Assembly (NCBI GenBank): GCA_047601445.1
Contig: JASGJH010000001.1
Location: 4,864,001 to 4,928,000, forward strand
Length of the DNA stretch: 64,000 nucleotides
Direction of reading: 5' to 3'
Source of the DNA: Myxococcales bacterium
GTDB lineage: Bacteria > Myxococcota_A > Polyangia > Polyangiales > DASUME01
Shown in pieces: positions 1 to 64,000 of this stretch. Numbering within the stretch: the first letter of the stretch is position 1; every line of letters starts with the position of its first letter. The notes under the pieces were generated by a model that saw nothing but the letters and a program-made list of their open reading frames with translations, searched no databases and had not been told where the DNA came from. The translations under genes were made by a program, and so were the position numbers.

Positions 1-652
1 CGACCCGCCCAGCTTCGCCGATGGCGAACGCGCGGGCCTGATCACGCGCGCCGCCTTGCTGGCCACCGGCTCGGCCAACACGCGCCCGATCATGAAGGGC
101 GTGACCATCCGCGAGCGCCTGTTGTGCGACACGCTCGACCCGCCGCCCGCGAACGCCGGCAAGAACCCGCCCGACCTGTCGCCGACCCTCACCACCCGCG
201 AGGTCGTCACGGCACTCACCGAGCAGCCCGGCAGCTCCTGCGCCGGTTGCCACCAGTACAACATCAACCCGCTCGGGTTCGCGACCGAGAACTTCGACGC
301 CCTGGGTCGCGCCCGCGACGCCCAGAAGCTGTTCTCGTCGGACGGCTCGCTGCTCACGCAGAAGCCCATCGACACCGAGAGCACGCCCCAGGTGTGGCTG
401 GGGGACAAGACGGACTCCACGGGCCCGCAGGACCTGATGAAGCTCCTGTCCGACAGCGGCAAGGTCGAGGCCTGCTTCGCCCGTCAGTTCGTACGCTTCG
501 CCCAGGCTCGCGCCGAGGACGAGGCCGTGGACGGCTGCGGCCTGGAAGCCGTGCGTGCCTCACTCTCCGCGGGCGACAGCTTCCGCACCGCGCTTCGCAA
601 GTTCGCTCTGCTGCCGGCCTTCCGGCAGCGCCTTGTCGGCGACAACGGCTGA
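1..652 (+). CDS. 5'-truncated DUF1592/DUF1588/DUF1585-type protein with a CxxCH heme-binding motif
   Basis: Frame is open from the window start (DPPSFADGERAGLITRAALLATGSANTRPIMKG...RERLLC...PPP), followed by CAGCH...INPLGFATENFDALGR, the typical DUF1588 signature. Confidence 0.8.
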   Translation, partial: DPPSFADGERAGLITRAALLATGSANTRPIMKGVTIRERLLCDTLDPPPANAGKNPPDLSPTLTTREVVTALTEQPGSSCAGCHQYNINPLGFATENFDALGRARDAQKLFSSDGSLLTQKPIDTESTPQVWLGDKTDSTGPQDLMKLLSDSGKVEACFARQFVRFAQARAEDEAVDGCGLEAVRASLSAGDSFRTALRKFALLPAFRQRLVGDNG

Positions 653-688
653 CTCTTGAACTAGCGCTTCAGCTTCGAGCCTTGGTTT

Positions 689-725
689 GAGGGAGGAGCC
701 GCAAGGCCCTCCCTCTTCTCGTTTC
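689..725 (+). terminator. Probable intrinsic terminator
   Basis: GAGGGAGG-A-GCC-GCAA-GGC-CCTCCCTC hairpin with a GNRA loop and a T-rich tail, 36 nt after the stop at 652. Confidence 0.55.
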
Positions 726-1129
726 CGTCACGCGGTTCACCGCGCCGTCACCGAAGCTCCCCGCTCGTGTGGCGTCCTGGCCGCCCACCATCGCACACAG
801 CGCGCGGGGCCGACTCCCAGCGTGGAGCCCTCGTCAAACGACGCGTGCGGCCGTGCAAAGCGCCCCTCACGGGGAGTGCCGTGCTGCGCAGAATCGGCCC
901 ATTTCCCGGATTTTCGCGCGACCTTTAGCGAGAAGCGCACGCGCTCTCCGCAGCGCCGAAGCGCGCTCGCGTCCCCCAAGCAGCAAGCGCATCCAGGTCC
1001 CAACGCGCCCTCGCGCAGCACCGTGCGCGGAGTTTTGTGAACTCCTCGTTTACGTAGCTCTTACGAGCTTGTTGCGCGGAGCTCGCCAAGTTGATCCATG
1101 GTGTACCTATCGTGTTTCTCACAAAGGGC

Positions 1130-2701
1130 ATGTCTTCGACGACGCAACACGATGCTTCGCGCCGCGGCCCCGCGATTGGGCAGAAGCCTAGCGCCTCACC
1201 GGGACGCGAAGGACAGTTCAACTACCTCTTGCTGTCGGACGTCCACCTGGGCTCCGACATCATCCCGCACATGCGACCGTGGGCCAAAGAGTCCTGGTTG
1301 CTGCACGAAGCCGAGGTGGACGCTCACCTCGTGGGCCTGCTCGAGCACTACCGCCGTGAGCGCGATCCCGAGCGCCCCTGGTGCCTGATCCTGGCCGGCG
1401 ACTTCGTGGATCTGGTGGGCGTCTCCATCAGCCCCGAGTCTCCGCTGCGCACCGAGCCTACCCGCGACGAACGCGTGTACGGGCTGGGCAGCGCCTCCGA
1501 CCACGTGGTGCAGAAGATGCGCGCCATCGCCGACCGCCACGTCAGCGTGTTCCGTGCCCTGGCCGACTTCGTCGCCGACGGGCATCGACTCGTGGTCGTG
1601 CGCGGCAACCACGACGTGGAACTGCACTGGCACGCCGCACAGCGAGCCTTCGTCAAGAGCATCACGCAGCACGCTCCGCGCGAACAACGCGAGGGCATGC
1701 GCTCGCGCATCGAGATCTGCCCCTGGTTCTTCGTGGTGGACGGACTGCTCTATGTGGAGCACGGGCACGAGTTCGACGCCATGTGCAGCTACGGGGATCC
1801 CTTGATGCCCACCTGCATGCGAGATCCGCGTCGCATCAACGCCACGCCATTCTCGGTGCTGCTGCGTCAGGTGGCGCGACCCACGCGGGGTCTGCGTGCA
1901 GCCGGCTATCAATACGTCGGCATGGGAGAGTATCTGCGGCTCTTGGTCCACCTGGGCGTACGCGGCAGCGTGCGCATCGCGGGCCACTTCGCCCGCGCGA
2001 GTTACCTGCTCCTGCGCGAGTGCTACACGAGCCTGGTGGTGAGGAAGCCACGCCGTGAACGCAATGCGCGTGCGCGGCACGAGCTTTTCGCCGCTCGCAA
2101 GGGCGTCTGCTCGAGCACGCTCGAGCGACTTCGCCAGCTGTACGTCGCGCCGGCCACCAAGAGCTTTGGCGCCGTGCTGCGCAGCCTCTACCTGGATCGC
2201 GTGCTGACCTCCATCCTCGCTCTCGCCGTGGGCGGTTGCGGGATCTTGGTGGCCGAGCGTGCCGACCTGCTGCCGGTGGGAAGCTGCCTTCTGCTGTCCC
2301 TCCTTCTATTGATGTATACGCTGCTGGGCGGCGGCAAGAACACCTCCCCCACCGAGCGCATGCGACGCAGCGCAGCAAAAATTGCCGCACTGTTCGGGAC
2401 TCGCTACGTCGTAATGGGGCATACCCACGAGCCCGTGTTCGACGAGGTCGCGCCCGACGTGCGCTACGTGAACCTCGGCAGTTGGGGTGAGGACGATCCG
2501 CCCGAAGAGCGCGGCGCCCACGACGTGCCCAGCCCCTGCTCGTTCATGCAGCTGCGCTATCAGCATGGCGATTACCAGTGCCAGTTCTTGCGCTGGGATA
2601 GCCGACGCGGCCCCGTGCCCTTCCACGTGCCGACCCCGCTCAGCGCATCCGAGCAGCCCGGCTTCGCTCCTGCCGGTCCCTACTCCGCAGCTCAGGGCTG
2701 A
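1130..2701 (+). CDS. Calcineurin-like metallophosphoesterase with C-terminal transmembrane helices
   Basis: Motifs SDVHLG, GDFVD, GNHD, EHGH and GHTH; two hydrophobic segments before GHTH; start uncertain (1091 or 1130). Confidence 0.8.
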   Translation: MSSTTQHDASRRGPAIGQKPSASPGREGQFNYLLLSDVHLGSDIIPHMRPWAKESWLLHEAEVDAHLVGLLEHYRRERDPERPWCLILAGDFVDLVGVSISPESPLRTEPTRDERVYGLGSASDHVVQKMRAIADRHVSVFRALADFVADGHRLVVVRGNHDVELHWHAAQRAFVKSITQHAPREQREGMRSRIEICPWFFVVDGLLYVEHGHEFDAMCSYGDPLMPTCMRDPRRINATPFSVLLRQVARPTRGLRAAGYQYVGMGEYLRLLVHLGVRGSVRIAGHFARASYLLLRECYTSLVVRKPRRERNARARHELFAARKGVCSSTLERLRQLYVAPATKSFGAVLRSLYLDRVLTSILALAVGGCGILVAERADLLPVGSCLLLSLLLLMYTLLGGGKNTSPTERMRRSAAKIAALFGTRYVVMGHTHEPVFDEVAPDVRYVNLGSWGEDDPPEERGAHDVPSPCSFMQLRYQHGDYQCQFLRWDSRRGPVPFHVPTPLSASEQPGFAPAGPYSAAQG

Positions 2702-3009
2702 AAAAAGCAGACGCGCCTCGCTTCGCTGCGCCCTCACAGCTCCCTCTCAATTGATAGGAAGCGCGCGCTCGATTGACGGCACCGTGCATCCGATGCTGGC
2801 GCGGCCACGACTTGAACGCCTTTCGGGCGCTGACTGTGGCAAAAAACAGCGGAATTGCGGGTTGGAGAGCTCCGACTTAGGGGATTCTTTCCCTTCTCTC
2901 CATCACCCCGTTTTTTTCTCGAGGCGCCTCATAATCGCCTAGGGCTGACCCCACTCTAAGATACAGGCTCGACACACACAGCCTGGCCAACTTCGTAGAA
3001 GCTACCTCA

Positions 3010-3079
3010 GTCCCGCTCCCCACCCTTCACTTCCCCACCCTCCGATTCTTCCCCCCTGTGTGGGGAGCGGGACGCTTTT
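3010..3079 (+). promoter_or_regulatory. Perfect 14-bp inverted repeat upstream of the peptide gene (structured leader or terminator)
   Basis: GTCCCGCTCCCCAC (3010-3023) pairs with GTGGGGAGCGGGAC (3060-3073), followed by GCTTTT. Confidence 0.45.
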
Positions 3080-3144
3080 ACGCAAAATGTGCCGGCACCT
3101 TCAGGTGCTGATCACGACCGAACCAACCAACCAGGAGAACGACA

Positions 3145-3336
3145 ATGAACGAAAACATGCTGGTTTCCCTTGATGACGCGGCCCTTGAAGACGTGAACGG
3201 TGGCCTCTCGGTCAACCTCGGCGTGAACGATCAGAGCATCGTGTCCGCCAGCCTTGACCTCAAGAACGGCATCGCCGCCAGCCTCAGCCTCTTCGGCAAG
3301 AACCTCGTCAAGCTCAGCCTCAGCATCTTCGGCTGA
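3145..3336 (+). CDS. Double-glycine-leader precursor peptide (bacteriocin/microcin-like substrate of the adjacent exporter)
   Basis: RBS AGGAG at 3133-3137; leader MNENMLVSLDDAALEDVNGG fits the LxxxxLxxVxGG consensus; 43-aa core; directly upstream of a C39-ABC transporter operon. Confidence 0.85.
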   Translation: MNENMLVSLDDAALEDVNGGLSVNLGVNDQSIVSASLDLKNGIAASLSLFGKNLVKLSLSIFG

Positions 3337-3356
3337 TCCTGCCTTTGGCAGGAACG

Positions 3357-3397
3357 CACCGGGCTCACCACCGCCGGCGAGCCCGGTGTTTTCTTTT
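3357..3397 (+). terminator. Intrinsic terminator after the precursor peptide gene
   Basis: Stem CACCGGGCTC/GAGCCCGGTG followed by TTTTCTTTT; a second small hairpin TCCTGCC-TTT-GGCAGGA lies at 3337-3353. Confidence 0.75.
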
Positions 3398-3449
3398 CAG
3401 CGCTCTGAATCTGCGCCATTCTACTCGTTCACCGCTCTAGGCTTTCTTT

Positions 3450-4430
3450 ATGTCTGACCGCGTGATCGTTAGTCTCGCAGCCATCCCTATGATCTCGGGA
3501 GCAGTGCTCCTGGTGGCCTTCCAGCGCGCACCTGCGCTCCACGCGGCCGCTCCCAAGGGACAGCGCGCAGCAGCGGTCGCCGGCCAGGACCAGAAGCACA
3601 GCACCACGTGGGTGGGTGTTATCTCCGCCGGCAACACGGCCGAGCTAGCCGCCGAGGCCGACGGCAAGGTCACCGAGGTGTGGCTCGAGGCCGGCGCTCG
3701 CGTGAAGGCGGACCAGCAGATCCTGCAGATTGATAGCAGCGATGCCGCAGGCGCCCTGGGCATGGCCAGCGCCGAGCTGGGTCAGCGCTCGTCCGAGATC
3801 GCCCGCGCCTCGGCCCGACTCGAGGAAGCCCGCGCCAAGCTCGGCCGCCTCAAGGCCGGCGGAAAATGGATTGCGGATCACGAGATCGCCCAAGCCGCCG
3901 CCGAGGCACGCATGGCCGAGGCGGAGTATCGAGGAGCCCAGGCAGCTGCCCAGATGGGTCGCGCCAAGGTTCACATGCAGAAGAACCGAGAGGCTCGCTA
4001 TCGCTTGCGCGCCCCCTTCGACGGCACCCTGGTGACCTGTGATGTCGACCCCGGGGATAGCGTGCGCGCTGGGCAGGTGCTGGCCCGAGTCATCAGTGAC
4101 GATCGCCAGGTACGCTTCGCGCTGCCTCCCGATCAGGCTCCCCAGGAGGGCGAGTTCGAAGTCCTTGTGCGAGATCCCCTGTCGGACCGCAGTATGATCA
4201 CCAAGATCAAGACCGTGAAACCCGAGATTGATACCTCTGCCCAGCTCGTATTCGCCACCGCGGTGCTAGCCCTCGACCAGAACCAGCTCAAGACCTGGCT
4301 GCCGGGAACCCGAGTGGAAGTGTCGCCTTCGAATCAGGCTTCCGCCATCATGCACAACGAGCAGTTCGCTCCCGTGGCCGCCGGCGCTACCGACAAGCCC
4401 AGCGTGCCCGCCCTGCCGCGAGAGCGGTGA
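3450..4430 (+). CDS. Periplasmic adaptor / membrane fusion protein (HlyD/RND MFP family)
   Basis: N-terminal TM helix, lipoyl half-motifs (GKVTEVWLEAGARVKADQ; LRAPFDG...VDPGDSVRAGQ) and an alpha-hairpin coiled coil. Confidence 0.85.
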   Translation: MSDRVIVSLAAIPMISGAVLLVAFQRAPALHAAAPKGQRAAAVAGQDQKHSTTWVGVISAGNTAELAAEADGKVTEVWLEAGARVKADQQILQIDSSDAAGALGMASAELGQRSSEIARASARLEEARAKLGRLKAGGKWIADHEIAQAAAEARMAEAEYRGAQAAAQMGRAKVHMQKNREARYRLRAPFDGTLVTCDVDPGDSVRAGQVLARVISDDRQVRFALPPDQAPQEGEFEVLVRDPLSDRSMITKIKTVKPEIDTSAQLVFATAVLALDQNQLKTWLPGTRVEVSPSNQASAIMHNEQFAPVAAGATDKPSVPALPRER

Positions 4431-4433
4431 GCA

Positions 4434-5369
4434 ATGGCCACGCTGTTCCGCAAAGAAGCCGTCGAGCATCAGCGCAAGCGCATGGCTGCGCGCTCGGACC
4501 TGCTGCGCATCTCACCCGGCTCGACGGCCTGGATGTTCCGCATCCTGTGCGCCGCGCTGCTGGTCTCGTTGTTCTTCATGGTGGTGGGCAAGCTCAGTGA
4601 GTACGCCACCGGTCCTGCGGTAGTGCGCATCGAAGGTCGCACCACGTTGACCGCGGATTGGCCCGCCCTGGTGAGCAAGGTCCGGGTAGCTCCGGGCGAT
4701 CGCGTCAAGCAGGGTGACCTGCTGGTGCAGTTGTATGCCTCCGAGGAGGCCGCCGAATTCGAGGCGGTCTCGCAAGAGTTCAACGACCAGCTGAGCAAGC
4801 TCCTGAACAGTCCCGACGACGTCACCGCGCGAGAAGCACTGGTGTCGCTGCGCATGCGCCGGGACCTCGCCCGCTCACGCCTCGACCAGCGTTCGCTGCG
4901 CGCGCCCCACGACGGCGTCGTCGGTGACGTGCGCGTGCGCCCGGGTCAGATGCTGGAGGCGGGCATGTCGGTGCTCGAGCTGGTGGGCGAGCAAGCGTCG
5001 GCCACGGTGATCGCCATGCTACCCGGTCGCTATCGCCCCTTGATCAAGTCAGGCGCGGCGATTCGCTTCGAGATCGAAGGTTTCCATCGCCGCACGCAGG
5101 AGCTGGAGATCTCGGGCGTGGCCGACCAAGTGGTGGGTCCCGCCGAGGCGGCCCGCTACATCGGGAAAGATCTCTCCGATGCCTTCCCGGTGCAGGGCCC
5201 TGTGGTGTTGGTACAGGCCCAGTTGCCCTCGGACTACTTCGAAGCGGAAGGAACCCGCTTTCAATACGCGCACGGCATGCACGGCCGTGCCGAGACCGTG
5301 GTGCGCGATGAGCCCGTCGCATACGCGTTTTTGCCAGGGCTTAGACAGTGGGTAGAGCGTGTCTGGTGA
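4434..5369 (+). CDS. HlyD-family secretion adaptor of the peptide-exporter type
   Basis: N-terminal LFRKEA motif, TM helix, VAPGDRVKQGDLL and LRAPHDGVV lipoyl motifs; overlaps the ABC gene start. Confidence 0.85.
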   Translation: MATLFRKEAVEHQRKRMAARSDLLRISPGSTAWMFRILCAALLVSLFFMVVGKLSEYATGPAVVRIEGRTTLTADWPALVSKVRVAPGDRVKQGDLLVQLYASEEAAEFEAVSQEFNDQLSKLLNSPDDVTAREALVSLRMRRDLARSRLDQRSLRAPHDGVVGDVRVRPGQMLEAGMSVLELVGEQASATVIAMLPGRYRPLIKSGAAIRFEIEGFHRRTQELEISGVADQVVGPAEAARYIGKDLSDAFPVQGPVVLVQAQLPSDYFEAEGTRFQYAHGMHGRAETVVRDEPVAYAFLPGLRQWVERVW

Positions 5370-8079
5370 GGCCAAACCTAGCGAGCCCGCGAAGCAAAAG
5401 ACGCGCGTGCTTGGTCTGGGGAGGGAGCGCAGCATCCCGTTCGTTCCCCAGCTCACACCCACCGATTGTGGCACCGCTTGTGTGGCGGCCATCCTGGCGT
5501 TCCACGGCAAGAACATCCCGATCGGCAACATTCGTCAAGCCCTGGGCGGCGGGCGCAACGGCGTATCCGCGCGTCAGCTGGTGCAGGTCTCGCGCAGTCT
5601 GGGTCTGCGCGCGCGCGGCGTGGCAGTCGAGCCGAAGAGCCTGCCTTTCCTGCCCACGGCGAGCATCCTGCACTGGGATCTCAACCACTTCGTGGTCTTC
5701 CACAAGTGCGACACCAAGTTCCTCTACATCGTCGACCCGGCGGTGGGTCGCCGCAAGATCCCGCTGGCGGAGGCCTCCAAGTCGCTGACTGGCGTGGCCA
5801 TCGTGTTGGAGCCCGGCGAGGGCTTCGTGCGCGAGAAGGGCGCCACGCGCACGCGCTGGAACCGCTACAAGGACTGGATCCTCGGCGTACGCGGGCTGTG
5901 GGGGCGCATCCTCCTCACCTCGTTCTTCTTGCAGATGTTGTCGCTGGCGTTGCCGGGTTTGATGGGCGCGCTGGTCGACAAGGTGGTGCCGCGCAACGAC
6001 ACGCAGCTGCTCACGCTGGTGAGCTCCGCGTTCCTCAGCGTCACCTCGTTCTACTTCTTGTCCTCGTTCTTGCGCGCGCGCCTGCTCCTGCACCTGCGCA
6101 CCAAGGTCGAGGCCCGCATGTCGTTCGACTTCGTCGAGCACCTGTTCGCCCTGCCATACTCGTTCTTCCAGCAGCGCACCACGGGCGACCTGATGATGCG
6201 CATGAGCAGCCAGAACGCGATCCGCGAGATCCTCACCACCGGTGCGCTCTCCGCGTTGCTCGACGGCATCATGGTGCTCGTCTACTTCGCGCTGCTGATG
6301 GGCGCCTCGTGGCAGCTCGGCCTGGTGGCGCTCGGCATCGCGGGATTGCAGGTGGTGGTCTACCTCTATGCCGGCAAGAAGAACGCCGACTTGATGGCCG
6401 AGAACCTGGCCGCGCAGTCGCAGCTCGAGGGCTATCAGGTCGAGATGCTGTCGGGCGTCGAGACGCTCAAGTCGATGGGCGCGGAGAACAAGGCCACCGA
6501 GCGCTGGACCGATCTCTACGTCAACGTGCTCAATGCCTCGCTCGAGCGCGGTGAGTTGGGCGTGACTTTCCAGGCCCTGGTGAGCACGCTGCGCTTCGCG
6601 GGCCCGGTGGTGCTGATGTTGATGGGCGCCCACCTGGTGCTCACGGGTTCGCTCTCCCTTGGCATCATGCTGGCGCTGTCGTCGCTGGGCGCGGGCTTCC
6701 TCGATCCCATCACGAACCTCGTGAATACGGGCATGGAGATCTCCCAGCTCAAGAGCTACATGGCGCGCCTCGAAGACGTGCTCGATGCCGAGGTCGAGCA
6801 GAAGGGCGCGGCTTCGAGCCCCACGGAGCTGCAGGGTTCCATCGAGATCCGCAACCTGTCGTTCCGCTATCCCAGCGAGCCCAAGCCTGTGCTCGACGAT
6901 ATCCGCCTGGACATCGGGCGCGGCGAGAGCGTGGCCATCGTGGGCTCGTCGGGCTCCGGCAAGTCCACGCTGGCGCGCCTGATCGCAGGCCTGTACCAGC
7001 CCACCACGGGCATCGTGCTGTTCGACGGCACCGAGATGTCGCAGTGGAACCTCACCTCGCTACGCGAGAAGCTGGGCATCGTCACGCAGGACACGCGCCT
7101 CTTCTCGGGGAGCATCCGGGACAACATCACGCTGTTCGAGCCCACCGTGCCGCTCGAGGCGGTGGAGGAAGCCGCCGAGCTCGCGTGTCTGCATACGGAC
7201 ATCGCGGCCATGCCCATGCTGTACGACACCATGCTGGCGGACGGCGGCACGTCGCTCTCGGGTGGGCAGCGGCAGCGTCTTTCGCTGGCGCGCGCCTTGC
7301 TGCGCAAGCCGAACGTGTTGGTGCTGGACGAGGCCACGAGCGCGCTCGATACGGTGACCGAGCAGAAGGTCCAGGAGCGCCTGCGGACCCTCAACTGCAC
7401 GCGCGTGATCATCGCGCACCGCCTGAGCACCATCGTCGAGGCGGACAAGATCGTGGTGCTCGAGCACGGCAAGCTGATGGGCATCGGACGCCACGAAGAT
7501 CTCTTGATCAGTTGCCCGACCTATCAAGCCTTGATCCGCGCACAGCAGGATGCCCCCAAGGGCGCCAGCAGCTTCGCGCAGCGCATCAAGGCCGAGCGCA
7601 CCGCGGTCTCCAGGCCGCCCACGGCGGCCTCCCCCAGCGCGGCCCCGGCGACCCGAGCTCCCTACACATCGGCGCCACCAGGCATGGACCCCTCCCGAGC
7701 GCCCCTGGCCTCGCCGCACACGCCCTCGCCCTCGCGGGCGCCTCTGCCTTCGCAGCACACGCCCTCGCCTTCGCGGGCACCACTGGCGTCGCCGCACACG
7801 CCCTCGCCCTCGCGGGCACCACTCGCGTCGCCGCACACGCCCTCGCCCTCGCGGGCGCCTGTGCCCTCTCAGTACCCACCGTCCCCCTCGCGCGCGCCAC
7901 AACAGCCCGCGCCACAAGGAGGGTCGTCCTCACGTGCGCCGCAAACCGCCCCTCAAGGGACTCCTCCGCCGCGCGCGCCGCAGTCCGTACCGCCGCAAGG
8001 GTTGTCGCCTTCGGTGCCCCAGAGCGCCGGCCCAGAGCTCCCCGCCGATCCCATCGTGCTCACCCAGCGCAAGCGGTGA
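5359..8079 (+). CDS. Peptidase-containing ABC transporter (C39 peptidase, TMD, NBD) with a Pro-rich C-terminal tail
   Basis: C39 motifs QLTPTDCG, NHFVV and IVDPA; Walker A GSSGSGKST, signature LSGGQRQR, Walker B VLVLDEAT, and IAHRLST. Confidence 0.93.
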   Translation: MSGEAKPSEPAKQKTRVLGLGRERSIPFVPQLTPTDCGTACVAAILAFHGKNIPIGNIRQALGGGRNGVSARQLVQVSRSLGLRARGVAVEPKSLPFLPTASILHWDLNHFVVFHKCDTKFLYIVDPAVGRRKIPLAEASKSLTGVAIVLEPGEGFVREKGATRTRWNRYKDWILGVRGLWGRILLTSFFLQMLSLALPGLMGALVDKVVPRNDTQLLTLVSSAFLSVTSFYFLSSFLRARLLLHLRTKVEARMSFDFVEHLFALPYSFFQQRTTGDLMMRMSSQNAIREILTTGALSALLDGIMVLVYFALLMGASWQLGLVALGIAGLQVVVYLYAGKKNADLMAENLAAQSQLEGYQVEMLSGVETLKSMGAENKATERWTDLYVNVLNASLERGELGVTFQALVSTLRFAGPVVLMLMGAHLVLTGSLSLGIMLALSSLGAGFLDPITNLVNTGMEISQLKSYMARLEDVLDAEVEQKGAASSPTELQGSIEIRNLSFRYPSEPKPVLDDIRLDIGRGESVAIVGSSGSGKSTLARLIAGLYQPTTGIVLFDGTEMSQWNLTSLREKLGIVTQDTRLFSGSIRDNITLFEPTVPLEAVEEAAELACLHTDIAAMPMLYDTMLADGGTSLSGGQRQRLSLARALLRKPNVLVLDEATSALDTVTEQKVQERLRTLNCTRVIIAHRLSTIVEADKIVVLEHGKLMGIGRHEDLLISCPTYQALIRAQQDAPKGASSFAQRIKAERTAVSRPPTAASPSAAPATRAPYTSAPPGMDPSRAPLASPHTPSPSRAPLPSQHTPSPSRAPLASPHTPSPSRAPLASPHTPSPSRAPVPSQYPPSPSRAPQQPAPQGGSSSRAPQTAPQGTPPPRAPQSVPPQGLSPSVPQSAGPELPADPIVLTQRKR
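7693..7899 (+). repeat. Coding 39-nt tandem repeat, about 5 copies (SRAPLASPHTPSP)
   Basis: Units start at 7693, 7732, 7771, 7810, 7849 and partially 7888, all in frame in the transporter tail. Confidence 0.9.
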
Positions 8080-8240
8080 GGGCCGCCTCGCCGCGTCGCC
8101 TCGTCCAGGCTCCACGCGATCAAAGTTCGTTCGCGTAGCGAAGCATGAGCAGCGCGAAGCAGCCCCGCGAGGCCGCGCGGCGCGCATGGAACGCCCGACG
8201 CAGCCCCAACGTTGGCGACGATTTCCGTAGGCGCCACGAC

Positions 8241-10295
8241 TCACCGTGCCGCATCTGCGTCTCGAACGAAGCGCATGTCGATCGACATATCTCGTCTAAA
8301 ATCGAAGAACATCTGACGCACGACGTCCAGCGTCTCAGGCTGTACTCCTTCGGCCCGGACTTCGAGCTCCGCGCTCACAGTGGCCTGGCTGCCGTTCAGC
8401 GCGACCCTGCGGCTCACACGAAAACCGAAAGCTGAGCCTTCGAGCGGAGCGACTGCGCCCGTCCAGTGGTATCCCGCCGGGGCATTCAGGACGTAGCGGA
8501 TGAGATAGCGATGAGCGACGGGGACGCGCATCGCACTCCCTCGCAGCTCCATGAACCCTTTCTTGCGCGCGGCCAGTGCTTCGTCACGTTCCTCGGGCAC
8601 GCGCTCGGCATTCGGCGCGTCGAGCACTCGGCCGGGCAGGTAGTCGAAGAGCGGGGCGAACCCCAGCGAGACCGACCCACCTTGCTCCGTGGCCTGATAT
8701 GCCTTGGCTTGCGGCACATCCACGATGCGCTCGAGGTGCGTCGACGGGTCGTCGTGAACCGTGCAAGAGGCCTGAAAGGTGCGTGCACCGTAGACCCTCT
8801 CGACGTCGGGGCGCATGGCTTCTGCCAACTGCTCCGACGTCTTGTCCCAATCCTCACGCACGACCGAGATCAGAGCCCCGGATGCTCGCGCGATCTCCTT
8901 CACGTGCGCTGGGCCTGCTTGCAAGAAATCAATCCTGATCTCCGTTTCACGGGCGCTCGCGTCCAGCGGCGTGCGCGGCGTAGGCACCAAGTCCTCGGTT
9001 CCTGCAGACACGACGAGGGCCCGACGAGCCTGATCTTGATAGGGGAGCACGTTGGGCGACGCGTACGGTGCCACGGGATCGATCCAAACATCCGGGCTTC
9101 CTGCGATATGCACGATCACGTGATTGAACAGGCCAAACCCCGCCAGATCTGGATACACGTCGATGTCCAGGCCCGCCCGCAGCAACGCCAGGTTGGCCTC
9201 GAAACCGGCAGCGCGTAAGAGCCCTACCAGCAGCGTGCTCTGATCCTTGCAATCACCGTAGAGCCGGCTGAGCACCTCGGCTGGCGGAGCGGGATAGTAC
9301 GCGCGCTGTCCGAACTCGAGCCCGAGATAGCGGACCTTGCTGCGAACGAATGCGAGAATCTTGCGCAGCTTGGTCGCCCGATCGTCTCCGTCGGCGACGA
9401 TCCGTTCGAGCACTTTGCCTGCATCGAAACTCGATAGCGTCGTCTCGACATCCTTGGCGTAGCTGCGCGCCACCGCCTGCCAACTATCGGCGGTGCTGAC
9501 GTCGACGAGTGGGACCACGCGAACTCGCGGGTCGAGGGGCGGCTGCTCGTGATCCACCAGGGAGTAGACTACCCGCTGCGAGTCCGCGTGCTTTTCGAGC
9601 TTGGGCGGAGGTACGCCGCCACGGGTTCGACTGTGCACTTTGACTTGCTCGGGAAATTCCAGAATCAAGCGCTGGAGGGCCGCGAAGCGCCAGTGCCCAA
9701 AGATCACGCGGTACAGATTCCCGACGTCGAAGCGCGGGGCCTCCTCTTCCACCACGATCAATTGCTCCACGACCGCGCCAGGCTGCAGACCCGGAAGCGG
9801 AGCAGCAAGCACCCGGTTGTCGCTGAAGATTCGCGGCTCGCTGCTAGGGACGGCCGACTCTACCAGCCTCGCCGGGTCGAGCTCGATTGCCTTGCCGCCG
9901 GGCGTAACGACCCGCGCGCGGATGGTGGGTCGATGCTCGATCCACGGCGAGTATTGCGCAGAAACCGTGCTCCACTCGTGGCTCGTCAGCGCTCTCGAGT
10001 TGTTGACACGGAAGATCGCGTGGTGTTCCCGAATCAGGCGCTTGCGGCGATCGAAGCGTAGCCTGGTCTGCTCACATAGTACGACGGCATCGAGCCCTGG
10101 CGGCGCTTGGTCTGCGTTGAGCTCCAGTAGCTCGCGCGGCGTGAGCGAGAAGGCGGGCTTGATCAGCGCGTCGTAGACCTCTGGCCGCAGCGCCATGACG
10201 CGGCCAGCAGACGCCGTCTGCAATAGCCCTACGAGGCAGGACAGATACACGACTGGAACGCAACGCTTCAACGTGCGATGGATGGCGCTGCTCAA
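8241..10295 (-). CDS. DUF3857 plus transglutaminase-like domain protein, probably exported
   Basis: GDCKD catalytic Cys motif, FNHVI His, WIDP Asp; VRY..LEFG...Y.P motif; N-terminal hydrophobic signal. Confidence 0.85.
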   Translation of the reverse strand: MSSAIHRTLKRCVPVVYLSCLVGLLQTASAGRVMALRPEVYDALIKPAFSLTPRELLELNADQAPPGLDAVVLCEQTRLRFDRRKRLIREHHAIFRVNNSRALTSHEWSTVSAQYSPWIEHRPTIRARVVTPGGKAIELDPARLVESAVPSSEPRIFSDNRVLAAPLPGLQPGAVVEQLIVVEEEAPRFDVGNLYRVIFGHWRFAALQRLILEFPEQVKVHSRTRGGVPPPKLEKHADSQRVVYSLVDHEQPPLDPRVRVVPLVDVSTADSWQAVARSYAKDVETTLSSFDAGKVLERIVADGDDRATKLRKILAFVRSKVRYLGLEFGQRAYYPAPPAEVLSRLYGDCKDQSTLLVGLLRAAGFEANLALLRAGLDIDVYPDLAGFGLFNHVIVHIAGSPDVWIDPVAPYASPNVLPYQDQARRALVVSAGTEDLVPTPRTPLDASARETEIRIDFLQAGPAHVKEIARASGALISVVREDWDKTSEQLAEAMRPDVERVYGARTFQASCTVHDDPSTHLERIVDVPQAKAYQATEQGGSVSLGFAPLFDYLPGRVLDAPNAERVPEERDEALAARKKGFMELRGSAMRVPVAHRYLIRYVLNAPAGYHWTGAVAPLEGSAFGFRVSRRVALNGSQATVSAELEVRAEGVQPETLDVVRQMFFDFRRDMSIDMRFVRDADAAR

Positions 10296-10411
10296 GACAA
10301 GGCTCCGTCGGAGACGCTCGAGTATGGCACGGTCGCCGCCCAGACGGCGACGTGCACCCGGCCGGCCTACGGGGACTCACCCCAATCGAGGAAACGGCTC
10401 CTTGGAGGGGC

Positions 10412-11689
10412 TTAGAACGCCTCGCGGAACTGGAGGCACGGATAGAACTCGTCGCCGTAAGCCAGGTCCAGGCGGATGTTCACGCGATCGCGCTTGTCCA
10501 CCGAGAAGCGAATGCCACCGCCGCCCGCCACGTGCAGATCCCGCATGTCGAAATGCTTCACGCTGCTCGCCACACGTCCCACGCTGCCGAAAGCGACCGC
10601 GGCCCAGCGCTTGGTGATGGGCAGGCGGTACTCCGCCTCCACGGCGATCAGCAGGCGATCGCGCAGCTGACCTCCATACCAACCGCGAAACAGGCTCGGC
10701 CCGCCGAGCTGCGGCAGGCGTTGGAACGGCACCTCTCCCCACACGGATTGGGAGACGAAGCGCAGCGCGAGGACGTGATCGAGCCACAGGCGCTGGTAGT
10801 GACGTAGGTCGAGCGCCAAGCGGCGATAGCGAATGTCGCTGCCGAGAATCGGATCGAAGAAGGTGCTCTTGGCTTCCGCGAAGCTTCCCTTGTTCGGCCA
10901 GCTCAAGCTGTCGCGACTGTCCCAGGTCAACGTGGGCCCGAGTCCCGAGGCCACGAACTCGCGCTCGCCGCGGTCGTGCACTTCCTTGAGCTTGTCGCCG
11001 TTGCCGTCGCGCATGCTGCTCCACAGGCCCGCGTAGTTCACGCCCACGAAAAGCGAGCGCATGCCATGCCCCTCGTTGAAGGGTCGCAGCTTGAAATCGA
11101 TGTCGCCGCGGAAGTAGCGGTCGGTGAAGGGGCTATAGTCGTCGCGCTTGTTGTCGTTGCCGATGCCGAAGAAGCGACTCGGATAGCGCGCCCCCGCCAG
11201 GTCTGCTCGAAGCACGTAGTCGTCGTTACCAAAGCGCAGGTCCGGAGTGATTTGCCCCATGATCTGCTTGTTGAGCGTGTACACCGCCCCCATGGCGATG
11301 GTGCTCGGCCGACGTCCCCCGGCGGCTCCGGGCAGATCGAACTGCAGCAACGTGCCGGCGCCCAATCCGAGGCTCGTCTCGTTCGAGTAGTAGACGATGG
11401 GTAGGACCTTGAAGTAGTCCCAGACCCTCTTGCGGGGCGGCAAGATGCCGGCGGTGACGGGCTCCACCTGGACCGCAACGGGCGGACTCGAAACGCTATC
11501 GGTCTCGGCTGGCGGCACCGCAGCCACGGCCGGTGGCCTGTTTTCGCTGTCGTCCTGTAACGCTGGGTCGACTGGCGGCGTCTGAGTGACAGCAGCTCCC
11601 TCCTGAAGACGCTCCTCGGCACGCGCACAGGGACGCGAAAGCCATACGCTCGCGCAGAGCGCGGCGCACACGAGGATCCACGAGAGCAT
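10412..11689 (-). CDS. Omp85 (BamA/TamA-like) outer-membrane beta-barrel, apparently without POTRA domains
   Basis: Signal peptide, Pro-rich linker, WDSRD...P..G, LGG...FRG loop-6 motif, GGGIRF, IRLDLAYG and a C-terminal Phe. Confidence 0.8.
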   Translation of the reverse strand: MLSWILVCAALCASVWLSRPCARAEERLQEGAAVTQTPPVDPALQDDSENRPPAVAAVPPAETDSVSSPPVAVQVEPVTAGILPPRKRVWDYFKVLPIVYYSNETSLGLGAGTLLQFDLPGAAGGRRPSTIAMGAVYTLNKQIMGQITPDLRFGNDDYVLRADLAGARYPSRFFGIGNDNKRDDYSPFTDRYFRGDIDFKLRPFNEGHGMRSLFVGVNYAGLWSSMRDGNGDKLKEVHDRGEREFVASGLGPTLTWDSRDSLSWPNKGSFAEAKSTFFDPILGSDIRYRRLALDLRHYQRLWLDHVLALRFVSQSVWGEVPFQRLPQLGGPSLFRGWYGGQLRDRLLIAVEAEYRLPITKRWAAVAFGSVGRVASSVKHFDMRDLHVAGGGGIRFSVDKRDRVNIRLDLAYGDEFYPCLQFREAF

Positions 11690-11974
11690 CGAGAGCGGCG
11701 TCGATGGTACATCGCACTCGGCACCGAACGACTGCCCTGTTCTGTGGGTTCTAAGCGCTTTTTTGGAACTTTGTGTCTCAATATTTCGTATGCGAAGTGA
11801 GCACGCGTCTGGTGATCCCCCCGACTGCCCGCGAATCGCGGGATGTGCCGGCCTTTTCGCGTGGGTTCAGGTGCGTGGTCATGGCGTCGTGTACAAAGTG
11901 AGCGCAGTCCGCTAAGGATGGTGTTCCGCGTTCGCCTCAGCCGGAACGCCCCATTCTGCGAGGAGTCTTTTCGC

Positions 11975-13255
11975 ATGCCCGTGACCCTGGATGAGCCCCT
12001 TCGCCTGCCCTGCGGCGTGCAGCTGCCAAACCGTCTGCTCAAATCGGCCATGAGCGAAGGCCTGGCGACATTCGACAATCGCGTCACGCCCGAACTCATC
12101 ACCCTCTACGGTCGTTGGGCCGAGGGCGGGGTTGGGTTGTGCGTCACCGGCAACGTGATGATCGATCGGCGCGCACTGGGTGAGCCCGGCAACGTGGCCC
12201 TCGAAGACGACCGCGATCTCGACACCTTCCAAGCCTGGGCCCTCGCCGGTACCGGTCACGACACGGCCTGCTGGATGCAGCTCAACCACCCGGGGAAGCA
12301 GGTACCCCGTGGCCTCAACAGCGAGTCCGTATCGCCCAGCGCGGTCCCCTTCCGCGCCGACATGGCGCGTTTCTTCGCCACACCGCGCGCCCTGAAAGAG
12401 GCGGAAATCGAAGAGCTCATCGCGCGCTTCGGCGTCAGCGCCCGGCTCGCCAAGCGCGCCGGCTTCAGCGGCGTCCAAATCCACGGGGCACACGGCTATC
12501 TCGTGAGCCAGTTCCTCTCGCCCCACCACAATCAGCGCGACGACGCCTGGGGCGGCTCACCCGAGAACCGGCGGCGCTTCGTGCTGGCCGTCTACGACAG
12601 TATCCGAGCGGCGGTGGGCACCAGCTTCCCGGTCAGCATCAAGCTCAACTCCGCGGACTTCCAACAAGGTGGCCTGTCCGAGGACGAGTCACTCGACGTG
12701 GTGAAGTGCCTCGCCGAGCGCGGCATCGATCTCGTGGAGATCTCGGGCGGCACCTACGAAGCGCCGGTCATGGCCAAGGGCGCCCCCATTCGCGAGAGCA
12801 CCCGCAAGCGGGAGGCCTACTTCCTCGACTTCGCCGCCAAGGCGCGCGGCCGCGTGGCGGTGCCGCTCGCGGTGACCGGAGGCTTTCGCACCTTCGAGGG
12901 CATCAGCAACGCTCTTGGCTCGGGTGCGCTCGATGTGGTCGGCCTGGCCCGCGCGCTCGCCCTCGACCCTGACTTCCCCAAGAAATTGTTGGCGAGTCCC
13001 GAGACGGTCTCGAGCGTGCGTCCCATCCGCACGGGGGTGGGGTTGATCGATCGCACCGGCATGATGGAGGTCTCGTTTTACAGTCGACAACTCCGGCGCA
13101 TGGGTCGCGGTAAGGAGCCCAAGCCGCACGAGAATCCGAAGCTCGCACTGGCTAGCATCCTCGCCACGCAGGGCATCGGCGCCTTGTTCACTCGCCTGCG
13201 CGCGCGCCCAGCGCCAGCGCCCGAGCCGGAGCAGCCCGAAGCCGCGCGTGTGTGA
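11975..13255 (+). CDS. NADH:flavin oxidoreductase (Old Yellow Enzyme family)
   Basis: LPNRLLKSAM, QLNHPG, GVQIHGAHGYLVSQFLSP..NQRDD.WGG; RBS AGGAG at 11961. Confidence 0.92.
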   Translation: MPVTLDEPLRLPCGVQLPNRLLKSAMSEGLATFDNRVTPELITLYGRWAEGGVGLCVTGNVMIDRRALGEPGNVALEDDRDLDTFQAWALAGTGHDTACWMQLNHPGKQVPRGLNSESVSPSAVPFRADMARFFATPRALKEAEIEELIARFGVSARLAKRAGFSGVQIHGAHGYLVSQFLSPHHNQRDDAWGGSPENRRRFVLAVYDSIRAAVGTSFPVSIKLNSADFQQGGLSEDESLDVVKCLAERGIDLVEISGGTYEAPVMAKGAPIRESTRKREAYFLDFAAKARGRVAVPLAVTGGFRTFEGISNALGSGALDVVGLARALALDPDFPKKLLASPETVSSVRPIRTGVGLIDRTGMMEVSFYSRQLRRMGRGKEPKPHENPKLALASILATQGIGALFTRLRARPAPAPEPEQPEAARV

Positions 13256-13409
13256 GCAAGTGCGCCTCCGGGAATTTGGGGCTGCCCCATGGTCTCGGCG
13301 GCTGCTCGTAGCGCTGCGCGCCATGCCACCAATTGGCAAGCAGGCTCGCGTTTTCGCGTGTTGTGCGTGTGATCCGTGGCATCGCCCGAGCGAACTGTGA
13401 TTTGATCGA

Positions 13410-13994
13410 GTGATGCACCTCGGCGAGTTTCTCGATGGGGTCCTCTGGTCCAAGGTCGCAGTCGCCATCTTCTGTGGCGGCATCGTGGGAGTGGAACGCC
13501 AGCTGCGCGGCAAGCCCGCCGGCATGCGCACCAGCAGCCTGATCTGCCTCGGCACCATGATGTTCGTGCATCTCGGCCACGAGCTCACCGGCGGCAGTAG
13601 CGGCGCCGACCCTACGCGCGTGCTCGGTCAGGTGGTTTCGGGCATCGGCTTCTTGGGTGCCGGCGTGATCATGACGCGCAACGGCCTGCTGACGGGTGTC
13701 ACTTCGGCTGCGGTGGTCTGGGTGCTGGCCGCGGTGGGCGCCGCGGTCGGAGCCGGAAAGTTCGCGGAGGCGATCACGATGTCGGTGACCACCGTGAGTA
13801 TTCTGGTGGGCGTGGAGCGACTGGAGCGCGCCTTCGCTGCGCTACGCCGCGGAGTGCATGCCGAGCCTCCCAAGCTGCACGACGAGACCGTGCTCGAAGA
13901 CATGGAGACCGTGCAGCGGCCGCGCAATCCCCGTCATGGGAGCGTCAGCGGCGGCATCGACCTGCGCGGTTCGCGCGAACAAAAGGTGCGCTGA
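13410..13994 (+). CDS. MgtC/SapB family membrane protein
   Basis: GVERQ...KPAGMRT, DPTRV.GQVVSGIGFLGAG.I and G.TSAA..W motifs. Confidence 0.9.
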   Translation: MMHLGEFLDGVLWSKVAVAIFCGGIVGVERQLRGKPAGMRTSSLICLGTMMFVHLGHELTGGSSGADPTRVLGQVVSGIGFLGAGVIMTRNGLLTGVTSAAVVWVLAAVGAAVGAGKFAEAITMSVTTVSILVGVERLERAFAALRRGVHAEPPKLHDETVLEDMETVQRPRNPRHGSVSGGIDLRGSREQKVR

Positions 13995-14014
13995 GTTCCG
14001 GGTCGCGCTCGCGA

Positions 14015-15259
14015 TCACACCGCGCGCGCCCGATGGCCACGCGCACGCACGCACGCGAGTGCCACCGAGTTCAGCTTGATCACGCGGAAGTCTCCCACGG
14101 GCGTACCGGTGCCCGCGTTCACGGTGAAGCCGAGAGCGACCTGGTCGTCGGGACTCGCCCAGGCGCCGCTGCCGCCGTAGCCGAAGTGTCCGAAGGCCCC
14201 CTTCACCACGCCCGTGCGGGTGGCCACCGCGTGGTACCCGAGCCTCCAGCCCATGGGCAACACCAGCACACCGTCGGGACCGCGACGATACACGCGCGTG
14301 GCCTCGAGCAGCGTGCGCTCGGATAACAGACGCGTGCCGTCGAGCTTGCCACCGCCCGCGAGCGCCGCGTAGAAGCGCGCCAGGTCGCGTGCGCTGAACA
14401 GGCCGTTCACCGCGGGGATGCAGGCACTGAGCACGCGCGGCGCCGAGAAGTCCCAGCGACCGATGCCACGCGGTGAGAAGGCACCCTGGAAGCGCTCGAG
14501 GCTCATCGGCACGCCGAAGAGGCGCAGGACGCGCTGCATGGCCGCCAGCTGCTTTTGACGGCCGCTCGGCGCACGCTTGGCCGTGGTCTCCGCCTTGGGC
14601 TTGTGCGGAGCAGACAGCTCACGCTTGGGAAAGATGAGGCGCGCCGCGCGCGCGATGGCCTGATCCGGGGCGCCCACGAAGAAGTCTCGCAGTCCGAGCG
14701 GGGCCGCAATTTCCTCCGCCACGAACTCCGAAAACGGACGCCCACCCACGCGACGCACGACCTCGCCCACCAGATGTCCGTAGGTGAGCGCGTGATAGGC
14801 GTGATAGCGCCCTGGTTGGTGCGCGGCGGGCGCCTGGGCCAGCGCAGCACACGTCCGATCCCAGTCCAGCAAGTCATCCGCGTGGGCGATCAAGCTGCGC
14901 GCGTCGTAGAGACCCGCGGAGTGCGTAAGCACCTGACGCAGCGTGATCTTGTCCTTGCCGCGCTGTCCGAACTCGGGCCAGTAGCGGGCCACAGGATCGT
15001 CGTAGTGAACGAGGCCGCGATCGGCGAGCATGTGCAGCGCCGTGGAAGCCACGCCCTTGGTGGTGGAGAAGGAGACGCTGGGCGTGTGCTCCTCCCATGG
15101 GTTCCCAGCGCTATCGCGTGGTCCGCCCCACATGTCGAAGACGGGCTTCCCCGCGTGATAGACGCAGAGCGCACCGCCACCGAACGGGGCGTGGGAGAGC
15201 ACCTCTTCGAGGGCACGGGCCAGGGGCTCGAAACCGGGTTCGTGACGACCGAACAGCAT
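14015..15259 (-). CDS. Serine hydrolase, beta-lactamase class C / family VIII esterase-like
   Basis: SxxK in FSTTKG, YWPEF...GK..IT, LTHSAGL, YH motif and FGH.G.GGS. Confidence 0.88.
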   Translation of the reverse strand: MLFGRHEPGFEPLARALEEVLSHAPFGGGALCVYHAGKPVFDMWGGPRDSAGNPWEEHTPSVSFSTTKGVASTALHMLADRGLVHYDDPVARYWPEFGQRGKDKITLRQVLTHSAGLYDARSLIAHADDLLDWDRTCAALAQAPAAHQPGRYHAYHALTYGHLVGEVVRRVGGRPFSEFVAEEIAAPLGLRDFFVGAPDQAIARAARLIFPKRELSAPHKPKAETTAKRAPSGRQKQLAAMQRVLRLFGVPMSLERFQGAFSPRGIGRWDFSAPRVLSACIPAVNGLFSARDLARFYAALAGGGKLDGTRLLSERTLLEATRVYRRGPDGVLVLPMGWRLGYHAVATRTGVVKGAFGHFGYGGSGAWASPDDQVALGFTVNAGTGTPVGDFRVIKLNSVALACVRARGHRARAV

Positions 15260-15368
15260 GCGCCACCGTAGCGACCCGGGGCCCCGGCGTAAAGCCCCTA
15301 CAAGAGCGCATAAACTGGGTAGTCCCTGCTGAACAAAAAACCGAAATTACGCTAGGATTGGGCACGCC

Positions 15369-15959
15369 GTGGCCCGCCGAAAGCGACTCGAGTTACCTGA
15401 GCGCCGAGAACAATTGCTGAACCTCGCGGTGGCGGCGTTCTCCTCGAAAAGCTACGACGAAGTCTCCATCGACGATCTGGCCCAGAGCGCGGGTGTCTCC
15501 AAGGGTCTGCTGTACCACTACTTCCCCAGCAAGCGGGAGCTCTACGTGGCTACCGTGCGGGCGGCAGCCGACCAGCTCATCGAGCGCGTGCTGCCCGACC
15601 CCAGCCTCTCCCTGCGCGACCAGATCACGCGCGGCCTCGACGGCTACCTGAGTTTCGTGGAGCAGAACGCGGCGGCCTACACCTCGTTGATCCAGAGCGG
15701 CATCGGCCACGACGACGAAGTGCTCAACATCATGGACAGCACGCGCATGCGCTTCGTGGGCATCATGCTCGAGCGCGGCGGGCAGACCATGCTGAACCCC
15801 GCCCAGCAGACCCTGCTGCGGGGCTGGGTGGGCATGGTGGAAGCGGCCAGCCTGGACTGGATCAAGCGCCGCTCGATGACGCGCGAGGAGCTCAGCAAGT
15901 TCTTGCTGAAGAGCCTCTTTTACACGCTGCAGCTCGGCATTCCCAAGCGCACTGAGTAG
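15369..15959 (+). CDS. TetR/AcrR family regulator
   Basis: HTH SIDDLAQSAGVSKGLLYHYFPSKREL; divergent from the hydrolase gene. Confidence 0.92.
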   Translation: MARRKRLELPERREQLLNLAVAAFSSKSYDEVSIDDLAQSAGVSKGLLYHYFPSKRELYVATVRAAADQLIERVLPDPSLSLRDQITRGLDGYLSFVEQNAAAYTSLIQSGIGHDDEVLNIMDSTRMRFVGIMLERGGQTMLNPAQQTLLRGWVGMVEAASLDWIKRRSMTREELSKFLLKSLFYTLQLGIPKRTE

Positions 15960-15995
15960 CTCCCAAGGCGCGGGTCCTTGCCCGCGCCGCGTTGC

Positions 15996-16790
15996 TCAGG
16001 GCGCCGGGCAGGCCACGGCGCAGCCCTTCTCGTCGGAGCCGTCCTTGCAGCCGAATAGGGAGCTCTTCGCCCCCTCCACGCTGGTGCCGTCACAGCGATA
16101 CTTGGCGGAGATCTTGTCCCCGTCGTCGCAGGTGAACTTCTCGCAGTTGAGCTCGTCGTCGCCCCCCGGACACTTGGCGTCCGAGGCCAACACTCCGTCG
16201 TCGCACACGGCAGTGTGACGAATGCGCGTGACGCCGTCGGCGCACAAGAAGCCGTCGGCGGGGTGGGTGTTGCAGGCCTTGGTGCAGTTGCTGAACGCGT
16301 TGACGACGCCACCGCAGAAAGCGTTCTTGAGGTTGGAGCAGCTGGCGCTGGTAATGCACGAGCCGACGCAGCGGTCGTAGTTGTCCTCGACCTTGCCCGC
16401 GTTGAACGGGCCGGCTCCGACCACCACCTCACACTTGCGCAACTTGGCCTCGACCGCGAGCGCCAGCCGATCGTCCGCGCTGATCACCGAGCCATCGGGA
16501 CCTGCGTCCTGGCCGGCGTCGGGCAGTCCTTCGAACGGGTCCACGATGATCTCGGCATCGGCCCCGGCGTCCATGTTCTGCTGGTCACCATCGCCGCCCC
16601 CATCGGAGCCGGTCTGGTCGTCGCCGTCCCCCTCGGTCCCGCCGTCGAGGTTGCCATTCGCGTCGCCGTCGCCCTGATCGCCATCGCCGTGGCCCGAGGT
16701 GTCCTTGTTGGGCTTGGAGTCGTCGCCGCCGCAGGCGCTGACCAGGAGGGAGAGGGCCAACATCGCCATCAAACGGGAGTTGCTGCGCAC
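15996..16790 (-). CDS. Lipoprotein with an acidic GD linker and Cys-rich LDL-receptor class A-like repeats
   Basis: Lipobox LVSAC; FLCADG...CDDG...CPGGDDELNC and FTCDDG...CDG...CKDGSDEKGC; start placed at GTG 16790. Confidence 0.7.
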   Translation of the reverse strand: MRSNSRLMAMLALSLLVSACGGDDSKPNKDTSGHGDGDQGDGDANGNLDGGTEGDGDDQTGSDGGGDGDQQNMDAGADAEIIVDPFEGLPDAGQDAGPDGSVISADDRLALAVEAKLRKCEVVVGAGPFNAGKVEDNYDRCVGSCITSASCSNLKNAFCGGVVNAFSNCTKACNTHPADGFLCADGVTRIRHTAVCDDGVLASDAKCPGGDDELNCEKFTCDDGDKISAKYRCDGTSVEGAKSSLFGCKDGSDEKGCAVACPAP

Positions 16791-17103
16791 GAGATACCTG
16801 CGGGGCAACGCCTCGGACGGACCGAGGCGAGCGGAGAGGGGGGTACAACCGGATCCGCCACACGCGGCTCCAGGGCCGCGAAGGCGTACCACTTGGTGAG
16901 TGGGGTGAGGGACCGCGATTTATGACCTGAGAGGCCACCCGCTCGACCCGAGTGCACAAAGCGTGAGCCGAAGCACCGCGCTTACGGCCCCGGACGCGTC
17001 CTGACACGCCTGCTCACACGGCCAGCGGTGAGCGAGCCAACGGACCCCTCCGCCATTCGCGCGGACCGAGCGCCCCTTCGCGGAGCGCCAGGGGCCGGCA
17101 AGC

Positions 17104-18180
17104 TCAGCCAGGCAATCGATCGAGACGCCGCGTGCTCGGGATTTCCAGCACGAAGTCGGCTCCGAACGCCAGCGCCGGGGTGAAGGCACCCGACAGCTTG
17201 AGGTCCAGCACCTTCTCGGCGATGCGCACGCCGGCCACCGCCGTGAAGTCGTAGCCCTCGAGCGTCTCCAGCCAGGCTTCCGCGACCTGTCCCCGGGGGT
17301 TCTCCGCGCGCGCCCAGACGTAGGAACGACCGCGCTCGCGTGCCTGCTGATTCGGCCCCTGCACCTTCTGTTCGATGGCCTGCATCACGCGCTGCTTGAC
17401 CGGCTCCGCGCCGAGCACGCTGCGCGTCAGCGGCGAGGCCAGATCCTGCAACCACCAGGTGCTCGACATCAGCTTCGCCATGTTGGCCGGGAAGGCCATG
17501 TAGGTGGTGATATCGGGCACGCCCGTGGTGCGATACGCGGTCACAAGGTCGCCCCACGGAATCGGCATCACGCTGCGCTCGCGATCGCTGAAGCGGACCT
17601 TGCGCACGCCCTTGCCCATCGGGTGCGCCACCAGCGCGCCGTTTCTGCGCAGCAGTCCGCCGCGCAGCATGCCTTCGAAGCTCGACTTGGTGGTGCCGGG
17701 ACTCGGTCTGCCGATGGCGGCGATGGCGATCTCCAGCTTGCTGGCGCCCTCGACGCGCCCCACCACATGCGCCGCCAAGCAGTCGGTGGGCACCACGTCG
17801 AAGCCCACGCCCGACATCAGCAGCACGCCGCGCGCCTTCGCCTCGGCATCCTGCGCCAACGTGTGCTCGAAGACCGGGATCTCACCGGTGATGTCCAAGT
17901 AGTGCGCGCCCACCCCGAGGCAGCCGCGAATCATGGCAGCGCTGGTGTCCACGAAGGGTCCCGCCGCGTGCAGCACGAGGCGCATCCCTTCGAGTCCTCG
18001 CCGCACCGCGGCCGCATCGTTCAAGTCGAACGCCGCCCAGGGCAATCCCAGGCGTTGCGCGAGGGGCTTGAGCTTGTGCTCCGAACGCCCGGCGAGCACT
18101 GGCCGATGGCCGCGCTTGATCGCTTCTTCTGCCAACAGCTCACCGGTGTAGCCGTTGGCCCCGTAGATCATGAAGGCCAC
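17104..18180 (-). CDS. Saccharopine dehydrogenase-like NAD(P)-dependent oxidoreductase
   Basis: YGANGYTG Rossmann motif, AGPF, HYLDITGE and GFDVVPTD. Confidence 0.88.
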   Translation of the reverse strand: MAFMIYGANGYTGELLAEEAIKRGHRPVLAGRSEHKLKPLAQRLGLPWAAFDLNDAAAVRRGLEGMRLVLHAAGPFVDTSAAMIRGCLGVGAHYLDITGEIPVFEHTLAQDAEAKARGVLLMSGVGFDVVPTDCLAAHVVGRVEGASKLEIAIAAIGRPSPGTTKSSFEGMLRGGLLRRNGALVAHPMGKGVRKVRFSDRERSVMPIPWGDLVTAYRTTGVPDITTYMAFPANMAKLMSSTWWLQDLASPLTRSVLGAEPVKQRVMQAIEQKVQGPNQQARERGRSYVWARAENPRGQVAEAWLETLEGYDFTAVAGVRIAEKVLDLKLSGAFTPALAFGADFVLEIPSTRRLDRLPG

Positions 18181-18196
18181 GTGTGCTCGCTTTCTG

Positions 18197-19726
18197 TCAG
18201 GAACGCAGCTCGCGCTTCAGGATCTTGCCCGTGGCCGTCTTGGGCAACGACTCGCGGAACTCCACCTGGCGCGGGTACTTGTAGGCCGCAAGCTTCTCCT
18301 TGCAGTAGGCGATGATTTCCTCTGCGGTGGCCTTGTGACCCGGCTTGAGGGCCAGCACGGCCTTTACCTCTTCACCGTGACTCTCGTGCTTGACGCCGAT
18401 GACGGCAGCCTCGAGCACGGCGGGGTGCGCGTAGAGGAGCTCTTCGATCTCACGCGGGTACACGTTGAAGCCGCCGCGGATGATCATGTCCTTCTTGCGA
18501 TCGACGATGAAGTAGTAGCCATCCGCATCGCGGTGCGCGACGTCTCCGGTCGAGAACCAGCCCTCCTTGAGCACCTCTGCGGTGGCCTCGGGGCGCTTGT
18601 AGTAGCCCTTCATCACGTTGGGGCCCTTGATGCAGATCTCGCCGGGCACCATGGGCTCGGTGATGGTGGCGCCCTGTTCGTCGATTAGCTTGAACTCCAC
18701 GTAGCCGATCGGAACGCCGATGCTGCCGGCCTTCTTGGGCCGCCCCAGCAGGTTGAAGCTCGCCACCGGAGAGGTCTCGCTCAGGCCGTACCCCTCGAGC
18801 ACGTTCACGTTGTACTTCTGATCGAAGGCCTTCATGACCTCCACCGGCATCGCGGAGCCGCCGGAGAGGCAGTACTGCAAGCTCGTCAGGTCGTACTGCG
18901 AGGCCTCCGGGTAGTTCAGCAGCGCGAAGTACATCGTGGGCACGCCGGCAAACAGCGTGACCTTGTACTTGTGCATGAGCTCGAAGGCTTGCTTGGGCTC
19001 GAAGCGCGGCAAGAGCACGAGCGTGCCACCCACCCGCAGCGTGGCGTTGTGCACGCAAGTCTGACCGAAACTGTGGAACAGCGGCAGCACCGCGAGGGCG
19101 ACCGAGGTGTCCGTGGCGGGCGAGAGCGTCGTGGAGGCGTACTCGGCGTTGTAGAAGAGGTTGAAGTGAGAGAGCTCGGCGCCCTTGGGTCGCCCCGTGG
19201 TGCCGGACGTGTAGAGGATGACCGCGGTCTCGTCGGGGGCGGTGTCGGCGAGCTCCGTGCGCGGAGTGCCCGCCGCGATCAGGGCCGTCATGTTGTGCGC
19301 TCCCTCGGGCGCACTGATGTCCGTGGGGTTGGCCTTGACCACGATCAAGTGCTTGCAGGTGTCCACGCGCGCAAAGCCCGCCATGCCTGCTTCGAGGAAG
19401 CCCTCCCACACCACGAGCGCCACGGCGTCCGAGTCCTCGAGATGGTAGGCCACCTCGTCTCCCGTGAGCAGCACGTTGAGCGGCACCACAGGCGCGCCGA
19501 TGTAGTGAGCCGCGAAGTAGGCCACGGTGAACTGCGGCACGTTGGGCAGCATCAGCGCCACGTGCTGACCGCGCTTGATCCCGAGCTTCTCGAGCGAGCC
19601 GGCGAACTTCTGCACGTAGGCGTGGACGAGCTCGTACGGGAGCACCGTGTCCGCGACGATCAACGCCGGCTTCTTGGGAAACTTCTTGGCGCTTTCGCGC
19701 AGGAACGAGGCCAAATTCAGCGACAT
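18197..19726 (-). CDS. Long-chain fatty acid-CoA ligase
   Basis: AMP-binding YTSGTTGRPKG, EGYGLSE, TGD, DRKKDMI and PKTATGK; real start MSLNLAS at 19726. Confidence 0.92.
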   Translation of the reverse strand: MSLNLASFLRESAKKFPKKPALIVADTVLPYELVHAYVQKFAGSLEKLGIKRGQHVALMLPNVPQFTVAYFAAHYIGAPVVPLNVLLTGDEVAYHLEDSDAVALVVWEGFLEAGMAGFARVDTCKHLIVVKANPTDISAPEGAHNMTALIAAGTPRTELADTAPDETAVILYTSGTTGRPKGAELSHFNLFYNAEYASTTLSPATDTSVALAVLPLFHSFGQTCVHNATLRVGGTLVLLPRFEPKQAFELMHKYKVTLFAGVPTMYFALLNYPEASQYDLTSLQYCLSGGSAMPVEVMKAFDQKYNVNVLEGYGLSETSPVASFNLLGRPKKAGSIGVPIGYVEFKLIDEQGATITEPMVPGEICIKGPNVMKGYYKRPEATAEVLKEGWFSTGDVAHRDADGYYFIVDRKKDMIIRGGFNVYPREIEELLYAHPAVLEAAVIGVKHESHGEEVKAVLALKPGHKATAEEIIAYCKEKLAAYKYPRQVEFRESLPKTATGKILKRELRS

Positions 19727-19749
19727 GGTGAGTTCCCCTGGAGTGAGAT

Positions 19750-20565
19750 TCAGACAGCTTTTTCGCGACGACGCATTTGCTGGCGGGTCGCAGCACCCGC
19801 CAAGTCCACCATCAACGACGGCACGGCGCGCTTGGCCACTGCCATCAGCTTGGAATCGGCGCCCACGTAGACACGTCGCTTGTTGCGCTCGACGCCATCG
19901 AGGATGACGTTGGCAGCCTGGGCGGCCGAGGTGCGCGCGATGCGATCGAACATCTTGGCGTCGCCCTTGCTCGCCCCGCGCGAGTTGCGCACGATGTTCG
20001 TCTTGATGCCGCCGGGGTGCACGCAGGTGGTGCGGATGGCGCTGCCCTCGAGCTCCTGCATCAGCGTCTCCGACAGTCCGAGCACGCCGTACTTGGAGAT
20101 GTTGTAGGGCCCGTTCAAGGCGAACGGCACCATCGCGTTGATGCTCGAGATATTCACGATGTGACCCGCGCCGCGCTGGCGGAACAGGGGCAAGAACGAC
20201 TTCACGCCGTAGATCACGCCCCACAAGTTCACGTTGATCACGAACTCGAAGTCCTCGTAGGAGATCTCCTCCAGACTCGCGCGGGCCGTCACACCCGCGT
20301 TGTTGATGATGCCGTCGGCACCACCGTGCTGGCTCGACACCTCCTGCGCGTAGCGCTCCACCGAGGCGCGATCGCTCACATCGACCACGTGACTCGAGCG
20401 CTGCCCGGGGCCGCGCAGCATGCCGAGCGTCTCGGCGAGTCCAGCCTGGTCCACGTCGGAGAGGGCCACGTGGGCGCCGCGCTTGGCGAGTTCGACGGCG
20501 AGCGCGCGACCGATGCCCGAGGCAGCTCCCGTGACCGCGAACACCTTGCCAGCCAAACGAGTCAT
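19750..20565 (-). CDS. Short-chain dehydrogenase/reductase
   Basis: TGAASGIG, NNAG and YNISK (YxxxK). Confidence 0.92.
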   Translation of the reverse strand: MTRLAGKVFAVTGAASGIGRALAVELAKRGAHVALSDVDQAGLAETLGMLRGPGQRSSHVVDVSDRASVERYAQEVSSQHGGADGIINNAGVTARASLEEISYEDFEFVINVNLWGVIYGVKSFLPLFRQRGAGHIVNISSINAMVPFALNGPYNISKYGVLGLSETLMQELEGSAIRTTCVHPGGIKTNIVRNSRGASKGDAKMFDRIARTSAAQAANVILDGVERNKRRVYVGADSKLMAVAKRAVPSLMVDLAGAATRQQMRRREKAV

Positions 20566-21644
20566 GCGCTCTCTCTTGTCTTGGGACGGTTCGCGAGGGT
20601 CGCGAGGAAGTTGCGGGTCATGTCGGCCACTCCGATCAGCGCGGCCTCACAGGCGGGGCTCAGTCCGGTCATGTTGATGAAACCGTGAATGAGGTCCGGG
20701 ACACGGTGCAGGCGCGTGGTCACGCCGGCTTTTCGAAGCGCACTTTCGTACGCCTCCCCCTCGTCGCGCAAGGGGTCAAAGCCCGCCGTGACCACGAAGG
20801 CCGGGCTCAGGCCGCTCAGGTCCGGGGCGAAGATGGGCCCGAGGCGAGGATCCCGCGGGTTCGACCCGGGAGCGTAGGTCTTGTACGTGTAGTCGATGTC
20901 GCGCCGGCTGAGGAAAAAGCCCTCCGCGAACAGCTCGAGCGAGCGATAGGGATTGACGCGGTCGACCGCCGGATAGAGCAGCAACTGCAGCACGGGCAAG
21001 GGCTTCTGGTTTTGCTTGGCGAGCTGGCTGACCACGGCGGCCAGGTTGCCGCCCGCGCTGTCTCCGCCCACGAGGATCTGCGCGGGGTCCGCGCCCAGCG
21101 CGGCCGCGTTCTCGAGCGCCCAGAGGTAACCTGCGTAGGCATCCTCGAGCCCCGCCGGGAACGGGTGCTCCGGGGCCAAGCGGTACTCCACCGAGAGCAC
21201 GTGCACGCCCGCGTACTTCGCGAGGTAGCGACAGGGCTGATCGTGGGTGTCGAGGTCCCCGAACAAGAAGCCGCCGCCGTGGAAGAACACCAGCAGCGGT
21301 CGCACGCCGAGTTCGCTGGACACGTAGTGCCGCACGCGCATCGGCCCCGCAGCGCCGGGAATCTCGAACGTGCGCACGGGCCCCACCTGGAGCTTGGGAC
21401 CGGCGGAAAGGCGCGACTCACGGCGCATCATCGCGCGCGCGTGCTTTACGGACACCTCGTGCCAGGCCTTGCCACCGGTGACCGGCCGCAAGGCAAGCAT
21501 GAGCTGGAGGTCCGGGGATAGCGCGAGTCCGTCCACCAACCGGGTGTGGGCGGGCAACACCCGCTGCGAATAGGGAGAGAGGCGCGAGAGCAGTCCGCGC
21601 GCGCCCTCGAATTGCAGGCGCTCCGCCAGCGTGCGCTCAGCCAT
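20562..21644 (-). CDS. HSL-family alpha/beta-hydrolase (esterase)
   Basis: HGGG, YRLAPEH.FP, GDSAGG, DPLRDEG and HGF. Confidence 0.92.
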   Translation of the reverse strand: MAERTLAERLQFEGARGLLSRLSPYSQRVLPAHTRLVDGLALSPDLQLMLALRPVTGGKAWHEVSVKHARAMMRRESRLSAGPKLQVGPVRTFEIPGAAGPMRVRHYVSSELGVRPLLVFFHGGGFLFGDLDTHDQPCRYLAKYAGVHVLSVEYRLAPEHPFPAGLEDAYAGYLWALENAAALGADPAQILVGGDSAGGNLAAVVSQLAKQNQKPLPVLQLLLYPAVDRVNPYRSLELFAEGFFLSRRDIDYTYKTYAPGSNPRDPRLGPIFAPDLSGLSPAFVVTAGFDPLRDEGEAYESALRKAGVTTRLHRVPDLIHGFINMTGLSPACEAALIGVADMTRNFLATLANRPKTRESA

Positions 21645-23217
21645 GGTTCGCTCGCTTGGCCGGGCTCACACCTCGCGTGACGCGCGAGACCAACGGCAAC
21701 ACCCGACCCAGGCCGGAGCTACGCCCCTCCCGCGGTGCGCGCTTGGAGTCGCGCCGACGCGACAGGACGTACTCCTCGGGCCGGAAGCGAGCCTGCTGCA
21801 TGAACGAGAAGGTGAAGCTCGGCCAGAGCGTCGAGTTGCGTCCGGTCTGATCGAGGTACCAGCTCTGGCAACCTCCGGAGGTCCAGACCGTCCCCTTCAT
21901 GTCGCGGTCCACTGCATCCACGAACTTCTGCTGCGCTTCGGGACGCACTTCCACCAGCTCCTGATGGTTTTGCTTCATGTGCTGGACGGCCTCGATGATC
22001 AGCCGCAGTTGCGCTTCGATCATCAGCACCACCGAGGTGTGACCGAGACCCGTGTTGGGGCCCAGCACCACGAACAGATTCGGGAACCCCTTCACCGTGG
22101 TGCCCAGGTGCGCCTGAGGACTGCCCTGCCAGGTCTCGTTCAAGGAGCGTCCGTCGCGGCCGTAGACGGTGCTGGCAAAGGGCATCTCGGTGACCTGGAA
22201 ACCCGTGCCGTAGATGATGGCGTCCACCGGATGCTCGATGCCGTCGGCCGTGACCACCGAGTGCTCGCGAACCTCGACGATGCCGTCGGTGACGACCTCG
22301 ACGTTGGGGTTGGTGAGCGAGCGCAGGTAGTCGCGCGAGATGAGGATGCGCTTGCAGCCGATGCGGAAGTCGGGCGTGAGCTTCTTGCGCAGCACCGGGT
22401 CGGGCACGGAGCGCTCCAGGTAGCTGAGGGCGAACTTCTCGAGCCAGCCGAAGACCTTCGGGTTACGCAGCCCGAGCACGAAGGCCTCGCGACGCGCGTA
22501 GATGGCCTTGCGCATGGCTTGCTGCGCCGCCGGGAACTTGCGGAAGAGCTCCTTCTCGGTCTCGGTCACGGCGCGGTCGAGGCGCGGCAGGACCCAGGCG
22601 GGAGTGCGCTGGAACAGGGTGAGCTTCGCGACCTGCTTCTGAATCTCGGGCACGAACTGAATCGCCGAAGCTCCCGTGCCGATGACGGCCACGCGCTTGC
22701 CCTTGAGGTCGTAGGAGTGGTCCCAGCGCGCCGAGTGGAACTGCTTGCCCTGGAAGGTCTCGAGCCCCTTGAGCTTGGGGATGGAAGGCTCACAAAGCGC
22801 GCCCATGCCGCTGATGAGGATGTCTGCGGTGTACTCGCCGTGCGAGGTCTGCACGCGCCAGACTTGGTCCTTGTCGTCCCAGCGCGAGCTGTGAATCTCG
22901 TGGCCGAAGCGGATGTGCGGGAGGATGCCGTAGTCGTGGGCGCACTTGCGGAGGTAGGCGTAGATCTCCGGCTGCGGCGAGAACAGACGCGACCACTCGG
23001 GGTTGGGGGCGAACGAGAAGGAGTACAGATGGGACTCCACGTCGCACGCGCAGCCCGGATAGGAGTTGTCGCGCCAGGTGCCGCCGACGTCGGCCGCGCG
23101 CTCGAGGATCATGAAGTCGTCGATGCCGGCTTGCTTGAGCAGAATGGCGGCGCCGAGTCCGGCGAAACCGGTGCCGGCGATCCCGATGTGCACGTGCCTG
23201 GTCGCGTCGTAGGTCAC
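21637..23217 (-). CDS. Baeyer-Villiger-type flavin monooxygenase
   Basis: GTGFAG, GGTWRDNSYPG, FQGKQFHSARWD fingerprint and GTGASA; RBS AAGGAG before GTG 23217. Confidence 0.9.
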   Translation of the reverse strand: MTYDATRHVHIGIAGTGFAGLGAAILLKQAGIDDFMILERAADVGGTWRDNSYPGCACDVESHLYSFSFAPNPEWSRLFSPQPEIYAYLRKCAHDYGILPHIRFGHEIHSSRWDDKDQVWRVQTSHGEYTADILISGMGALCEPSIPKLKGLETFQGKQFHSARWDHSYDLKGKRVAVIGTGASAIQFVPEIQKQVAKLTLFQRTPAWVLPRLDRAVTETEKELFRKFPAAQQAMRKAIYARREAFVLGLRNPKVFGWLEKFALSYLERSVPDPVLRKKLTPDFRIGCKRILISRDYLRSLTNPNVEVVTDGIVEVREHSVVTADGIEHPVDAIIYGTGFQVTEMPFASTVYGRDGRSLNETWQGSPQAHLGTTVKGFPNLFVVLGPNTGLGHTSVVLMIEAQLRLIIEAVQHMKQNHQELVEVRPEAQQKFVDAVDRDMKGTVWTSGGCQSWYLDQTGRNSTLWPSFTFSFMQQARFRPEEYVLSRRRDSKRAPREGRSSGLGRVLPLVSRVTRGVSPAKRANHG

Positions 23218-23253
23218 TGGAGAACTCCTTGGGCTGCCAGGCGTTCGCGGTGC

Positions 23254-23442
23254 GGTACGGCCTGGTACCAACGCATCATGGTACCAACTCGTACCAAGAT
23301 CAAGAGCCTTCTGCACACATCGACGCCTATGGAATTTTAGTAAATAATTTCATGAATTTGACACAATCAGACAATGATCGTTGTCAGAAATGTCAGGGTT
23401 GACTTGAGGCGATTGACGTGCAGTATGGTACGTAGAAGTACC
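23254..23442. promoter_or_regulatory. Three GGTAC-N6-GTACC palindromes, predicted TetR operators
   Basis: Copies at 23254-23269, 23280-23295 and 23427-23442 in the divergent BVMO/tetR intergenic region. Confidence 0.7.
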
Positions 23443-23444
23443 TG

Positions 23445-24119
23445 ATGGCCGCTCCTAGCTCCACGCGCCCACCGAGCGCTCCGATCGTTCCGTTGGTCGA
23501 CCCGACCGCGGAGCAGGATCATCGCACTCGCCTGATCCACGCGATGGTCGCCGCGGCCACCGAGCGCGGCTACGCCGACGCCACCATCGCCGACGTGGTC
23601 CGCCATGCCCACGTCTCCAAGCGCACGTTCTACGAGCACTTTCCGGACAAAGAGTCGTGCTTCCTCGCCGCCTACCTCGCCGTGGCCGCCGAGCTGCTCG
23701 CGCGGATCGCCACCGCATCGGCGCAGGAGACCGGGATCGAAGAGCGCATCGTGGCCGCCGCCAGGGCCTACTTCGCGGCCCTCGAGGAGCGTCCGCAACT
23801 CACGCGCACGTTCCTCTCGGACATTCACGCGGCGGGCCCCAAGGCGTTGGAACTGCGTCGGCGTATTCATCAGCAATTCGCGGACACGCTGCGCCACTTG
23901 GTGGACGCCGAGCGCGTGCACCTGCCGGGTGTGCGGCCGCTCTCGCGTGAGATGGCCACCGCCATCGTCGGCGGCATCAACGAGCTGATCCTGCTGGCCT
24001 TCGACGAAGGCCGCGGTGAGCGCCTGCATGAGGTGGCGGACGCCGCCATTCAGCTGGTCTTCGCGGTGCTCAAGACCTTGCCCGAAGACGCGAATCCGCG
24101 GCTGCCCATCCCGAGGTAG
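23445..24119 (+). CDS. TetR/AcrR family regulator
   Basis: HTH TIADVVRHAHVSKRTFYEHFPDKE. Confidence 0.92.
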   Translation: MAAPSSTRPPSAPIVPLVDPTAEQDHRTRLIHAMVAAATERGYADATIADVVRHAHVSKRTFYEHFPDKESCFLAAYLAVAAELLARIATASAQETGIEERIVAAARAYFAALEERPQLTRTFLSDIHAAGPKALELRRRIHQQFADTLRHLVDAERVHLPGVRPLSREMATAIVGGINELILLAFDEGRGERLHEVADAAIQLVFAVLKTLPEDANPRLPIPR

Positions 24120-24127
24120 TCGACCAG

Positions 24128-24172
24128 CGGCGAGCGGTTGGCCGGCGAGCGGTTGGCCGGCGAGCGGATGGC
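24128..24172. repeat. 15-nt tandem repeat, 3 copies (CGGCGAGCGGTTGGC)
   Basis: Units at 24128, 24143 and 24158 (last with one mismatch), between convergent genes. Confidence 0.75.
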
Positions 24173-24202
24173 TGCTCGCGGATGGCCGATGGCGGCAAGG
24201 CT

Positions 24203-24736
24203 CTAAAGAACGTTCAACAAGCGCTTGGAGATTTCGAAGCGGCCCGCGGAACGCGCCGCGCGGGACGATTCGGATGACGTCGCGTGCACTTCCACCACGA
24301 TTTTGCCGGGCTCGCTTCCAGCTTCCACGAACTTCACCAGCAGCCCTTCGGGCAGGCGCGCGCCGTCTGCGCCGTCTGTGCTGCTCGACACGGCCTCGCC
24401 GTCTTGCACCACCACATCGTCCTTGAGCTTGGCCCAGCGGAACGAGCGGGCCTGGCTGAGCGGCAGCCGAAGCTCCTCCACCGCAATGGTCCGTGCGTCC
24501 GAGAGCTCGTCGAGGTGAGTCACCTCCCCTACCTTGTTCGCGCGCCCGGAGTCCACCACGTAGAAGCTCAGTAGAAAGCGCTCGCCCTGCTTGCGGATCA
24601 GCGCCAACCCGCCGTCCGCCGAGCGTGCGTAGAACGGCGGCAAGAGCTCGCCTGACTCCCGCGCTAGGTCGTATTTCCCCAGCAGTTCTGCTTCGCTGGC
24701 GATGCTCAGAACCGAGTCGGATGCGTGTTTGGCCAT
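24203..24736 (-). CDS. Hypothetical protein
   Basis: 177-aa ORF with normal composition and an upstream AGGAG; no motif recognised. Confidence 0.55.
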   Translation of the reverse strand: MAKHASDSVLSIASEAELLGKYDLARESGELLPPFYARSADGGLALIRKQGERFLLSFYVVDSGRANKVGEVTHLDELSDARTIAVEELRLPLSQARSFRWAKLKDDVVVQDGEAVSSSTDGADGARLPEGLLVKFVEAGSEPGKIVVEVHATSSESSRAARSAGRFEISKRLLNVL

Positions 24737-24865
24737 CTGGCACTGCTCCTAGGGTCGGCCCAGCTCGCGGGGAAAGCCCCGAGACAAAGAGCCTCTTCTG
24801 CTCCGTTAACATCGCTGGGCGCGAGGGATTCCTTCCCTCGCACGCTCACGCACGAGAAATCGGCG

Positions 24866-26929
24866 TCAGCTGCCGCCGAGGAGCTGCGCCGCGAGCTGGG
24901 CCACGTCCTCGGGCAGCTCCTTGTTCTGCGTGAGCGGTTCGAGCAGGGGTTTGAGCTCCGCCTGAGGCAAGCCGAGGTTACCGAGCTGCCCGAGCGCCTC
25001 GCGAAGCGACATGCTGTCAGCGCTGCGCACCGCGCTGATGAGGATTTGCTTGCTCGACTCGGGGGGCAACATGCCGACGATCTGCACGGCTGCGAGTCGA
25101 GCCTGGGAATTGTTGCCCTGCGCGAGCGCTTCGGCGATGGGGCGGGCACGGTTCGGGTCCGCGTTGGCCAGCACCTGCAGCGCCTGGCCCGAGACATCGT
25201 TGCCCGCGCGAGCCATCTCCTCGATACGCGAAAGCGCCTTCGGCGAAGCCAGGTTCGAGAGGGCGTAAGTGGCCTGGATGGCGACGTTGGCATCGCTGTC
25301 GCGGGTGGCGTCGAGTAGCACAGCCTCGGTGTCCGAATGACCTCCCTCGAGGAAGGCCCCCACCGCATGGGCGCGTACTTCGGGGCTCTCGTCTTTCAGG
25401 GCGCGCTGCAGGTACTCGTGCGCGCTGGGATCACCGCTCTGAACCAGGGCACCGAGAGCACTGGCGCGCTGCGTGGGAGTGCCACCGCTCCTTGCGAGCT
25501 CCTGCAGGACCGCGATGTTTTCGGGGTCCTTCCGCTGACCGAGCCAGTTGAGCGCCTGCTGCGAGAGCTGCGGATCGGAACCGCGCGCGGCCACCAGCAA
25601 CGCAGCCTGGGCCTCGGGGGAGTCGTCGCCACCGATGAGCTCGATGAGCTGCTGGCCACGCGCGCCCGGGCCCGCCTTGAGCTGAGCCAGCGCCATGCGT
25701 CGCGCCACGTCCATCCCGCCGGGCATGCCGGAGAGCACCTGCAGGGCCGCCTGGCCAGCTTGGTTGGAGCCGGAAGCGAGCTCCTCGATGGTCCTGCGCG
25801 CAGTGTCACCGCCGATGCGCCCTAACGCGTGCACGACGTTCCAAGTGAACGGGCCTCCACGCTTAGCCAGCTCGGCCAACGCGGGCACCGCGGAGTCGAT
25901 GCCGTGGTTGCCGAAGTATTCGACCGCCATGGTCACCTGGTTGGTGTTCGCGCTGCCGAGCGCGCTGGTCATGAGCGCGGTGATGGCGGGAGTCTCGCGC
26001 TGCGCCAGGGCCTGCAGCGCGGACATGGCGACCTGGGGACCGTAGTCTCCTTGAGCAGCTTCGAGCAAAACTTCGGAGGCGTCTTCGCTGTCGCTCCGCG
26101 CAAGGGACTGACAAGCGACGGCCGCCAAGCTCGGGTCGTCGCGAACGACCCCGATCAGGACGGCCTCGGCGCGCGCTCCCCCCAGCTCTCCCAGCGCGTT
26201 GATCGCCACGTACTGCAGCCTGCGAGGCCCGCTCTGCACGTAGCCCGACAAGAGACTCACCGCGCGCGGATCGTGAGTGGAGCCCAGAATGTTCAGCAAT
26301 TGATCGCGCAAGTTGGGGTTGGCGTTCTCGATGCCTTCCATGATGAGCGCGAAGGCCCTGGCGTCGCCCTCTACGGCCAGCGCGCGCAGCGCCGCGATGC
26401 GTATGTGCTCCGGTCCCGAACGAGCGGCGTCGATGACGGCGTCGCGCGCGCTCGTCGCCTCGAACTGCATGAGCGCGGTGAGGGCAACCTCGGCGATGCC
26501 CGAGAAGGAGTCGTCGATCAGCGCCGTAAGCGGCGCGATGGCGTCCTCGGCCTGGGTATCTCCGAGCGCGATGGTGGCGCACATGCGCACGTCGATCATG
26601 TGCTCGGGCTCGGCGTAACTCGCGATGTGATCCACGGCCACCGAGTCCACGCTGGGGCTACGCGCCAACCGCTTGAGCGCTGCACAGCGCGACTCGGGGC
26701 TGCGCGCGTGATCGACTGCCGCGCTCAAGCGAGCCAAATCAGAGCGCCCGTTTCCCGAGCGCTCCCCGAACCAGGAGGCCGCGGCGTCGCTGCCCACGGC
26801 ATCGCCGGGTGGGGCGTCCTTGCGCAACACGGCGCTCGCCGACGGCGCCCTCAACATCAGCGTGGCACACGCGCCAAGTGCCCCGAGCGCCACGGTTTTC
26901 CAGATCCTCAGCGCGGTACGGTCGTGCAT
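24866..26929 (-). CDS. HEAT/PBS-lyase repeat protein with an N-terminal signal or anchor
   Basis: Repeated VR..A..ALG / L...L.D....VR..A units along 687 aa; hydrophobic N-terminus. Confidence 0.85.
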   Translation of the reverse strand: MHDRTALRIWKTVALGALGACATLMLRAPSASAVLRKDAPPGDAVGSDAAASWFGERSGNGRSDLARLSAAVDHARSPESRCAALKRLARSPSVDSVAVDHIASYAEPEHMIDVRMCATIALGDTQAEDAIAPLTALIDDSFSGIAEVALTALMQFEATSARDAVIDAARSGPEHIRIAALRALAVEGDARAFALIMEGIENANPNLRDQLLNILGSTHDPRAVSLLSGYVQSGPRRLQYVAINALGELGGARAEAVLIGVVRDDPSLAAVACQSLARSDSEDASEVLLEAAQGDYGPQVAMSALQALAQRETPAITALMTSALGSANTNQVTMAVEYFGNHGIDSAVPALAELAKRGGPFTWNVVHALGRIGGDTARRTIEELASGSNQAGQAALQVLSGMPGGMDVARRMALAQLKAGPGARGQQLIELIGGDDSPEAQAALLVAARGSDPQLSQQALNWLGQRKDPENIAVLQELARSGGTPTQRASALGALVQSGDPSAHEYLQRALKDESPEVRAHAVGAFLEGGHSDTEAVLLDATRDSDANVAIQATYALSNLASPKALSRIEEMARAGNDVSGQALQVLANADPNRARPIAEALAQGNNSQARLAAVQIVGMLPPESSKQILISAVRSADSMSLREALGQLGNLGLPQAELKPLLEPLTQNKELPEDVAQLAAQLLGGS

Positions 26930-27186
26930 GGCGAGCCTCTCCTCGGGCCGCGCGGGACCCGGTGAGAGTACAGACTGTCGAGCGCGCCGAAAGTTTCACG
27001 GCTCACCCGCTTGCGATTTCAAGCGGGGAGGTCACACGACCTCCCCGCCCGGCGCGGCAAAGCCGCGACGACCCACCCACCGCGGGGTTCGCTCCGCTCA
27101 CGGCGCCGGGGTCCACCCATCACGAGGGTCGCTCCGCTCAGGGGTGTGCCCGGCGACGCCCCCCGCAAGCGCCTCGTACGCTGGCC

Positions 27187-27837
27187 TCAGCGTTTGGCGA
27201 TGGAGCACACGAGGCGCACCTCGCGCCGCGTCTTGCGGCGATGCTGGATGGCCACCCCCAGGTCGGCCTCCTCGGAGACACCTCGGGCGCGCATGGCCCC
27301 GGGCGCCCCGCCCAACGTCACCATGTACTCCTGAGGCTCGTGCTGCCGCAGCTCTTGCGCGCAGTGCACGCCCAGGAGCGGCACATCGAGGGCCTGCGCG
27401 ATGGCCTTGCACTTCTCCATGGCGCGCTGCGTCGCGCGCGCCAGCAGGCGTGCTTCGGTGGCTTCGTCGTCCGGATAACGCCAGGTGAGTCGGTCCAGGC
27501 TCGCCTGTGTCGCCGCAGCCACCGCCCCCAGCACCCCTGGCAGACGCTCGAGATCCTCCACGCGGACGCGCAGCTGGTAGAACGCCGAGGAGCTCTTGCC
27601 CAGGAACCCGCTGCGTACCTCGGCGCGCACCGACTCGAGATCGATGGAGCTCTCCGGGATGCCCAACTGCACCAGCGCCTGCACCAAGCTCGAGACTTCC
27701 TTGGCCTTGCTCAGCGCCGCTCGCCCCGTGAAGGTGGAGCTGCCGTGGATGGACACGAACACATCCACCTGATGCGCTGTTAGATCCTCCTCGTAGTCAC
27801 CGACGACTTCGAGGGTACTCCGCTGAGATTCGTCCAT
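27187..27837 (-). CDS. SIMPL (DUF541)-like protein
   Basis: Pattern V.G...., L..LGI....I, A...A..KC..IA.AL...LG and final V...C; recognised from fold pattern only. Confidence 0.6.
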   Translation of the reverse strand: MDESQRSTLEVVGDYEEDLTAHQVDVFVSIHGSSTFTGRAALSKAKEVSSLVQALVQLGIPESSIDLESVRAEVRSGFLGKSSSAFYQLRVRVEDLERLPGVLGAVAAATQASLDRLTWRYPDDEATEARLLARATQRAMEKCKAIAQALDVPLLGVHCAQELRQHEPQEYMVTLGGAPGAMRARGVSEEADLGVAIQHRRKTRREVRLVCSIAKR

Positions 27838-27849
27838 GCTTGCTCCCGC

Positions 27850-30345
27850 TCACGACGACGCCCTCTCCAAGGTCGCACTGGCGTCGTTCGCTGCCAAGCA
27901 CACCATGAGCTCGTGGGCCGAGGGGCGCAGCTCGGGGCTGGTCTCGAGGCATTGCTCGATCAAGGACACCACGTCGGGCGCGAGCGAGGGGCACAGCGAG
28001 CCGAGAGGCCGCAACGGCGGAATCTCGCGCTGGGACATGCGGACCACCGCCACCGGCTCCGGATAGGGCGCGGTGCGGGTCAAGAGCTCGTAGGCCATCA
28101 CGCCGAAGCTGAAGATGTCGACCGCGGGGGTGGTGAAGCGCGCGCCGTCGGCCAGCTCGGGGGCCATGTAGCGTGGGGTTCCGATGAGCATGCCGGTCTG
28201 GGTGAGGCCCGAAGAAGACGTGCTGGTGAACGACGCCGTGCGCCCGGTTGGGCTGGTGGGACTGGTGTTGCTGGTATTGAGGCTGGTGCTGCCGCTAGTG
28301 CTCAGGCTGGTGCTGCCGCTCGCGGCCTTGACCAGCGCGTTCTCCACCTCGGCCACGGTGATCTCGGCGCTCTCGCGCTCGCGGGGCGGCGCGCTGCGTG
28401 GGGCCGGCATGCTGCTCTGGTTGCGGCGCGCAGGCTGACGGGTCTGGTCGAGATCGCTGAGCTCGATGGCGTGGGCCTCCGCCCTTAGTTTCTCCGCCAG
28501 GTCGAGCGCCCGCGAAGCGCTGCGCGGCGCACTGCTCGCGCTGACCTCGGCGGCGTCGGGTCCGCCCACGCTCGAGACCCCAAAGTCGGTGATCTTCGCG
28601 CACGGGTTCTGGGTGTCGGCGTCTCCCACGATCAACACGTTCGCAGGCTTGAGATCGCGGTGCACCACGCCCGAGGCGTGGATGGCGGTGAGTCCTTCCG
28701 AAACCTGGCGCAGGATGCTCATGGCCCACGGCACGTCGCCGTAGCGCTGGTCGTGCTCGCGCAGACTGGTGCCCGGCACGAGCTCCATGATCAGGTAAAG
28801 GAAGCCGGTGGGGGCCACATCGACGTCCACCAGGGCCACCACGTTGGGGTGCCGCAGGGTGCCCGCGATCTGGGCCTCGCGCGAGAAGCGTGCAAGCTCG
28901 GCCATGCCGTCCGGACGCGCCAGCACCTTGAGGGCCAGACGCATGCCATCCACCAAACGCTCCACCTCGTAGACGCGCCCCATGCCGCCCGAGCCGATGG
29001 CGCGGATGACGCGGTAGCGCTCGTCCACGAGGGTGCCCTCGCTGAGCTGCAGCGGCTCCGCCAGGGCGCCCGCGGCCAGTCGCGTGAGGGCCTGGGCCAG
29101 CTGCTCGGAGCGCGCCGCCATCTGGCGATAGAGCTCCTCGTTCAAGCGGGCCACCTCCTGGTGCTGCTGCTCCAGGAGCCCGATACGCTCGGCGAGCTGA
29201 TGGGCCAGGTCTTCGGCCTGGCGCACGTAGGACACGTGCTCGGCCCCGAGCACCACCGACTGCAGCGCCGCGATGAACATGATGCCCACGCAGCCGCCCT
29301 GGAGTCCGCCCAGGATCTCACCGAAGCCGAGCCACGAGATCATGTCGGGCGCGGAAAGGAGCCCGAGACCCGCCCAGGACAAGAACAGCGCCCCGGCCCG
29401 GTACGAGCGCTGAGTGCGCCACAAGCGAGCCGTGAGCCACATCTGGTACAGCACGTTGACCGCCAGCGACAACACGATCGGCGGGCCTGCGAAGCGCGTG
29501 AGCGAGAAGCGGCCGGCGCCCGCGAAGGTGACGGCGATCACGCCCACCAGCATCACGTCGATCCAGCGCGGCGGGCGATCCAGCTTGAACTGCGCGTGGG
29601 CGAACTGGACGCTGGCCCAGAGCGCGATGGGCAGCCCCAACGCCAAAATGAGCTGCTCGGCCTCTCCGAACAGCAGGAGCGCGCTGCCGTCGAACACCGA
29701 CGGATACGACGCGCCCGCGAAGGCCTCGAGGGCCAGCCAGCCGTAGGTCGCCTGGCGCCGATCGAGGAAGAACAACAGCGCGTAGAACAGGAACAACACG
29801 GAGATGGTGGCCTGCGCCAGCATCGCGGTGCCTTGGTTCCAGATCTGCACCGAGCGCGTCCAGGTGTCACCGCCGCGCGAGACGCTCAGGCGTGGCGACG
29901 TGTCGATCCACGCGCTGCGCATCCAGGTGTGCTCGATGCGCAAGGCCAGGTCGATGCCGCTGCCATGGTTCCACTCGGCGGGGATGCGGAAGCGCTGTCC
30001 GCCCACCGCGCGATAGGCGTGCTCGTTCTCCACGTCGAGCAGCGCCGCCTCGTGGCTGCCGTCCACGAACAACTGGGAGGCGCCGAGGAACAACGGGAAG
30101 GCCAGGACCAGCGCCTTGTCGCGCATCTCCGGCGGCAACTCCACGCGCGTGCGGAGCCAATAGACGCAGTCGTGTTCGGGCAATTCGTTGGCCAGATTGG
30201 CAGGCAACTCCACGGTTGCCGGCGCCAGGCCCGACGGAGGTGCAAAGCTCCAGCGCGAGACCGTAATGACGTCCTCGTTGGCGCTGCACCCTACGCAAAA
30301 CAGCCACAGGCAGCACAAGAGCGCCGGCAGCCACCCGAATCTCAT
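27850..30345 (-). CDS. Membrane sensor Ser/Thr protein kinase (extracellular beta domain, about 7 TM helices, Hanks kinase)
   Basis: IGSGGMGRVY, ALKVL, HRDLKPAN, DFG, GTPRYMAPE and DIFSFG; multiple TM helices; possible lipoprotein signal. Confidence 0.9.
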   Translation of the reverse strand: MRFGWLPALLCCLWLFCVGCSANEDVITVSRWSFAPPSGLAPATVELPANLANELPEHDCVYWLRTRVELPPEMRDKALVLAFPLFLGASQLFVDGSHEAALLDVENEHAYRAVGGQRFRIPAEWNHGSGIDLALRIEHTWMRSAWIDTSPRLSVSRGGDTWTRSVQIWNQGTAMLAQATISVLFLFYALLFFLDRRQATYGWLALEAFAGASYPSVFDGSALLLFGEAEQLILALGLPIALWASVQFAHAQFKLDRPPRWIDVMLVGVIAVTFAGAGRFSLTRFAGPPIVLSLAVNVLYQMWLTARLWRTQRSYRAGALFLSWAGLGLLSAPDMISWLGFGEILGGLQGGCVGIMFIAALQSVVLGAEHVSYVRQAEDLAHQLAERIGLLEQQHQEVARLNEELYRQMAARSEQLAQALTRLAAGALAEPLQLSEGTLVDERYRVIRAIGSGGMGRVYEVERLVDGMRLALKVLARPDGMAELARFSREAQIAGTLRHPNVVALVDVDVAPTGFLYLIMELVPGTSLREHDQRYGDVPWAMSILRQVSEGLTAIHASGVVHRDLKPANVLIVGDADTQNPCAKITDFGVSSVGGPDAAEVSASSAPRSASRALDLAEKLRAEAHAIELSDLDQTRQPARRNQSSMPAPRSAPPRERESAEITVAEVENALVKAASGSTSLSTSGSTSLNTSNTSPTSPTGRTASFTSTSSSGLTQTGMLIGTPRYMAPELADGARFTTPAVDIFSFGVMAYELLTRTAPYPEPVAVVRMSQREIPPLRPLGSLCPSLAPDVVSLIEQCLETSPELRPSAHELMVCLAANDASATLERASS

Positions 30346-30590
30346 CTAGCTTGATTTTCCAGCGGGAACCTCACCTTCCGCAAGCGACAATGCGCCCAAA
30401 CACGGGTCATCCGCGGCCTTCCCTGGGGCAAGGAACGGCATGGTCATACAGGTCATACAGAGCCCTTTCGAGTGGGCTCTCAGGCCAATGACAGATCACA
30501 TGAGGACAACCGGTTGACCGATCGGGTCGGGGCATAGACTTCGAGAGCAGGAGGGCAGTAGAAGCCGAAGTACTCCGAGGTGAGCCCCCC

Positions 30591-31652
30591 GTGTACATCT
30601 TCGAACAAACCCTCTCGATCCGCTTGGTTTGGCCCCTTCTACGCCTGGCCGGCAATGACCCCTGGCTGACCGACCAACTCAGCCAAATGGGCATCGGGCT
30701 TCGGGAACTCGGCGACCCCGAGATGCGGGCCCCCCACCGCTCCCTGGTCCGCGTGCTCGAACAGGCCGTGGTCCGCTACGGCGACGCGAGCGTCGGGCTG
30801 CGGGCTGGCCGGGACTATCAGGTGGGCGATCTCGACTCCCTCGAGCAGGTGGCCAACACCGCGCCCACCCTGCGGGACGCCATCCAGTGCCTCACCCGGT
30901 TCCAGCGGCTGATGCACAGCGCGCTGTCGATGGAGCTCGAGGAGCGGGGCGACGTGGCCATGTGGCGGGTCCGCATCCACGAGCAGCCCCAGGTCGCTGC
31001 CGCGAACGACTACGCGCTCTCTCTGGCGGCCACCTTTGCCCGCGCGCATACCGGGATCCCGGAGCCCATCCTCGAGGTGCACGTCGATCACGAGCGCACG
31101 CCCTACGCCGAGGAGTACAACCGCACCTTCGGCGGGAGCGCTCGCTTCTCCATGCCGCACAACGCCCTCGTGTTCCGCCGCGGATACCTGGATGCCCCCA
31201 TGCGCCACGCCAACCCCGCCCTGCACGCGGCCTGCGAGCTCGCCGCGCGCGATCAGCTCCTGCGCGTCGCGCAGCGCTCGGGCGTGAGCGGCAAGGTGCG
31301 CGAGCTGGTGACCTCCCAGCTGCGCTCCGGCGATACCCGCATGTCCACGGTGGCCGAGAGCCTCGCCATGAGCGTGGCCACGCTACGTCGGCGACTCGAC
31401 GAGGAGGGCACGAGTCACACGGACATCCTGGACGAGGTCCGACACGAGCTCGCCAAGACGTATCTGCGTGATCCACGCCTGGCCATCAGCGAGATCGCCT
31501 TCATGCTCGGCTTCGCCCACGTGGCGGCTTTCTACAAGGCGTTCCGACGCTGGACCGGCGGCAGCACGCCGGCGAACTTCCGCGGCCGCACGCTACAGAG
31601 CTTCAAGCTCAGCCCAAGCGATCGCGATAGCTCTCATACCCATAGCGCCTGA
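30591..31652 (+). CDS. AraC family regulator
   Basis: C-terminal VAESLAMSVATLRRRL...ISEIAFMLGF...AFYKAFRRWTG; overlaps nspC convergently by 44 bp. Confidence 0.9.
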   Translation: MYIFEQTLSIRLVWPLLRLAGNDPWLTDQLSQMGIGLRELGDPEMRAPHRSLVRVLEQAVVRYGDASVGLRAGRDYQVGDLDSLEQVANTAPTLRDAIQCLTRFQRLMHSALSMELEERGDVAMWRVRIHEQPQVAAANDYALSLAATFARAHTGIPEPILEVHVDHERTPYAEEYNRTFGGSARFSMPHNALVFRRGYLDAPMRHANPALHAACELAARDQLLRVAQRSGVSGKVRELVTSQLRSGDTRMSTVAESLAMSVATLRRRLDEEGTSHTDILDEVRHELAKTYLRDPRLAISEIAFMLGFAHVAAFYKAFRRWTGGSTPANFRGRTLQSFKLSPSDRDSSHTHSA

Positions 31653-32766
31653 CCAGCTCGTAGCGCCCATCCGGGTGACGCAGCACGAGGCTCGGCAGGC
31701 GCACGCCGTTGAACGTGGTGGTCTTCACCATGGTGTAGTGGCTCATGTCGAGCAGCACGATGCGATCGCCTTCGCCCAGCGGTCGATCGAACGAGTAGTC
31801 GCCGATGACGTCGCCAGCCAGGCAGGTCAGGCCACCGAGCCGATAGGTGTGGGCCTTTTCGCCGGGCAGGCCCGCGCCGACCACGTCGGGACGATAGGGC
31901 ATCTCGAGCGTATCGGGCATGTGCGCGGTGGCGCTGGTGTCGAGGATGGCGATGGGCATGCCGTTGTTGACCACGTCGAGCACGGTGGCCACCAACACGC
32001 CGGTGCGGATGGCGATGGCTTCACCTGGCTCGAGGTAGACCTCCACGCCGTAGCGAGCCTTGAACGAGCTCACCAGACGCACCAGGAGCTCCAGGTCGTA
32101 ACCCGGGCGCGTGATGTGATGACCACCGCCGAAATTCACCCACTTGAGGCCCGGGACGAACTTGCCGAACTTCTGCTCGAAGGCCATCAGGACGCGCTCG
32201 AGTGAGTCGGAGCCGAGCTCGCAGAGGGCATGGAAGTGCAGGCCCTCGAGCCCCTTGAGCGCCTCCGGGCGAAACTCCGCGCTGGTCACGCCCAGGCGCG
32301 AGTTCGGCGCGCAGGGATCGTAGAGCTCCACGGCCACCTCGCGCTGCTCCGGATTCACACGCAGGCCGCAGGAGGCACCCGCCGCGAGCGCGATGGGGCC
32401 GAGCTTCTGCCACTGTGAGACGGAGTTGAACACGATGTGATCGCTGAAGCGCAGCACCTCACGCAGGTCGGCCTCGCTGAAGGCCGGGGCGTAGCAGTGC
32501 ACCTCTCCGCCGAGCTCCCGGCGCGCCAGCTCTGCCTCGTGGGGCGAGCTGGCGGTGGCACCCGCCAGGTACTTCTTGATCAACGGGAAGGTGGGAAACG
32601 TGGCGAAGCCCTTGAGCGCGAGCAGGATCTTGCAGCCTGCGTCGCGCTGCACCTGGTCGAGGATCTTGAGGTTGTCTTCCAGGGCCGCCATGTCGATGAC
32701 CCAACTCGGCGAGTCGGGCACCTGGGCTGGATCGATGGCGAGCATGCCTTTGGAAGGGCGATTCAT
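31609..32766 (-). CDS. nspC: Carboxy(nor)spermidine decarboxylase
   Basis: PLP Lys in LLALKGF, LYDPCAPNSRLG, GLHFHALCE, GGGHHIT, HMPDTLEMPY, CLAGD and YTMVKTTTFNG. Confidence 0.93.
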   Translation of the reverse strand: MNRPSKGMLAIDPAQVPDSPSWVIDMAALEDNLKILDQVQRDAGCKILLALKGFATFPTFPLIKKYLAGATASSPHEAELARRELGGEVHCYAPAFSEADLREVLRFSDHIVFNSVSQWQKLGPIALAAGASCGLRVNPEQREVAVELYDPCAPNSRLGVTSAEFRPEALKGLEGLHFHALCELGSDSLERVLMAFEQKFGKFVPGLKWVNFGGGHHITRPGYDLELLVRLVSSFKARYGVEVYLEPGEAIAIRTGVLVATVLDVVNNGMPIAILDTSATAHMPDTLEMPYRPDVVGAGLPGEKAHTYRLGGLTCLAGDVIGDYSFDRPLGEGDRIVLLDMSHYTMVKTTTFNGVRLPSLVLRHPDGRYELVRRYGYESYRDRLG

Positions 32767-32795
32767 AGCCAATACTCCTCAACTAAAAACGTACG

Positions 32796-32885
32796 CGTGC
32801 CCGTGCCCGTACCCGTACACGATGCTCGTTCTCGGTCCGTTCACGATGCTGGGATCGTGTACGGGCACGGGCACGTTTACGGGGA
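32796..32885. repeat. REP-like palindromic intergenic element, copy 1
   Basis: Arms CGTGCCCGT(G/A)CCCGTACACGAT and ATCGTGTACGGGCACGGGCACG; 24-mer identical to 41833-41856. Confidence 0.75.
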
Positions 32886-32899
32886 CCTCTACCCATCCC

Positions 32900-34087
32900 T
32901 CAAAGTTCCTTCACGTGCCAGGGCAGACCGCTCTTGCCCAACAGCTCGAGGAACGGATCCGGATCCATCTGCTCCATGTGCACCACGCCGGCCTTCTTCC
33001 ACTTGCCGCTGATCATCATGGCGCCGCCCACCATGGCCGGTACGCCGGTGGTGTAGCTGACCGCCTGCGCGCGCACTTCCTTGTAGGTCTCGGCGTGATC
33101 GCAAACGTTGTAGATGATGACCTTCTTGGGCTTGCCGTCCTTGATGCCCTCGAAGATGCAGCCGATGCTGGTCTTGCCGGTGTAGTTCTCGGCCAGGCTC
33201 GCCGGATCGGGCAAGAGGCTCTTCAAGAACTCCATCGGGATGACCTCGGTGTCGCGATACTTCACCGGGTCGATGCGCAGCATGCCCACGTTGGCGAGCA
33301 CGCGCAGGTGCGTGAGGTACTCGTCGCCGAAGGTCATCCAGAAGCGGATCTTCTTGAGGCCCTTGACGTGCAGCACGAGGGACTCGAGCTCCTCGTGATA
33401 GATCAGGTAGGCCTTCTTCTCGCCGACGCCCGGAAAGTCGATCATCTGCGAGAACTCCATGGGCTTGGTCTCGACCCACTTGCCGTTCTCCCAGTAGCGC
33501 CCGTTGGCCGTGACCTCGCGCAGGTTGATCTCGGGGTTGAAGTTGGTGGCGAAGGCCTTGCCGTGGCTGCCTGCGTTGCAGTCCACGATGTCCACCGTGT
33601 GGATCTCGTCGAACAGGTGCTTCTGGGCGTAAGCACAGAATACGTTGGTAACGCCCGGGTCGAAGCCCGAACCGAGCAGCGCCATCAAGCCGGCCTTCTG
33701 GTAGCGCTCCTGATAGGCCCACTGCCACTTGTACTCGAACTTGGCCACGTCGCGCGGCTCGTAGTTCGCCGTGTCGAGGTAGGGCACGCCGGCCTCGAGG
33801 CACGCGTCCATCAAGGGCAGGTCCTGGTAGGGCAAGGCCACGTTGAGCAGCAGGTCGGGCTTGACCTTCTTCATCAAGGCAACGGTCTCGGCCACGTTGT
33901 CGGCGTCGACCTTCTCCACCTTGATCTCGCGGCCCTGGAGCTCCTTGACCTGGTCCCGGATCTTCTCCGCGCGCGACAGGGTGCGACTGGCGAGCACGAC
34001 CTCGCTGAACACATCCTTTTGCTGAGCGCACTTATGCGCCACAACACCGCCCACACCACCAGCACCAACGATGAGAACCCGACCCAT
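32900..34087 (-). CDS. Carboxy(nor)spermidine dehydrogenase (saccharopine dehydrogenase family)
   Basis: GAGGVG, ALPYQDL, YLDTANYEP, GFDPGVT, FATNFNPEINLRE and SYTTGVPA; directly upstream of nspC. Confidence 0.9.
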   Translation of the reverse strand: MGRVLIVGAGGVGGVVAHKCAQQKDVFSEVVLASRTLSRAEKIRDQVKELQGREIKVEKVDADNVAETVALMKKVKPDLLLNVALPYQDLPLMDACLEAGVPYLDTANYEPRDVAKFEYKWQWAYQERYQKAGLMALLGSGFDPGVTNVFCAYAQKHLFDEIHTVDIVDCNAGSHGKAFATNFNPEINLREVTANGRYWENGKWVETKPMEFSQMIDFPGVGEKKAYLIYHEELESLVLHVKGLKKIRFWMTFGDEYLTHLRVLANVGMLRIDPVKYRDTEVIPMEFLKSLLPDPASLAENYTGKTSIGCIFEGIKDGKPKKVIIYNVCDHAETYKEVRAQAVSYTTGVPAMVGGAMMISGKWKKAGVVHMEQMDPDPFLELLGKSGLPWHVKEL

Positions 34088-34521
34088 GACCATCCTCGCT
34101 TCTCGTGGGGCGCGCTCGCCCACCTGGTCTCGGCGGGGTGAATAGCCCCTGTGGGGGCCCCTGACAATAAGGGCCGTAAGGATTTGACCAGCTCGCCACT
34201 TTTCCCGAGCTAGCAAGGCTTTTTCGGGAGCCTGCGCGCGCCTCGATCCGGGCCTTGTACGGGTGATACGGGAGCCCCGCGCGCTCGGCGCCGGGGGCGG
34301 GCCCGCTGCTGCGCCAGGGCGCCGTCACTCGACCTCGGGTATCCGCTGCTCGCCCCTGCGCGACTCCCAGGTCCACGCGGCCGCGCGCGACAATCTCGGA
34401 TCGCGTCGGTGACGGCACGCGGTCCATGCGTGACATGTTGATCGCAGCGCGGGGCCCGCATTGACGGCTGGATCGCCGCTCGGATAGCAGTCTTCGCGCG
34501 CATCGAAGCGCGCGGGGGACA

Positions 34522-36588
34522 ATGAGCACGAACAAGGTTTCGCGACGCAAATTCCTACACTCGGCGGCCGGCACCGGAGGCGCAGCACTGCTCGGCGGCG
34601 TGGCGCTGGGCCAAGCCAAGCAGGCCTCGGCCGCCACGGGCACCATCCAGGACGTGAAGCACATCGTGATTCTCATGCAGGAGAATCGCAGCTTCGATCA
34701 CTACTTCGGCTGTCTGCGCGGCGTGCGCGGCTTCGCCGACAAGAGCACCATCTTGCTCTCCGGATCGTACTCGGTGTTCAACCAGCCCAACGGTTCGGGC
34801 CGGCAGTATCCGTTCCCGCTGCGCATGCCCAGCGGCAACCCCGATCCCGAAACCCTCGCGCAGTGCCAGGGCGACATTCCCCACGGCTGGTCCGACCAGC
34901 ACGCGGCCTGGAACCTCGGGAAGCTCGACAAGTGGATGGCCGCCAAGAACAAGATCGGCTGCCTCGGCTACCTCGACCGCACGGACTTGCCCTTTCACTA
35001 CGCGCTCGCCGACGCCTACACGATCTGCGACGCCTATCACTGTTCCGGTCTCACCGCGACCGGCCCCAACCGCACGTTCCTGTGGAGCGGGATGATCGAC
35101 GCCGCAGGGCAGTTCGGCAGCCCCGCCAACGACGGCGGCGACGAGTCGAACCTCACCTGGCAGACCTACGCCGAGGTGCTGCAGAACGCCGGCATCAGCT
35201 GGAAGGTCTACCAGGACGCTCAAAACAACTACGGCGACAACGGACTCGCCTACTTCAAGCAGTTCACGTCGGCCCCGGCCAACTCCCCGCTGCGACAGCG
35301 CGGCATGGGAGACGTGCCCGTGGTCACCGGCAACACGCCCAAGGACATCATCGCCGCGATCAAGAACGACGTGCTGAACCACACGCTACCCGAGGTGAGC
35401 TGGGTGGTCACCGACCAGATCACCTCCGAGCATCCCATCGGGCCCCCGGTCAACGGCGCGAATTTCGTGTACGACCTGATGCAGGCGCTCAACGCCGACT
35501 CGGCCACACTCGACTCCACCGTGGTCTTCGTGAACTACGACGAGAACGACGGCTTCTTCGACCACGTGCCGCCGCCCGTGCCCGCGGCAGGCACCACCGG
35601 TGAGTTCGTCGGCAGCACCCCGGTAGGCCTCGGCTTCCGCGTGCCCATGCTGGTGATCTCCCCGTGGAGCCGCGGCGGCTACGTGAGCTCCGAGGTGTTC
35701 GACCACACCTCCGTGATCCAGTTCATGGAAAGGTGGAGCGCCGCTACGGGCCGCCCCGCGAACTGCCAGTACATCAGCGCCTGGCGCCGCAAGGTCTGCG
35801 GCGACCTGACGTCCACCTTCGACTTCACGCAGCCGACCTACGGTCTGCCCAGCCTGCCGCAGCCGGGTCCGGTGATCTCGAGCGCCACGTGCTCGCCGCT
35901 ACCCAATCCCACGCCCACCACCAACGCGCAGCCCACCCAGGAGAGCGGGACGCGGCCGGCGCGCGCCCTGCCCTACCAGGCCAACGCCAGCGTCACGCAG
36001 TGGGACTTCCTCGCCAGCAACAAGATCCAACTCTGGATCACCATGAGCAACGAAGGCCCGCTGGCTACCAAGAGCGCCCACTACGCGGTGTACGCCAACG
36101 CCTTCCGCACCGGAGGTCCCTGGCAGTACACGGTGCCGGCGTACGACCCCGCGACCCAGACCAACGGCTCGACGCGTGACTTCTTCAACGTCGGCCAGGG
36201 CTACGGCAACGGCAAGTACGACCTCACGGTGGTGGGGCCCAACCGCTTCCTGCGCAGGCTCACGGGCGACGCCAAGGGCGCGGCCAAGAATCTCGAAGTG
36301 GTCTCGTCCTTCGGCGTCGCGGCGAACACGGGCAAGAACGCCATCTGGTTCGCCATGCAGAACGGCTCGGGAGGAGCGGCCACCTTCACCATTCGCTCCA
36401 ACGCCTATCGCTCGGACGGTCCCTGGACCTACAGCGTGGCGGCCGGCCAGACCGTGAGCGATTACTTCAACGCGGTGGCCTACAACAACGGCTGGTACGA
36501 CTTCACGGTCACGAACAACCTCGACAGCAGCTGGTCGCGGCGCTTCGTGGGGCACATCGAGACGGGCTTGGTCAGCGTCTCGGGTTGA
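34522..36588 (+). CDS. Tat-exported phosphocholine-specific phospholipase C (PlcN/PlcH family)
   Basis: Tat motif SRRKFL; MQENRSFDHYFG, TGPNR, YDENDGFFDHV, GLGFRVP and DHTS; C-terminal DUF756-like domains. Confidence 0.92.
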   Translation: MSTNKVSRRKFLHSAAGTGGAALLGGVALGQAKQASAATGTIQDVKHIVILMQENRSFDHYFGCLRGVRGFADKSTILLSGSYSVFNQPNGSGRQYPFPLRMPSGNPDPETLAQCQGDIPHGWSDQHAAWNLGKLDKWMAAKNKIGCLGYLDRTDLPFHYALADAYTICDAYHCSGLTATGPNRTFLWSGMIDAAGQFGSPANDGGDESNLTWQTYAEVLQNAGISWKVYQDAQNNYGDNGLAYFKQFTSAPANSPLRQRGMGDVPVVTGNTPKDIIAAIKNDVLNHTLPEVSWVVTDQITSEHPIGPPVNGANFVYDLMQALNADSATLDSTVVFVNYDENDGFFDHVPPPVPAAGTTGEFVGSTPVGLGFRVPMLVISPWSRGGYVSSEVFDHTSVIQFMERWSAATGRPANCQYISAWRRKVCGDLTSTFDFTQPTYGLPSLPQPGPVISSATCSPLPNPTPTTNAQPTQESGTRPARALPYQANASVTQWDFLASNKIQLWITMSNEGPLATKSAHYAVYANAFRTGGPWQYTVPAYDPATQTNGSTRDFFNVGQGYGNGKYDLTVVGPNRFLRRLTGDAKGAAKNLEVVSSFGVAANTGKNAIWFAMQNGSGGAATFTIRSNAYRSDGPWTYSVAAGQTVSDYFNAVAYNNGWYDFTVTNNLDSSWSRRFVGHIETGLVSVSG

Positions 36589-36840
36589 CCGGTCGTCAGC
36601 TCGGTGGTGGTCGTGGACTTTGACAGCGACGGTGTGCGTGGCCGCTCCTCAGGTTGACGATGAGCAACCGGAGACATGGGTAACGTTTTAGACCGGGCAC
36701 ATGGGTGACACTTTTCATCCCACGGAGGCGATGGGCTCGGGGCCTAGGGGAAACAGCTTGGCTGTTCGCAGATCCAGGACTCCTAAGTCGAAGTCAACGT
36801 GGCGGCCTTGCACGGCACGGGGCCTGAAAGGCCGACGCCC

Positions 36841-37585
36841 TCAGGCCAACAACACGCGGCCCAACACCGACACGAAGAAGTCGATGAAGCGCTCGCGCGG
36901 ACCGATTCTCGGATTGCCCGAGCAGTCCGGGGCGCGCGCGCGAGCTCAGGGCCAAGGTGGGCAGGGCCGTGATCACCGCCAGGGCCAGGACGCGCACGTC
37001 GACGTCGCTGCGCACCAGGCCGCGCTCGCGCAGGATGCCCACGGCCGCCTCGATGAGCATCATCACGTTGGAGCGCAGGGTCTCCTCCGCGTCGAGCACC
37101 TCCTCGGGCCCCTCGAGCAGCCGGAACAGCCAGAGCCGAATGAAGGACTGGTTCTCCTCCAGGTAGTCGTAGCCCCGCTCGATGAGTCCGCGGACCTCGG
37201 AGACCAACTCCTCGGCGTTCCGGGCCAGGGGCAGGCGGAGGAGCAAAGGTCCCAACGACTGTTGGAAGTGTTCGTAGCCGTCCTGGTAGACCTCGGTGAA
37301 CAGGGCGGCCTTATTGCCCACGTGGTACTTGAGGGTCGCGATGTCGATTCCGGCGGTCTCGGCGATCCGCCGGAGGGACGCCCCTTCGAACCCGTCCCGG
37401 GCGAAAACTTCGGTGGCAGCGGCCAGGACCCGTGCGCGCGTTTCTAGCCCATCTGAGCGAATTTTGCGCGGTTTTTCATACTTGCTCCCACCTTCGCCGA
37501 CTCCCTTCCGGGAGCCTATCGGGCGCGATGTAGGAGCAGTTTTGGTGTGGGGCTTCGCGGACTTGTCGCGCTTGGCAGACGCCAT
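36841..37585 (-). CDS. TetR family regulator with an apparent 1-nt frameshift near 36906
   Basis: HTH SLRRIAETAGIDIATLKYHVGNKAAL; removing one T in CGATTCTC gives the C-terminus QSEIGPRERFIDFFVSVLGRVLLA*. As sequenced, the ORF runs to 36794. Confidence 0.75.
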
Positions 37586-37662
37586 GGGAAGTACCAGGTG
37601 TACCATCCCTTAGGACCCCCCGCATGATTTGGAACTTGCCAAGCGGTTCCATTGTCGCACAT

Positions 37663-37684
37663 ACTTCCAACACGTGATGGAAGT
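37663..37684. promoter_or_regulatory. Near-perfect 22-bp palindrome, candidate TetR operator
   Basis: ACTTCCA-A-CACGTG-A-TGGAAGT between tetR and the divergent ferritin-like gene. Confidence 0.6.
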
Positions 37685-37707
37685 CGAGCGCGTGAGAATG
37701 AGCGCTG

Positions 37708-38916
37708 GTGACTTCCTTCGATGAGGTGGAGACCATGCAGTTCGACAAGATCCGAGTCAGCCCCACGACCACCCGCAACGTGCGCAAGGTGGAAGCCACG
37801 GCTAACCGTGTCGTTCGTAGCGTGGACCGCATCCTCGGAAAGCTCCGGCTCGGCGGCCGCAAGGCCCCCTACGACGACACCAGCTACGAGTTCCTGGGCG
37901 GCTCCGCGGACACCCTGCGCAAGAAGCACTACGACAAGAGCCTCCGCCTCCTGTGGAAGGCCGAAGATCAGGCCCCCTACCTCGGGTTCAAGGACTGCAC
38001 CGTGGTGGAGAAGCAGCTCCACGAGATGGCCTTCCGCGGCATGAACGACGAGGAGAAGGCCCAGCTCTCGCGCCTCTCCACCCGCGAGTACAAGACCCTG
38101 CTCGACCGCGAGTACACCCTGCGCGAGAAGCAGGCCATCGTATCCATCCTGTCGGCCATCGGCCACGGCGAGGCCTACGCCTGGCTGGTCTCGGCGCAGC
38201 TCCTGGCCGAGGTGCAGAGCACCGGCGCACGCGCCGCGCTCACCATGCAGGTGCTCGAGGAGGCCAAGCACTTCCTGGTGCTGCGCGAACTCGTGCGGGC
38301 CTTCGACGTGGAGATCCCACGCCTCACCGCCCCCGAGTACCTGATGCTCGAGCAGGTGATCAAGGCCAAGGGCACCGAGAAGCTGTTCGGCATGAACGTG
38401 GTGGTCGAGGGCATCGCGCTCGGCATCTTCGGCATGATGAGCCACCTGCCCGGGCTCGAAGTGCTGCGCCTCTTCCACCTGGACGAGTCGCGCCACACCG
38501 GCCTGCCCAACAACTACTTCCGCGAGTTCCCGCTGGCCAACGGTCAGCGCAAGCATCCGCTGCGCCGCCTGCGTAGGCTCGGCATGCTGGTCCCCGCGCT
38601 GCTCTTGATCCCCATGCTCGAGGACGACCTGGCGGAGCTCGGCATCGACGTGTTCGAGTTCGGTGGCTCGGTGATCCGCAAGATCGGCGTGCTGGCCAAG
38701 CGCAACAACTTCGACCTGCCCGCCGACACGGACACCCTGCTCGGCCTGGTGAACAAGGGCATCAACGCCTACGGCGATCTGGCGCGTCCGAACCACGTGC
38801 GTCGCGACTACATCCACGGTGAGACCACGCGCGGCGTCGACGAGCTCGAGGTCGAGGGCGAAGTGTTCGAGGGCAAGACCGCGAGCGCCCGCGCACAGCG
38901 CATCCGCGCGGCCTGA
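37708..38916 (+). CDS. Ferritin-like diiron-carboxylate protein
   Basis: Ligand pattern GHGEAY ... EEAKH ... VEGIA ... DESRH (E-ExxH-E-ExxH); start 37708 or 37735. Confidence 0.75.
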   Translation: MTSFDEVETMQFDKIRVSPTTTRNVRKVEATANRVVRSVDRILGKLRLGGRKAPYDDTSYEFLGGSADTLRKKHYDKSLRLLWKAEDQAPYLGFKDCTVVEKQLHEMAFRGMNDEEKAQLSRLSTREYKTLLDREYTLREKQAIVSILSAIGHGEAYAWLVSAQLLAEVQSTGARAALTMQVLEEAKHFLVLRELVRAFDVEIPRLTAPEYLMLEQVIKAKGTEKLFGMNVVVEGIALGIFGMMSHLPGLEVLRLFHLDESRHTGLPNNYFREFPLANGQRKHPLRRLRRLGMLVPALLLIPMLEDDLAELGIDVFEFGGSVIRKIGVLAKRNNFDLPADTDTLLGLVNKGINAYGDLARPNHVRRDYIHGETTRGVDELEVEGEVFEGKTASARAQRIRAA

Positions 38917-38943
38917 TTTCCGAGCCCGGGAAGCGCCGCCATC

Positions 38944-38988
38944 GAAGCCCCGCTGCGACCATGAGTCGCACGGGGTTTTCGTTTTTTT
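38944..38988 (+). terminator. Intrinsic terminator
   Basis: CCCCG-C-TGCGAC/GTCGCA-CGGGG stem followed by TTTTCGTTTTTTT. Confidence 0.7.
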
Positions 38989-39167
38989 GCCGCCTTGCCG
39001 ATCGCGAGCGTGCGGGTGGACGGCGTGCGTGAGCGAGCTTTGCCTTCGGTCGCGCGGGGCGATGTGGACGCAACGTGAGACCGAGGGCGCTCACGCACGC
39101 CGTCGCCGTTCAAGTCAAAGTCGACGACGCCGACCAATGTCGACGTGAGAAGGTTCGCGGCTGCAGC

Positions 39168-39207
39168 GCGTGGCCCGCTCTCACCAAAACATGGCCCGTG
39201 CACACCT
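39168..39207 (+). promoter_or_regulatory. Conserved upstream motif, copy 1 (predicted AraC site)
   Basis: GCGTGGCCCG-ctc-TCACCA-aaaca-TGGCCCG-tgcac-ACCT; half-sites 21 bp apart; matches 43722-43761. Confidence 0.65.
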
Positions 39208-39254
39208 TATGAAGCGTGCGCTTCGGTGGCACTGTGATGTGGTGTGAGGTGCTT

Positions 39255-40091
39255 GTGTCCAGGATCGATGCAGTCAAAGTTCGCAATCTCAAGTTCGATG
39301 TGGTGGGCAGCGACGTGCCGCGTTACTGGCACGGCGATCGCCGTGCGGTGACCTTGTTCTTCAACAACCTCTCCATCTTCTTTCCGGTGGGCGAGCGCTT
39401 CTTCATCAAGACCGTCAAGGACCACAAGCACTTCGTGAAAGACGAGAAGCTCGCGCAGGAGGTCAAGACCTTCTATGCGCAAGAGGGCATCCACAGCCGC
39501 GAGCACGAGGACTACAACGAGATGCTGCGCCGCCAGGGATATCCCGTGGCCAAGATGGAGGGCCGCATCGCCACGCTGCTCAAGGTGGTGAGCACGCTGA
39601 TCTGGCTGCGGGCCCAGCTCGCGGTGACCTGCGCGCTCGAGCACTTCACGGCCCTGATGGCCCACTGGCTCTTGCTCGACGAACGGAACCTCGAGGGCGC
39701 GCACCCCAAGATGGCCGCGCTCTGGCGCTGGCACGCCGCCGAGGAGAACGAGCACAAGTCGGTGGCGTTCGACGTGTTCCGCGCCGCAGGCGGGCTCTAC
39801 GTGGAGCGCGTGTTGGTGATGTTCTTCGCGACCCTGATCTTCTGGGGTCTGGTCCTGGTACAGCAGGTACAGCTGATGTGGCACGACGGCATCTTGTTCT
39901 CTGCGCGTGAGTGGTCCCAGCTGCTCGTGTTTTGGTTCCGCCGCGGTGGTCTGATTCAGTCGCTTACCCCGATGTACTTCTCCTACTACCGCCCGGGCTT
40001 CGAGCCCTGGGAGCTCGACAACGCCGAGATGCTGACCGCCTTTCAGCGTGAGCTCGACAACTCGAGTATGTATCAGGAATACGCGCGATGA
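39255..40091 (+). CDS. 'Metal-dependent hydrolase' family (PF10118-like) protein with ferritin-like ligands
   Basis: FPVGERFFI, QEGIHSREH, LEHFTA and WHAAEENEHKSVAFDV. Confidence 0.88.
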   Translation: MSRIDAVKVRNLKFDVVGSDVPRYWHGDRRAVTLFFNNLSIFFPVGERFFIKTVKDHKHFVKDEKLAQEVKTFYAQEGIHSREHEDYNEMLRRQGYPVAKMEGRIATLLKVVSTLIWLRAQLAVTCALEHFTALMAHWLLLDERNLEGAHPKMAALWRWHAAEENEHKSVAFDVFRAAGGLYVERVLVMFFATLIFWGLVLVQQVQLMWHDGILFSAREWSQLLVFWFRRGGLIQSLTPMYFSYYRPGFEPWELDNAEMLTAFQRELDNSSMYQEYAR

Positions 40092-41233
40092 ACGCGTTCA
40101 AGCAGTTCGCGGCACGCCTGTTCGGGCGCGCGGCGGTGCCCGAAGAAAAGCCCACTCCAGAGTTGCGCGACGTGTCGGCGAAGCCCGCGTGGCGCTCGTT
40201 GCGCATTACGCGCGTGGTGCAGGAGACGCCGGACTCGCGCGTGCTGTACCTGGAGGACATCTCGGGCGCGCCCATCGAGTTCGAGAGCGGACAGTTCCTT
40301 ACGCTGGCAGTGCAGCTTCCCAACGAGCGCCTCTTGCGCTCCTACTCCATCTGCACGGCTCCCCATTCGGGTGCGGTCGCAGTCGGCGTCAAGCGCGTGC
40401 AGGGCGGTCGAGCCTCGAACTACCTCAACGAGAGTGCCAAGGTCGGCGACGTGTTGGAGGCACGCGGTCCGAACGGACGCTTCGTGCTCGCTCCCGCGTC
40501 GCAGCCTCGGCGTGTGTGCCTGATCGCCGGCGGCAGCGGCATCACTCCCTTGCTTAGCCACGCACGGCACCTCCTCGAGCGGGAGCCCGACACCAGTGTC
40601 GCCATGATCTACGGCAACCGCAGCGAGTCCGACGTGATGTTCCGCGGCGAGCTCGAGCGGCTGTGGGAGCGCTACCCCGAGCGCTTCGTGCTGCGCCACG
40701 TGCTCAGCGAACCGCGGGGTGGAATCTCCTGCACGCGCGGCATCCTGGACGCGCTCACGTTGCGGGACGAGCTGGCGCGGCTGCCGCTCGGCCAGAGCCC
40801 GGAGACGACGTACCTGGTGTGCGGACCCGAGCCCATGATGGATGCCGCCCTCGACACCCTGGCGGCAGCCGGCGTGCCGCGTGCACGGGTGCTCGAGGAG
40901 CGCTTCGTGAACACGCTCACGCCGGGCGCAGGCGAGCCTGCACGCCTCGAGGGCAAGGAGGCGAGCCTGAGGCTCACGGTGCTCGCCCAGGGCAGCGAGA
41001 AGAGCGTGAGCCTGGCCCCCGGAGAAACCCTGCTAGACGCCGCCATGCGCGGCGGCGTGGTGCTCGACTACTCGTGCGCTACCGGCGCCTGCGGCACCTG
41101 TATGGCGCGCCTGGTGGAGGGCTCGGTGGAGCTCGACGAACCCCACTGCCTGAGCGACGGCGAGCGCAAGCAAGGCATGATCCTGCCCTGCGTGTCGCGC
41201 GCCACCAGCGCCTGCCGGATCCAAACGCTCTAG
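40088..41233 (+). CDS. FNR-type FAD/NAD reductase fused to a [2Fe-2S] ferredoxin (PaaE-like oxygenase reductase)
   Basis: RSYSI, GRASNYL, AGGSGITP, CGPEPMM and C-ATGA-C-GT-C...LPC; ATGA overlap with the upstream gene. Confidence 0.92.
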   Translation: MNAFKQFAARLFGRAAVPEEKPTPELRDVSAKPAWRSLRITRVVQETPDSRVLYLEDISGAPIEFESGQFLTLAVQLPNERLLRSYSICTAPHSGAVAVGVKRVQGGRASNYLNESAKVGDVLEARGPNGRFVLAPASQPRRVCLIAGGSGITPLLSHARHLLEREPDTSVAMIYGNRSESDVMFRGELERLWERYPERFVLRHVLSEPRGGISCTRGILDALTLRDELARLPLGQSPETTYLVCGPEPMMDAALDTLAAAGVPRARVLEERFVNTLTPGAGEPARLEGKEASLRLTVLAQGSEKSVSLAPGETLLDAAMRGGVVLDYSCATGACGTCMARLVEGSVELDEPHCLSDGERKQGMILPCVSRATSACRIQTL

Positions 41234-41352
41234 CAGTGCGCTGACGGCGACGGCGACGGTCCCCCACCGGCTCCCAGAATCGCCGACGCTAACCATCCCT
41301 AGCCCCCTAGGCCCCCTTGCGGAGCGCCTGCGGGCAGGTCACGACCTAACAC

Positions 41353-41748
41353 GTGCAGAGCGACCCACCCACGCCCGAACCGACCCAGCAGGAGCTGGCC
41401 GTGGAGCGCACCGTGATGGCCCACGAGCGCACGCTCATGGCCTGGCTCCGCACCGCGCTGGCCATGATCAGCTTCGGCTTCACCTTGCGACAGTTCTTCG
41501 ACCTGCTCGAAAAGGAAAGTCGGCATCCGCTCAGCCTGTTCGGTCCGCGCAGCTACTACGGCCTGGTCATGATGGGCACCGGCATCTTGATGCTCGCCCT
41601 GGCCTCGCTGCAGCACGCCAAGACCATGCGGCGCTTCCGCCAGCGCGGCCACAAGACTCGCTCGCTGACGCTGGTGTTCGCCATCGTATGCCTGCTAGTC
41701 GGCGCCTTCGCGCTGTTCGCGACGGTCTACGAGATGCGGGCCGGCTGA
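41353..41748 (+). CDS. DUF202 (YidH-like) membrane protein
   Basis: LAVERTVMAHERTLMAWLRTALAMISFGF and three TM helices. Confidence 0.88.
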   Translation: MQSDPPTPEPTQQELAVERTVMAHERTLMAWLRTALAMISFGFTLRQFFDLLEKESRHPLSLFGPRSYYGLVMMGTGILMLALASLQHAKTMRRFRQRGHKTRSLTLVFAIVCLLVGAFALFATVYEMRAG

Positions 41749-41773
41749 CCCGAGGGCACCAGCCCAAGCTGAG

Positions 41774-41857
41774 CTCCCCGCAAACGTGCCCGTGCCCGTG
41801 CCCTTTCTCCCGCTGGAACAGAGAGAAGCGATCGGGCACGGGCACGTTTACGGGGAG
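41774..41857. repeat. REP-like palindromic intergenic element, copy 2
   Basis: CTCCCCGCAAACGTGCCCGTGCCCG ... CGGGCACGGGCACGTTTACGGGGAG between convergent genes. Confidence 0.75.
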
Positions 41858-41882
41858 TTTTTCCCCGGGCTTCAGGGGCTGA

Positions 41883-42521
41883 TCACGACCCAGAGCCAGT
41901 CTGGTTCGCCGGATAGCTCTCGAAGATCTGCGCCACGCCGTTGTCGATGTTCTGGTCGATGTCGCTCTGGCTGTTGCCCTCGAGCACGCTCTTCATCACG
42001 CCGCCGAACACTGCCTCTTGCATCGCAGGATCGACCAACAAGACCGCCACGGAGCCCGTGGTGAACTCGGTGTAGACCGGCTCGAGCCACGCGCACGGGT
42101 TGTACGTGTAAGTCCAGTAGCCCCACCAGTAGCCGTCGACGCAGGACCAGGTGTAGCCCGCGTGATCTTGAGTGGAGGCCAGGCTCACGGCGACGAGATC
42201 GGGATTGGCGGTCGGGTCCACCTCGGTGAGGCCCTGATCCAAGAGCTGCTGCCGCACGGCGTCGTTCACCTGCTGCAGGTCCGTCTTGACGTCGCTGGGG
42301 ATGGCCGCCACCACGGCCGGGTTGGCCTGCGAGGGGTCTGGAAAGGCGAACGTCTTGTAGCTGGTGAAGTCTGCCGTGGCGTTGGAGCGCGTGGTGACGA
42401 CGTCATTGTCATTGTCGTCGTTGCTGCAACCAACCAGGAGCGCGGCGGCCAGGACGCCACACACGATGCTCGCGCGTGACAGGAATGGACGTTTGGAACG
42501 AGAACGCACAACTTGAGTCAT
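41883..42521 (-). CDS. DUF4136-like lipoprotein
   Basis: Lipobox LLVGC, DFTSYKTFAF, aromatic-rich loop, G.V...VD and terminal IF..YP. Confidence 0.75.
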   Translation of the reverse strand: MTQVVRSRSKRPFLSRASIVCGVLAAALLVGCSNDDNDNDVVTTRSNATADFTSYKTFAFPDPSQANPAVVAAIPSDVKTDLQQVNDAVRQQLLDQGLTEVDPTANPDLVAVSLASTQDHAGYTWSCVDGYWWGYWTYTYNPCAWLEPVYTEFTTGSVAVLLVDPAMQEAVFGGVMKSVLEGNSQSDIDQNIDNGVAQIFESYPANQTGSGS

Positions 42522-42600
42522 GAGACCTCCGCTAGCTCAAGCTGCGTCGGTCGTAACACTCACGCAAGGCCTGTTTTTACAGCACCAAATGGGGTGTGAC

Positions 42601-43650
42601 CTAGATGCGCTTCGCGTTCGCTTTGCGATATGCAGCGGGCGTCAGATCGGTCCAACGCTTGAACGCCCGCGTAAAGTTCGACACGTCGGAGTAGCCGACC
42701 TTCTCCGCCACTTCGTCGATGGTGAGCTGCTCGAGGCGAAGCAACGCGCAGGCTTGTTCGCTCTGTACGGCGTCGAGGACCTCGCTGAAAGCCGTGCCTT
42801 CGGCCTTCAGCTTGCGCTTGAGAGTGCGCGAGGAGACGCCGAGCTTGACGGCCACCTCGTCGAGGTTGCGGAAGCCACCTTCCGGCTTGGGCATCACGCT
42901 CTTCACGCGTTGCGCCAGGTCGTCGCCGTCGACCTGCTCGAGGGCCTTCTCGCACTGCTCCTGCGCGAGGCGCAGCGCGGCCGGATGGGCGTTCACCAGC
43001 GGCAGCTCGAGGACACCGAGATCGAAGCGGACGGCGTTGCGCTGCTGGCCAAAGCGTACCGGCAAGGCCTGCGCGGTGAAGCGCTCCGCGTAGGACGGCT
43101 CGGGGAAGGTGAAGTCCGCCTCCCCCCGTAGCTTCTGCCCGGTAAGCGCCTCACCGATGCGCCACAGGCCCACCACCAAAGCCACCAGCAGCGTGTCCCG
43201 GATGCTTCCGAGATCCACCACCTCGTCGATGTAGAGCACGGCCCGCGATCCCTCGATGGCGAGCTCGACCTTGAGCGCGGTGGTGCGCGTGGGCGCGTAG
43301 CGCACGGCGAGCTCGAGGGCGTGACGCGCGGTGGGCGCGGTCATGGCGGCGAAGCCGAGGTAGCCGTGCGCCGGCACGCGCATGTGCATACCGAGATAAA
43401 AGCCGAGTGCGTCCTCTCCCGTGAGCTCCTTGGCGCGCTCGAGGATACGCGCAACCTCCGGCAGAGGGAGTCGAGCGTCCTGCTGCTCGAGCTGCGCGAA
43501 CGTGAGCTCCGTGCCCTCGAGCAGCGCCGAGCGTGAAGCCCCCAAGCTCTCCACGAGCTCGGCGAGATCGAGGGCGTGCGCCGCGGGCACCGTGTGCTGC
43601 GGGCCTGTGCGCAGGCCTTGCTGCGATTCGTGCTCTTCGATACCTGGCAT
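42601..43650 (-). CDS. AraC family regulator
   Basis: VAVKLGVSSRTLKRKL...IDEVAEKVGYSDVSNFTRAFKRWT; start uncertain (43650 or 43668). Confidence 0.9.
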   Translation of the reverse strand: MPGIEEHESQQGLRTGPQHTVPAAHALDLAELVESLGASRSALLEGTELTFAQLEQQDARLPLPEVARILERAKELTGEDALGFYLGMHMRVPAHGYLGFAAMTAPTARHALELAVRYAPTRTTALKVELAIEGSRAVLYIDEVVDLGSIRDTLLVALVVGLWRIGEALTGQKLRGEADFTFPEPSYAERFTAQALPVRFGQQRNAVRFDLGVLELPLVNAHPAALRLAQEQCEKALEQVDGDDLAQRVKSVMPKPEGGFRNLDEVAVKLGVSSRTLKRKLKAEGTAFSEVLDAVQSEQACALLRLEQLTIDEVAEKVGYSDVSNFTRAFKRWTDLTPAAYRKANAKRI

Positions 43651-43721
43651 GGTGATCGTCGCGGGCATCCTCGCTCGCCGCGCGCGAGGTGTTCGACAAA
43701 CAGCCAGGCGCACGGGCTCGG

Positions 43722-43761
43722 GCGTGGCCCGAAGTCACCAGACAATGGCACGGCACGACCT
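43722..43761 (+). promoter_or_regulatory. Conserved upstream motif, copy 2 (predicted AraC site)
   Basis: GCGTGGCCCG-aag-TCACCA-gacaa-TGGCACG-gcacg-ACCT between araC and the divergent paralog. Confidence 0.65.
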
Positions 43762-43795
43762 AACGCGGCAAGGCCAGCGCGCGTTTACTGAAGAC

Positions 43796-44657
43796 ATGAG
43801 TCGCCGTACCAACGAACCCAGCATCGTCGTGCGTAATCTGCATTTCCCGCTCGACGCGGACGTACCGCAGTATTGGCTCGAAAACACCCGCTCTGTGACG
43901 ATGTTTCTCGACCACCTATCGCTGGTCTTCCCGCCCGGAGAACGTTTCTTCATCAACAGCGTGCGTGCGTTCGAGGCCGATCTGCAGGCGAATCCCGTGC
44001 TGCGCGACGAAGCGCGGCGCTTCTACCAACAAGAGGCGTTACATGGCCGAGAGCACACACGCTACAACGAGCTCCTGACCGCGCGTGGCTATCCGGTCGG
44101 GGCCATCGACAAGAGCGCGCAGGACCTACTCGGATTGGCTAGCAAGGCGTTGCCTCCGCGCATGCAGCTGGCGGTGACGTGTGCGCTCGAACACTTCACG
44201 GCGCTGCTCGCTCAGATCCTGCTCGGGGATGACTCCATCCTCGAAGGCGCCGACCCCGCGATGGCGGCGCTCTGGCGCTGGCACGCAGCCGAGGAGAACG
44301 AGCACGCGACCGTGGCCTACGACGTGTTCCACGAGGTCGGTGGGACCTACGTGGAGCGTACGTTGGTGATGGTGGGCGCCACGATCTCTGTTCTGGGCCA
44401 AGATGCTGGAACACCAGGCGCGCATGATGCACTCGCAAGGACTGCTTGGGTCCGCGCAGGAGTGGGCTGGATTGGGGCGCTTCTTCTTCGGTAAACCAGG
44501 CATCTTCTTCAAGCTGATCAAGCCCTACCTCGCCTACTTCAAGCCCGACTTCCATCCGCGCGACATCGACTGCTCGGCGTTGCTCGCGGCGTGGCGCGAA
44601 GACTTCGCCCGCTTGCCGGTGTACACGAAGCACACGCGTCCAGCGCGCGCGGCCTGA
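43796..44657 (+). CDS. Second PF10118-like ferritin-fold protein with a 1-nt frameshift near 44387
   Basis: FPPGERFFI, QEALHGREH, LEHFTA, WHAAEENEH; the C-terminus (LFWAKMLEHQ...YFKPDFHP) continues in the next frame and parallels the 39255 paralog. Confidence 0.82.
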
Positions 44658-44808
44658 CGGCAAGCGACCGTCCTCTGCGCACAGCGAACCGGTCCAACCT
44701 CGCAGACGAGCGATGAAACAGGCCGCCTGCGCAGCAGGTCGGGCTGGCGAGCGCTTTCTGAGTCCGTGGTGCGCAGCGGCCCATTGGGCTGTCCTCGCCG
44801 CTGACCAT

Positions 44809-44827
44809 ATTGAACGTCGTTTTCAAT
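44809..44827. promoter_or_regulatory. 19-bp AT-rich palindrome resembling a Fur-family box
   Basis: ATTGAA-CGTCGTT-TTCAAT; weaker similar site at 44923-44941. Confidence 0.4.
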
Positions 44828-44969
44828 TAATCGCTATCTCCATGTATCACGATGGCTCTATGCCCGCGTGACCCTGGAGACGACGGCGAATTTCAGTGGT
44901 GATAGACCTCACCACCGCGCTTAATGAATACGACTTGCAACTTCGTTAATGACCGGATACAGCTGAGGC

Positions 44970-45164
44970 ATGTCGGAGCGCCATCCATCTAGCCCCCATG
45001 GTCACGCCTCGCGTCGCCGCAGCAGCTCGGCGAACGGAACGTGCGAGAGCCGATGCCTCTGCGGAAGTCTGCTCGCACGTCTGATCGGGGATCAGGTCGA
45101 GCTCAAGTGCCGACGTTGCAAGCGCACGACCCTGCTTCCGCTCTCCAACGCGCGCGACGACTGA
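44970..45164 (+). CDS. Small Com-like zinc-finger protein
   Basis: RCLCGSLLARL...VELKCRRCKR, as in Mu Com-type zinc ribbons; RBS GAGG. Confidence 0.65.
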   Translation: MSERHPSSPHGHASRRRSSSANGTCESRCLCGSLLARLIGDQVELKCRRCKRTTLLPLSNARDD

Positions 45165-45420
45165 CGAGTGCACGCAAACTGCGACCGCCATGAATGGGGC
45201 GTGGTGAGTCGCGAGAGTTTCGATGGCACTCCGCCTGGCGACGCGTCGCGACGCGCTCGATATTCCATCGGTGATCGCCGCGTGCGAGTCACCCCGTAAC
45301 GTCATCGCTTTGGCCAGAACTCTCGATCGGTACGTCCACTAACAAAGGAGCGCTCCCCCGAGCGCCCACCGCAACGCGCAGCTCGTCGTCTGCTCACGCC
45401 GTCCTCCACGAGAGGTGTCC

Positions 45421-46635
45421 GTGGATCAACTGTCGACCGACCTGGCTTCGTTAAAGATCGATCGCGATCCACCGGTCGCATCGGGCGGCCACCTGCGCGG
45501 CTGGTCGCTTGGACTTGCGGGTATCGCCGCGCTGCTCGCGGCCGCGGCCTGGGCCTATCCACGCGTGGAGGCAGAGCTCTTCAAGACGCCTGTCCATCTG
45601 GGAACCGTGCTCGACATCTCACCGACGCTTTCAGCCACCTCGCTCACCGCGACAGGCTACGTGGTGGCACAACGTCGATCGAAAGTCGGCTCCATGATTC
45701 CGGGGCGTGTCGTCAAAGTGCACGTGCGGGAGGGAGCGCGCGTGGAGCGTGGCGACATGCTCGCGGAGCTCGATGCGACTGACCTGCGCAGCAGCGTCCA
45801 CGCGGCCCACGCGCGCGTACTCTCGGCGCAGGCACGCATTCTGCAAAACGGGGCGGTGCTGCGCGAGTCCGAGGTCCAGCTCCAACGCCAGCGTGTGCTG
45901 CTCGCCCAACGCGCCGTGGCCCGCTCGGTGGTGGAAGACCTCGAAGCGCGGGTGAACACGTTACGCGCCGAGGTCCAGTCAGCCGAAGCAGACGAGCTGA
46001 CGACCCAGGCTGAAGAGCGACTGGCACGGGCCAATCTGGCGCGCATGAACGTGTTGGCTCCAATCACCGGGACCGTGCTGAACAAGCCGCTCGACGTGGG
46101 CGAGACCGTCGATTTGCTGACACCCATCCTGGAACTCGCCGATTTGCACTCGCTGTTGGTGGAAGTCGACGTTCCCGAGTCACGCTTCTCAACGATCGAG
46201 CTGGGCGGGCCCTGCGAAGTTACTTTCGATGCGCTCCCGGGTCGACGCTTGAAGGGACGCACCCGCGAGCTCGGGAAGCGCGTGAATCGCTCCAAGGCCA
46301 CGATTCCGGTCAAGGTCGCGTTCGACACCGAAGACGCCGTCATCCTGCCGGACATGTCTGCTCGCGTCAGCTTCTTGAGCCGTGATGTGGATGCGCGCGA
46401 CCTCGCGGGTCCAACCACGCGCGTGGTGCCGCAGCGCGCTGTCACTCAGCGTGACGGCCAGCGCGTGTTGTTCGTGTCCGAAGGCGGCAAGGTGAAGATG
46501 GTGCCGATCACCCTGGGACGTTCGAGCACAGACGGCTTCGAGTTGTTAGAAGGTCCAGAGGTGGGCACCCGTGTCGTGCTCGAGCCACCAGAGATCTTGA
46601 GGGATGGTCACACCATCAAAGAGAGCTCGGATTGA
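45421..46635 (+). CDS. MacA-like periplasmic adaptor subunit
   Basis: TM helix, ATGYVVAQRRSKVG, GRVVKVHVREG, APITGTV and LPDMSARV. Confidence 0.88.
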   Translation: MDQLSTDLASLKIDRDPPVASGGHLRGWSLGLAGIAALLAAAAWAYPRVEAELFKTPVHLGTVLDISPTLSATSLTATGYVVAQRRSKVGSMIPGRVVKVHVREGARVERGDMLAELDATDLRSSVHAAHARVLSAQARILQNGAVLRESEVQLQRQRVLLAQRAVARSVVEDLEARVNTLRAEVQSAEADELTTQAEERLARANLARMNVLAPITGTVLNKPLDVGETVDLLTPILELADLHSLLVEVDVPESRFSTIELGGPCEVTFDALPGRRLKGRTRELGKRVNRSKATIPVKVAFDTEDAVILPDMSARVSFLSRDVDARDLAGPTTRVVPQRAVTQRDGQRVLFVSEGGKVKMVPITLGRSSTDGFELLEGPEVGTRVVLEPPEILRDGHTIKESSD

Positions 46636-46775
46636 CGTTCGCTCAGCGCGCTCGGCGAGAGACCGGCGCATGAACGCACGAAACGCGCGTGAACCAAACG
46701 CACGCTTCGAACGAGTCGTCTGTAACGAAACGCAGTTGGGAGCCGTGAGTCGGCTCGCATCGGAGGGATCTAACC

Positions 46776-47942
46776 ATGACCCTGCTCGAGTTTGCCGCGC
46801 GCAACGCGCTGCGAAACCGATTCCGCACCTTGCTCACGGTGACCGGCGTCGCGATCACCATCTTGACCTTCGTGCTGCTGCGCACCGTGATCCACGCGTG
46901 GAACGCCGGGGCCGAGTACGCGGCCAAGGATCGCATCGCCACCCGCAACAAGGTGTCCTACGTGGTGGCTCTGCCCCGCCACTATGTCGACGCCATTCGC
47001 GAAGTGGAGGGCGTGGAGGCAGCCACCTGGATGAACTGGTTCGGCGGCAAGGACGCCAAGAACCCGGACGCGTTCTTCGCCAACTTCGTGGTTGATCACG
47101 GGACCTTTCTCGACGTTTACGACGAGATCGTGGTGCCGGCAGAACAACGCGCCAGCTGGTACGCAGACCGCCAGGGTGTGCTCGTGGGCGCCTCGTTGGC
47201 CAAGCAACTGAACTTGAAACCAGGCGACCGCTTCACCCTGCAAGGCACCATCTATCCCGGCGATTGGACCCTGAATGTTTCGGGCATCTACCGCTCCTCC
47301 CGCAAATCGTTCGACCAGTCGTCGATGATCTTCCGCTGGGACTACATGAACGAGGCGATGACCGACCGCCGCAAGGATCAGATCGGCTGGGTGGTGAGCA
47401 AGGTGGCCGAGGCCGGGGCAGGAGCCGAGGTGAGCGCGACCATCGACCGCATGTTCGACGAGCGGGACACGCAGACCTTGAGCATGAGCGAGCGCGCCTT
47501 GAACCTGTCGTTCCTGGGCATGTTCGACGCGATCTTGAAGGCCATCGACGCGGTCTCGGCCATCATCCTGCTGATCCTGATCATGATCCTGGCGAACACC
47601 ATGGCGATGGGGGTACGCGAGCGAACCAACGAATACGGTGCGTTGCGCGCGCTCGGCTTTCTGCCCAAGCACATCCGCTTCTTCATCCTCGGCGAGGCCG
47701 TGACCATCGGGCTCAGCGCCGGCGCGCTGGGGCTGTGCCTGGCGTATCCCCTGATCAATCTGGGCATTTCACGGTTCATCGAAGAGAACATGGGCGGCAT
47801 GTTTCCCTTCTTCAGGCTCGATCCGAGCGTGGCCATCGCCTCGTTCGTGATCGCCATGCTGCTCGGCCTCGTCGCGGGTCTCGTTCCAGCGTTGCAGGCG
47901 GGCAAGCTCTCCGTGGTGGAAGCCCTGCGGCGCGTCGAGTAG
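46776..47942 (+). CDS. MacB/FtsX-like ABC transporter permease
   Basis: RNALRNRFRTLLT and ANTMAMGVRERTNEYGALRALGF; four-TM topology; RBS GGAGG. Confidence 0.9.
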   Translation: MTLLEFAARNALRNRFRTLLTVTGVAITILTFVLLRTVIHAWNAGAEYAAKDRIATRNKVSYVVALPRHYVDAIREVEGVEAATWMNWFGGKDAKNPDAFFANFVVDHGTFLDVYDEIVVPAEQRASWYADRQGVLVGASLAKQLNLKPGDRFTLQGTIYPGDWTLNVSGIYRSSRKSFDQSSMIFRWDYMNEAMTDRRKDQIGWVVSKVAEAGAGAEVSATIDRMFDERDTQTLSMSERALNLSFLGMFDAILKAIDAVSAIILLILIMILANTMAMGVRERTNEYGALRALGFLPKHIRFFILGEAVTIGLSAGALGLCLAYPLINLGISRFIEENMGGMFPFFRLDPSVAIASFVIAMLLGLVAGLVPALQAGKLSVVEALRRVE

Positions 47943-48119
47943 TCCATGACGCAACTCGCCCGAAACATCGTGACGTCGAGCGCACGACACGGTTTCGTTC
48001 GCGTCCTGCAGGCCAACGAAGTGGACGTCGTGCACGCTCGCGCGCACGCACGCAGCTCGCGCACGTTGATAAAGCGACCTTCACCTCTCCACAACATGGG
48101 TAAGTTGGTGTGATCGACA

Positions 48120-48147
48120 TTGACTTGAGAGACTGAATTCTTAGAGT
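48120..48147 (+). promoter_or_regulatory. Possible sigma70-type promoter for the PKS operon
   Basis: TTGACT-16 nt-TAGAGT in an AT-richer 510-bp intergenic region. Confidence 0.3.
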
Positions 48148-48453
48148 GTGATAAGTCACGACTCGCAGTAGCCCGTGTGAGGAGCTTCGATGCTCCCGCA
48201 CGTCTCGCATCGTCTCACGCAGTAGGAAAGCCCGCTTTGCTCGCCCCCGAAGCAACGGGCTCGAGTGCACTGTTTTTTGCACGTTTTGACGGCATTTCTC
48301 GCGATTTGACCGTCCACTCGCGAACACGATTCAAGACGTAAGTCGACAGTAAGACAGACGCCACGCTCCGAATGGTTAGACCGACCGAACGGCACGTGTG
48401 GCGACGGATGGATTCGTCCATCTCGCGCGGATCCTCATCCGAAGGAGCTCTTA

Positions 48454-51400
48454 ATGACACCGTCCATTCCGAGCATTATTGGGCTCACACCTTTCGAGCA
48501 TCCAGACGTTGGACTCGCACTTGCGCTGTCACGCGCGGGCGCCCTGGGCGTGCTCGAGCTCGGCCATGATCCCGTGCTCATGCGGAAGGCGCTGACGGAT
48601 CTTGCCAAGCGACGCGGCGATTCATTCGGCGTGAGACTCCACGAGTTCACCGACCTAGATGCGCTTTCGCTGCCCGACAACGTGCAGGTGGTCATCGCTC
48701 CGGCTGAGCTCGTGATCGCGGCTCATTCGCGCGCAGCGGCGTGGTTACGCGGACGCCAGGTCCTGGCCCAGGTACGCAGCAGCGCCGAGGCCCACGCCGC
48801 GCTGAAGGTCGGTGTCGACGGGTTGATCGCGAAGGGCCACGAAGCTTCCGGGCAAGTGGGGGAGGAGACGACCTTCGTGCTCCTGCAACGCATCGTGAGT
48901 GAAGGCTTCGGCGTACCCGTCTGGGCTCAGGGCGGTATCGGTCTTCACACCGCCGCGGCCAGCGTGGCAGCGGGCGCCTACGGGGTCGTCGTCGACACGC
49001 CACTCGCGCTGCTCGAGGAGGCGAACACCGCGCCGGAGGTTCGGCGGCTGCTCACGAGCATGGACGGCAGTGAGACCGTGGTCTCGGCAGGCTACAGGTT
49101 GTACTCGCGGCTCGGCGCGCGCACCGCGGAACCCGACATGTCCGCGCGCGCGATCGCGCAGCAGCTGGGCGCGAGCGACCCCGGCAAGCAGTTTCTCACT
49201 CTTGGCCAGGATGCGGCCTTCGCAGCGTCCTTTGCGCGCTTCGCTTCGGCGAAGCGCATGGTGCTGGGATTGCGGCGCGCCATCGCGGGGCACATTCGCC
49301 AGGCCCAAACGCTGCGGCCGCTGGCACCCCATGCGCCACTCGCGACCACCCTGGGCACCCGATATCCCATCGTTCAAGGGCCCATGACCCGTGTCAGCGA
49401 CAGCGCGGCCTTTGCCGAGTCGGTGGCCGCTGACGGAGGCATGCCCTTCCTCGCGCTCGCGTTGATGCAGGGTGAGGAGGCCGGCTCTCTGCTGAAGGAG
49501 ACCCGCGCGCGCCTTGGTTCGCGCCCGTGGGGCGTGGGGATCCTGGGCTTCGTTCCGCCCGAGCTGCGGGAGCATCAACTGGCGCTGATCCTCCAAGCCC
49601 GACCGAGCGCGGTGTTGATCGCGGGCGGTCGACCCTCCCAGGCGCGCCCGCTCGAGGAAGCTGGCATCACCACCTTCCTGCACGTTCCGTCGCCAGGCTT
49701 GCTGGACGCGTTTCTCAAGGACGGAGCCCGGCGCTTCGTGTTCGAAGGGCGCGAATGCGGCGGCCACGTGGGTCCGCGCACCAGCTTCGTGCTTTGGGAG
49801 ACCATGGTGGAGCGCTTGCTGGAGGCGGAGCGCTTGGACGGTGTGACCGTGCTGTTCGCGGGGGGCATCCACGATGCTCGTTCGGCGAGTGCGGTGGCCG
49901 TGTTGGCCGCTCCGCTCGTGGCGCGCGGTGTGCAGGTCGGCGTGCTGATGGGCACCGCGTATCTCTTCACGCAGGAAGCCGTGACCCATGGAGCTATCGG
50001 CCAGGCCTTCCAAGCAGAGGCGGTGCTGTGCGAGGAAACGGCGTTGGTGGAGACTGCCCCGGGGCACGCCACGCGCTGCGCGCGCACCGAGTTCGTGCGC
50101 GCGTTCGAGGCAGAGCGGGCGCGCCTGCAGAGCGCGGGCGCAGACGCGCAGACCGTATGGGCTGAGCTCGAGCAGATGAACCTGGGGCGCCTGAGGATGG
50201 CCTCCAAGGGGTTGCGCCGCGAGGGCAAGGAGCTCGTGAAGCTCAGCGAAGAGGAGCAGCATCGCGACGGCATGTTCATGATCGGTCAGGTGGCGGCGCT
50301 ACGGCAAGCACGCTGCTCGGTGGCTGATTTGCATCGCACCGTGTCGGAGGTCTCGACGGCGCTGCTGCAGGGACTGTCGGTGGCCCCGGAGCCACGGCCG
50401 CGCGGAGCGGTGGATATCGCCATCGTGGGCGCAGCTTGTGTATTTCCAGACGCGCCCGACCTGGAGTCGTACTGGTCGAACATCGTGCGGGGTCACAATG
50501 CCGTGAAGGAAGTGCCAGTGCAGCGCTGGGATCCTGCGGTGCACTTCGACGCCCATGGAGTGGGTGAAAAGACGCCCTCCAAGTGGGGCGGCTTTCTCGG
50601 CCCCACGGTGTTCGATCCGGCTCTGTATGGCATCCCGCCGCGCTCGCTCTCGGCCATCGACCCGACCCAACTCTTGGCGCTGCACGTGGCGCGCTGCGCG
50701 CTCGAAGACTCGGGACTGCTCGAGGTGGGCTTCGATCGAGAGCGCGCGGGCGTGGTCTTCGGCGCCGAGGCGGGCAGTGACTTGGCCAACGGGTACTCGT
50801 TTCGCGGTAGCTATCCGTGCTTCGTCGAAGGGGAGCTGCCAAGCGAGCTCGAGCAGAGTCTCCCGCGGCTCACCGAGGACTCCTTCGCGGGGGTGCTGGC
50901 CAACGTCATCTCGGGCCGTGTCGCCAACCGCCTGGACCTGCGCGGTCCGAACTTCACCGCCGACGCGGCCTGCGCCTCGTCGCTCGCGGCCCTCAGCAGT
51001 GCTTGCAAGGAGCTGTCGTGCGGCAGCTGCGACGTCATGATCGCAGGCGGCGCGGATCTCCACAACGGCATCCATGACTACTTGATGTTCGCGAGCGCGC
51101 ACGCGCTGTCGCCCACCGGACAGTGCCGGACCTTCGACGCGAACGCCGACGGCATCACGCTGGGCGAAGGCGTGGCGGCCGTGGTGCTCAAACGCGTCGA
51201 AGACGCCGAGCGCGACGGCGACCGCATCTACGCGGTGATCAAGGGCGTGGGCGCCAGCAGCGACGGCAAGGCTCTGGGACTCACTGCGCCCCGCAAGGAA
51301 GGACAGCTGCGCGCCGTGGAGCGCGCCTACGAGTATGCGGGCATCTCGCCGGCCGAGGTGGGTCTACTCGAAGCCCATGGCACGGGGACGGTCGTCGGCG

Positions 51401-54400
51401 ACCGCACGGAGCTGGCAGCGCTGACCGAGTTGTTCACCAGCGCAGGGGCGCTGCAAGGGAGTTGCACGCTGGGCTCGGTGAAGAGCCTGATCGGGCACAC
51501 CAAGTGCGCTGCCGGCATGGCAGGGTTGATCAAGGCCATGCTCGCGGTGCAGCGCGGCGTGCTGTTGCCCACCAAGAACATCACGGCGCCGAACCCGGGC
51601 TACACCGGCGCGAGCCCCTTCGTGTTGCGCGACAGCGCGGCGCCTTGGCCAGCCGGCAGGCGCCTTGCGGGCGTGAGCGCGTTCGGCTTCGGTGGGACCA
51701 ACTTCCATGTCGTGCTCGCCGAGCACGGGACGTCGAGCACCCCCGAGGCCGCCTTCATGGACTGGCCCGCGGAGCTGTTCGTGCTGCGCGGCGCGGACCA
51801 AGCCACTATGTCGGGCGTAGTCGAAGCCCTGGAAATCAGTGCGGGCAACGCTCAGGAGCCTCGCTTGTGCGACCTGGCGGCCAGCGCCGAACGCATGAAC
51901 GCCGGATCCCCCATTCGCTGCGCCTTCGTGGCGTCTTCGCTCGATGAACTGCGCGAGAAGCTGGGCGCGGCGCGCAGCGGGCAGAGCCAGCCTGGGTTGC
52001 ATTTCGCCGGGGCCAACGCAGGCCCGGTGGCGCTGTTGTTCCCGGGCCAAGGCAGTCAGAGTCCAGGCATGCTGGCGGAACTCTTCGTGGCATTCCCGCG
52101 CCTGCGCGAGCTGCTGGTGCCGCGCGACGGCTTGGTGGACCGGCTCTATCCCGGGGCAGCTTACTCCGCGTCGGATCGTGAGCGGCAACGCCAGGCCATC
52201 ACGGACACGCAGGTCGCGCAACCGACGCTTGGCATGGTGGACGTGGCCGTCGCCCGGGTGCTCGAGTGGGTGGGCGTACAGCCGACCATGCTCGGCGGAC
52301 ACAGCTACGGCGAACTCGTGGCCCTCTCCGTGGCAGGTGCATTCGACCATGAGACGCTGATAGCGCTGTCTTCGGCGCGCGCTCGCTGCATCCTCGCGGC
52401 GGCGGGTGAGGAGCCAGGCAGCATGGCCGCGGTGCGCGCGCCACTCGAGCAGGTGCAGGCTGCGCTCGCCGAGGAGTCAGGCGTGGTCGTCGCAAACCAC
52501 AACGCGCCCGACCAGGTGGTCATCGCCGGCAGCCGTGCCGCGATCGGCACGGCCGTGGAAAAGCTCCAGGCCCGTGGCCTCACGGCGCGCGCCATCCCGG
52601 TGGCTTGCGCATTCCACAGTCCCCTGGTCGCGGGAGCGAGGGACGCCTTCGCTGACGAGCTGGCGCGCGCAGACCTCACTGCGCCTCGCCTCAGCGTGTT
52701 CTCCAACGCGCTCGCGGCCCCCTACCCCGCGGACCTCGTCGAGGCGCGAGACACGCTGGCGAGCCAGCTGGCGCTACCTGTGCGCTTCGTGGAACAGGTC
52801 GAGGCGATGCATGCGGCGGGAGCACGCGTGTTTGTCGAGGCCGGACCGGGCGGTGTGCTGACCGACCTGGTTGGACGCACGCTGCGCGGCCAGCCCCACG
52901 TGGCCGTCGCCTGCGGTGCCAACGAGCGGCAAGGTCTCGCCTCGCTGCTCGAGGCCATGGCGCGCCTGGTAGGCGCGGGCGTTCCGATCGAGCCGCGCGC
53001 CTTGTTCGAGGGACGTGCTCAGCCGCTGGAGCTGGGGGTGCGCAAGGAGCTGTCGGCCACGGTGTGGTTCGTGGATGGTCTGGGCGCTCGCCCCTTGCAC
53101 GGAGAACTACCGGACTTTGCGATGCGGCCGATCACCAAGCGCGTCGCGCTGGGACAGGGAGTAACCCTCGACGAGAACGATCGCGAGGCCACCGTGCGCG
53201 ACTTCCTGCGCACCACGCGCGAGCTGGTCGATGCCCAGCGTGACGTACTGCTGAGGTTCTTGGGCTCTGACGTGGCGGAGCCTCGACCGCGCCGCGAGCC
53301 GGCCAAGGCCGCTCCCAGAACCAACGGTGCCAAGTCTGCTCAAGGCTCTAACAGGGCGCCGAAGGAGCACGTCGAACCCAAGCCGGAGCAGGCCGCGGAG
53401 ATCAGCACGCTGGAAGCCCTGGTGTTGATCGTGAGCAACCGGACTGGCTACCCGACGGACATGCTCGACCCCGACGTGGACCTCGAGGCGGACCTGGGCA
53501 TCGATTCGATCAAGCGACTCGAGATCGTCGCCGCACTACGCGAGAAGGTCGACGTGTCGAGTGCGACGCCCGACCAGGCGACGCAGGACGCCATGGTGGA
53601 GAAGCTGGCAGGGGCCAAGACGTTGCGCACGATCGCGGAGCTGCTGGACTCGTTCAAGCAGGACCCGCGTCGCTCCATGGACACCGGGAAGAAATCGAGC
53701 GCACTCGAGGGCGAAAGCACGACCCCGGCTCCGACCAACGCCAACGGGACGAGCCCTGCGATGGGTCCGCTCGTGGAGCGCTACGTGGTGGATGTCGAGC
53801 CCATCGATCCAGCACGTGTCGATGATGCGGCCGTGGTCGGGCGTCGCTTCGCCATCACGCGGGACTCGCTGGGCGTGGCGGAGGTGCTATCCGGCTTGCT
53901 GCGAGCCAGCGGTGCAGACGCGCGCATCATCGCGGAGGACGAGGTGCTGGGCGAGACCGACGGCCTGGTCTCGCTGGCCCTCGACGAGGCCTCGCGCGAC
54001 GTCGTGCACAATCTGTTTCGGCGGGTGAAGGAAGCGGCCACGGCGAACGCCCGCTGGATCATGGCCGCCACGGCGCTCGGGGGTCGCTTCGGGCACCACG
54101 CCCATGCACGCCACGGCGCGGCTGCGTTTGGCGGAGTGGCGGGCCTGCTCAAGAGCGTGGCGCGCGAGCTGCCCGAAGCTCGCGTGCGGGTCGTAGACCT
54201 GGCGCCGACGGAGGGTGCAGCACAGCTCGCCGAGTACTTGCTGGCGGAGATCCTCGCTGGTGACCAGCAGCTCGAGGTCGGCTACTCGGAGGGCGTGCGT
54301 CGTGCCCCGGTGGTCGCGCGGCGCCCCTCCGCACCGCCGCCTCAGGCCTCCAAGCTGCGCATCGACGACGCGAGCGTCGTACTCATCACGGGCGGTGCAC

Positions 54401-55218
54401 GAGGTATCACGGGCCAAATCGCCATCGAGATCGCGCGCCGCTATCGCTGCGCACTGGAGCTTGTGGGGCGCACTACGCTGGGCGACGAGACCGAGGACGC
54501 CGAGCTGCGCGCCGCCCCTGACACCGACGCCATCCGGCGCGTGCTGATCAGCCGAATGAACGGTGCCGGCAAGGTCAGTCCTGCCGCGGTCGAGGCTCAG
54601 TGCAGGCAGATCCTCGCCGAGCGTGAGGTGCGAGCCACCCTCGAGGCCATCGAACGAGCGGGCGGACGTGCAGCCTACCACTCCGTGGACGTCGCCGACG
54701 AGAGCGCATTCGGCAGCCTGATCGACCGCCTGCGCAGCCAGCACGGGCGCATCGACGGCGTGGTCCATGGCGCGGGACGCATCGAGGACAAACTGCTCTC
54801 GGACAAGACCCAGGAGTCGTTTGCTCGCGTGTTCGCCACCAAGGTCGCCGGCGCGCGCACACTGCTGCAACGGCTGGCCTCGGAGGCGCGCTTCTTCGTG
54901 TTCTTCTCGAGCGTCTCGAGCACCTTCGGCAACCGCGGACAAACCGACTACGCGGCGGCCAACGATGCGCTCGACAAGCTGGCCCACTGGCTGCACGGAA
55001 CCGTGGACGCACGGGTGCTCTCCATCAACTGGGGGCCGTGGCGCGGCATCGGCATGGTGCGTCCGGAGCTCGAGCGCGAATACGACAAACGGGGCATCGG
55101 ATTGATCTCACCGGCCGAGGGCATCGAGCGCTTCTTCGAGGAGCTCCTGGTGGGCACCGAGCCGCAGGCCATCCTCACCGCCGGGCACGCCTCCGCGCTG
55201 ACGGCTGGAGGCGTGTGA
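48454..55218 (+). CDS. PUFA-synthase-like type I PKS: tandem FMN enoyl-reductase-like barrels, KS, AT, ACP, KR
   Basis: EGRECGGHVG (FabK/nitronate monooxygenase-like), DAACASS, EAHGTGT, KSLIGHT, GHSYG, AFHS, LGIDSI, ITGGARGI, HGAG and GQTDYAAAN. Confidence 0.92.
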   Translation: MTPSIPSIIGLTPFEHPDVGLALALSRAGALGVLELGHDPVLMRKALTDLAKRRGDSFGVRLHEFTDLDALSLPDNVQVVIAPAELVIAAHSRAAAWLRGRQVLAQVRSSAEAHAALKVGVDGLIAKGHEASGQVGEETTFVLLQRIVSEGFGVPVWAQGGIGLHTAAASVAAGAYGVVVDTPLALLEEANTAPEVRRLLTSMDGSETVVSAGYRLYSRLGARTAEPDMSARAIAQQLGASDPGKQFLTLGQDAAFAASFARFASAKRMVLGLRRAIAGHIRQAQTLRPLAPHAPLATTLGTRYPIVQGPMTRVSDSAAFAESVAADGGMPFLALALMQGEEAGSLLKETRARLGSRPWGVGILGFVPPELREHQLALILQARPSAVLIAGGRPSQARPLEEAGITTFLHVPSPGLLDAFLKDGARRFVFEGRECGGHVGPRTSFVLWETMVERLLEAERLDGVTVLFAGGIHDARSASAVAVLAAPLVARGVQVGVLMGTAYLFTQEAVTHGAIGQAFQAEAVLCEETALVETAPGHATRCARTEFVRAFEAERARLQSAGADAQTVWAELEQMNLGRLRMASKGLRREGKELVKLSEEEQHRDGMFMIGQVAALRQARCSVADLHRTVSEVSTALLQGLSVAPEPRPRGAVDIAIVGAACVFPDAPDLESYWSNIVRGHNAVKEVPVQRWDPAVHFDAHGVGEKTPSKWGGFLGPTVFDPALYGIPPRSLSAIDPTQLLALHVARCALEDSGLLEVGFDRERAGVVFGAEAGSDLANGYSFRGSYPCFVEGELPSELEQSLPRLTEDSFAGVLANVISGRVANRLDLRGPNFTADAACASSLAALSSACKELSCGSCDVMIAGGADLHNGIHDYLMFASAHALSPTGQCRTFDANADGITLGEGVAAVVLKRVEDAERDGDRIYAVIKGVGASSDGKALGLTAPRKEGQLRAVERAYEYAGISPAEVGLLEAHGTGTVVGDRTELAALTELFTSAGALQGSCTLGSVKSLIGHTKCAAGMAGLIKAMLAVQRGVLLPTKNITAPNPGYTGASPFVLRDSAAPWPAGRRLAGVSAFGFGGTNFHVVLAEHGTSSTPEAAFMDWPAELFVLRGADQATMSGVVEALEISAGNAQEPRLCDLAASAERMNAGSPIRCAFVASSLDELREKLGAARSGQSQPGLHFAGANAGPVALLFPGQGSQSPGMLAELFVAFPRLRELLVPRDGLVDRLYPGAAYSASDRERQRQAITDTQVAQPTLGMVDVAVARVLEWVGVQPTMLGGHSYGELVALSVAGAFDHETLIALSSARARCILAAAGEEPGSMAAVRAPLEQVQAALAEESGVVVANHNAPDQVVIAGSRAAIGTAVEKLQARGLTARAIPVACAFHSPLVAGARDAFADELARADLTAPRLSVFSNALAAPYPADLVEARDTLASQLALPVRFVEQVEAMHAAGARVFVEAGPGGVLTDLVGRTLRGQPHVAVACGANERQGLASLLEAMARLVGAGVPIEPRALFEGRAQPLELGVRKELSATVWFVDGLGARPLHGELPDFAMRPITKRVALGQGVTLDENDREATVRDFLRTTRELVDAQRDVLLRFLGSDVAEPRPRREPAKAAPRTNGAKSAQGSNRAPKEHVEPKPEQAAEISTLEALVLIVSNRTGYPTDMLDPDVDLEADLGIDSIKRLEIVAALREKVDVSSATPDQATQDAMVEKLAGAKTLRTIAELLDSFKQDPRRSMDTGKKSSALEGESTTPAPTNANGTSPAMGPLVERYVVDVEPIDPARVDDAAVVGRRFAITRDSLGVAEVLSGLLRASGADARIIAEDEVLGETDGLVSLALDEASRDVVHNLFRRVKEAATANARWIMAATALGGRFGHHAHARHGAAAFGGVAGLLKSVARELPEARVRVVDLAPTEGAAQLAEYLLAEILAGDQQLEVGYSEGVRRAPVVARRPSAPPPQASKLRIDDASVVLITGGARGITGQIAIEIARRYRCALELVGRTTLGDETEDAELRAAPDTDAIRRVLISRMNGAGKVSPAAVEAQCRQILAEREVRATLEAIERAGGRAAYHSVDVADESAFGSLIDRLRSQHGRIDGVVHGAGRIEDKLLSDKTQESFARVFATKVAGARTLLQRLASEARFFVFFSSVSSTFGNRGQTDYAAANDALDKLAHWLHGTVDARVLSINWGPWRGIGMVRPELEREYDKRGIGLISPAEGIERFFEELLVGTEPQAILTAGHASALTAGGV

Positions 55219-58200
55219 TGGACGTCGCCATCGTCGGCATGGCGTGCATGTTCCCGGGCGCCCCGAACCTCTCGAGCTACTACGCCAACTTGTGTGCTGG
55301 CGTGGACGCGATCTCGAGTGTGCCGCCCGCGCGTATCGATCCCAGGCTCTTCGAGGCGCAGCTGCGCGACGATTCCCAGCTCTACTGCGCGCGCGGTGGC
55401 TTCATCGACGCCTATGCGGAGTTCGACTCCCTGGGCTTCGGTGTGATGCCCGTGGCGGCACGAGGAGCCGAACCCGATCAGCTGTTAGCCCTCCAAGTGG
55501 CGACCAGCGCGCTCGAGGACGCTGGCTACGCACACCGCAGCTTCCCGCGCGAACGCACCGCGGTGATCCTGGGCCGTGGCGGGTATTCCACGGCTGCACG
55601 CACCCGACTCGACCAGCGCTTGCGCGGCGCGCAGCAGGTCACGGCCACGCTGCGCGCGCTGCTGCCCGATCTGGATACCCAGACCTTGATCCGCGTACGG
55701 GATGAGCTGCAGGCCCAGATCGACGCCCCGGGCCCCGACGCGGTGATCGGCATCGTGCCGAACCTCACTGCCTCGCGCATCGCCCATCGGCTCGACCTGC
55801 GCGGTGCCGCCTGGACCGTGGATGCCGCCTGCGCGAGCTCCCTGATCGCCGTCGAACATGGCTGCCGTGAGCTCGAGAGCGGTCGCGCGGATCTGGTGCT
55901 GGCAGGCGGCGTGCACGTGTGCCTCAGCGATGGCTTCTGGAGCGTGTTCTGCAGTCTGGGAGCGCTCAGCCGCAAGGAGCAGATCCGCCCCTTCGATCGG
56001 CGGGCCGACGGCCTCTTGATCGGCGAAGGCCTCGGCGTCGTGGTGCTCAAGCGCCTGGCGGAGGCCGAGCGCGACGGCGACTGCATTTACGCGGTGATCC
56101 GCGGCGTAGCGAGCTCGAGCGACGGTCGCGGCGCGACCTTGCTCAGTCCCGCGGTCGAAGGACAGGTGCTTGCCCTGGAGCGCGCCTGGAAGGAGTCGGG
56201 ACTCGATCCTCGCAGTGTGGGCCTGGTCGAGGCCCACGGCACCGCGACTGCCGCCGGTGACCAGGTGGAGCTCACCACATTGGCGCGGGTGTTCGGAGCC
56301 GCCGATGCGAGCGGCGAACGAGCCGTGGTGGGTTCGGTGAAATCCATGATTGGACATGCCATGCCCGCCGCGGGTGCCGCGGGGCTCATCAAGGCGGCGC
56401 TCGCCGTGCACCACGGGACGCTATTCCCCACGTTGCACTGCGAGGAGCCCCACCCGCTGCTCGAGCAGACGCGGTTCCGAGTGATCTCGCGCGCCGAGCC
56501 ATGGAAGGCTGGCGCCCTGCCGCGCCGGGCGGGCGTGAACGCCTTCGGCTTCGGCGGAGTCAACGCCCACGTCGTACTCGAAGAGCACGCGGCCAAGCGC
56601 ACTCGCGTGATGGCGGCTCCACCGCGCAAGGCCGCGCTCGGTGATCGCCTGGCCTGCTTCTCGGCGCCTGATGTCGAGCGTCTGCTGCAAGTCGTGGAGC
56701 GCGGCGCGGAGAGCGTCGACCAGGGACCGGTGCGGGCAGCCTTGCTCGATCCCTCCGAGGAACGCCTCGGACGGCTTGCGGAGATCGTCAAGCGCGGCAA
56801 GGCCTGGCGCGGACGCGAGTCCATCTGGTTTTCGCCCCAGGGCCTGTTGCGGGACGGCGGCAGCGTCGCCTTGCTCTTCCCGGGCATCGACGTGGCGTTC
56901 GAGCCGCAAGTCGAGGACCTGGCGCACCACTTCGGCATCCCGCTGCGTCCCGTGGTGCGCCCCAACACGCTGGAGGAGCAGACCTTTGGGGTGGTGGAGG
57001 TCAATCGCTTTCTCTGCTCGATGCTGGAAGAGCTCGGCGTCCAGGCGGCGCACCTCGCGGGTCACAGCATCGGCGAGTGGAGCGCGCTGATGGCCTCCGG
57101 AGCGTTGCTCGAAGCGGAGCGCACGCGCTTCATGGAATCGCTCAAGCCCGGACGCTACCGTGCCACCGGCGTACCCTTCGCAGCCGCTGGCTGCGACGTG
57201 ATGCGCGCACGCGAGGCGCTGGCAGGCCTGGCTGACGTCGCCATCTCCCACGACAATTGCCCGCATCAAGTGCTGTTGTGCGGGCGCGAATCTTCGCTCG
57301 ACGTGGCCCTCGCACGCCTCACGCGCGCCGGCGTGATGTGCCAAAAGCTCCCCTTCCAATCAGGCTTCCACACCCCCTTCCTGGGCGAGCACGCCGAGCA
57401 CTTCCGCGCCGAGTTCGCGCGTCTCGATCTCGTGCCCCCGACGCGCCGCTTGTGGTCTGCCACCACCTGCGCTCCGTATCCTCACGAGCCAGCTGCCATC
57501 CGCGAGCTCTCCGTGCGGCACCTGCTCGAGCCGGTGCGCTTTCGCGAGCTGCTCGAAAAGCTCCACGAGCAAGGGGCTCGCGTCTTCGTGCAAGCCGGCG
57601 TGGGGAGCCTGACGGGGTTCGTCGAGGACAGCTTGCGCGGTAAGCCTCATTTGGCATTGAACACCAATGTGAAGGACGCGAGCGGGCTGGACCAAATCCG
57701 GCGTGTGCTCCTGGCGCTCTTCGTGGAGGGCGCAGACGGTCTACGGTTCGAGCGCGTGGCAGCGCGCCCGCGTCGCACCATGCAGCTCGCCCTCGGCGTG
57801 CCCGTGGCGAGCGAGTTCACGCCCCTGACCTTGTCCAAGGAAGCCCGCTTGCACCGGGCCCCCGAGGTGACACCGGACAGCCTGGCGGGCGAATTCCGCG
57901 AAGCGCTCGAGGCCATCGAAGCCGCGCAACGCGACGTGTTCGCGCTGCTCGACGCCGACGGCCTCAACGCAAACGAACAGGCCTCCGAACCTGTCGCGCG
58001 CGAGCCCCGCAGCTGGAGCGCACCGCTCCGTCTGTCCGTGGCGCGTGATCCTTCGCTGCTCGATCACGCGCTATTCCCACAGCGCCCGGGCTGGGACGTG
58101 GTGACGGACCTCTTCCCCGTGGTCCCACTCACCATGCTGATCGACCTGGCCATCGAGTACGCGCTCGCAGGGTTCCCCGGCCAAGTGGCCGTGGCCATCG

Positions 58201-59460
58201 AGGACATGCGTGCCTTGCGCTGGTTCGAGGTCGGTGAAGAAGTCGAGGCCGAGGTCAAGTGCAGCTTCGACGGACACGAGCGCGTGCAAGTCCAGGTCGG
58301 CGAGCACGTCACCTGCACCGTGGTGCTCGCGCAGGCCTATCCCGACGCGCCTGCATACGACGCGCGCCCCCCCACGAATCCGCGGCCATCCCCGGTGTCG
58401 GGCGCCGAGGTCTACACGCTCGGGCGGATGTTCCATGGACCAGCCTACCAGGGGATCGAACGCGTCCACGCGCTGGGCGACGACGGCCTCACGGCCTCCA
58501 TCCGGGTCCCTTCGGGGCGCGCTGCTCTGCTGGACAACGCGGGCCAGCTGTTCGGTCTGTGGATCCAGGAGCGCTACGAGTTGAACCGCATGGCGTTCCC
58601 GGTGGGCGCCCGACGCATCCGCTTCTTCGGGCCGGAGCCGGCCTGTGGTGCGCTCGTCGAGTGCAGCGTTCGGGTGCGCTCGGAGAACGACAAGGGCGTG
58701 CTCACCGACATGATGCTCGCCCACGACGGCCAGGTATGGGCCGCCGTGGAGACCTGGGAAGATCGCCGCTTCGAAACCGATGCCCGGCTCTGGAACGCCA
58801 TCTGCAGCCCCGCGCACAACCTGCTCTCCTCCGTACTCGGTGACGGACTCGTGCTCTTCGATGACAGCTATCGGATGGCCACCACGCGCCAGCAGCTCGC
58901 CGCACGCTTTCTCGGTCAGGCCGAGCGCGACGAACTCCGCAGCGTGAAGAACCCGCGCCTGGAGCGTGCCTGGCTCGCCGGACGCATCGCTGCGAAGGAC
59001 GCCGTGCGCGCGCTGATGTGCTCCCTGGGCGAGGCCGAGCTCTACCCCGCGGAGGTGCAGACCCGCGGCGAAGGAGCCACGTTCTCGGTAAGCGTCCCCG
59101 GCGGGCGCGACGTCCGCATCGCGCTGGCACAGTCAGGCGAGCTCAGCGTAGCCGTGGCGTCCGAATCACGGGAACTGGGGCTTGCCTTGCAGAGGGTCGA
59201 GCCGCGATTCTCCAGAATTCGTGCGGGGAGCCTTCCGCGAGGAAGAGCTGCGGCTCGTTCAGGGCGAACCAGAAGAGCAGGCCTGGGCACGCCTGTGGGC
59301 TGCCAAACAGGCGGCTGCGATGGCCGCCGGGGGCGCTGGAGATGCCGCAGCTCTCGGGATGCAAGTGCTCGACCGCGCCGACGCGCGCCTCCTGGTAGGA
59401 GGCACTTGGGTGCAAACCACACGTCACGGCAATTGGGTGATCGCATGGAGTACGAAGTGA
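55218..59460 (+). CDS. Type I PKS: KS, AT, DH and a PPTase-like domain, with a 1-nt frameshift at about 59208
   Basis: ATG overlaps the PKS1 stop; DAACASS, EAHGTAT, KSMIGH, GHSIG, GFHT, LLDHAL...P (DH) and FHGPAYQ; PPTase-like tail (F...F.EEE...LWAAKQA) ends at 59460 in the shifted frame. Confidence 0.87.
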
Positions 59461-59780
59461 AGAACGTGGAAATCGAACCACTGCACGAGCACACCTCGGA
59501 GACGGTGCTCGCGGACATCGCTGGCATGATCCGCCAGGTCATTGGCGAGGAATACGCGGGCGATCTCGAGATCGGCATGGAGACGAGCTTCGCCAACGAG
59601 ATCGAACTGGAGAGCATCGAGCTGGTGGCCCTCACGGAGCTTCTGCGCGAGCGCTACGGGGACACGTTGGACCTCCCGTCGTGGCTCGGAAACATGGAGC
59701 TGAACGAGATCATCGCACTCAAGGTCGGCAACCTGGTGGAACGGATCGTCCTATGCATGTCCGAACCCGCGACGGCGTAA
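59457..59780 (+). CDS. Stand-alone acyl carrier protein
   Basis: GTG overlapping the upstream TGA with RBS GGAG; acidic; TSF.NEIELESIELVAL phosphopantetheine-site motif. Confidence 0.82.
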   Translation: MKNVEIEPLHEHTSETVLADIAGMIRQVIGEEYAGDLEIGMETSFANEIELESIELVALTELLRERYGDTLDLPSWLGNMELNEIIALKVGNLVERIVLCMSEPATA

Positions 59781-60562
59781 CGCTACATACTCAGGAATTC
59801 GGCAAGGGCCCGCCCGTGCTGCTGTTGCACGGCTTGGTCGCCGGAAACCTGGCCACCTGGTACTTCGGTGTGGCGCCTGCCCTCGCGCGCAGCCATCGGG
59901 TGGTGCTGTTCGACTTCCGCGGGCACGGCCGCAGCGACCGCGCCGTCACCGGCTACGGCGTGGAGCCCATGACCCGCGACCTCGAGAGCGTCATCGACCA
60001 GGTCAGCGACGAGCCCGTGTCGTTGGTGGGCCACAGCTTCGGCGGTTGTGTGGCTCTCCAGTTCGCGCTCGAGCACCCCGAGCGGGTGCGCCGACTGGCA
60101 TTGGTGGAAGCCCCTCTGCCACCGTCGCGTTCGGAGGAGATCGAGGAGTTCCTGTCGGGACCACGCGAAAAGCTGGTGAACGACTTGCCCGCACGCTTGC
60201 GCGAGGCCGTGATCGGCGGGGGCCGGCGCGGGCAACGCCTGCTCGAGTCGATCGCCTTCCTGGTGCAGCAGACCACGATGATTGAGGAGCTACGGCGCTC
60301 CGAGGACATCCCCGACGCCCGGCTCGCCACGCTCGCGCCCCCCTTGCTCGCCCTCTACGGCAAGGCCTCGCGCTGCCGCCCCGTGGGCGCGCGTTTGGCG
60401 CGCGTGGTCCCCCATTGCCAGCACGTCGAGCTGGCCGGCGGCCACAACCTGCCCTTCGAGAACGTGGCCAGCGTCGTCGCCGAGCTCGGCGCCTTTCTGG
60501 CGGGTCCCGCGCTGCACCTCGCGAGCGGCAGCCTCAAGGCGCGCGCTGGGGGCCGCCCATGA
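59753..60562 (+). CDS. Alpha/beta-hydrolase (thioesterase or acyltransferase candidate)
   Basis: LLHG, DFRGHGRS, GHSFGG nucleophile elbow and GGH catalytic His. Confidence 0.88.
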   Translation: MHVRTRDGVTLHTQEFGKGPPVLLLHGLVAGNLATWYFGVAPALARSHRVVLFDFRGHGRSDRAVTGYGVEPMTRDLESVIDQVSDEPVSLVGHSFGGCVALQFALEHPERVRRLALVEAPLPPSRSEEIEEFLSGPREKLVNDLPARLREAVIGGGRRGQRLLESIAFLVQQTTMIEELRRSEDIPDARLATLAPPLLALYGKASRCRPVGARLARVVPHCQHVELAGGHNLPFENVASVVAELGAFLAGPALHLASGSLKARAGGRP

Positions 60563-61716
60563 AGCGCTTCCTCTTCGCGGTTCCTCCGTTCGCAGGCCAC
60601 GTCCTGCCCACGGTCTCGGTGGGTCGCGCACTCAAGGCACGCGGCCACCAGGTGCTGTGGGTGGGACTCTCCGAGATCCGGCGCCTGCTGCCGGAGGATG
60701 CGGAGTTGGTGGCGCTCGACGCCGATGCCTCCCCGGAGAGCCGCAGCGTGGAGATCGAGAAGGTGGCGAGCCGAGGCTGGGAGAGTCTGCAAGTGCTCTG
60801 GGAAGGGGCGCTGGTCCCGCTGGCGCGCGGCATGTTCGAAGGAGTCGGCCGCGCCATTGCCCAGTACGAACCCGATGTCGTGATCGCCGACCAACAGGCC
60901 ATCGGTGGAGCGCTGGCGGCGCGCCGCGCCGGGGTACCCTGGGCCACGTTCTGCACCACGTCGGCCTCGGTGATGGATGCTCTGGTGGACCTGCCCAAGG
61001 TGAAGCAATGGGTGGTCAACCAACTCGCGATGCTCGAGCGCGAAGCGGGGCTGCCGCCGGATCCCGCGCCCGACACGTCGCCTTCCTTGGTGGTGGTGTT
61101 CTCGACGAGGGCCCTGGTGGGGGAAGACCGCAGCTGGCCTGAGCACTATCACTTCGTCGGCCCATCCATCCAGGATCGCCCCGATCCCACACCCTTTCCC
61201 TGGGACTGGCTCAACACACGCCCGCGCATCTTCGCCTCGCTCGGCACCATCGGCAGCGACAGCCCAGGCAACGCTCGCTTTCTCTCGGCAGCGATCGCAG
61301 CGCTCCATGATCTGCCTTGCCAACTCGTGATCGCTGCGCCCAAGGGGGTCGAGGGCGAGATTCCCGAGCACGTGCTGGTGCGAGAGCGCGTACCCCAGGT
61401 GGCGCTGCTGCGAGAGATGGACGCCGTGATCACGCACGGCGGGCACAACACGGTGTGCGAGGCGCTGGCCCACGGTCTGCCACTGGTGGTGGCGCCGATT
61501 AGACACGATCAGCCGGCGGTGGCGGCCCAGGTGGTACGAGCCGGGGCTGCGGTTCGAGTGCGCTATGGCCGCGTCACGCCGCAAGCCCTACGCAGTGCGG
61601 TCGAGCAAGTCTTGGGCGAAGCTTCATTCCGCGCGTCCGCACAACGCATCGGTGCCAGCTTCGCGCGGGCAGGCGGCGCTGCGGCAGCCGCGGATGCACT
61701 GGAGAACCTCTCATGA
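60559..61716 (+). CDS. GT1 (MGT-like) glycosyltransferase
   Basis: PPFAGHVLP, ASLGT and VPQVALL...DAVITHGGHNTVCEALAHGLPLVVAP...DQ UDP-sugar signature. Confidence 0.92.
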   Translation: MKRFLFAVPPFAGHVLPTVSVGRALKARGHQVLWVGLSEIRRLLPEDAELVALDADASPESRSVEIEKVASRGWESLQVLWEGALVPLARGMFEGVGRAIAQYEPDVVIADQQAIGGALAARRAGVPWATFCTTSASVMDALVDLPKVKQWVVNQLAMLEREAGLPPDPAPDTSPSLVVVFSTRALVGEDRSWPEHYHFVGPSIQDRPDPTPFPWDWLNTRPRIFASLGTIGSDSPGNARFLSAAIAALHDLPCQLVIAAPKGVEGEIPEHVLVRERVPQVALLREMDAVITHGGHNTVCEALAHGLPLVVAPIRHDQPAVAAQVVRAGAAVRVRYGRVTPQALRSAVEQVLGEASFRASAQRIGASFARAGGAAAAADALENLS

Positions 61717-63590
61717 ATCTGGTTGCTTCGCTCGCGGGCGCGCTACTCACGCTGGGCTGGCTCGCGCAGAGCACGGACCTGCGCAGACGAGCCAGGGCTC
61801 TCCGCGTGCTGCGCGACAGCGACGAAGCGGTCTCGCTCGACCACGTGTTCGTGGTGCGACCAGGCGTGACCCTCGACACCTGGACTCGGCGCGCCGCCAG
61901 CGCCCATGCGCGCAGCGCGCAGCTGCAGGTGCTCGACCTGATCCCGCCGCATTTGTCGGCCGCTCGCGCGGGCCTCTTGCTGGAGAGCGTGGACCCGGCT
62001 CGCTATCGCGCCGACCGCACGGCCCCCGGCTACACGGTGGGCGACGCGCTCTTGGTCCAGCGCGACGTGCTGGCGCGGGCGCGCCTGTCACTGCCCGAGG
62101 CGGGTCCGCACGCCAGCGAGTTCGTCGAGCTCGCCAAGATCCTCAAACGCTACGCCGTGACCGGCTTCGACGTCGCGGTCGCTCCCCATCTGACAGCGAG
62201 CGAACCGAGCCTGCGCGAGCGTCGTGCTGCGCTTCGCGCGCTGCGAGGTGTGAGCCCCAAGATCACCCTCGCCGTGCAGCTCGCGCTGCTCGCCTGGATC
62301 CTCTGGCAAGCCCCGCTCTTCGGTCTGTTGGCACTCGCGGTGTTCCAGCTGCAGGTGCCCGTGGTGACCTGGAGCAGCGCGCTGTCACCCGCAGGCCTCC
62401 TTGCGTACAGCCTGGCGCGCATCCCACTCGACGCGCTCGGCGTGTTCGGACCGACGTCGAGCGATGGCCGCGCGCGTCATCCATCTGACGACGACCTACG
62501 GACAACGTATGACGCCCTGTTGGCCGAGGGCACGGCTCGCTTCTTCGAGCCGAGACGTGATGACTGCCCACTGTGCGGAGCCCACATCCTGATCGAACTG
62601 CTCGCGTCCGACGATCCGCTCCAGCGCAAACCAGGTCGCTTCGTGCTGTCGCGCTGCGCCGCCTGCGACCACATCTTCCAAAATCCGCGGCTCTCCCTGG
62701 CCGGCCTCGATTTCTACTATCGAGACGTTTACGAGGGCCTCGGTGGCAAGATGTTCGACGACCTGTTTCCCACCCAGGCCAAGGACTTCCAGAAGCGCCT
62801 GTCCATGGTGTCCGCCATCTCGAAGCCGTCCCGTTGGCTCGACGTGGGCGGCGGCCACGGGCACTTCTGCTGCTACGCGAGCGGCGAGCTGCCCGAAACC
62901 CATTTCGATGCACTCGATCTGAACGAAGGAATCGAGGAGGCCCAACGCCGAGGTTGGATTCGCCACGGCTTTCGAGGTCTGTTTCCTGACCTGGCTCCCC
63001 AGCTGGCCGCGAACGCTCGCTATGACGTCGTCAGCATGAGCCACTACCTGGAGCATGCACTGGATCCGCGAGCCGAACTGGCCGCGGCGGCCAAGGTTTT
63101 GACCGAGGACGGCCTTTTGATGATCGAGGTCCCTGATCCCGAGTCCCGGATTGGTCGCTTCTTCGGCAGTCTCTGGTTGCCCTGGTTGCAGCCTCAGCAT
63201 TTGCATTTCGTGAGCGCAGCCAATCTGGCAAATCTGCTGCACGAGCATTCGTTCGAGCCGTTGGTCTGGCACCGCGGTGAGGCCCATATGCCCCATGATT
63301 TCCTGTTCGTGACCATCTTCGCCATCGAACGCCTGGCCTTGCCGGGCGACTTTCCATGGCGGCCGCGCAATGGGCGCGCGCGGCGAACCTGGCGCGCCGT
63401 GGTCTGGACGTTGCTCGCACCCGCCGTGTGCTTGGCGTGGCTCCTCGATCGCGTGCTCACGCCGCTCCAACGACGTGCAGGCTGGTCGAACACGTACCGG
63501 GTCCTGGCGCGCAAGCGCCGTGAAAGCGAGTCCGCGCGACAAGAACTGTCATCGAATCGATTGGTCCAACATCGACTCGTCGCGAGTTAA
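61713..63590 (+). CDS. Membrane-anchored protein with a C-terminal zinc-binding class I SAM-dependent methyltransferase
   Basis: N-terminal TM helices, CPLCG...CAACD, WLDVGGGHG, YDVVSMSHYLEH and IEVP. Confidence 0.82.
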   Translation: MNLVASLAGALLTLGWLAQSTDLRRRARALRVLRDSDEAVSLDHVFVVRPGVTLDTWTRRAASAHARSAQLQVLDLIPPHLSAARAGLLLESVDPARYRADRTAPGYTVGDALLVQRDVLARARLSLPEAGPHASEFVELAKILKRYAVTGFDVAVAPHLTASEPSLRERRAALRALRGVSPKITLAVQLALLAWILWQAPLFGLLALAVFQLQVPVVTWSSALSPAGLLAYSLARIPLDALGVFGPTSSDGRARHPSDDDLRTTYDALLAEGTARFFEPRRDDCPLCGAHILIELLASDDPLQRKPGRFVLSRCAACDHIFQNPRLSLAGLDFYYRDVYEGLGGKMFDDLFPTQAKDFQKRLSMVSAISKPSRWLDVGGGHGHFCCYASGELPETHFDALDLNEGIEEAQRRGWIRHGFRGLFPDLAPQLAANARYDVVSMSHYLEHALDPRAELAAAAKVLTEDGLLMIEVPDPESRIGRFFGSLWLPWLQPQHLHFVSAANLANLLHEHSFEPLVWHRGEAHMPHDFLFVTIFAIERLALPGDFPWRPRNGRARRTWRAVVWTLLAPAVCLAWLLDRVLTPLQRRAGWSNTYRVLARKRRESESARQELSSNRLVQHRLVAS

Positions 63591-63680
63591 AGTCCACGCG
63601 ATCCGCTCTTCCATGATTGACCGATCACGTCACGCTTGGTACGCGAAGTTGTCTGCATCTCCCAACGAACGAGGACTCCC

Positions 63681-64000
63681 ATGAGGCTCCGCGCGCTCTT
63701 TCTTTTAAACGTACTGGCACTCGCATGCGTGGCGTGCTCCGAGACAAAATCGTCCGGAACCACCGTCCCGGGCGACGGTGATGGCGGCGGCGACGGCGAT
63801 GGTGACGGCGACGGTGATGGCGACGGCGACGGTGATGGTGACGGTGACGGCGACGGTGATGGAGATGGGGGCGGCGGAATCCCGTCTGCAGAAACGGTAT
63901 GCGACGGCATCGACAACGACGGCGACGGCAACATCGACAACGTGGACGTTGCCGGTGACGGCATCTGCGACTGTCTCTCGATCGCGACCATCGGCGAGCC
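63681..64000 (+). CDS. 3'-truncated lipoprotein with a (GD)n tract and a MopE-like CDGIDND motif
   Basis: RBS GAGGA; MRLRALFLLNVLALACVAC lipobox; GDGDG repeat; ETVCDGIDNDGDGNID. Confidence 0.8.
   Translation, partial: MRLRALFLLNVLALACVACSETKSSGTTVPGDGDGGGDGDGDGDGDGDGDGDGDGDGDGDGDGGGGIPSAETVCDGIDNDGDGNIDNVDVAGDGICDCLSIATIGE

Follow-up and report, generated by a model that had tools for sequence, protein, structure and literature searches.

An unnamed double-glycine peptide family with a predicted four-stranded amphipathic core in a single Myxococcales genus

The 64,000-nucleotide stretch of myxobacterial DNA analysed here (the window) encodes a 63-residue precursor whose 43-residue mature core is predicted to form four amphipathic β-strands, and which belongs to an unnamed peptide family that, as judged by sequence searches, is found in one Myxococcales genus only. 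We propose, with about as much reason to expect the proposal to hold as to fail, that the product is an unmodified peptide secreted in bulk, the sheets of which associate along their edges to build a film or fibre at the surface. Homology searches, structure prediction, repeat statistics, codon usage and gene context bear on this reading and on its competitors, which include a microcin-like weapon.

The precursor gene (3145–3336, + strand; an open reading frame call without a named family) is real, and a ribosome-binding site stands at 3133–3137 (+), 7 nt 5′ of its ATG. Its product comprises a double-glycine leader of 20 residues (residues 1–20; 3145–3204, +), acidic with a charge of −5 and ending in Gly19-Gly20, a pair invariant in 39 of 39 aligned precursors, followed by the mature core (residues 21–63; 3205–3333, +), which is predicted to consist of four β-strands and three short turns and has 8 Ser, no Cys and a net charge of +1. 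An earlier reading made from the letters alone (the sequence-only reading) had placed the core at 3205–3333 after a leader and had given 8 Ser, no Cys and a charge of about +1; the Gly-Gly pair of the open reading frame bears out the first statement and our composition count agrees with the second. The leader charge of −5 recurs in 31 of the 39 aligned leaders but, as double-glycine leaders are acidic in general, it is not distinctive of this family; a putative block of assembly by the acidic leader is plausible. The precursor has no Pfam or NCBIfam match, nor do 28 family members (best E values 0.018 and 0.076, respectively). PDB sequences returned a single chance match to the peptide (E 9.8), a plasmid sequence search was blank, metagenome scans confirmed no family locus and no longer protein containing the core was detected at E ≤ 1, which is weak evidence. 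Two long matches, of 5,599 and 582 residues, were rejected as relatives because they are repeat proteins with chance similarity.

Sequence searches for relatives of the precursor gave 12, 16 and 38 matches, which carry the label ‘hypothetical protein’ where their source annotates them. The family alignment holds 39 distinct precursors, the window’s own included; it omits P0027, which has a long N-terminal extension, a divergent member of genome G027 (L012), P0043, P0044 and a set of strand-plus-helix peptides. Matches occur in seven of the ten genomes of the window’s taxonomic family, all of one genus; six of these genomes have the window’s core type, and in G055, the seventh, the leader precedes a different core. 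A class-wide sample contained matches in 3 of 401 genomes, the two besides the window’s own genome (G000) matching in the leader only. G000, which is a single 9.5 Mb contig, has four copies (at the window locus, at 7.659 Mb and, as a tandem pair, at 5.456 Mb), and G006 has three, including a tandem pair with identical proteins (core pS 0.31, pN 0; for the G000 pair, core pS 0.09 and pN 0.01; all uncorrected distances). A full exporter cassette lies directly 3′ of a family gene in G000, G076, G006 and G069. The remaining copies are orphans without a cassette and are presumably served by an exporter in trans; in G062, the end of the contig truncates the copy. Near-identical leaders also precede short cores that have one strand or none plus an amphipathic segment (P0018, P0020, P0045, P0047 and L020:1501-1689), which suggests that cores have been exchanged behind a fixed leader.

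The structural argument begins with an AlphaFold2 model of the monomer, computed with the leader attached and the 39-row alignment as input. Four strands are predicted, at residues 20–27 (strand 1; 3205–3225, +), 30–38 (strand 2; 3232–3258, +), 43–49 (strand 3; 3271–3291, +) and 52–59 (strand 4; 3298–3321, +, with the alternation continuing to about 3327); the pLDDT is 71–76 over residues 21–60, the pTM is 0.41 and the leader forms a low-confidence helix at residues 5–16 (pLDDT 54–56). The connections between strands are two to four residues long, and their glycines are well kept, that of turn 2, before strand 3, in 38 of 39 cores and that of turn 3 in 34. Turns this short are typical of tight antiparallel hairpins, unlike the arcs of curli solenoids, and from them we infer that the predicted core is a β-meander. 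Hydrophobic moments agree with a strand periodicity, as the window’s core gave p = 0.026 for the β-moment and p = 0.46 for the α-moment against 1,000 shuffles, and across the family p ≤ 0.05 was reached by 35 of 39 cores for the β-moment and by one for the α-moment, these being related sequences and hence non-independent trials. In the family alignment, the greasy face is 98% Leu, Val, Ile, Phe, Ala or Gly (730 residues) and the opposite face is 77% Ser, Gly, Thr or Ala with 7% Asn plus Gln (501 residues), the faces having been assigned from the same alignment that supplied these compositions. The sequence-only reading had described four segments of alternating hydrophobic and small polar residues, with which the β-moment and the four modelled strands agree; its broader picture of a secreted, leader-cleaved, all-β amphipathic peptide draws support from the exporter, the β-moments and the predicted strands, and its notion of self-assembly is reasonable.

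Fold searches returned nothing specific (best Foldseek E 0.4; best VIA-align Z 4.7, none of 48,161 chains reaching Z ≥ 5), a result that demonstrates neither a new fold nor an absence of relatives. A four-strand sheet appears to be new as the fold of such exported cargo. Between non-tandem copies, the core has drifted by a pN of 0.15–0.45, compared with 0.02–0.17 in the leader (uncorrected distances), and the predicted amphipathic four-strand layout is a conserved trait, maintained despite this drift.

The core of the window’s copy is also repetitive, at a period of one strand plus one turn. In its DNA (3277–3333, +; sequence reading), two copies at 3277–3297 and 3313–3333, 36 nt apart, are alike at 18 of 21 bases and relate strand 3 to strand 4 at a spacing of 12 codons; the probability of this by chance is p = 0.0005 with the codon usage of neighbouring genes and p = 0.032 with the gene’s own narrow codon usage. 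The protein is most similar to itself at an offset of 12 residues (score 44, 12 of 31 identical), with p = 0.0006 by plain shuffling and 0 of 5,000 shuffles that preserve the hydrophobic/polar pattern, whereas an offset of 22 scores 22. The period of the window’s core is 12 residues (36 nt), that is, one strand plus one turn. We reject on this basis the two-fold hairpin repeat of about 22 residues proposed in the sequence-only reading, the two halves of which align with p = 0.018 by plain shuffling and p = 0.13 with the pattern kept; that the DNA repeats was correctly seen, at a spacing of 36 nt instead of 66 nt. Across the family, the best offset is 10–12 in 18 of 39 cores and 22 in three, and the small excess in mean self-similarity at offset 22 (12.5 versus 9.6) is compatible with two strand periods added together. 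Self-similarity beyond the strand pattern is seen in only 6 of the 39 cores, so the clear repeat is peculiar to the window’s copy, in which it perhaps arose by local duplication.

Three exporter genes follow on the same strand. These encode an RND-adaptor-like membrane-fusion (periplasmic adaptor) protein (3450–4430, +; TIGR01730 over cut-off, HlyD_3), a second, HlyD-like membrane-fusion protein (4434–5369, +; HlyD_3 and HlyD_D23 over cut-off) and a PCAT (an ABC transporter that includes a peptidase) with C39, ABC membrane and ATPase domains and a Pro/Ser/Ala-rich tail (5359–8079, +). The C39 domain retains Gln31, Cys37, His110 and Asp126, which we take to be the catalytic residues of such peptidases. 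The tail (7550–8079) has about 170 Pro/Ser/Ala-rich residues with several near-identical 14-residue units. The window’s genome has two C39 domains and 40 TolC-family domain matches. The cassette is widespread, its second adaptor matching in 70 of 301 class genomes, and in relatives it accompanies other cargo, namely strand-plus-helix peptides in a sister family and RiPP-like precursors in more distant ones, which counts against a structural reading of the peptide. In the sister-family cargo (f3; L013–L018, L061 and L062), two or three short strands occur with a Pro and a lengthy amphipathic segment, the end of which is a conserved Leu-Phe-x-Phe; no membrane immunity-like open reading frame was found at six f3 loci, and one f3-type protein (P0046, locus not seen) passes the Bacteriocin_IIc cut-off. 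More distant cassettes (L045, L047, L048, L051, L052 and L055) adjoin other double-glycine precursors, with short Cys/Asp cores or with repeated Thr-Thr-Leu-Ala-x-Gly-Glu-Glu cores that look, to our eye, graspetide-like. Cores of the window’s type (type A) and sister-family cores share 14 aligned columns at a probability of 10%, and type A and type B cores have no alignable columns, so common ancestry of the cores of these cargo types is not established.

The RiPP-like precursors beside the distant cassettes raise the idea that the window’s peptide is itself either a precursor on which an enzyme from another locus acts, for example by converting alternate Ser/Thr to D-residues in a gramicidin-like β-helix, or a signalling peptide. 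The placement of Ser, Gly and Thr at every second position would suit such chemistry, and the nearest ESM Atlas clusters are labelled ‘putative Type A2 lantipeptide’ (0.88 and 0.81, below the 0.9 lead threshold). No modifying enzyme common to the four cassette loci was found, however; LanC-like proteins occur in none of five genomes, in all of which a positive control was found, and LanB (none of five genomes) and a PoyD-type epimerase (none of four family genomes) were likewise absent in searches that had no working positive control. YcaO is present in two of five genomes and missing from the peptide-bearing G006 and G076, and Cys occurs in 5 of 39 cores, the window’s not among them. Codon bias at ribosomal level and gene duplication would be excessive for a signal. 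We consider a modified or signalling peptide improbable, and reject a lanthipeptide identity, as we do curli and Fap identities, because the features looked for were not found.

Beyond the cassette, two genes on the − strand (8241–11689) are oriented towards it, the first DUF3857/transglutaminase-like and the second of the Omp85 family. The former was rejected as a peptide modifier, not being conserved beside the cassette; the latter alone is retained there in G076. This neighbour brings outer-membrane assembly into consideration, with the peptide either as the subunit of a split four-strand barrel in the outer membrane of the producer itself or as an imitation strand by which the BamA of other bacteria would be jammed, for which no immunity gene would be needed. 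Bacteroidetocins target BamA, according to the portion of PMC8546649 available to us, and the last strand of the peptide is aromatic-rich, with Phe among the final three residues in 25 of 39 cores. Yet just 6 of 39 cores end in Phe, and the tails vary in length. Tyr or Trp is found in 2 of 39 cores, and the in-genome comparison with β-barrels had a single reference protein. The Omp85 gene, which lies past the cassette in both G000 and G076, is encoded on the opposite strand and does not adjoin the cassette of G069, and export through a PCAT and adaptors normally bypasses the periplasm. Of the explanations considered, this is the one that we hold to be the least probable.

The same genomes carry further double-glycine cargo. 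A second unnamed family (type B) has eight copies in G000, five of them in tandem before the second exporter cassette, and seven in G006 (L002:6922-8361 at 8.272 Mb and L003:6596-7418 at 3.711 Mb in G000; L072, L076 and L082 in G006), and is present in 2 of 301 genomes of the order sample. Type B cores have 17% Asn plus Gln, five invariant Asn in 15 sequences and high-expression codons, and, as candidates for a classical Asn-ladder amyloid, they are stronger than the window’s peptide. Two orphans complete the set. One is a double-glycine peptide (L004:6531-6746; G000 3741530) that has ordinary codons, no Pfam match and a zipper-like core rich in Gly and Leu; the other is a double-glycine open reading frame with a Pro-rich core (G000 4099227–4099400). 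The two exporters of G000 may serve at least four cargo types.

Several features point to strong expression of the peptide gene. A promoter-like two-box motif (CTCATAA, 16–17 nt, CCAC..TA; 2928–2959, +) is shared upstream of six of the eight family loci that have 300 nt of upstream DNA, orphan copies included, and its CATAA core is absent from all nine loci of other cargo types (one with only 141 nt upstream). The motif may be an alternative-sigma promoter; its second box resembles what we take to be a σ32-type −10 element, and our literature search found no published sigma consensus that matches it. At 20 bits or more, a genome scan gave five sites, three of them training sites, and wrong spacers gave 0–2; a role as a broad regulon signal was rejected, there being too few genomic sites above this background. 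The motif also recurs as a back-to-back pair of 27 and 25 bits (G000 9230367, −, and 9230380, +; L070), which precedes one open reading frame in which a myxobacterial metal-binding motif scores weakly (E 0.009, short of the cut-off) and another with no Pfam match.

Codon adaptation was scored against 26 translation and chaperonin genes of the window’s genome. The peptide gene scores 0.169, a value reached by 7 of 5,021 windows of 63 codons taken at random and by 3 of the 724 gene starts, compared with a leave-one-out median of 0.095 for the reference genes themselves; the three further G000 copies score 0.10–0.17, and both adaptors and the transporter are average. The codon usage of the peptide gene is thus similar to that of ribosomal-protein genes, which we take as a sign that it may be produced in bulk; such a bias reflects selection for translation and says nothing on function. 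A terminator-like hairpin with a U-tract (3356–3397, +) separates the peptide gene from the exporter genes. The segment 3337–3400 folds at −38.4 kcal/mol (z = −6.8), comparable hairpins occur at all four other loci folded (z from −3.6 to −6.7) and at each of the five the stability exceeds that of all 200 shuffles; a simple terminator scan by itself performed at chance level (1 found versus 0.9 expected).

On the reading that we favour, the shared promoter would transcribe the scattered copies, and the hairpin would hold exporter mRNA below the level of peptide mRNA. Known PCAT biology, taken with the gene order, indicates that the neighbouring transporter would cut with its C39 domain after Gly19-Gly20 and that the 43-residue core would exit by way of both adaptors and a channel of TolC type whose gene lies elsewhere. 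Once outside, the core is predicted to form an antiparallel sheet of four strands, one face of Leu/Val/Ile/Phe and the other of Ser/Gly/Thr/Ala. A lone sheet of this type could not bury its greasy face and so would have to oligomerise or sit at an interface, and as the predicted sheet encloses no core and both of its edges are free, it would be expected to grow into an open ribbon. With an even number of strands, strand 4 of one molecule could pair with strand 1 of the next, and the growing ribbon would be either a cross-β bilayer fibre or a one-sided film at the cell surface or at an air/solid interface. From the model, the core probably self-assembles, and its likely job would be surface coating, adhesion or matrix, like that of cyanobacterial EbfG.

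The main competitor is a weapon. Bacteriocin families typically combine a conserved leader with a variable core, and the sheets could instead close into a small oligomeric β-barrel (for example, 3 × 4 strands) in the membrane of a rival or prey, the greasy face outward and the Ser/Gly face towards the lumen, with possible storage as surface aggregates, as for CdzC or MccAB1. The strict two-face alternation and the small polar face suit a narrow lumen. Phe-Gly-Lys at turn 3 (Phe in 26 of 39) resembles a membrane-boundary motif, and one sister-type protein, as noted above, reaches a bacteriocin model. In its export anatomy the system matches class II microcins such as the amyloid-forming MccE492 and Acinetobacter MccAB1, which, in the parts of the published accounts at hand (PMC10233263, PMC12219008 and PMC13188072), share with the window’s system a double-glycine leader, a PCAT, a membrane-fusion protein and a TolC encoded elsewhere, as well as a core that is near-neutral, hydrophobic, Gly-rich and unmodified; the leader is known to be cut off behind Gly-Gly in these microcins, and export to take place in one step (PMC10233263). 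The sequence-only reading had set the peptide apart from cationic bacteriocins, a contrast that says little, since most Gram-negative class II microcins are described in the available text of that review as hydrophobic, Gly-rich and neutral or anionic.

Against a weapon stands the immunity scan, which found no credible membrane-type immunity open reading frame within 1 kb at ten family loci, whereas class II microcins normally have an adjacent one. Three open reading frames passed the filter, two of them antisense inside neighbouring genes and the third with a GC3 of 0.53 and overlapping the adaptor start; contigs break off at three of the ten loci, and such a scan would overlook an immunity protein that is soluble or encoded far away. 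Some double-glycine bacteriocins lack an immunity gene, as the accessible part of PMC10233263 reports. The presence of two adaptors, the orphan duplicate copies and the all-β core further separate the peptide from class II microcins, as do GAV motifs in none of 39 cores and Bacteriocin_IIc scores that no member of 28 brings to the cut-off (best E 0.02). The predicted strands, at 7–9 residues, are short for an inner membrane, the aromatic Tyr and Trp are as scarce as given above, and identical tandem copies speak for dosage, not diversification. We therefore see a microcin-like weapon as possible but doubtful, and distinctly less probable than the film or fibre. The two are not exclusive, since MccAB1 does both, amyloid and toxicity being combined in a microcin by the account in the available text of PMC13188072; by the same analogy, high expression and aggregation would also fit toxins, as in the Cdz system (PMC5380434) and MccAB1.

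Among the closest described systems is that of EbfG1–4 and PteB of Synechococcus elongatus, which, in those portions of PMC4997328 and PMC9981879 that we could draw on, are small double-glycine-leader proteins in several copies with a C39 PCAT exporter; EbfG1–4 need their GG motifs and PteB for biofilm, EbfG1–3 form amyloid and no antibacterial role is described in those portions. The window’s peptide differs in its shorter core, its regular four-strand amphipathic sheet and its phylum, EbfG being compared here by description and not by sequence. Its cores also lack the EbfG hotspot Ala-Phe/Ile-Asn-Ile-Gly/Ser (PMC9981879, in the text available), which, with the Asn/Gln ladder and the GAV motif, is one of three features each found in 0 of 39 cores, a result that counts against the favoured reading. 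CdzC and CdzD of Caulobacter are likewise bacteriocin-like hydrophobic proteins with a type I exporter, and CdzC gives formic-acid-soluble surface aggregates; glycine zippers, two partners and the immunity protein CdzI are Cdz features in the part of PMC5380434 to hand. The window’s core has no GxxxG, whereas three-Gly zippers occur in 15 of 39 relatives, in which they fall on one face of the β-strand, and four-Gly zippers in 5 of 39. The marks of a Cdz-like glycine-zipper bacteriocin, an extended zipper and a neighbouring immunity gene of CdzI type, were thus not found in the window’s system.

Curli (CsgA/B) and Pseudomonas Fap are, like the predicted peptide, secreted, β-rich and built of short strand-turn units, but they are Sec-exported Asn/Gln-ladder proteins with their own outer-membrane pore. 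The sequence-only reading had drawn an analogy to both, and it does not survive comparison. The peptide cores have 5% Asn plus Gln, Curlin_rpt is absent from 28 members and from the window’s genome (a control was detected in E. coli), and the curli QxGxxN motif and the Fap NQQ and GNxGN motifs each occur in 0 of 39 cores. FapD is a Sec-exported periplasmic peptidase outside any ABC transporter, unlike the window’s C39 domain, which is fused to one, and the Fap proteins are without canonical C39 sequences in the available text of PMC5557850. By analogy, the peptide resembles EbfG or an aggregating microcin in its export and probable assembly; membership in neither is established.

A more specific version of these ideas, which we put forward as speculative and rather unlikely in full, is a leader-gated, unmodified four-strand brick that polymerises edge to edge and is able to close on itself. 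The same tentative scheme would make the peptide a 43-residue self-inserting oligomeric β-barrel or a two-faced, hydrophobin-like monolayer coat for myxobacteria, and would count it, with the Asn-ladder type B, among the bulk structural peptides of the genus that use bacteriocin exporters.

Our literature search, covering titles and abstract openings with few subscription journals, returned no such myxobacterial peptide, supplementary microcin tables being a place where members could be listed; ‘Myxococc’ is absent from the main text of PMC12219008. Amyloid exported by the double-glycine/C39 route is already published, as far as the available text of those reports goes (EbfG and MccAB1, with CdzC aggregates), and only the fold and the lineage are new, so that the surprise is limited, the more so as the family was found in one genus only. 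If the favoured reading is true, myxobacteria would have a proteinaceous surface or matrix polymer that leaves through a bacteriocin-type machine and has an antiparallel amphipathic sheet as its basis, in place of the Asn/Gln ladders known from curli and Fap; if closed barrels form, the peptide would be a very small natural β-pore subunit. A core of 43 residues with 39 natural variants is synthesisable, making fibre, film and pore directly testable. On the favoured reading, the short list of double-glycine peptides with structural roles (EbfG, MccAB1 and CdzC) would extend to a new phylum and a new fold, and the ‘bacteriocins’ called by genome mining in myxobacteria would include peptides that are not weapons.

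Follow-up and report, generated by a model that had tools for sequence, protein, structure and literature searches.

Double-glycine (GG) peptides from Gram-negative bacteria are for the most part interpreted as microcins. In peptidase-containing ABC transporters (PCATs), the C39 domain cuts after GG and the ABC part exports the core via an adaptor and TolC. To our knowledge, the few GG cases other than toxins (EbfG and the MccAB1 fibres) come from cyanobacteria and Acinetobacter. Specifically, the EbfG1-4/PteB/HlyD system of Synechococcus elongatus PCC 7942 is not antibacterial, has a matrix role and is amyloid-prone, with a published amyloid hotspot A-Phi-N-I-(G/S) (PMC4997328, PMC9981879). 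Class IIa microcins are represented by MccV and by MccAB1 of Acinetobacter (PMC13188072; PMC10233263), and the available text of these sources describes amyloid formation by MccAB1 and also by MccE492. CdzC and CdzD of Caulobacter crescentus are type I-secreted small peptides, likely unmodified, that form surface aggregates, and the Cdz system depends on the immunity protein CdzI and on a pair of partner peptides (PMC5380434). Bacteroidetocins combine a GG leader, a mature peptide of about 42 aa and a PCAT, and have no immunity protein (PMC11901371).

Here we analysed a window, meaning the whole stretch of 64,000 nucleotides under study, from an uncultured Polyangiales-type myxobacterium. Judged by its sequence, this is an intact operon for double-glycine peptide export that includes two adaptors; the precursor, both adaptors and the exporter named in a first-pass annotation were all found where it had placed them (Table 1). 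Literature searches found no description of this export system. The GC content of the locus is close to that of the genome and the neighbouring genes are common to sister species; a horizontally acquired bacteriocin island was rejected on these grounds.

Table 1. Features of the export locus, in window coordinates
Feature	Position	Strand	Description
Bipartite promoter-like motif	2928..2959	+	CATAA-W, 15-16 nt, CCAC; common to upstream regions of other beta-type peptide genes
5' leader hairpin	3010..3073	+	14-bp hairpin with pyrimidine-rich variable loop; conserved
Ribosome-binding site	3133..3137	+	AGGAG, 7 nt before ATG; conserved in 5/5 orthologues
Precursor gene	3145..3336	+	63 aa: 20-aa double-glycine leader and 43-aa Cys-free core
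Intrinsic terminator	3356..3397	+	between peptide gene and exporter genes; stem 3356-3389, then TTTCTTTT
Adaptor 1 (MFP1)	3450..4430	+	RND/MacA-like periplasmic adaptor; TIGR01730 RND_mfp 98.9 bits, cut-off 94.9
Adaptor 2 (MFP2)	4434..5369	+	HlyD/NHLM-type layout; Pfam HlyD_3 above cut-off
PCAT	5359..8079	+	Peptidase_C39, ABC_membrane, ABC_tran; start overlaps MFP2 end
39-bp tandem repeat	7690..7900	+	5.4 copies; codes part of the Pro/Ser/Ala-rich C-terminal tail of the PCAT

The small ORF, with its ribosome-binding site, GG leader and own terminator, was borne out by sequence, fold and orthologue alignment. We consider it a real gene, because 12 homologues were found in the database and pN of the leader (0.00-0.02) lies far below pS (0.15-0.31); this leader, which is under purifying selection, ends in GG as do those of class IIa microcins. 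In the comparison with genome G007 the core gives pN 0.38 and pS 0.32, and MFP2 gives pN 0.08. At the orthologous locus L166, the leader, UTR and terminator are retained and the core is unrelated. Such fast core evolution, with core swap behind a kept leader, is a pattern usual for antagonistic peptides. The window type has about 30 relatives; the scan of genome contigs, which returned only two true orthologues, and the phylum-wide search, which scored at most 5 candidates per genome, do not define the range of the family, and the trees used were quick and FastTree trees. Pfam gave no family at E<=1 for any of 15 aligned relatives, NCBIfam no match to the window precursor, and the PDB no meaningful match to the family profile.

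AlphaFold2 places strands at residues 20-27, 30-38, 43-49 and 52-59 (pLDDT 77-80 over residues 21-60), and the window core is predicted to be a four-stranded amphipathic β-meander whose strands of 7-9 residues present one aliphatic face and one Ser/Gly/Ala/Asn face. Of 28 window-type cores, 23 show beta periodicity above z 2 and none shows helix periodicity. Hydropathy (max KD19 0.6-1.5) reaches transmembrane-helix level in no core segment of the family. At least one of the last three residues is aromatic in 20/31 window-type cores (composition alone predicts 6.4) and in 8/8 beta-plus-helix cores; the other 11/31 window-type cores lack such a residue. An amyloid hexapeptide pattern occurs in 14 of 31 window-family cores and is not enriched (mean 0.68 vs 0.86 shuffled), and the window core holds neither the EbfG hotspot nor the GAV motif. 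Since the fold search with the β-meander gave a best Z of 4.4 and none at 5 or above, it returned no informative match; the first ESM Atlas matches (0.88 and 0.79) serve as leads only, and complex prediction with four core copies scored 0.00 and gave no answer.

The 5' leader hairpin (fold z -3.7) is retained in 5/5 orthologues with one compensatory pair, and Rfam gave no meaningful match to it; riboswitches were absent at gathering score from 10 loci around peptide genes. The terminator lies in a 74-nt region of -41.1 kcal/mol (z -5.8, 0/200 shuffles as good), its stem is near-invariant in 5/5 aligned orthologous loci, and strong terminators follow the peptide genes at 3/3 sites folded. The promoter-like motif, a putative regulatory element found in 9 of 11 upstream regions, is only descriptive because the pattern was drawn from those same 11 regions. 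Its scan pointed to no wider regulon, with five sites scoring over 20, of which three had served to train the motif, against a background of 1 such site per 4 Mb of shuffled single strand. A sigma-54 pattern (4 matches vs 3 in the reversed control) is likewise only descriptive, because it was built from its own sites and the control is so close.

The two membrane fusion proteins are indeed different, as the first-pass annotation had held, and match TIGR01730 and HlyD_3, respectively. By hydropathy, MFP1 is anchored by a hydrophobic stretch at residues 5-23, lacks a cytoplasmic head and has the longer helical hairpin, and it matches MexJ (E 2.8e-10) and MacA in the PDB. MFP2 has a 33-residue cytoplasmic head, a membrane helix at residues 34-52 and a short hairpin; it stays below cut-off for TIGR01843 and TIGR03794 and has no PDB sequence match. 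The exporter carries the intact C39 triad (C37, H110 and D126) together with Q31, as well as Walker A, signature, Walker B and H-loop motifs, and its C-terminal tail varies in length among orthologues (ORFs of 743-830 aa in relatives vs 906 here). An NHLP/NHLM cluster was not indicated: TIGR03796 scored 626 bits vs a cut-off of 853, TIGR03794 scored 28.6 and 26.9 bits vs 156, and there is a single ABC gene with no second subunit. TolC is missing from the operon but not from the genome, where an orphan TolC (G000:C1:965403-966953) groups with TolCs from sister operons and is the candidate channel for the exporter; the motif site upstream of it scores 14.4, within background. The proposed search for orthologous two-adaptor C39-ABC loci found two adaptor genes per operon in 49 of the 54 related loci examined, among them RiPP clusters, and the trait is common to lanthipeptide, graspetide-like and radical-SAM clusters. 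We therefore take two adaptors as a mark of a myxobacterial exporter lineage; their reading as a cargo-specific trait was rejected, since they are lineage-wide and shared by enzyme-bearing clusters.

Neither a tailoring enzyme nor an immunity gene, both reported missing, could be found nearby. No tailoring enzyme is adjacent to the window locus or closer than 40 kb to any GG gene (radical-SAM, 0/27 genome matches); the genome has no LanC, in a search positive for 1/5 other myxobacterial genomes, and no SPASM domain, and it holds three PqqD domains and a single YcaO-TfuA pair about 190 kb from the nearest GG gene. Thus no linked enzyme with a modifiable core, as in lanthipeptide, azole/thioamide, radical-SAM or graspetide RiPPs, was seen, and the lanthipeptide identity suggested by Atlas cluster names was rejected for want of Cys and LanC. 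The gap between the peptide gene and MFP1 spans 73-209 nt in 14/14 loci measured, and at the window locus its 113 nt are filled by the terminator. Because known microcin immunity proteins have 51-216 aa (PMC10233263, available text), this leaves no room for an adjacent immunity gene. Screening of adjacent positions at 21 sites gave 0 candidates: each of the 6 ORFs returned was an antisense shadow, an internal start or the peptide gene. Additionally, no small gene is common to 33 flanks, and the surroundings of the loci show no conserved receptor kinase or regulator. The evidence agrees with the earlier proposal of a secreted, probably unmodified peptide whose class was not recognised; its cleavage, secretion and lack of modification are predicted properties.

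The scope of that proposal has widened, since the window peptide belongs to a set of 15 GG-leader genes, spread over 8 sites in a genome that has only two exporters, each with two adaptors. Near-identical or identical tandem pairs occur (G000 5456277/5456536; L172), as do arrays of 5 and 3 genes in G000 and 5 in G004. For 12/15 GG genes the CAI is ribosomal-protein-like (0.74-0.87); the window peptide stands at the 82nd percentile of codon adaptation and the adaptors at the 17th-21st. An enzyme-free subclade comprises 24 loci without tailoring enzyme or adjacent immunity gene, and 9/9 enzyme-bearing loci fall outside it. Its cargoes, of four unnamed types, are all amphipathic and near-neutral or acidic; those at the same operon position elsewhere include all-helical and Asn-rich ones. 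The sister loci carry glycine-zipper helices (mean 5.8 GxxxG in 5 cores vs 1.6 in 31 window-type cores), and the cargo of L095 gives a weak match to Bacteriocin_IIc (E 9e-4, 19.6 bits, cut-off 27.1). The paralogous pump is associated with Asn-rich cores that share 5 invariant Asn in 34 sequences and contain the amyloid hexapeptide pattern in 33/34 (mean 2.35 vs 1.32 shuffled); their AlphaFold2 pLDDT of 55 was not interpreted, and their PDB profile matches to GCN4 fusions were set aside as reflecting a short amphipathic C-terminal stretch.

We propose, at a probability of roughly 45%, that the peptides are bulk-secreted, self-assembling surface or matrix peptides that work like EbfG/PteB. The C39 domain would cut the precursor behind G19-G20, leaving the ABC part to drive the core through the adaptor ring and then TolC; MFP2 may couple to the pump via its cytoplasmic head, and MFP1 may help to reach TolC within a mixed MFP1/MFP2 ring. 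The terminator would allow far more peptide mRNA than pump mRNA, and nine orphan GG genes may also be served by the two pumps. The 43-residue core would be secreted unmodified and in bulk, and its two-faced β-sheet would form a surface coat or matrix material by self-assembly, like EbfG in Synechococcus, possibly sitting at air-water, lipid or cell-surface interfaces or stacking into cross-β fibres. We counted for this proposal the dosage typical of bulk products (tandem identical copies, arrays, strong terminators and high CAI), the absence of adjacent immunity room or candidate, the stable host-GC chromosomal locus with shared neighbours, the amphipathic cargoes and Asn-rich amyloid-pattern cores, and the precedents of EbfG1-4/PteB and the MccAB1 fibres. 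Counted against it were the fast, swappable cores, the glycine-zipper sister cargo resembling CdzC/D and microcins, the immunity-free bacteroidetocins, the character of microcins, which according to the available text are likewise typically hydrophobic, neutral or anionic (PMC10233263), and the unenriched amyloid pattern and missing EbfG and GAV motifs of the window core. The fast, swappable cores, the glycine-zipper sister cargo and the immunity-free bacteroidetocins also suit the main rival, in which the peptides are microcin- or Cdz-like membrane-active toxins for competition or predation, a serious if tentative possibility. Its export logic would be that of class II microcins, core pN is close to pS behind a conserved leader, and L095 adds its weak bacteriocin match. 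Cognate immunity could be dispensable since type I export bypasses the producer periplasm, with the receptor absent or self-harm tolerated; toxicity could also coexist with self-assembly, as in MccAB1, MccE492 and CdzC. However, class II microcin and Cdz loci are defined in part by an immunity gene, for which 21/21 sites gave no adjacent candidate, and identical tandem copies, large conserved arrays, the stable host-GC position and the low core hydropathy also speak against toxins.

Two further alternatives concern the shape and the use of the core. The window core could be a miniature outer-membrane β-barrel subunit, its meanders joining into a pore or its last strand mimicking the BAM β-signal and jamming BamA. 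Its four short two-faced strands and the excess of terminal aromatics would suit a β-signal and barrel geometry, and bacteroidetocins, GG peptides without immunity, act through BamA; yet 11/31 cores lack the aromatic, the strands are short for a membrane, and the all-helical and Asn-rich cargoes could not act in this manner, which makes such a barrel improbable. Quite improbable, too, is the alternative that the peptides serve as signals between cells or as kin labels, in the manner of the pneumococcal GG pheromones, or else are modified in trans by an enzyme encoded elsewhere. The rapid divergence of the cores, the scatter of orphan genes, the sigma-54-like and other conserved promoter motifs, and the 27 radical-SAM matches, PqqD domains and YcaO-TfuA pair would suit this; against it, multicopy hydrophobic cores of 43 residues exceed signalling needs, the loci lack a conserved receptor kinase or regulator, and LanC, SPASM, core Cys and any enzyme within 40 kb are missing. 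A broader joint reading is doubtful: a hitherto undescribed myxobacterial type I secretion lineage would place two unlike adaptors in one ring and export a self-assembling, genetically encoded 43-residue amphipathic β-meander as its window-type cargo, which would form a membrane β-barrel or an interfacial sheet as toxin or surfactant, need no immunity protein and be swapped cassette-like behind a fixed leader.

What the locus suggests is a myxobacterial branch that holds at least four amphipathic peptide families, none of them named, with no immunity genes found, and with up to 15 precursor genes per genome, left unnamed or called hypothetical in the sources. Should they prove structural, the peptides would be candidates for surfactant or amyloid proteins on the surfaces and in the multicellular structures of myxobacteria; should they prove toxic, these predators would supply a new pool of antibacterials that lack immunity genes. 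The PCAT with its two adaptors offers type I secretion a new architecture that is open to testing, since all five of its genes have been identified and can be reassembled in a laboratory host.

TriABC-OpmH is a pump of the RND type. As described in the available text, TriABC is a triclosan efflux pump that, like this locus, has two different periplasmic adaptor genes in one operon (PMC8277102, PMC4446572); here, in contrast, unlike adaptor types serve a peptide-cleaving ABC exporter, an arrangement of which literature searches found no description. Bacteroidetocins differ in having 2-4 Cys and a thiol oxidoreductase and in being class IIa bacteriocin-like, whereas the window core has no Cys. 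The window does not match the CTB bacteriocin family NF038167 (cut-off 32 bits), for which the best score among relatives, 28.6 bits, belongs to L100, outside the enzyme-free clade. The sister loci share glycine zippers with Cdz, while the window gene is single, encodes a β-meander and has no immunity ORF. Class IIa microcins resemble the locus in GG leader, PCAT with C39 residues, MFP, chromosomal TolC in trans (here a putative pairing), hydrophobic core and predicted lack of modification; the locus differs from them by its second adaptor, its missing adjacent immunity gene, up to 15 precursor genes for two pumps, and a core of 43 residues, roughly 4.3 kDa, against about 5-10 kDa for mature microcins (PMC10233263, available text). 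EbfG/PteB has one adaptor and comes from another phylum, and the window peptide is a single β-meander gene; the likeness drawn here is one of layout. Specifically, both systems set small GG-leader proteins beside a C39-ABC exporter and a HlyD adaptor, and the tandem EbfG array resembles the Asn-rich array of this genome, in which 4/5 members carry the hotspot in part (LNIG).

The window operon combines a small precursor gene, whose double-glycine (GG) leader of 20 aa precedes a 43-aa core, with genes for an RND/MacA-like adaptor (MFP1), an HlyD-type adaptor (MFP2) and a peptidase-containing (C39) ABC transporter (PCAT). All four elements of the first-pass annotation, namely a 63-aa ORF, its own terminator, two different membrane fusion proteins and a C39-ABC exporter with intact triad, were recovered. 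Specifically, the C39 domain has Q31, C37, H110 and D126, and its Q-C and H-D spacing equals that given for the ComA C39 domain (PMC8277102). The 5′ leader of the peptide gene (3010-3073) contains a long conserved hairpin with a pyrimidine-rich, variable loop and one compensatory pair; it matched no family in Rfam and is possibly an attenuator or stabiliser. Because neither flanking gene is conserved across the exporter clade, we do not count them as parts of the system.

Features of the window operon, its flanks and the orphan GG-gene sites of the same contig (C1)
Feature	Coordinates	Strand	Basis
GG precursor gene, 63 aa	window 3145-3336	+	sequence; AGGAG 7 nt upstream
Terminator stem + T-run	window 3356-3389	+	folding, z -5.8
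Adaptor MFP1	window 3450-4430	+	domain/family profiles
Adaptor MFP2	window 4434-5369	+	domain/family profiles
C39-ABC exporter (PCAT)	window 5359-8079	+	domain/family profiles
Flanking metallophosphoesterase gene	window 1091-2701	+	
Flanking DUF3857/transglutaminase-like protein gene	window 8241-10295	-	
Orphan GG genes, Asn-rich array (3 genes)	C1:3710592-3711417		
Orphan GG genes, near-identical beta-type pair (5456277/5456536)	C1:5456277-5456727		
Orphan GG gene, beta-type	C1:7659356-7659571		
Other orphan GG genes	C1:3741530-3741748; 3943749-3943958; 4099227-4099403		

The system is real and conserved. MFP2 matches occur in 7/9 other genomes of the genus and 9/15 of a sister family, and the PCAT N-terminal half has matches in 29/301 genomes of the order, across three families. 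Among 54 surrounding loci, picked by similarity and hence not independent, 49 carry both adaptor types (33/37 in the first set, with three misses at contig edges, one lacking a PCAT and three MFP1 matches partial; 16/17 in the second), and the C39 triad is intact in all 52 having a C39 match. Nine fetched loci encode LanM, LanB, ATP-grasp or radical-SAM proteins, so the two-adaptor layout characterises the lineage. The window falls in a 24-row PCAT clade (FastTree support 100; likewise 100 at 22 rows in another tree) that includes none of these nine. A GG gene or array immediately precedes MFP1 in 20 of the clade rows, the other four being truncated there, and also in L166, a locus outside the tree; at L097, likewise outside, the adaptors are present but no peptide was found upstream.

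Several fetched loci show further arrangements. L100:3763-11066 and L124:5472-12209 encode an ECF sigma factor, a GG peptide with an Asn/Val/Ile-rich beta core and weak CTB match, a GIN-domain (DUF2807) protein, TolC, a second GG peptide, two adaptors and a PCAT, which looks like a two-subunit fibre system. A Cys-rich protein (~420-470 aa where called) is conserved upstream of the peptide gene in L096, L099, L117, L118, L120, L121 and L123, with a weak Dickkopf_N match in three; an ECF sigma gene comes before it in three or more, and four of the loci share a TTCCCC-loop motif in the 5′ leader. L229-L232 come from four genomes of 12-13 Mb; there the two-adaptor pump adjoins a gene for a radical-SAM protein and short precursors that contain Cys and have long, acidic GG leaders, possibly an undescribed RiPP. 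L140:15566-16590 and L143:15261-16335, from another myxobacterial family, hold tandem Met/Gln-rich GG peptides, helical as predicted by eye, near TolC and a two-adaptor PCAT. The GG precursor of L142:7826-12427, with four TTxxxxEE-like repeats, has an ATP-grasp ligase and an exporter of this same type as neighbours, and is presumably a plesiocin-like graspetide.

The genome carrying the window is a single 9.5-Mb contig of 66% GC. A genome search found just two C39 domains, those of the window pump and of a second MFP1-MFP2-PCAT operon (C1:8273548-8277760; 46, 60 and 64% identity to the window proteins). A leader-profile search found 15 GG genes at 8 sites, excluding two low-scoring rows judged spurious: four beta-type genes including that of the window, five Asn-rich genes before the second pump and three elsewhere, and one gene each of Gly/Leu-rich, Cys-rich and Pro-rich type. 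Nine of the 15, spanning all these types, are remote from any pump. The paralogous operon (C1:8271921-8277760; L098 in G004:C113, a related genome) places the pump after five tandem Asn-rich genes; upstream lies a sigma-54-like motif, and the two genomes share an OmpA/TSP3 neighbour. This operon occurs in 2/10 genus genomes. Additionally, of 18 TolC-family proteins of this genome placed in a tree, a single one (C1:965403-966953, behind dnaE, with no recognised adaptor or transporter beside it) groups, with support 100, with the TolCs that lie within the sister operons L095 and L116. Judged by this grouping, it is likely the export channel.

The window-type peptide has 12 close homologues and 21 profile matches among 50%-identity representatives, six being set aside for differing cores. 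The first-pass annotation had not recognised its class, and indeed none of 15 aligned members matches a Pfam family, and fold and profile searches of the PDB gave no meaningful match. AlphaFold2 predicts four strands (pLDDT 77-80), the sheet being aliphatic on one face and Ser/Gly/Ala/Asn on the other. Beta periodicity exceeds z 2 in 23/28 cores (window 2.0); for helix periodicity the count is 0/28. Mean charge is +0.6, Cys is nearly lacking, and 20/31 cores end with an aromatic residue within the last three positions (6.4 expected). Other cargo of the clade comprises Asn-rich cores (34 homologues, five invariant core Asn), alignable with the window type solely over the leader and first few core residues, as well as glycine-zipper helices and beta-plus-helix cores, the last with charges as low as -9.

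The GG leader is under purifying selection. Against the related genome G007, the window core has pN 0.38 and pS 0.32, and MFP2 0.08 and 0.45; in L166 an unrelated core sits behind a retained leader, with the UTR, the terminator and MFP1 (83% identical) also kept. Codon adaptation is within the ribosomal-protein range for 12/15 GG genes, by a reference set that took in a few non-ribosomal genes; it is low for the adaptors and poor for the Gly-, Cys- and Pro-rich orphans. A bipartite upstream motif is common to 9/11 window-type genes, and a GG-N10-GC motif, which we take to be of the sigma-54 kind, lies upstream of Asn- and Gly-rich genes, each pattern being drawn from those same sites. Divergent sites at C1:9230367 and 9230380 match the peptide promoter motif, with scores within reach of chance, between two genes for secreted-looking proteins with no Pfam match.

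No tailoring enzyme or evident immunity gene had been noticed at first, and searches around the GG genes found neither. LanC (searched with a positive control) and SPASM domains are absent from the genome, and its only YcaO-TfuA pair, like each of the 27 radical-SAM matches, lies > 40 kb from any GG gene. Since the MccAB1 immunity gene of Acinetobacter was a hidden 56-aa ORF (PMC13188072), we screened directly for small RBS-bearing ORFs that could encode membrane proteins: all six matches at 21 sites were accounted for by shadows, by an internal start or by the peptide, and no small gene is common to 33 flanks. An immunity gene may nevertheless be encoded elsewhere in the genome. The peptide-to-MFP1 gap is 73-209 nt in 14 loci.

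By established PCAT biology, the C39 domain would cleave after GG and the core would leave via the adaptors and TolC. MFP1 and MFP2 would form one mixed ring, since their anatomies differ (MacA/MexJ-like; cytoplasmic head plus membrane helix) and the two-adaptor efflux pump TriABC offers a precedent (PMC8277102, PMC4446572). We tentatively favour the peptide as bulk, self-assembling surface or matrix material (probability about 0.45), because of the lack of a detected immunity gene, gene dosage, terminators, the stability of the locus, an amphipathic character that lacks cationic charge, and the precedents of EbfG (PMC4997328, PMC9981879) and MccAB1 (PMC13188072).

Four points count against this reading: the cores are fast-evolving and swappable, the sister-locus cargo is Cdz-like, bacteroidetocins are toxins that do without an immunity protein (PMC11901371), and an amyloid hexapeptide pattern is not enriched in the window's own family (0.68 vs 0.86 shuffled). 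We therefore keep a toxin role as a possible, less probable explanation; it and the surface or matrix role need not exclude each other. That the core is a beta-barrel subunit or beta-signal mimic seems improbable, and slightly more so that the peptides are signals or are modified in trans.

Among known classes, class IIa microcins (PMC10233263) and Cdz (PMC5380434) do not accommodate the window locus, which has no adjacent immunity gene; NHLM and CTB scores fall below the cut-offs, and the modified RiPPs do not fit for lack of a linked enzyme. The article text searched contained no description of this myxobacterial system or of a two-adaptor PCAT, though supplementary genome-mining tables could list these loci. 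On sequence grounds, the system is a type I exporter of GG peptides whose adaptor architecture and cargo families are new; it is undescribed in that literature, and its closest working analogues are EbfG/PteB of Synechococcus, class IIa microcins, Cdz of Caulobacter and the bacteroidetocins.
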